A DNA stretch of 18,655 bases from Promethearchaeota archaeon (GTDB lineage: Archaea > Asgardarchaeota > Thorarchaeia > Thorarchaeales > Thorarchaeaceae), in the NCBI GenBank assembly GCA_027031765.1, contig JALVPN010000039.1, forward strand, positions 1-18,655. Direction: 5' to 3'. How positions within the stretch are numbered: position 1 is the stretch's first letter; each line of letters opens with the position of its first letter. The notes beneath the pieces were generated by a model, which saw only the letters and a list, made by a program, of their open reading frames with translations, did not search any database and was not told the DNA's origin. Positions 1 to 18,655 of this stretch are shown here, piece by piece. The translations under genes and the position numbers were made by a program.

Positions 1-2
1 GA

Positions 3-551
3 CTCCTTCCACACCTCTTGGCACGTATTGACGGACGCGCAACAGTGCATGACATCGCTGCTGACCGGTCGTCGGAGATGTACCAGCTGCTGGACTACCT
101 CTTTGCGAAGCAGGCGGTTGAGATCCTCACCCCTGAGAAGAAGAGGATATTGCTGGCGAAAGAGCTCCTGCAGAAGATGGTGGAGACCGCTACGCGCACG
201 TACTCCGATGGGGTGGCCCAGGCCTGTCTGCGCGAGGCACTGGATGCAGTGGACCAGCCCGAGATAGTCTCTGAGGTGCAGCTGGGGCCGGGGGGCTTCA
301 ATATCGACTATTCGTTCCTCGTGTACGACGGGCTCAGACCACACAGGGTCATGGAACTACATGACCAGTGGATATCATTGCTCGAGGAGTTCCTGGACCG
401 GTTGCCGAAGAAGCGGAAGAAGAAGTACGTCGAAGAGCTGATGGGAGTGCTGCACGAGGAGTTCTTTGAGAAGTACAGCAGTACCGAGCTGGACGGTATA
501 GAGAGGCTCACACTTAGGCTGGAGGCCCAGCTGAGCGGGGGACAGTCCTGA
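3..551 (+). CDS. 5'-truncated hypothetical protein: winged-helix segment (NPRL2/DUF4388-like) followed by a helical domain
   Basis: Frame is open from base 3 (LLPHL precedes the TTG at 18), so the true start is probably upstream of the window. LLARIDGRATVHDIA...QLLDYLFAKQAVEIL fits the IDG-x3-V-x2-IA wHTH pattern. Stop is TGA at 549-551. Confidence 0.75.
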   Translation, partial: LLPHLLARIDGRATVHDIAADRSSEMYQLLDYLFAKQAVEILTPEKKRILLAKELLQKMVETATRTYSDGVAQACLREALDAVDQPEIVSEVQLGPGGFNIDYSFLVYDGLRPHRVMELHDQWISLLEEFLDRLPKKRKKKYVEELMGVLHEEFFEKYSSTELDGIERLTLRLEAQLSGGQS

Positions 552-711
552 GCGGTGTCGCACGGGGATGTTGGCACCGCACCCCCACACACAGTGTGGC
601 CCACAGTCATTCGCCCCTCTGCCGCAGGCGCGGACATGCGAGAAGGAGTAATATGTGGCGACTACGTAGCTATTCCCACTCACGAGAGGACTGATACAGA
701 GGACTCAGAAG

Positions 712-1449
712 ATGACTGTCACCATTGACCCGGAAAGGGCAGTAGAGATCAGACCCGGCGTGTGGTGGGTCGGCTGGCCGGACTACGACGCGGGTTTCTC
801 GAACAACCCGTACCTCATAGTTGACGGCCAGGAAGTTGTACTAATAGACCCTGGTTCAAGGCTGGATGTCCACTGGGCCTGGGTGAAGAAGAAGGTCGAG
901 TCGGTGGTGCCCATTGAGAAGATAACCATGGTCATAGTCCACCATCAGGACCCAGACCTGTGCGCTGCAATCCCGCTCATCGAGGAGGCCGTCGGTGTCA
1001 ACAACTTCGAGATTGTCACCACCGAGAGGACCGCGCTGTTCATCCCCTACTATGGGGTCAAGACCGAGGTGACGGCCATTGGGGACGGAGAGTACATGGA
1101 GATCGGTGAGAGTGGGAGGGAACTGCACTTCATCACGTCGCCGTACCTGCACTTCCCCGGTGCCTTCGTGACGTACGACAAGAAGGAGAAGATACTGTTC
1201 TCATCGGACATCTTTGCGGGCTTCTCGATAGACTGGTCACTGTTCGCCAACGAGTACTATATGGAGGCCATGAAGGTGTTCTCGCAGCCATACCTGTCAG
1301 ACCAGCGTCCTGTCCGGAACTTCCTGCGGAAGGTCAGGGGCATTGAGATTGAGATGATATGTCCACAGCACGGCTCGATAATCCCAAAGGACAAGGTACA
1401 GGAGGCTATCGACACGCTGTGGGACCTGGAGGTGGGCGTATGGGAGTAG
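712..1449 (+). CDS. MBL-fold di-iron protein, ODP (oxygen-binding di-iron protein) / FprA N-terminal type, no flavodoxin domain
   Basis: Motifs IDPG, HHQDPDLC, PYLHFPGAFVTYD, LFSSDIF and ICPQHGSII. It is 245 aa and ends right after the MBL domain. HQDPD rather than HxExDH points to the ODP subfamily. Confidence 0.85.
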   Translation: MTVTIDPERAVEIRPGVWWVGWPDYDAGFSNNPYLIVDGQEVVLIDPGSRLDVHWAWVKKKVESVVPIEKITMVIVHHQDPDLCAAIPLIEEAVGVNNFEIVTTERTALFIPYYGVKTEVTAIGDGEYMEIGESGRELHFITSPYLHFPGAFVTYDKKEKILFSSDIFAGFSIDWSLFANEYYMEAMKVFSQPYLSDQRPVRNFLRKVRGIEIEMICPQHGSIIPKDKVQEAIDTLWDLEVGVWE

Positions 1450-1451
1450 AC

Positions 1452-1769
1452 ATGGAACGGGTCAAGGAGCTGGTCTCCACCCTTGTGGCACGTGGCCTCG
1501 GCCTGTACGGTCGCGAGAAGATGGCCCGCATATGCTACGACTCGGGCGTCGCCCTGATGGATGATGACACTACCGACTGGTTGGACGACGATGTGGAGGC
1601 GGCCCTCCACAGGTTCTTGGTCAACTATGCCAAGTTCAACGTGGCCGCCAAGATGACGGTACTGGTGCTCGCCAAGAAGTTCGGCGTGCCGGTGCCAGAA
1701 GAGCTGAGACGCAAGAAGCGGCGGCTCTCACGGCTCAGGCGGCTCCTCTCACGCGGGCGCGACAACTAG
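1452..1769 (+). CDS. Small helical hypothetical protein (105 aa) with a basic C-terminal tail
   Basis: ATG at 1452 lies 2 nt after the ODP stop, preceded by GGGAG. The ORF-track start at 1359 overlaps the ODP gene and is not used. The tail is RRKKRRLSRLRRLLSRGR. Confidence 0.75.
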   Translation: MERVKELVSTLVARGLGLYGREKMARICYDSGVALMDDDTTDWLDDDVEAALHRFLVNYAKFNVAAKMTVLVLAKKFGVPVPEELRRKKRRLSRLRRLLSRGRDN

Positions 1770-2047
1770 GCCGTGTCCGGCGACATTGGACATGTGCGAC
1801 CCCAAGATGTGGACGTGGATGTGGGTGGCCGTCCACATGGACGTAGCCAGTGACGTGCATTGTCCCACCGGTGCCCAACGGTGCGGGGTACTGACGGACA
1901 GACTGCGACTGGCACCACCGCTCCATGCAGCACCACTGGACTGCTCAGACATGGGACAGCACCGGTGTTTGACAGGGGGCTGGTGGTCGGGCCCGCGGCA
2001 CTGCGCATGCCCCGAGGGGCCCTGACCACTGACTGCGACCGTCGCCC

Positions 2048-3442
2048 TCAGCCGGTGACGGAGAAGCCCTCAAAGACCATGGTCGGGACTGTCACCCCGA
2101 AGGGCGTGAGGGTGGTGTCTGACCCGATACTGGCCAGCTCTCTGAGCCCATCATAGAAGTGTCCTGCGACACTCACTGATCTCAGTGGGTGCTCCACAGA
2201 ACCGTTGACGACGAGGAACGCCGAGGTGGCGACCGCGGAGAACTCGCCAGTCGCGATGTTGGAGTGGAAGATGCCAATGGGCATCTCAGTGATGAGCACC
2301 GCCTTGCCGTCGACCGATGCGATGAGGTCGTCCGGACTCCTGCGTCCCTCCTTTACGACAAGGCCCTTGGTACCGACGGAGGGGGAGCTCTCATACGGTG
2401 CGTTACCACCGAAGAGTTCGCGGCCACGGGCACAGTTACCAGTGGACTCGACGCCGAAGACCTTTGCATGGTAGTGGTCGAAGAGGAAGCCCTTCAGGAC
2501 ACCGCGCTCGATGACGACGTTCTTCTTCTGCGGGCTGCCCTCGGCGTCAACAGCCTGTGTGTTCAGTCCGACCGGGTCCTGTCCGTCATCGTATATTGTG
2601 AGGGCCTTGCTCGCCATCTGTTCGCCTATGTGGTCACACAGTGGCGACACGCCCTCAACGACCGGGCGGCCGAGCGTGGAACGGCCAACTGATGCCAGCA
2701 GGAAGGCACCCGCGGCCCGTGGCGACCATACTGTGGTCATGGTAGTGGTGGCATCGAACGGTGAGGCACCGTGCTGGCTCGCGGCCTCAGATGTTGCGTC
2801 CCGGCCGATGCCGTCAACATTGTATGCCCTGTCGCGAGCGATGTCAAATCCCAGACCGGTCTTGCGTTCCTCACCCACCTTTGTCATGACGTACGCTGTA
2901 CACAGGTTCAGGCCACCACGTGATGCTGCCATCACGCCGTTCGTGTTGCCCACCGCATAGCCGCCCCAGCCCGCGGACGCCTCAGCACTCACCATGACGA
3001 CGCGTCCATCGGTGGCCTTTGCCTCCTCCACAATCCGCTGGCAGTCACGCACCAGTGTCTCGACATCAAGTTCCAAGATGGAGTCAGCGAGGACGCCCTC
3101 GCGGCCGGGTGGCCTCGGCTCAACAAAACCGGGGAACCGCTCGTCCTCCACCGAAACACCGTGTACTATTCCCAGCGCCTCCCTGATGCTGAGCTTGACG
3201 CGCTCGCTGGTGGCACCGCTCGAACACGCAAAGCCGACCCGCCTGCCCTTTGCCACACGCACGGCGTTGCCTGCAACCACGCCAGACTTGGCCGCAACAA
3301 CGCCCTGTGTAATCTCGGCCTCGGCCGAGCTCTGGTAGCAGACGTACACTTCGAACTCCGCGTCCGGGTCTGCAGACGAGCCGTACTTGAGGGCACTGTC
3401 TACAACACTCAGAAGTCCGTCCTTGATACTATCGTAGTCCAT
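2048..3442 (-). CDS. pmbA: TldD/PmbA family protein, non-catalytic PmbA (TldE) subunit
   Basis: 464 aa, with AVRVAKGRRVGFA, IYDDG...DAEGSPQ, NIATGEFS and V.HPLRSVSVAG motifs. No HExxxH. It lies directly downstream of tldD. Confidence 0.9.
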   Translation of the reverse strand: MDYDSIKDGLLSVVDSALKYGSSADPDAEFEVYVCYQSSAEAEITQGVVAAKSGVVAGNAVRVAKGRRVGFACSSGATSERVKLSIREALGIVHGVSVEDERFPGFVEPRPPGREGVLADSILELDVETLVRDCQRIVEEAKATDGRVVMVSAEASAGWGGYAVGNTNGVMAASRGGLNLCTAYVMTKVGEERKTGLGFDIARDRAYNVDGIGRDATSEAASQHGASPFDATTTMTTVWSPRAAGAFLLASVGRSTLGRPVVEGVSPLCDHIGEQMASKALTIYDDGQDPVGLNTQAVDAEGSPQKKNVVIERGVLKGFLFDHYHAKVFGVESTGNCARGRELFGGNAPYESSPSVGTKGLVVKEGRRSPDDLIASVDGKAVLITEMPIGIFHSNIATGEFSAVATSAFLVVNGSVEHPLRSVSVAGHFYDGLRELASIGSDTTLTPFGVTVPTMVFEGFSVTG

Positions 3443-3450
3443 CGTCGCGT

Positions 3451-3455
3451 CCTCC
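3451..3455 (-). promoter_or_regulatory. Shine-Dalgarno GGAGG for pmbA
   Basis: CCTCC on the plus strand, 8 nt upstream of the pmbA ATG and overlapping the tldD stop codon. Confidence 0.7.
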
Positions 3456-4882
3456 TAGCTTGCCCGGCCCCCAAAGACCACGCCGTCCATCACAAGCATG
3501 GGCCCACCCAGGCCGACGGGCAGGGGCGACTGGCCGCCCTTACCGCAGCCACCGAAGTACCCCGAGAACAGCTTGAGCTCCTTGGTCGCACCCTCGACAC
3601 GGCCAAGCAGCTCAAGGATGTTGCCTGATAGCGACACCTCACGGACTGGGTACTTGACCTCACCGTTCTCGACCCAGTAGCCGCGTATTGCCTTGAACAG
3701 GAAGGAGCCGTCGCCTTCGACCTGGCCGCCCTGGGTCTGCACCGCATAGACGCCGGTACCTAGGAGTTCGAGCGCCTCCTCTTCCGTGAGGTCGCCCGGC
3801 ACGAAGAAGGTGTTGGTCATGCGCGGTATTGGCGGGAACGCAAAGGTCACCGCACGTGCATTGCCGGTGGGCCGCTGTCCGAGGTGCTTGGCCGTGCCCC
3901 GGTTGTGGAGGTAGTGTTCCAGGGTACCATGGTCAAGGACCACGGTGCGGTCAGCGGGGGTGCCCTGGTCATCGTAGGGGACCCATAGGCCGCCGTACGC
4001 CTTCACATCCGGGGTGCCCGTGTCCACAATTGTTGTGTGCTCCGTACCGAGCTTCTCACCAATCTTTCCTGTGAGCGGCGAGCCACCTGTCACAATGAAG
4101 TCCGCCTCGCTGAGGTGTCCGAACGACTCGTGGGCCAGTACGCCGACCAGGTGGTTCTCCACCAGTGCCCGCATCCTGCCGGCCGGACAGGGGTGTGCCC
4201 TGAGCTGTTCCTTCGCACGCAGACCTGCCTCGCGGCCGATGTCCTCAGGCGTGTGGCCGTCTGTGCTGAAGAACTCCAGGCCGAAGGTACCGCCATAGCC
4301 CTCCGAGCCCGTGACGAGGGCGCCACTGTCAGTGCGTGACGTGACCACGCAACGCAGGTCCGTCACCAGGAACTCCCAGTCAATATGCGAGCCGTCGCTG
4401 TTGACGAGCGTCTTCCGGCCGTAGAGCTCGCCGTAGAGGCCTCGGACATTGCGGATGTCCGCTCCATGCTCGCGGGCCGACTCCACCATCCTGTTGACGA
4501 GTCCGGTCTTGAAGGCCAGGTCGTGGTCACGTGGATGGGCCCTCACGCGCACCGTGTCAGAAGGGCGGCTCTCCACCGCAGTGCCACGGTCAAAGGGTAG
4601 GCGCAGGGTGGCCGCCCCACTTGACGCACGGGCCATCTTGAACGCCCGTTCTGCGGCCTGCTTGACGTCGGCCCAGTCGGTGCTCGCCGTGAAGGAGAAA
4701 CCCGACACGCCTTCGTAGTAACATGACACGCCCACTCCGGAACGCGACTTCACCTCGATGTCCTTCCACACATCGTCCGTGCGGTGAAGGGTCCGGAGGA
4801 CAAGGTCATCATAGCGGGCCTCCACAGCCTCAGCGCCCAGAGACTCGCCGTACTCGACGCATTTCTCAAGGGTGTCTATCAT
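3455..4882 (-). CDS. tldD: TldD/PmbA family metalloprotease, catalytic TldD subunit
   Basis: 475 aa, with AHESFGHLSEAD (HExxGH), YDDQG, IPRMTNT and C-terminal CGKGGQ (the Cys metal ligand). Confidence 0.93.
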   Translation of the reverse strand: MIDTLEKCVEYGESLGAEAVEARYDDLVLRTLHRTDDVWKDIEVKSRSGVGVSCYYEGVSGFSFTASTDWADVKQAAERAFKMARASSGAATLRLPFDRGTAVESRPSDTVRVRAHPRDHDLAFKTGLVNRMVESAREHGADIRNVRGLYGELYGRKTLVNSDGSHIDWEFLVTDLRCVVTSRTDSGALVTGSEGYGGTFGLEFFSTDGHTPEDIGREAGLRAKEQLRAHPCPAGRMRALVENHLVGVLAHESFGHLSEADFIVTGGSPLTGKIGEKLGTEHTTIVDTGTPDVKAYGGLWVPYDDQGTPADRTVVLDHGTLEHYLHNRGTAKHLGQRPTGNARAVTFAFPPIPRMTNTFFVPGDLTEEEALELLGTGVYAVQTQGGQVEGDGSFLFKAIRGYWVENGEVKYPVREVSLSGNILELLGRVEGATKELKLFSGYFGGCGKGGQSPLPVGLGGPMLVMDGVVFGGRAS

Positions 4883-4962
4883 GGTAGGACCTCTTCATAC
4901 GTCATTGCACAGTCCCATAGCAATGAGCAAACCCACATGCTGACTACTTCTTGATCCGGACA

Positions 4963-4968
4963 ATAAAA
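4963..4968 (-). promoter_or_regulatory. Putative TATA box for tldD-pmbA
   Basis: TTTTAT on the minus strand about 80 nt upstream of the tldD ATG, in an otherwise GC-rich spacer. Confidence 0.4.
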
Positions 4969-5028
4969 GCATGGCCTTGTGCGCCTATTGCCACACAGCG
5001 TGACAGTACTCACCCCACCGGGGGCAGG

Positions 5029-5047
5029 TGGTTTCAGTGTGAAACCA
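5029..5047. promoter_or_regulatory. Perfect 8-bp inverted repeat TGGTTTCA-N3-TGAAACCA, possible transcription-factor operator
   Basis: Read directly in the divergent tldD / radical SAM spacer, between the two candidate TATA boxes. Confidence 0.45.
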
Positions 5048-5171
5048 TGGGGCGGCCCGCAGGCACAGCGTCGTGCCCACAGGACACCGCCAGGACTGGC
5101 CTCTTGAGAGTGTGGGTCAGGGGGTGCACCCGGCTCCTCGGGCCGCTGCACTGTGCTGGACACTGGAAGGG

Positions 5172-5177
5172 TTATAT
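5172..5177 (+). promoter_or_regulatory. TATA box (TTATAT) with purine-rich BRE-like flank; probably a leaderless transcript of the radical SAM gene
   Basis: GGAAGGGTTATATC starts its TATA 30 nt before the ATG at 5202, the spacing expected for a leaderless archaeal mRNA. No SD is present. Confidence 0.6.
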
Positions 5178-5201
5178 CTGCAGCTGCTGACCATTCTTGC
5201 G

Positions 5202-6083
5202 ATGCCACACTACGAGGGGACCATCTGGCGGCCTCCAAGTGAGGCCCGCAGCCTGATCTTGCAGGCCACGGTAGGGTGCTCGCACAACGCCTGTATCTTC
5301 TGTGTGTCCTACCGTGACAGGGAGTTCAGGGTGCGTGGTGCAGAGGGCATAGCCTCCGACCTCAGGTCGCTGGACGGTCGGCTGCTGGCCCGTGTCAGGA
5401 GGGTCTTCCTTGCAGATGGCAACGCGCTTGCAATGAGCACCACAGAGATGGAGGAGTGCCTCGACGTACTCAGGGAGCACCTGCCATCCCTTGAGAGGGT
5501 CGGGGTCTACGCATATGCGAAGGACCTTCGGGACAAGACCGTCGGAGGCCTGAGGCGGCTGCGCGGCCGGGGACTGGGGATTGTCTACCTCGGGCTTGAG
5601 ACCGGTGACGAAGACCTGCTGAGGTGGTGCCGGAAGGGTGTCACGGTGCGCGAGACTATCGAGGCGTGCAAGAAGATACGGCAGGCCGGGATTCCCCTCT
5701 CGCTGACCATCATCTTGGGGCTCGGCGGCAGGGAGCGTTCGAGGGCCCACGCCACCGCCACTGCACGGGCACTCAACGAGATAGACCCTGAGTATGTGGG
5801 TGCTCTCACCCTGATGACGCCCCCGGGCGTTCCCATCTACGACATGGTGCGGGACGGCAGGTTCAGGGCGATGGGACCGCTCGAAGTGCTGGGTGAACTG
5901 AGGACGCTTGTGGAGGGCCTGGACCTCACGGACTGCACGTTCCGGACGAACCATGCGTCAAACTACCTCCCACTAGGTGGCACCCTTGGCCGTGACAAGA
6001 GCCTGCTCCTTGATGCTATCGACAGGGTGCTCATGACTGGTGACACCACTATGCTGCGGCCGGAGGGCCTGAGGGGACTGTGA
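5202..6083 (+). CDS. Radical SAM protein (COG1032-like, RPPSE family, no B12-binding domain), 293 aa
   Basis: YEGTIWRPPSEA...GCSHNACIFC (CX4CX2C cluster motif), FLADGNAL, YLGLETGD, IILGLGG and FRTNHASNYL. The start is set at ATG 5202 from the family N-terminus and TATA spacing; the track start at 5073 is too long. Confidence 0.9.
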   Translation: MPHYEGTIWRPPSEARSLILQATVGCSHNACIFCVSYRDREFRVRGAEGIASDLRSLDGRLLARVRRVFLADGNALAMSTTEMEECLDVLREHLPSLERVGVYAYAKDLRDKTVGGLRRLRGRGLGIVYLGLETGDEDLLRWCRKGVTVRETIEACKKIRQAGIPLSLTIILGLGGRERSRAHATATARALNEIDPEYVGALTLMTPPGVPIYDMVRDGRFRAMGPLEVLGELRTLVEGLDLTDCTFRTNHASNYLPLGGTLGRDKSLLLDAIDRVLMTGDTTMLRPEGLRGL

Positions 6084-6187
6084 CCAATGATACTCGTGTC
6101 CACTGCCACCAATGATACTCGTGTCCACTGCCACCAATGATACTCGTGTCCACTGCCACCAATGATACTCGTGTCCACTGCCACCAA
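6083..6187. repeat. Perfect tandem repeat, 25-bp unit ACCAATGATACTCGTGTCCACTGCC x4 plus 5 nt
   Basis: Identical units start at 6083, 6108, 6133 and 6158, followed by a partial ACCAA at 6183-6187. There are no spacers. Confidence 0.97.
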
Positions 6188-6541
6188 GTTGTCCTACGCC
6201 CACGACGGTACACGCGGGCAGCCCGTGCAACTGGCGGACAGGTCTTCCAGAGCCCATACAGGTGCCCGGGAGTATGAGTGCTGCTGGTGCGGCGTGGGTG
6301 TACCACAGTCTGCCACTTTGGGCATCTGATGTGTTGCAAGGACTTGCCACCTGTAACCCGAGTGGCCGACAGGTTGCATATGCATAAGGTAATAAGGGGC
6401 TGCGAGCAGGGACGGTCAGCAGGCGTACCAAGCAGGGAGAAGACTTGACTTGAGCGGCTGACGCACGCGCCGGCCCTTCTCGGAAGGGGAGTATCAACTG
6501 TTCTTGACACGCCTGTCATCTGAAAGATGCGAGATAGTACG

Positions 6542-7054
6542 ATGAACTACGAGAGAGATACAGAGCCAGTTGAGGCTACTGTTGCAGACCTCAGGCCCAG
6601 GATGCGCAACATAACGATAACGTTCCGGGTCGTCGGGGTCGGCGATGAGCGCGAGGTCGTATCGCGCAGTGATGGCTCGGTCCACAGGGTTGCTGACGCG
6701 GTTGTTGGCGACTCGACCGGCACAGTACAGGTCCCACTCTGGGACGAGACCATCGACGAGGTCGAGGTCGGGGAGACCTACGTCCTGACAAACGGTTACA
6801 CTGGCCTTTTCAGGGGCAACCTCCGCCTGAACATTGGCCGTTATGGGCAGCTCGCAAGAGCCGAGGAGCCCATCGAAGAAGTCAATACCGAGACCGACAT
6901 GTCTGCTGCTGAGCACGACGACCCCCGCCGCCCGCGCAGGGACTACGGCGGTAGTCGGAGTGGGGGCTTCAGTTCCAGCTATGGTGGCAGGAGCTACGGT
7001 GGCAGCAGCCGCCGGGGCAGGTACAGTAGCAGGGGCCGGGGCCGGCGCTACTAG
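6542..7054 (+). CDS. ssb: Single OB-fold single-stranded DNA-binding protein (crenarchaeal SSB / NABP-like) with R/G/S/Y low-complexity tail
   Basis: TVADLRP...VADAVVGDSTGTVQVPLWDE...VGETYVLTNGYTGLFRGNLRLNIGRYG is the typical single-OB SSB pattern. An alternative ATG lies at 6527. Confidence 0.85.
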   Translation: MNYERDTEPVEATVADLRPRMRNITITFRVVGVGDEREVVSRSDGSVHRVADAVVGDSTGTVQVPLWDETIDEVEVGETYVLTNGYTGLFRGNLRLNIGRYGQLARAEEPIEEVNTETDMSAAEHDDPRRPRRDYGGSRSGGFSSSYGGRSYGGSSRRGRYSSRGRGRRY

Positions 7055-7162
7055 TATCACGTGCAGCACTCCGTAGCAGACAGCACGCAACACCAACAGC
7101 AGGCCGTGCGGTGTGCACCGGACGCACAGTCCGGCACCGCCGCGCAGGGCCTCACGCGTGGC

Positions 7163-7218
7163 AGGGGACGCCTGACCGGCTGTCTGGTCGTCCTGTGCCG
7201 CGTCCCTTCTTTGTTTTT
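7163..7218 (+). terminator. Hairpin plus T-tract downstream of ssb
   Basis: 9-bp stem 7163-7171/7200-7208 (one G-U), with an inner stem 7174-7179/7184-7189, running into TTCTTTGTTTTT. Confidence 0.55.
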
Positions 7219-7431
7219 GCTTCCACTACTCCCGTCCTGGCGCCGTTCGTGCTGGTCTGACCTGGACGGTCTGCTGTGGTCACACGTCACGATAGACGGA
7301 CGGGAGATGGCTACCACATCCGAGGGCCATGTGCATGCGTGGACGCATGTACGCACGTAGTATGACCTACGACAACATTGAATAGCGGGCTGGAGAATAC
7401 TAGGCTAACAGAGGAGACTGAAGGTCTGACG

Positions 7432-7839
7432 ATGGACAAGATCTACGTGATAAGCTGTGGACAGGACCTTGCAAGGATGGGCATAGACAGACGGCGGATG
7501 GGCGTTGAAGGCCTTGAAGAGACTGAGATTTCTCTTGACTGGAGCAGTGCCCGACTGGTGCCAGTCGTGGCTGATGAGCGGGTGTCCTTCCTGCCGTGCG
7601 AGTCCAAAATCGTGTCTATAAGACCGGTCACCGTGCCCGCCTATGCAATGGTGTTGCGCTCGTTCTACGGCGTCAATGGAATGGGCGACCTCAACTGCAT
7701 AGGTTCCATGAAGTTCAGGCCGTTCACTGAGGACCGTGTGGCCGACAAGGCGATGTTCTACTCAAGGATAAAGGCCGCCGTCATGAAGGGTGACCTGCTG
7801 GGACAGGTCCTGGTTGTCAGGGGCACGCCAAAGTCATGA
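7432..7839 (+). CDS. DUF22 domain protein (135 aa)
   Basis: PVVADERV...KIVSIRPVTVP...AMF...KGDLLGQVLVV matches my recollection of the archaeal DUF22 pattern (PIIADE...KIxIxxIxIP...KGDLLG). The start at 7432 is chosen over the TTG at 7378. Confidence 0.7.
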   Translation: MDKIYVISCGQDLARMGIDRRRMGVEGLEETEISLDWSSARLVPVVADERVSFLPCESKIVSIRPVTVPAYAMVLRSFYGVNGMGDLNCIGSMKFRPFTEDRVADKAMFYSRIKAAVMKGDLLGQVLVVRGTPKS

Positions 7840-8114
7840 ACAGGGTGCTCTGTCTGGCCGATGCATAGTGGGGCCTACAACCGCGCAACAGCGCAACAGC
7901 GTCAGAGCCCGGCCACACATACACGTAGGCAAGTGTGTGTCGGAGATTACCAGTACCATGTATCCTGACATGTGGACTATCATGAGGTGGCTGACACACT
8001 GTACGGCACCCGGGCTGGATGGGACAGGCGGCGTGCAGACAGGGGACTGTTGGTAGTGCCACTGGACGGTCGGGCCGGGTGTGGGACGCCATGTGGTGCC
8101 GGTGGTGGTTGCGG

Positions 8115-8354
8115 TCACTTGGTACGCCTGATGAACCAGACTATCTTCCCGTCCTCCTCACGCATCTCAAGGATCTCGTTCCCAGTGCGTTCGGCCCAAG
8201 CGGGGAAGTCCTTCTTGGTACCGACGTCTGTGGCAATCACCTTGAGGACCTGACCGACTTCAATCTCCTGTATCTCCTTCTTTGTCCGGAGTATTGGCAT
8301 TGGGCACCTGAGCCCGCTCGCATCGAATGTCCTTGCAACTTCGTACTCTGTCAT
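8115..8354 (-). CDS. tusA: TusA family sulfur carrier protein (79 aa)
   Basis: FDASGLRCPMP (CPxP, Cys17), GQVLKVIATD and DFPAWAERTGNEIL. ATG 8354 gives the canonical size; the track start at 8543 is too long. Confidence 0.9.
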   Translation of the reverse strand: MTEYEVARTFDASGLRCPMPILRTKKEIQEIEVGQVLKVIATDVGTKKDFPAWAERTGNEILEMREEDGKIVWFIRRTK

Positions 8355-8528
8355 GGTTCGGTCGAGCAGCTCTGGTAGAGGACACAATTTATGCGTTCCT
8401 GTGACGCAAAACGGACATCTCGTGGTCCCGTCGGTTGCAGGGTGTAATGGGTGTGGACTCTGTCTATCCCATTTCGACACATTTTTCTTTGTGGGGGGAA
8501 ACAGTGGACAGCCATCAGGTGATTGAGG

Positions 8529-8927
8529 ATGATTGTTTTCCAACTGCTACTGTTCGTCCTGTTCGCGCTGGCCCTGAGCAACATGTTCTCGGGGTTCATG
8601 CTTGCGCGGAGGATGGGAATGTACCTCATGATGCAGGTGATGGTGCTCATGCTGGCCATGCTGCTGGGGCTTGTGTCCCTGGTGGTGGGCTTTCTGTCTG
8701 CGCCGACGGGCGCCGTGTTCGAGCTGCAGCACCTCCTGCTGATAGGGGTCTTTGTGCTCACACTGCTCGGCACGCTGATGGAGTTCGGGCAGGTGTTGCC
8801 AATACTGCTGAAGACCATGCAGGGCGGCCCGTTCCACAACTCGCACATAGCAACGCTGCTCGTGACACTGTTCCTGAGCCTGGCCATGGTAGTCCTGTAT
8901 GGCGGTCTTGTGACCACAGTCCCATAG
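8529..8927 (+). CDS. Hypothetical 4-TM membrane protein, Met-rich (132 aa)
   Basis: Four hydrophobic segments. GGTGA SD-like sequence precedes ATG 8529. The gene lies 15 nt upstream of the DsrE gene. Confidence 0.75.
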   Translation: MIVFQLLLFVLFALALSNMFSGFMLARRMGMYLMMQVMVLMLAMLLGLVSLVVGFLSAPTGAVFELQHLLLIGVFVLTLLGTLMEFGQVLPILLKTMQGGPFHNSHIATLLVTLFLSLAMVVLYGGLVTTVP

Positions 8928-8942
8928 GAGGCGAGTAGACGT

Positions 8943-9305
8943 ATGCCAAGCATATACATCATCGGACAGTGGGGCCCCGAAGCTGCGGAGAGGTGCTACG
9001 GCCCCTTCGTGACTGCGACCACTGCTCAGGCCTCAGACATAGAGGCGAAAGTGTTCCTCATGATGGACGCGGTGTACCTCATGAAGAAGGGAGTTGCCGA
9101 GAAGGTCAAGGCCCCCGGTTTCCCGCCCCTGCACGAGCTGATAACCGAGTTCCTTGACAATGGCGGCAAGGTCGAACTCTGTTCCAACTCGGCCGAGTTC
9201 AGGGGCATTACCGAGGCCGACCTCAGAGACCCACGCATCACGATTGCAGGCGCAGCCACGATGGTGGACGACGTCCTGAAATATGACAGGGTCATGTACT
9301 TCTAG
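8943..9305 (+). CDS. DsrE/DsrF-like family protein (120 aa)
   Basis: GPEAAERC...VFLMMDAVYL...GGKVELCSNSAEFRG...AGAA, with the conserved Cys80 and an extra Cys18. GGAGG SD at 8927-8931. Confidence 0.87.
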   Translation: MPSIYIIGQWGPEAAERCYGPFVTATTAQASDIEAKVFLMMDAVYLMKKGVAEKVKAPGFPPLHELITEFLDNGGKVELCSNSAEFRGITEADLRDPRITIAGAATMVDDVLKYDRVMYF

Positions 9306-9341
9306 ATCCGAGTCCAGAGGACCTCACACGGACAGCACAGC

Positions 9342-9398
9342 GTGTGAGGGGGTGCGGTGTACGTCGGCACCCTCTCACACCCACACTTTCTTCTTCTT
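9342..9398 (+). terminator. 14-bp hairpin plus pyrimidine tract between convergent genes
   Basis: 9342-9355 pairs with 9367-9380 (one G-U, 11-nt loop), followed by CCACACTTTCTTCTTCTT. Confidence 0.55.
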
Positions 9399-9598
9399 GG
9401 ACAGTCACACCAGTGTGGCAGTGCGTAGCACAGACCGGCACCACATGCTGTACGTCCACACCCCCTCTCCAGTCACTGACACCATGGCCGGTCGCGCAAG
9501 CATCATTGACATCCCGTGACTGGTCTGTGACTGGTCGGCGGGGATGGGGTGCGGGTGGTACGCGACGACACGTTGTCTGCCTGCTGTGCCCCCACCCA

Positions 9599-12500
9599 CT
9601 ACTGTTGCTGGGCCTGCTGTTCGTCAGGCCACTCTGCCGGCAACGAGCCCGTCAGGACGGACAGTCGCCTGCGGAGGACGAGTCCGGCAAGTGTGACGAT
9701 GACCGTACCACCGATGACCGGTGTTGACTCTGCACTCAGCGGGAGCACTGGGGGTGGCACTGATACGACTATGCTGAACGAGCGCGCCACAGAGGCTCCG
9801 GCGGGCAGACCGTGCAGGGTCACGTGGAGGCCGTACGTGCCGGTGGCATCGAGGCGGAGGGAGAGTGTGACAACGCACGAGGCGTTTACTGGCACCTCAC
9901 CCCGGTAGACAGTGGTACCGTTGTCCGATACTATGACGATTGTTGCAGTGCCGTTCCAGACCTCAGGGACACCAGCGACCTCGACCGCAAGGCTGAGGGT
10001 GCCCTCCTGTCCGACGACGAGGGTGGCCTCACGCAAAGACACGCTTGCAGTGGGTACCACAACTACTTGGCACTGGGCGGAAGAGGGGGCGTAGATGTCG
10101 TTGCCCCGGAAGGATATGTGGAACTGGTACACACCGGCGAGCAGTGGCCCAACGTCCACCAAGGCGGTGCCAGACATGTCGGTGACGACCGTCAGGGAGG
10201 TCACTGTCGAGCCGGTGACGTTGGAGACCACCTCCACGGAGAGTGTGGCACCGCGGATTTTCTGCACGCCGCTGGTGAGAGTGGTGTGTAGTACCAGCGG
10301 TTCAGGATAGGTGGTGTTTGTTGGTGGTGACACTGCGACCTGCGTGGCATAGCGCACGAGGCATACCAGTGACAGGGACGCATTGGAGAGGTGGTCATCG
10401 CCGTCGAAGGACACGAGGACAGAGTAGTTACCTGCCTGCTGCGGCGTCCACTCGAAAGACGCCACCCCGCTTGCTGAGTCGATGCTTGCCCAGCCAGACA
10501 ACAGACCGCCGATGACGTAGGAGCCATCCGGGGCCACGACACAGGCCCTCAGCGAGACAGGCGACACCACTGCACCGAGGGAGTCCACCACTGTCACATC
10601 GATGCTGTGGGCCACGGCAATGGTCCCCGGGAGCGTGCTGTCCACGACCACAATGGACGTATGGGCGGTCACCTCGAAGGCCCACGAGGTGTTGGAGCCC
10701 AGACGGTCGGGTGCAGTGACGGAGACCTCTAGGTGGTAGCTCCCAGTGGGCAGACCGTGGAGGGCAAGGTGTGTGCACGATGCGTTGTACGAGAGGCGGT
10801 CGGCAAGCATGACGGGGCCGGTGGGACCGACAAGCGAGATGTCCATGGAGCAGGTCTCAGGGGGGACCACCATGCCGAGCTCGTCAACCACCCTCACGAC
10901 GATGGCGCTGTTACTTGCCCTGTCGAGTGTGGACGGCCCGTAGACCTCAAGGCTGGTGGTGCCGACGACGAAGACAGTGACAGAGGCCGTGGACGCATAG
11001 TAGTGCTCTGTCCGGTTGAACCTGAACACGAGCGTGTAGTTGCCCATGGCATGCAGGGTCACGTTGAGGCGCTGTGGCCCCTCACCGTACTGTGTGAGGG
11101 TGCCTGATGCGACCACGCCCGATACTTCATGGAAGGCCCTGTAAGAGACCGTGCGGCCCTCAAGTGTGTGGCCGCTAGCGTCGGTCAACAGCACCTCGAG
11201 GACAACGGGGCTGCGTCCCGCCACCAGCTGCCCTGTGCTCACCACCGTGACACTGAGCACGGTCGAAATACGGACGTGGACCTCTACAGTGAGCGTTGCC
11301 GGGAGGTATACGCCGGCGCCACCGAACTCTGCGGTGACGGTCCAGGAGCCCGCGGCAGACAGCACGGTCGACCACTCGATATGGCCGGTAGCATTCGTGA
11401 CCAGTGTGACCGGACCTACAGTGGCTGGTCCCGATACACCGACTCTGACCTCCATTCCGGCAAGCACCTCGCCTGTCTGTGTCCGCAGCTTCGTGACGAA
11501 CAGCAGTGGGTCGCCGAGCTCGATCTCGACAGGGGAGGACAGGAGGTCAAGCTGGGTGGCAACAAAGACCGTGTGTGATGAGTCGCTACTGCACGGGTGA
11601 ACAGCGGTCGAGCCCTGGGACTCGATGTGTACACGGTAGAGACCGAATGTGTCCGGAGTGAAGGAGACCGTTCCTGTCCCGTCCTCCACCTGTACTCTGG
11701 CGTACGGGAGGGCGCCGAAGAGCACAGTGTTGCCGTTCGGGTCGGTCACATGCACGGTGACTGTCAGGCCAGAAAGTGGCGCCCCGAGCTCGCTGGACGC
11801 GTGTACTGTGAGCACCAGTGGTGAGCCCATGACCGGGGTCTCTGGTCGCACTGTGGTGTGGACGATGCAGTCTGTCATAACTGTGAGCTCCCCCTCGGTG
11901 CCGCAGCCCAGGAGGAACTCCTCAGGCACGGGAGCAGCCCTGACGGTCAACAGTCCGTGCGTCTGGTTGGCATGGTAGGTGACGGTAGCGGTACCGTTCT
12001 CGTCTGTGGCAACGGTGGTCGTCCAGATGGGGACGAGGTCCTGTCCGAGCACCTGGAACAACACCACGACCCCCTGCCGGTCACTTGCAACGGAGAGGTT
12101 GTAGCAGATTGACACGCTGTCGAACAGGTCCACAGGGTCGGCAGAAACTGTGATCGTGCCGCTGCCGACCTCCATGACAGACATAGTGCTTGAGTTGCTG
12201 GCGTCAAGGTAGTGGTCATCGCCCATGTGCACCACTGATACGTGGGCGGTCCCGCGCCGTGAGGGTAGCCAGTATACCGTGTCCGTACTGTTGGAAGAGG
12301 TGAACATCGCCTTGAAGACCGTGGTCCCGTCCATCTGGACCGTGAGCACGAGGGTGCGTTTCGGCACCGGTGCGCCCAACATGTCATGCAGACTCACTCT
12401 GAAGGCGGTCTCGGAGCCGACAGTGGCCGTGAGCGCGTGGTCGAGCATGATGACTGGCTGACAGCGCACCCTCTGGACGACTGTGGCCACGGCAGAGGCG

Positions 12501-15500
12501 TTCAGGCCTGAGCCCTCGAAGCTCGCGTTGACCAAGAAGTCCCCGACGACGTCAAACCTGTGTGTGATGACGCACGTCCCGTCCGCAGAGGTATGGAGGA
12601 GCTCAGAACGCACTGCTGTCCCGTTCCTGGTGATGGTGATGACAATGGGCAGGCCAGAGAGCGGGGCACCACGCCAGTCTTTGAGCGTGGTGACGATGGG
12701 TACGGTCTTGCCTTGCCACACAGGATAGCCGTCGAGGCTGAGTGTGAGCGTCGTAGTGCCCATTGCAGTGGCCTTCTCGGAGCCGGTGGTGCCGGTGAAC
12801 CAGCCCTGTGGGGCGACGGTATAGCTGACCGTAAGGAGGCCCGGGTGAGGGACGTAGACCGAGTAGATGATCCTGCCGTCGGGGCCAGTGGTGTTCGTGG
12901 CATTGAAGATGGCAGTACCGTCAAGCAGTACTCTGGTGTCTACCACTACCGATGCAGCAGGCCTATGTGACGTGTCTGTCATGGTGAGCACAAGTGTGTC
13001 CTCAGCCGGCGCACGGACGTCAGGGCTCCACGCGACTGTCAGGGAGATGTCTTCGGTCACGCCCGTGTCGAGTGAGGAGGTGGCCCGTTCGAACCAGTCC
13101 TGACGGGCGCTCGTTGCGTTCACCGTGTTGATGCCCCGCGCCGACGGTGTCCACACGACGATGAGGGTGCCGTTGTGGTCGGTGCTCCCGGTGTGGTCGA
13201 GCAGCACTACTTCGTCAGGAGCGGTGACGGTCACGGCCAGTGTGAGGCCTTCAATGGGGTTGCCAGTGTGGTCGGTGACGGTGACGCGGATCCAGCCCGG
13301 GGTGCCAACATGGGGCTGCTGGGAGGCCTCAACGGTCAGTGTCACCGGCACCCACAGTGTCGTCTCGGTCGCAGCGCTCGCACCACCACGGGACACGGAG
13401 CCTGCGTACTGGGCCGTCAGGCTGTACTTGCCAGGGCTGGCGGTAGACCATGCATACGAGACCATGCCGCTACTGTTCGTGAGGAGCAGTTCCTCGACCA
13501 CGGTGGTATCTGGCAGGTACACTATGCGGAGTGTGACCGGGGCGCCCACCACTGGCACACCGTGCGAGTCGGACACCTTGGCCCATACGCTCCAGCTGTC
13601 TGTGACCAGCCCCTCAGCTGGGGTCCCCCCTATGGACACCGAGGCCTGGTCCCAGGCCACACTCGACGCGTGTGCGCTGCTGGCAAGGAGGTGACCGGTG
13701 GCTGCATGTTCGGCAGAGAGGTTGTACTGTCCGTTTTCCTGCATTACGAAGGTCACGCACGCCATTCCAGTGCCGTTGGTCTGCACTGTGTCGTCAACTA
13801 CGGTAGTACCGGACGGTGCGACCACGACGACGTGTACGTACTGTCCCGCGATGGGCGCACCACCGTGGCCTGTCAGGCGGACCGTCTGGGTGACCTGGCT
13901 GTACTGGTCCAGAGTCCCATTGTCCAGCCACGTGAGGGCGGTCGCCTCATACACGTCGATAGTGCCGGACGTCTCCGTGCCCAACATGGTGCCGTTCTTC
14001 TCTGTGCGGAGCGTGTAGTTGAAGCGGCCGCGGGTCTGAGGTGTCCAGATGAAGTGCTGTCCGTGCCCTGCCGAGACCGCAGTGTCGTTGAACACCAGGG
14101 CGCCGGACTGGTCGCAGACATGCAGTGTGACCAGCTGTCCGACAACGTAGGAGCCGTTCTCGTCAAAGAGCAGCGACCATGGGATGACAAGGTGGGGGCC
14201 CAGGTCCGCAGTGATGTGGTCGTCGGCCTCAAAGTGTACTGGTACGGGCTTAACAATGGTCACTGGCTGACGCAGGACACACTGGTCGCAGTGGTTTCGT
14301 GTGAGGGTCACAGTGAGGTTGTAGATGCCAGCGGACAACCCGGTCGTGGGGACTGAGAACTCAAAGGGGCTGTACTCCCTGTAGTGGTACTCCACGTAGT
14401 TGGGAGGGTCACCGAGGCGTACCGTCACGTTTGTGAGCCCAGCGTCAGAGCCCGTGGCCAGTGTCCAGTCCACGGTACCGTTGATGGGGTCCCCGACGAG
14501 CACAGAAGACGTGGCGACTGATAGCGTGCCGTTGAGCGACGACCTCACCTCGAACCGTACCTCAGAGAACGAGCGTGACGCACCCCAGTCCACGACCATG
14601 AGCGCAAGGCGCGTCCAGCCGAGGTGTTCCGGATTGTTGGGGATGTCGAGGGAGACCGTCTGCTGACCGCTGACGCCCCTCAGCTCGTAACAGTCACCAA
14701 AGAGATACGCGCGTAGTGTGTGGTTGCCCGTCGGGGCTGTTATGTTGACCTCCACATCAATGGTGCCACCCAGAGTGGCAGTGCCCACCGCCTCTGCGGT
14801 CATGGACGACCCCGTCACCTCACGTATTTCAGGACGGAGGCCCAGAACGGACACCATCGTCAGTACGTCGGCAGTGAACACGGGTTGCCACAGGATGGTG
14901 GAGTTGTACCACCCGTCTGAGAACGGCCTGTCGCCAAGTGCCTGGAGGACCATGTCCCTGTCGATGGCCTCAAGGGAAACTGAGAACCCCGACTCGTTGA
15001 GCAGGGCGAGGGTCTGGACATCCATGCTCAGGTCCCAGAGGTCGTTGTACTGTATGCGTGCAGAAATGTTGGCGGAGATCTCAGAGGCCATCGAGGCCGT
15101 GACGAGGCCGAGGCGGAGTGCGGTGCGTGTGGACAGGAAGTCGACTGCCGGCTGGTGTCCTGCGAAGGGCCTGAGAGTCCAGCCCTCGGTCGACCAGTGG
15201 CCACCGAGGTACTCGGCCATGACAGCAGAGTCGAGGGCCGAACGGTGCTGGACCCAGTCAAGTGAGTCGATCATGAAGAGGGCCTCCACAGCAGCGACCG
15301 TGTACTGCATGTGCGGTGCTACCGGGTAGGTGCAGAGCCTGAAGTGACCGGAGTAGTGCTGGCGCCGAGAGACGTACGTCCGGACTGCGGAGACCTGTGC
15401 GTCTGTGAGCTCGTGGCCCGCTGCAAGGGACATCCCGGTGCCGAAGAGGTTGGTCCAGACGCTGCGTGTCCCGTACTGGTCGATGTAGTACTCGGGAGAG

Positions 15501-17440
15501 GCAACGTAGGTGATATTGGCAGGATAGACCCGCCAGTCACCGAACTGTGCAAGATATTCGTGGAGGGCGGTCGTGTTCATCTCAGAGACCGCATGGGCCA
15601 TGCGTCCCATCCTGGACATCCAGTACCCCCACATGGTGCTGGGTATGGGTTCCATGACCTCAAGAGCGACCGGCGACTCACAGGTGCGCAGGAACTGGAC
15701 GATTCCGTCCGCGACTGCGGAGGACGACTCGCCGACAACGGACAGACAGCGCGCCACGGCTGCGCTCTCGGCCATCTTGCCCACACCGTCGGAGGCCACG
15801 ATACCGAAGCCGCCTGACACACATTGGCTGTCAGCGAACCAGGCCAGTCCGGCGGTGAGGTTCTCAGGCGGCAGTGTGCCCATTATTGACATCGCGGAGA
15901 GGGCCGCGGCAGTGCCCACAGTGTCCTCGCTGGAGGGCTCTATCCGGTTCTGGTATGAGCCGTCCCCCCTAGCATTGTCCTGGAGCCACTCGGTGAGCTT
16001 CACCGGGTCGTTGTGGGTCGTGTTCAGGTATGACAGGCTCACGAGGTACTGTTCAGCATACGTGTTCCTTGCGTCGAGGCTGTCAGGGTTCTTCGATACC
16101 GCACCCCAGTACACGGACTGTTCAGGCTTGGTCGTCTGAGTGCCGTCGACAACACAGGCCCGCAACCATGACTTGAGCGCCGCCGTGTCAATGGCGCCAA
16201 GCCTGTGGGCCTCACCGAGGGCCTCTGTGACGTAGTAGGTCACCGTCAGGTCGTCCTCGTAGCCGCCATCAGGGTCCTGTCGGGCCGAGAGGTACGCAAC
16301 AAGAGCGTCCACATCAAAGTCGGCCTCCAGGCCCATGACCACAGTCAGCCAGAGGCCCTGAGCGGTCGAAGTATTGGAGGGTGTCCCGTCTTCCACCGGG
16401 GCGAAGGCCGTGCCATCGGGGCCAGTATCATATACGGACTGTAGGTATGCACGGACGAGGGGCACGTGGTCATCGCGCCAGACGCTCCAGTTGTCACCTG
16501 ACAGCAGTGCCCGTGCGACATGCACGCCGTGGTACAGAGAACGCAGGAAGGGCTGGTGCCAGTAGGACATGCCCCCTGGTACAGCTGTGGGGGCCGGGGG
16601 CTGAGAGTCAACAACCCTCCCGGTAACAGCGTCCTCGTGTAGCGCCGTCGAGTAGGCAATCACGTTCACGAGGAGGCCCAGGCCGTCGTCCGTGAGGCTG
16701 TTGGGGTCTTCAGGCCCGAACAGGAAGAGGTCGAGCGGCCACGAGTCATAGCGCACTGGTGCCAGGGCCGGGGGTTCGCCGCACACGAGGTCGACAAGGC
16801 GCGAGTGCGCTGTCTGCACACGGTCACATGGTAGCTGCACCGTGTCCTCTGTCGAGAGCAGCGCACCCATGGTGAGCTGCACCGGTCCCTCCAGGAACAC
16901 CGCTCCCGAATACCTGGGTGTGGTGGCAAGAGTGTAGTACACGGGAGCGGTCTGGGAGGGTGGACTGAGGCCCCGCAGTCGGTGGAGGAGCCATGCGGCG
17001 CGTCCGAGGGCTACTACTGGCCGGTCCACGCGCACGAGCAGCTCTAGGAGGGCCTCGTCAGCGGCCTGGCCTTTGTCAGAGCCAAGGCTTGCATCAAGGA
17101 CAATCCCTTCGGCACAGAACAGGTCGGTCTCCCCGGTGAGCACAGCGGTCTGGTCCGTGACCACGACCTCAAGGCCGTACGACCGAAGGGCCGCCGCAAC
17201 GGCCTCTCCCCGACATTGGACGGAGCCGTTGTGCAGCTCGACAACAACGTATGGCCCGGCAGTTGTGCGGGCCCAGTCGCTGGACAGCTGTGTCCGTGGC
17301 ACGCCTGTGTGCGGCGTTGGCTGTGAGACAGGGACAGGAAGCGGCTGTCCGACCCGGGGGGATACGAGGGAGGGGAAAAGACAGAATACGACTATAGTAA
17401 TGGCTATCACTCTGCACTTTGAGACTCGCAACACTCTCAT
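9599..17440 (-). CDS. Giant membrane-anchored surface protein (2613 aa): signal peptide, DJ-1/GATase-like domain, prenyltransferase/squalene-cyclase-like helical repeats, Ig-like stalk, C-terminal TM
   Basis: ATG 17440 overlaps the upstream TGA and starts MRVLRVSKCRVIAITIVVFCLF (basic then hydrophobic). Repeats include YLSARQDPDGGY, WLQDNARGDGSY, WFADSQCVSGGFG and YVSRRQHYSGHF. About 14 or more repeats follow the pattern LTDxxGxPxxG...TxxxG...GxYxxxAxFxG. There are dozens of N-x-S/T sequons, and the TM segment VIGGTVIVTLAGLVL is followed by RRR. Confidence 0.88.
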   Translation of the reverse strand: MRVLRVSKCRVIAITIVVFCLFPSLVSPRVGQPLPVPVSQPTPHTGVPRTQLSSDWARTTAGPYVVVELHNGSVQCRGEAVAAALRSYGLEVVVTDQTAVLTGETDLFCAEGIVLDASLGSDKGQAADEALLELLVRVDRPVVALGRAAWLLHRLRGLSPPSQTAPVYYTLATTPRYSGAVFLEGPVQLTMGALLSTEDTVQLPCDRVQTAHSRLVDLVCGEPPALAPVRYDSWPLDLFLFGPEDPNSLTDDGLGLLVNVIAYSTALHEDAVTGRVVDSQPPAPTAVPGGMSYWHQPFLRSLYHGVHVARALLSGDNWSVWRDDHVPLVRAYLQSVYDTGPDGTAFAPVEDGTPSNTSTAQGLWLTVVMGLEADFDVDALVAYLSARQDPDGGYEDDLTVTYYVTEALGEAHRLGAIDTAALKSWLRACVVDGTQTTKPEQSVYWGAVSKNPDSLDARNTYAEQYLVSLSYLNTTHNDPVKLTEWLQDNARGDGSYQNRIEPSSEDTVGTAAALSAMSIMGTLPPENLTAGLAWFADSQCVSGGFGIVASDGVGKMAESAAVARCLSVVGESSSAVADGIVQFLRTCESPVALEVMEPIPSTMWGYWMSRMGRMAHAVSEMNTTALHEYLAQFGDWRVYPANITYVASPEYYIDQYGTRSVWTNLFGTGMSLAAGHELTDAQVSAVRTYVSRRQHYSGHFRLCTYPVAPHMQYTVAAVEALFMIDSLDWVQHRSALDSAVMAEYLGGHWSTEGWTLRPFAGHQPAVDFLSTRTALRLGLVTASMASEISANISARIQYNDLWDLSMDVQTLALLNESGFSVSLEAIDRDMVLQALGDRPFSDGWYNSTILWQPVFTADVLTMVSVLGLRPEIREVTGSSMTAEAVGTATLGGTIDVEVNITAPTGNHTLRAYLFGDCYELRGVSGQQTVSLDIPNNPEHLGWTRLALMVVDWGASRSFSEVRFEVRSSLNGTLSVATSSVLVGDPINGTVDWTLATGSDAGLTNVTVRLGDPPNYVEYHYREYSPFEFSVPTTGLSAGIYNLTVTLTRNHCDQCVLRQPVTIVKPVPVHFEADDHITADLGPHLVIPWSLLFDENGSYVVGQLVTLHVCDQSGALVFNDTAVSAGHGQHFIWTPQTRGRFNYTLRTEKNGTMLGTETSGTIDVYEATALTWLDNGTLDQYSQVTQTVRLTGHGGAPIAGQYVHVVVVAPSGTTVVDDTVQTNGTGMACVTFVMQENGQYNLSAEHAATGHLLASSAHASSVAWDQASVSIGGTPAEGLVTDSWSVWAKVSDSHGVPVVGAPVTLRIVYLPDTTVVEELLLTNSSGMVSYAWSTASPGKYSLTAQYAGSVSRGGASAATETTLWVPVTLTVEASQQPHVGTPGWIRVTVTDHTGNPIEGLTLAVTVTAPDEVVLLDHTGSTDHNGTLIVVWTPSARGINTVNATSARQDWFERATSSLDTGVTEDISLTVAWSPDVRAPAEDTLVLTMTDTSHRPAASVVVDTRVLLDGTAIFNATNTTGPDGRIIYSVYVPHPGLLTVSYTVAPQGWFTGTTGSEKATAMGTTTLTLSLDGYPVWQGKTVPIVTTLKDWRGAPLSGLPIVITITRNGTAVRSELLHTSADGTCVITHRFDVVGDFLVNASFEGSGLNASAVATVVQRVRCQPVIMLDHALTATVGSETAFRVSLHDMLGAPVPKRTLVLTVQMDGTTVFKAMFTSSNSTDTVYWLPSRRGTAHVSVVHMGDDHYLDASNSSTMSVMEVGSGTITVSADPVDLFDSVSICYNLSVASDRQGVVVLFQVLGQDLVPIWTTTVATDENGTATVTYHANQTHGLLTVRAAPVPEEFLLGCGTEGELTVMTDCIVHTTVRPETPVMGSPLVLTVHASSELGAPLSGLTVTVHVTDPNGNTVLFGALPYARVQVEDGTGTVSFTPDTFGLYRVHIESQGSTAVHPCSSDSSHTVFVATQLDLLSSPVEIELGDPLLFVTKLRTQTGEVLAGMEVRVGVSGPATVGPVTLVTNATGHIEWSTVLSAAGSWTVTAEFGGAGVYLPATLTVEVHVRISTVLSVTVVSTGQLVAGRSPVVLEVLLTDASGHTLEGRTVSYRAFHEVSGVVASGTLTQYGEGPQRLNVTLHAMGNYTLVFRFNRTEHYYASTASVTVFVVGTTSLEVYGPSTLDRASNSAIVVRVVDELGMVVPPETCSMDISLVGPTGPVMLADRLSYNASCTHLALHGLPTGSYHLEVSVTAPDRLGSNTSWAFEVTAHTSIVVVDSTLPGTIAVAHSIDVTVVDSLGAVVSPVSLRACVVAPDGSYVIGGLLSGWASIDSASGVASFEWTPQQAGNYSVLVSFDGDDHLSNASLSLVCLVRYATQVAVSPPTNTTYPEPLVLHTTLTSGVQKIRGATLSVEVVSNVTGSTVTSLTVVTDMSGTALVDVGPLLAGVYQFHISFRGNDIYAPSSAQCQVVVVPTASVSLREATLVVGQEGTLSLAVEVAGVPEVWNGTATIVIVSDNGTTVYRGEVPVNASCVVTLSLRLDATGTYGLHVTLHGLPAGASVARSFSIVVSVPPPVLPLSAESTPVIGGTVIVTLAGLVLRRRLSVLTGSLPAEWPDEQQAQQQ

Positions 17441-18036
17441 GAGGCTGGCACCCCCAAGACAAGACAGTATGCCACGTACAGGGAGATGCACACACAGACC
17501 GCCTCGACGACCCCAAGGACCGGCCTCTGCCGGAAAGCGGCTGCCAGCAGGGAGACGTCCCCGCTGCGTACCGCCGAGTTCACGAGAACACATACGCACA
17601 GGTACTGGCATGCCAGGACCCACACTGTTGGTGCCGCAAGCGCGACCGGGAGGGCGGCCATTGCAAGTGCCATGTACACGGACAGGAACACTGTCAGGAA
17701 CATGTATGTCAGGACGATGCCCACCTCGGGCGGCCTGTCCACTGTGAAGTATAGGTTGACCTCCCCGTACGTGGTGCTGGTCCGCACCTGTTCCACCTCG
17801 AGCCCCATGACCTTGGCCAGTACGTAGCGCACGGCCATGTGGACAATGAGGCCCGGCAGGAGCAGTACGGACACGAGTGTGAGGGCTGTGTTACGGATCC
17901 AGCCCTCGAACTCTCGCTTCTTGCCCGAGAAGAGCAGGAGCCCACGCACACCGGTGGCTATGAGCAGGACTAGTGGTGTCAGGTGGAAAGACACCACAGC
18001 ATCTGCGACGAGGAATCCCGGAATGTCGAGTTCCAT
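17437..18036 (-). CDS. Multi-pass membrane protein resembling M50-like/DUF3267 zincins with a degenerate active site (199 aa)
   Basis: AAGGAG SD 10 nt before ATG 18036. PGLIVHMAVRYVLAKVMG aligns with PGxxxHExxHxxxxxxxG, and the late NSAVRSGD aligns with the SxxD third-ligand motif. The stop overlaps the start of the giant gene. Confidence 0.7.
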   Translation of the reverse strand: MELDIPGFLVADAVVSFHLTPLVLLIATGVRGLLLFSGKKREFEGWIRNTALTLVSVLLLPGLIVHMAVRYVLAKVMGLEVEQVRTSTTYGEVNLYFTVDRPPEVGIVLTYMFLTVFLSVYMALAMAALPVALAAPTVWVLACQYLCVCVLVNSAVRSGDVSLLAAAFRQRPVLGVVEAVCVCISLYVAYCLVLGVPAS

Positions 18037-18212
18037 TGTCAGCGGGCTCCTTTGTCCTCGGGCGGACATCCTGTCCGGGACAGTAGGTGCCGACAAGATA
18101 GATAGGGGTTACCATCACCCCGGACCGGGCCAATGACCGCTGGCACACAGACGTGGGGCCGTATGACAGTCGCAGTCCAGAAAATCGTAGTCCATACCGG
18201 CAGCCAGCAGAC

Positions 18213-18218
18213 TTATAA
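18213..18218. promoter_or_regulatory. Palindromic TATA-like box TTATAA, candidate promoter for the membrane protein / giant protein unit
   Basis: The only AT-rich box in the spacer, about 180 nt upstream of ATG 18036. Orientation is ambiguous. Confidence 0.4.
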
Positions 18219-18248
18219 TGCTACCGTTCGCAGTGCAGGTGGCAGCTA

Positions 18249-18653
18249 TCATGTTTGCTCATGAGCAGGGGCCCGGGGACGTGCGCCCCACCGCACAGCT
18301 GTCTGGAGTGGACTGTGGTCCTCTGCACGGGCAGCGGTCTGGCCATGACCGGTGTGTGAGGACTGTGCGAGGACACATTCAAGGAGGGCCCGGTCTTCCC
18401 CGTCCACACGAGTGAGGAGCGAGTCGAGCATGCTGAGTGCAGAGTCCGAACCGAGTGCACCGAGAACAGTGACTGCCACGGTGACGCTGTCGAGGTCACC
18501 GCAGGCGAGGAGCTCGGAACAGACGTCGAGCACACGGTCGTCGCCGCGGTATGCGAGTTCGAGGAGGGAGGGCTCACGGAGTAGTGGGTGCAGGTCGGAA
18601 CAGGTGGCGACGCGCGACAACACGGGGGAGGAGGTCCTGGCGAGGGGGCGGAC
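18249..18653 (-). CDS. 3' end of a gene with HEAT-like helical repeats (5'-truncated by the window)
   Basis: Frame is open to the window edge. ELAYRGDDRVLDVCSELL...VAVTVLGALGSDSALSMLDSLL fits a HEAT/PBS-lyase-like pattern, while the last ~35 codons look unstructured. Confidence 0.5.
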   Translation of the reverse strand, partial: VRPLARTSSPVLSRVATCSDLHPLLREPSLLELAYRGDDRVLDVCSELLACGDLDSVTVAVTVLGALGSDSALSMLDSLLTRVDGEDRALLECVLAQSSHTGHGQTAARAEDHSPLQTAVRWGARPRAPAHEQT

Positions 18654-18655
18654 AG

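Follow-up and report, generated by a model that had tools for sequence, protein, structure and literature searches.

Architecture of the encoded protein

The strings quoted in the initial annotation all lie on the minus strand of the window (the whole 18,655-nucleotide stretch analysed here), within one gene at 9599–17440. The gene was defined from the open reading frame list and its translation, and an identical protein of 2613 aa is on record (P0004). A search of NCBIfam gave no informative match. Its start codon, an ATG at 17440, overlaps the stop codon of the upstream gene (ATGA). This neighbour, on the same strand at 17437–18096, encodes a multi-pass membrane protein of up to 219 aa whose start codon is uncertain and which has no match in Pfam. 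A reading of its motif as that of a decayed HExxH protease was rejected, the His not being kept (N, Y or T in 36 homologues).

The 2613-aa product opens with a signal peptide (MRVLRVSKCRVIAITIVVFCLFPSLVSP, 17357–17440; its n-region is basic and its core hydrophobic, as read from the sequence by eye) and a Pro/Thr-rich linker, followed by an N-terminal domain of ~210 aa (16637–17263). This domain is conserved in the family, as tblastn found it at 37 of 41 related loci, and a Pfam search gave no match. In the Atlas it has leads only, to DUF4960, DUF2194 and xanthan-lyase fragments, at 0.94–0.95, which lies under the shared-feature guide. A helical head of 571 aa (14924–16636) comes next, composed of a complete barrel (barrel 1, 15485–16564) and a C-terminal part (14924–15484). 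The head is carried on a stalk (9761–14923) of ~250 aa of beta-rich domains followed by 15 Ig-like repeats, with Pfam matches to Big_1, Filamin, Big_3_5, MG2 and MG4. An iterated HMM places the 15 repeats at residues 1090–2544 with a period of ~99 aa. At the C-terminus, a single transmembrane helix (PVIGGTVIVTLAGLVL, 9674–9721), read from the sequence and kept in position in 19 full-length relatives, is followed by RRR and a cytoplasmic tail of 24 aa (9602–9673). The LPAEW of this tail (9629–9643) represents a family motif, [LM]Px[DE]W[DE], found close to the C-terminus of the 19 full-length homologues.

The N-terminal signal peptide, the C-terminal transmembrane helix and eight N-x-S/T sequons in the head together suggest an extracellular head, out of reach of prenyl diphosphates and cytosolic substrates. 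The product is probably a type-I membrane-anchored, stalked and glycosylated surface protein. A tip domain, a tandem beta-sandwich stalk and a cell anchor are all present, as in the layout of fibrillar adhesins.

Predicted fold of the head

The head matches PF00432 with 41.4 bits (E 1.5e-10; Pfam cut-off 26.5 bits), the best stretch being 132–281 in barrel 1. Single-sequence AF2 prediction of the head reached a pLDDT of 34, and a model built with a multiple sequence alignment was used in its place (pLDDT 90.6, pTM 0.87). Structural comparison of this model by VIA-align, over model residues 17/52–332, gave Z scores of 19.4–20.1 with prenyltransferase beta subunits and 19.7 with squalene–hopene cyclase (SHC), the latter over 261 residues of one barrel only. 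In addition, a profile built from 38 Thorarchaeotal heads has the beta subunit of Rab geranylgeranyltransferase (RabGGT beta) as its top match in the PDB (37 bits, E 1.2e-8), and the alignment is collinear, from 84–276 of the profile to 43–230 of RabGGT beta. Foldseek also places RabGGT beta first in the PDB (E 3e-6), but at a TM score of 0.28–0.36 and an rmsd of 16–18 Å, and we did not rely on this ranking. The PF00432 score, the Z scores and the collinear profile alignment all indicate a barrel of the protein prenyltransferase type. With a score over the gathering threshold and a matching fold, the head belongs to the PF00432/terpenoid cyclase–prenyltransferase toroid superfamily. As modelled, it is a prenyltransferase/terpene-cyclase-type (alpha/alpha)6 toroid, barrel 1, joined to a partial second toroid.

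The partial second toroid is represented by eight helices in the AF2 head model and two further repeat motifs. A profile stretch within it (385–465) aligns with RabGGT beta 37–113 at 9.9 bits. Atlas leads for this part point to PF00432 clusters.

The initial annotation had likened two segments of the head to human RabGGT beta. Their strings are where it had placed them on the minus strand: DDLTVTYYVTEAL at 16217–16255 and RLGAIDTAALKSWLRAC at 16154–16204, and QHYSGHF at 15341–15361 and APHMQYTVAAVEALFMIDSLD at 15257–15319. The first segment (16154–16255), comprising DDLTVTYYVTEAL and the adjoining string that begins RLGAID, lies in barrel 1, and the second, from QHYSGHF to APHMQYTVAAVEALFMIDSLD (15257–15361), in the C-terminal part of the head. 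By PF00432, by profile and by Z score, the likeness to RabGGT beta stands for the family; as a set of pairwise string matches it falls. HMMER comparison with human RabGGT beta does pick the proposed pairings, at 4.2 and −0.9 bits with a whole-protein E of 1.7, and these matches are therefore not above chance. Furthermore, the pairings are not collinear, the order in the head being reversed relative to RabGGT beta. Both segments represent the same internal repeat (hhalign of the C-terminal part against the barrel-1 repeat, E 4.8e-5), present as a copy in each of two sub-domains, and both are off register with RabGGT beta, so that the residue correspondences drawn from them are wrong.

Zinc ligands and catalytic motifs

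In the collinear register, the counterpart of the zinc ligands Asp238-Val-Cys240 of RabGGT beta would be K-M-A, encoded at 15770–15778 on the minus strand, with D238 replaced by K287 and C240 by A289 of the head. This placement comes from a transitive alignment (RabGGT beta to P0041, an Odin/Baldrarchaeotal homologue, to the head, by MAFFT and phmmer) and not from superposed coordinates. This Lys hardly varies among family members. The position of the third ligand, H290 in RabGGT beta, would read G or be variable, as placed by ungapped extension only. Across the 38 family heads, no column holds Cys at more than 70%, and the Asp-Cys-His zinc site is absent. This agrees with the view of the initial annotation that the zinc site is missing. 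The Thr that it had set against the zinc Cys belongs to the wrong repeat, since DDLTVTYYV aligns collinearly with repeat 2 of RabGGT beta and not with the zinc repeat, and the Asp that it took as kept varies across the family (D11/S10/H9/Y7).

Other catalytic motifs were likewise not found. The earlier observation that neither DxCY nor DxDD is visible holds for the window and for the 38 family members, a DxDD string being present in only one of the 38 heads and at a non-conserved place. The thioester motif CGEQ/CxEQ is found in none of the 38. A class II cyclase was accordingly ruled out on the lack of DxDD, and a thioester protein like alpha-2-macroglobulin on the lack of CxEQ. The head has no match to PF13243 or PF13249, or to PF05817 (ribophorin II) even at E 10. 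Among archaeal PF00432 clusters in the Atlas, 11–31% of members also carry PF05817; ribophorin II is a lead only.

The search for an alpha subunit that the initial annotation had proposed (PPTA repeats, PF01239) found none in this 95%-complete genome. The best score was 17 bits against a cut-off of 29.5, and sub-threshold noise at an equal level was seen in 13 of 14 control prokaryote genomes. Lacking the zinc site, the head is in all likelihood inactive as a prenyltransferase, as judged from sequence.

Distribution and conservation of the family

A phmmer search of 1.84 billion representatives identified 44 relatives, about 30 of them with the same architecture. All 41 genome loci are from Thorarchaeota, Hermodarchaeota or unnamed archaea. 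The family is present in 61 of 76 sampled genomes of the same taxonomic family, nearly always as one full-length copy with an open frame of ~2600 aa. The length of the protein is constant, homologues spanning 2535–2621 aa even at 26–48% identity, and other Asgard families have fixed lengths of their own, ~1650 and ~1340 aa. A profile search of proteins of nearly the same length returned only two fragments, both of the Thorarchaeotal family. Conservation is highest in the head, and within the whole protein it peaks in the C-terminal part of that head, with a mean pairwise identity of 0.48 as compared with 0.34 in the stalk. By tblastn, the upstream membrane-protein gene lies directly upstream at 36 of the 41 related loci.

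Proposed function of the head

We favour, at a probability of roughly 0.6, a model in which the region encodes the non-catalytic, ligand-binding distal head of a stalked Thorarchaeote surface protein. The ~15 Ig-like repeats, fixed in number, would keep the head at a distance from the membrane. Whether by loss or from the outset, the toroid lacks the Zn(Asp-Cys-His) site, the class II DxDD acid and the thioester of macroglobulin TEDs, and it would most likely serve as a non-enzymatic binding module. Its funnel would carry many conserved aromatic residues at the place where prenyltransferases hold their substrates and could capture an external ligand, for which a glycan, an isoprenoid-bearing molecule and a surface component of a partner cell are candidates. 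That conserved residues line this funnel is suggested by the homology of repeat positions only. Through the conserved motif of its cytoplasmic tail, the protein may be linked to a partner inside the cell.

The unvarying length of the stalk and the near-universal single copy suit a structural component of the envelope no less than they suit an adhesin. The envelope of Thorarchaeia might instead have this protein as its chief structural component, in the form of a stalked canopy or spacer like the S-layer proteins of the tetrabrachion type, an alternative to which we give about one chance in five or slightly more. Contacts between the heads would then build an outer layer held at a constant distance from the membrane, with the toroid as a lattice or scaffold domain rather than a receptor. 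Single-copy occurrence in most of the sampled genomes, a length held down to 26% identity here and fixed in the other Asgard families too, fairly even conservation along the stalk, the membrane anchor and the many sequons are all in keeping with such a layer. Against it, cryo-tomography of a cultured Asgard archaeon, though one of another class, revealed no ordered S-layer (PMC9834061). The 'complex surface proteins' that protrude from the single membrane of this archaeon are a context in favour of the preferred model.

A less probable alternative makes the head an extracellular enzyme whose active site is non-canonical, for example a stalk-displayed (alpha/alpha)6 enzyme that modifies glycans, polysaccharides or terpenoids. 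In the 38 heads, H27, D283 and H348 are invariant and H208, D210, D225, E326 and E382 nearly so, and these residues may form a Cys-free metal or acid–base site. In support of an enzyme, (alpha/alpha)6 sugar epimerases, isomerases and glycoside hydrolases superpose on the head model with Z of 14–17.6 over up to 273 aligned residues, more than for prenyltransferases, and the weak Atlas leads of the N-terminal domain are to polysaccharide-utilisation domains. These Z scores are, however, 2–3 units below those of prenyltransferases and SHC, and sequence profiles of the head match PF00432 only, with no glycosidase or epimerase family. In addition, most of the conserved charged residues fall within repeat-loop motifs (DGSF, GFE and AHxDP) and are therefore likely structural. 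We regard the enzymatic reading as doubtful and retain the binding head as the preferred one.

Relationship to eukaryotic beta subunits

The initial annotation proposed a special kinship with eukaryotic beta subunits and named in advance an outcome that would speak against it, a grouping with prokaryotic repeat proteins no closer to the eukaryotic subunits than other family members. In bit scores, our comparison revealed this pattern. RabGGT beta and FTase beta are matched far more strongly by other surface toroid proteins of prokaryotes (45–87 bits) than by the head, which reaches 10 bits alone and 37 as a profile. The head itself scores 35–52 bits (phmmer) against these surface proteins, above its score with RabGGT beta. 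RabGGT beta is the best solved-structure match of P0040 (87 bits), P0041 (62 bits) and P0047 (53 bits) alike, and P0047 has at most 33% identity to anything in 301 Asgard genomes. P0041 aligns with RabGGT beta in one collinear stretch (326–574 to 43–280), and its domains match surface toroids more strongly (best single domain 82.7 bits, totals of 100–181) than RabGGT beta (61.4 bits). The exhaustive phmmer search of the 1.84 billion representatives brought up no beta subunit from eukaryotes at E 1e-3 or better, and the VIA-align Z scores of prenyltransferase betas cannot be separated from that of SHC. Judged from these sequence comparisons, the likeness of the head to RabGGT beta is generic to prokaryotic surface toroid-repeat proteins when set against the most regular eukaryotic beta subunit; the caveat of the initial annotation, that the similarity may reflect a generic repeat consensus, was the correct reading.

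Archaea commonly hold beta-subunit-like proteins, as was noted in 2016 (PMC4915359). The clade of archaeal surface toroids that includes the family, and in which every member tested has RabGGT beta as its best solved-structure match, might conceivably be the prokaryotic stock of the eukaryotic prenyltransferase betas, with the stalked Asgard proteins as extracellular, zinc-less cousins, which we consider improbable. Least probable of all is a specific relationship to the eukaryotic Rab/CaaX prenyltransferase betas, in which the head would be an inactivated relative kept in Asgard archaea and informative on the origin of those subunits: RabGGT beta does come first among solved structures for the family profile, in Foldseek and for P0041, cyclases score lower or have no match, and the host is an Asgard archaeon, but surface toroids outside the family show the same ranking with higher scores (P0040, P0047), P0041 is nearer to them than to RabGGT beta, none of these proteins is as diverged as the Thorarchaeotal head, the Z scores and the null search for eukaryotic betas offer no support, no alpha subunit was found and the head appears to be extracellular. 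With a generic likeness, and archaeal beta-like toroids already known (PMC4915359), the head does not carry the weight that was placed on it as a relic that would inform on how eukaryotic prenylation arose.

What is documented here is a stalked surface protein that nearly all Thorarchaeia carry in single copy and at constant length, and that has shorter counterparts elsewhere among the Asgard archaea. Its partner gene is conserved, as is the motif in its cytoplasmic tail. Models of eukaryogenesis invoke syntrophic contacts that Asgard cell surfaces are believed to mediate (PMC9834061), and Asgard surface proteins are essentially uncharacterised. The 'complex surface proteins' seen by tomography thus have a concrete candidate in the Thorarchaeotal family, which is also amenable to expression and binding studies.

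Comparison with known systems

The nearest relatives outside the family (phmmer 35–52 bits) are PF00432 surface proteins (P0040, P0043, P0044, P0045 and P0047), secreted or anchored, which, like the protein described here, combine one or more toroids with beta-sandwich repeats (Ig/PKD domains), a C-terminal transmembrane helix and a basic tail. NCBI names fragments of the family 'prenyltransferase/squalene oxidase repeat-containing', and one protein of this kind appears among the putative cell-surface proteins of Corynebacterium glutamicum (PMC12021427). By comparison, the head repeats of the Thorarchaeotal protein are far more diverged (PF00432 41 bits versus 84–245). One full and one partial toroid follow a family-specific N-terminal domain, the stalk is ~1700 aa and of fixed length, and the family is Asgard-restricted, with its own conserved tail motif and conserved upstream membrane-protein gene.

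RabGGT beta (GGTase-II/III; PDB 1DCE, 3PZ1 and 6O60) shares with the head the (alpha/alpha)6 toroid (Z 19.4, rmsd 3.5 Å over 246 residues) and a repeat motif, Q-x-x-D-G-G-F, then D-x-x-x-aromatic-S/T opening the next helix. The head differs in its K and A at the zinc positions, its lack of a conserved Cys and of a detected PPTA alpha subunit, an identity of only 12–15%, a probable extracellular location, an additional half-toroid and the fusion to a stalk. SHC and the other class II terpene cyclases share the superfamily fold, the family profile matching SHC weakly (E 0.013), whereas the head lacks DxDD and a match to PF13243 or PF13249. Because only one barrel superposes on SHC, a beta–gamma-like two-domain arrangement of the head is not demonstrated.

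In the thioester proteins (alpha-2-macroglobulin, C3/C4/C5, TEP1 and CD109), an alpha/alpha toroid, the TED, is likewise combined with arrays of Ig-like macroglobulin domains. TEDs superpose on the head model with Z of 15–16, and the stalk matches Pfam MG2 and MG4. The thioester motif is nevertheless missing from all 38 heads, neither a bait region nor a CUB domain was recognised in the Thorarchaeote protein, and its toroid precedes the Ig array, whereas theirs is embedded near the C-terminus.

Fibrillar adhesins with Ig repeats include SasG, SiiE and MpIBP, and the tetrabrachion of Staphylothermus is a stalked S-layer protein. Such proteins share with the Thorarchaeotal family a tip domain, a long tandem beta-sandwich stalk and a cell anchor. 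As compared with these proteins, the Thorarchaeotal protein has a fixed rather than variable number of repeats, a transmembrane anchor with a conserved cytoplasmic motif, and a toroid at its tip.

Architecture and conservation of the surface protein

The region 15251–16303 falls within a single very long minus-strand ORF (9599–17623). The ATG at 17440, in an ATGA overlap with the stop codon of the upstream gene, is the probable start of this giant gene, and translation from it yields 2613 aa identical to P0004, the protein on record. This protein consists of a signal peptide and Pro/Thr linker, an N-terminal domain of ~210 aa (16637–17263, minus strand) without a Pfam match, the all-helical head (P0002, 571 aa; 14924–16636, minus strand), a beta-rich sequence of ~250 aa, 15 Ig-like repeats recurring every ~99 aa (Pfam Big_1, Filamin, Big_3_5, MG2 and MG4; iterated HMM), and one transmembrane helix followed by RRR and a 24-aa tail. 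Such an architecture would place the head outside the cell. N-x-S/T sequons number 49 in the whole ORF, eight of them within the head, and the surface protein is predicted to be glycosylated. The N-terminal domain is kept in Thor, Odin/Baldr and sister-family homologues; its Atlas leads are Bacteroidota DUF4960, DUF2194 and xanthan-lyase-fragment clusters (0.94–0.95, with shared features below the guide value).

The 41 related loci in species-representative genomes are all archaeal, with titles including Thorarchaeota, Hermodarchaeota and Promethearchaeota, which makes the host an Asgard archaeon of the Thorarchaeotal family. Of 301 sampled genomes from the phylum, 76 belong to the host's family, and 61 of these have a match, nearly always a single full-length copy (E < 1e-200) with an open frame of ~2600 aa. 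Annotated lengths are 2535–2621 aa, and a sister-family homologue at 26% identity still has 2596 aa; counterparts in another Asgard family are ~1650 aa, and Odin/Baldrarchaeota versions 1337–1344 aa. The head is best conserved, especially its C-terminal part (mean pairwise identity 0.41–0.48 for the head, 0.34 for the stalk). The cytoplasmic tail (9602–9673, minus strand) contains LPAEW, and in 19 full-length homologues the chain nearly always ends within a few residues of [LM]Px[DE]W[DE].

In 36 of the 41 loci, the gene immediately upstream, in the same orientation, encodes a multi-pass membrane protein of ~200 aa; here it has at most 219 aa (17437–18096, minus strand; no Pfam hit) and overlaps the start of the giant gene through ATGA. 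Its HMAVR was considered as a decayed HExxH and rejected, the His being N, Y or T in homologues, in which PG and the Arg are invariant. Other neighbours, at 2048–4882 (minus strand) and 712–1449, 5073–6083 and 8943–9305 (plus strand), belong to PmbA/TldD (a pair), ODP-type metallo-beta-lactamase-fold, radical SAM, Ssb-like OB, DUF22 and DsrE-like families, DUF22 and the Ssb-like OB being archaeal-type; no link to the surface protein is apparent among them.

Fold of the head

PF00432 matches the head with 41.4 bits (E 1.5e-10), and A2, the profile of 38 Thorarchaeotal heads, matches RabGGT beta at E 1.2e-8 and squalene-hopene cyclase at E 0.013. Against human RabGGT beta, A2 aligns in one collinear stretch (head 84–276 with chain 43–230, 25.5 bits). 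At the family level, the resemblance to a prenyltransferase-type toroid is real by these profiles.

The AF2 model built from the 38-sequence alignment (pLDDT 90.6, pTM 0.87) was compared with 48,161 PDB representatives by VIA-align. The best five matches, GGTase-I beta (Z 20.1; rmsd 3.1 Å over 255 aligned residues), Candida GGTase-I beta and FTase beta (both Z 19.8), squalene-hopene cyclase (Z 19.7) and RabGGT/GGTase-III beta (Z 19.4), lie within one Z unit, followed by same-fold sugar epimerases and glycosidases (Z 14–17.6) and thioester domains (Z 15–16). Because each of the five spans model residues 17/52–332, barrel 1, the first toroid of the head, is in the model a complete (alpha/alpha)6 toroid of the terpenoid-cyclase/prenyltransferase superfamily, and the predicted structure fits prenyltransferases and cyclases equally well. 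Head residues 385–571 add eight helices and two more repeat motifs; residues 385–465 match RabGGT beta 37–113 in a profile stretch, with Atlas leads to PF00432 clusters, and by sequence this part is similar to the opening hairpins of a toroid.

Register and zinc-ligand positions

The initial annotation likened the head repeats to RabGGT beta. Its four quoted strings all occur in the window where it placed them, and its two pairings are recovered by single-sequence phmmer against all PDB chains but are not significant (4.2 and −0.9 bits; protein-level E 1.7), the order of the three matched pieces being opposite to that in RabGGT beta. By hhalign (E 4.8e-5), both head segments are instances of a single internal repeat, and the QHYSGHF...APHMQYTVAAVEAL segment belongs to the C-terminal half-toroid rather than to barrel 1. 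Pairing DDLTVTYYVTEAL with the zinc-site segment PDVCYSWWVLASL is a wrong register: the collinear alignment, consistent with the structural ranges, puts DDLTVTYYVTEAL on RabGGT beta repeat 2. HMMER gives a second, weaker register offset by two repeats; two alternative registers are expected of a pseudo-symmetric repeat protein.

The zinc-ligand equivalents come after the motif Q-x-x-S-G-G-F (head residues 271–277). We traced them from RabGGT beta through P0041, the more canonical Odin/Baldrarchaeotal homologue, to the head, the last step by both MAFFT and phmmer. P-D-V-C-Y of RabGGT beta is P-Q-I-S-E in P0041, and on this alignment path Asp238 and Cys240 correspond to head K287 and A289 (15770–15778). 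By ungapped extension, the third ligand, His290, may fall on a variable position beside W336. In the 38 heads, Cys does not exceed 70% in any column, CxEQ is absent, and the single DxDD is at a position that is not conserved. The head therefore has no zinc cysteine, as had been proposed, but the Thr position named for its loss is the wrong one, and the Asp said to be kept there reads D11/S10/H9/Y7 within the family.

Relationship to eukaryotic beta subunits

With the head as query, an exhaustive phmmer search of 1.84 billion cluster representatives returned 44 proteins, ~30 with the same architecture and a handful being generic multi-toroid surface proteins (35–52 bits); no eukaryotic beta subunit scored above the cut-off. 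As comparators, four generic surface toroid-repeat proteins from outside the family were queried singly against the PDB. RabGGT beta and FTase beta scored 87 and 60 bits with P0040, 45 and 55.6 with P0045, 45 and 41 with P0043, and 34 and 27 with a 410-aa toroid protein of the same genome; P0047 gave 53 bits to RabGGT beta, P0041 62, and the head 10 as a single sequence and 37 as the 38-sequence profile. The generic toroid proteins thus align with the eukaryotic subunits much more strongly than the head, and P0041 is nearer to P0040 (82.7 bits for its best single domain) and P0047 (a total of 100 bits) than to RabGGT beta. By these sequence scores, other toroid proteins appear at least as close to eukaryotic beta subunits as the head, contrary to the special kinship suggested initially; the initial annotation had named this outcome as its own refutation. 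A PPTA alpha subunit, the heterodimer partner of prenyltransferase betas, is absent from the genome (95% complete). Surkont and Pereira-Leal (PMC4915359) had already noted that beta-subunit-like proteins are common in archaea, with no evidence that they form heterodimers. The initial annotation is partly confirmed in what it observed and partly supported in its interpretation: its fold and zinc-site loss hold, while its register and eukaryotic kinship fail.

The 410-aa protein (G000:C165:6121-6849; L002:964-2196, minus strand) is a stand-alone PF00432 match (72.9 bits). Among solved structures it is nearest to bacterial drimenyl-diphosphate-synthase-type class II cyclases (E 1e-13) and to SHC (2e-12), making it a possible terpene cyclase. 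The genome also has two weaker PF00432 matches of 41 and 19 bits (G000:C79:349-807 and G000:C204:884-1132), one of them at the end of a contig. In archaeal PF00432 Atlas clusters (Thermoproteota, Bathyarchaeota), 11–31% of members have a PF05817 (ribophorin II N-terminal) match as well, which hints at a possible relationship between archaeal extracellular toroids and the luminal domain of a eukaryotic OST subunit; PF05817 has no hit in the head of the surface protein.

Proposed role

The main value of this analysis is the description of a conserved Asgard surface protein. We favor, with a probability of roughly 60%, a receptor or adhesin-like binding head, in which the Ig stalk would keep a toroid without catalytic residues a constant distance away from the membrane. 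A structural canopy or spacer protein, for which constant length and near-universal single copy speak, is a distinctly less probable reading. A Cys-free enzyme is improbable, even with invariant His, Asp and Glu residues in the head. A specific relic of a prenyltransferase is very improbable, as generic toroid proteins score higher. For the receptor or adhesin-like protein, the conserved intracellular tail would complete the arrangement; its motif recalls in form the tryptophan-acidic motifs that bind TPR domains in eukaryotes. By repeat homology, the inner-helix starts of the head correspond to where prenyltransferases have their zinc ligands, and a ligand may on this ground be held in a funnel of conserved residues there (T133, T242, D283/K287 and W336/W339).
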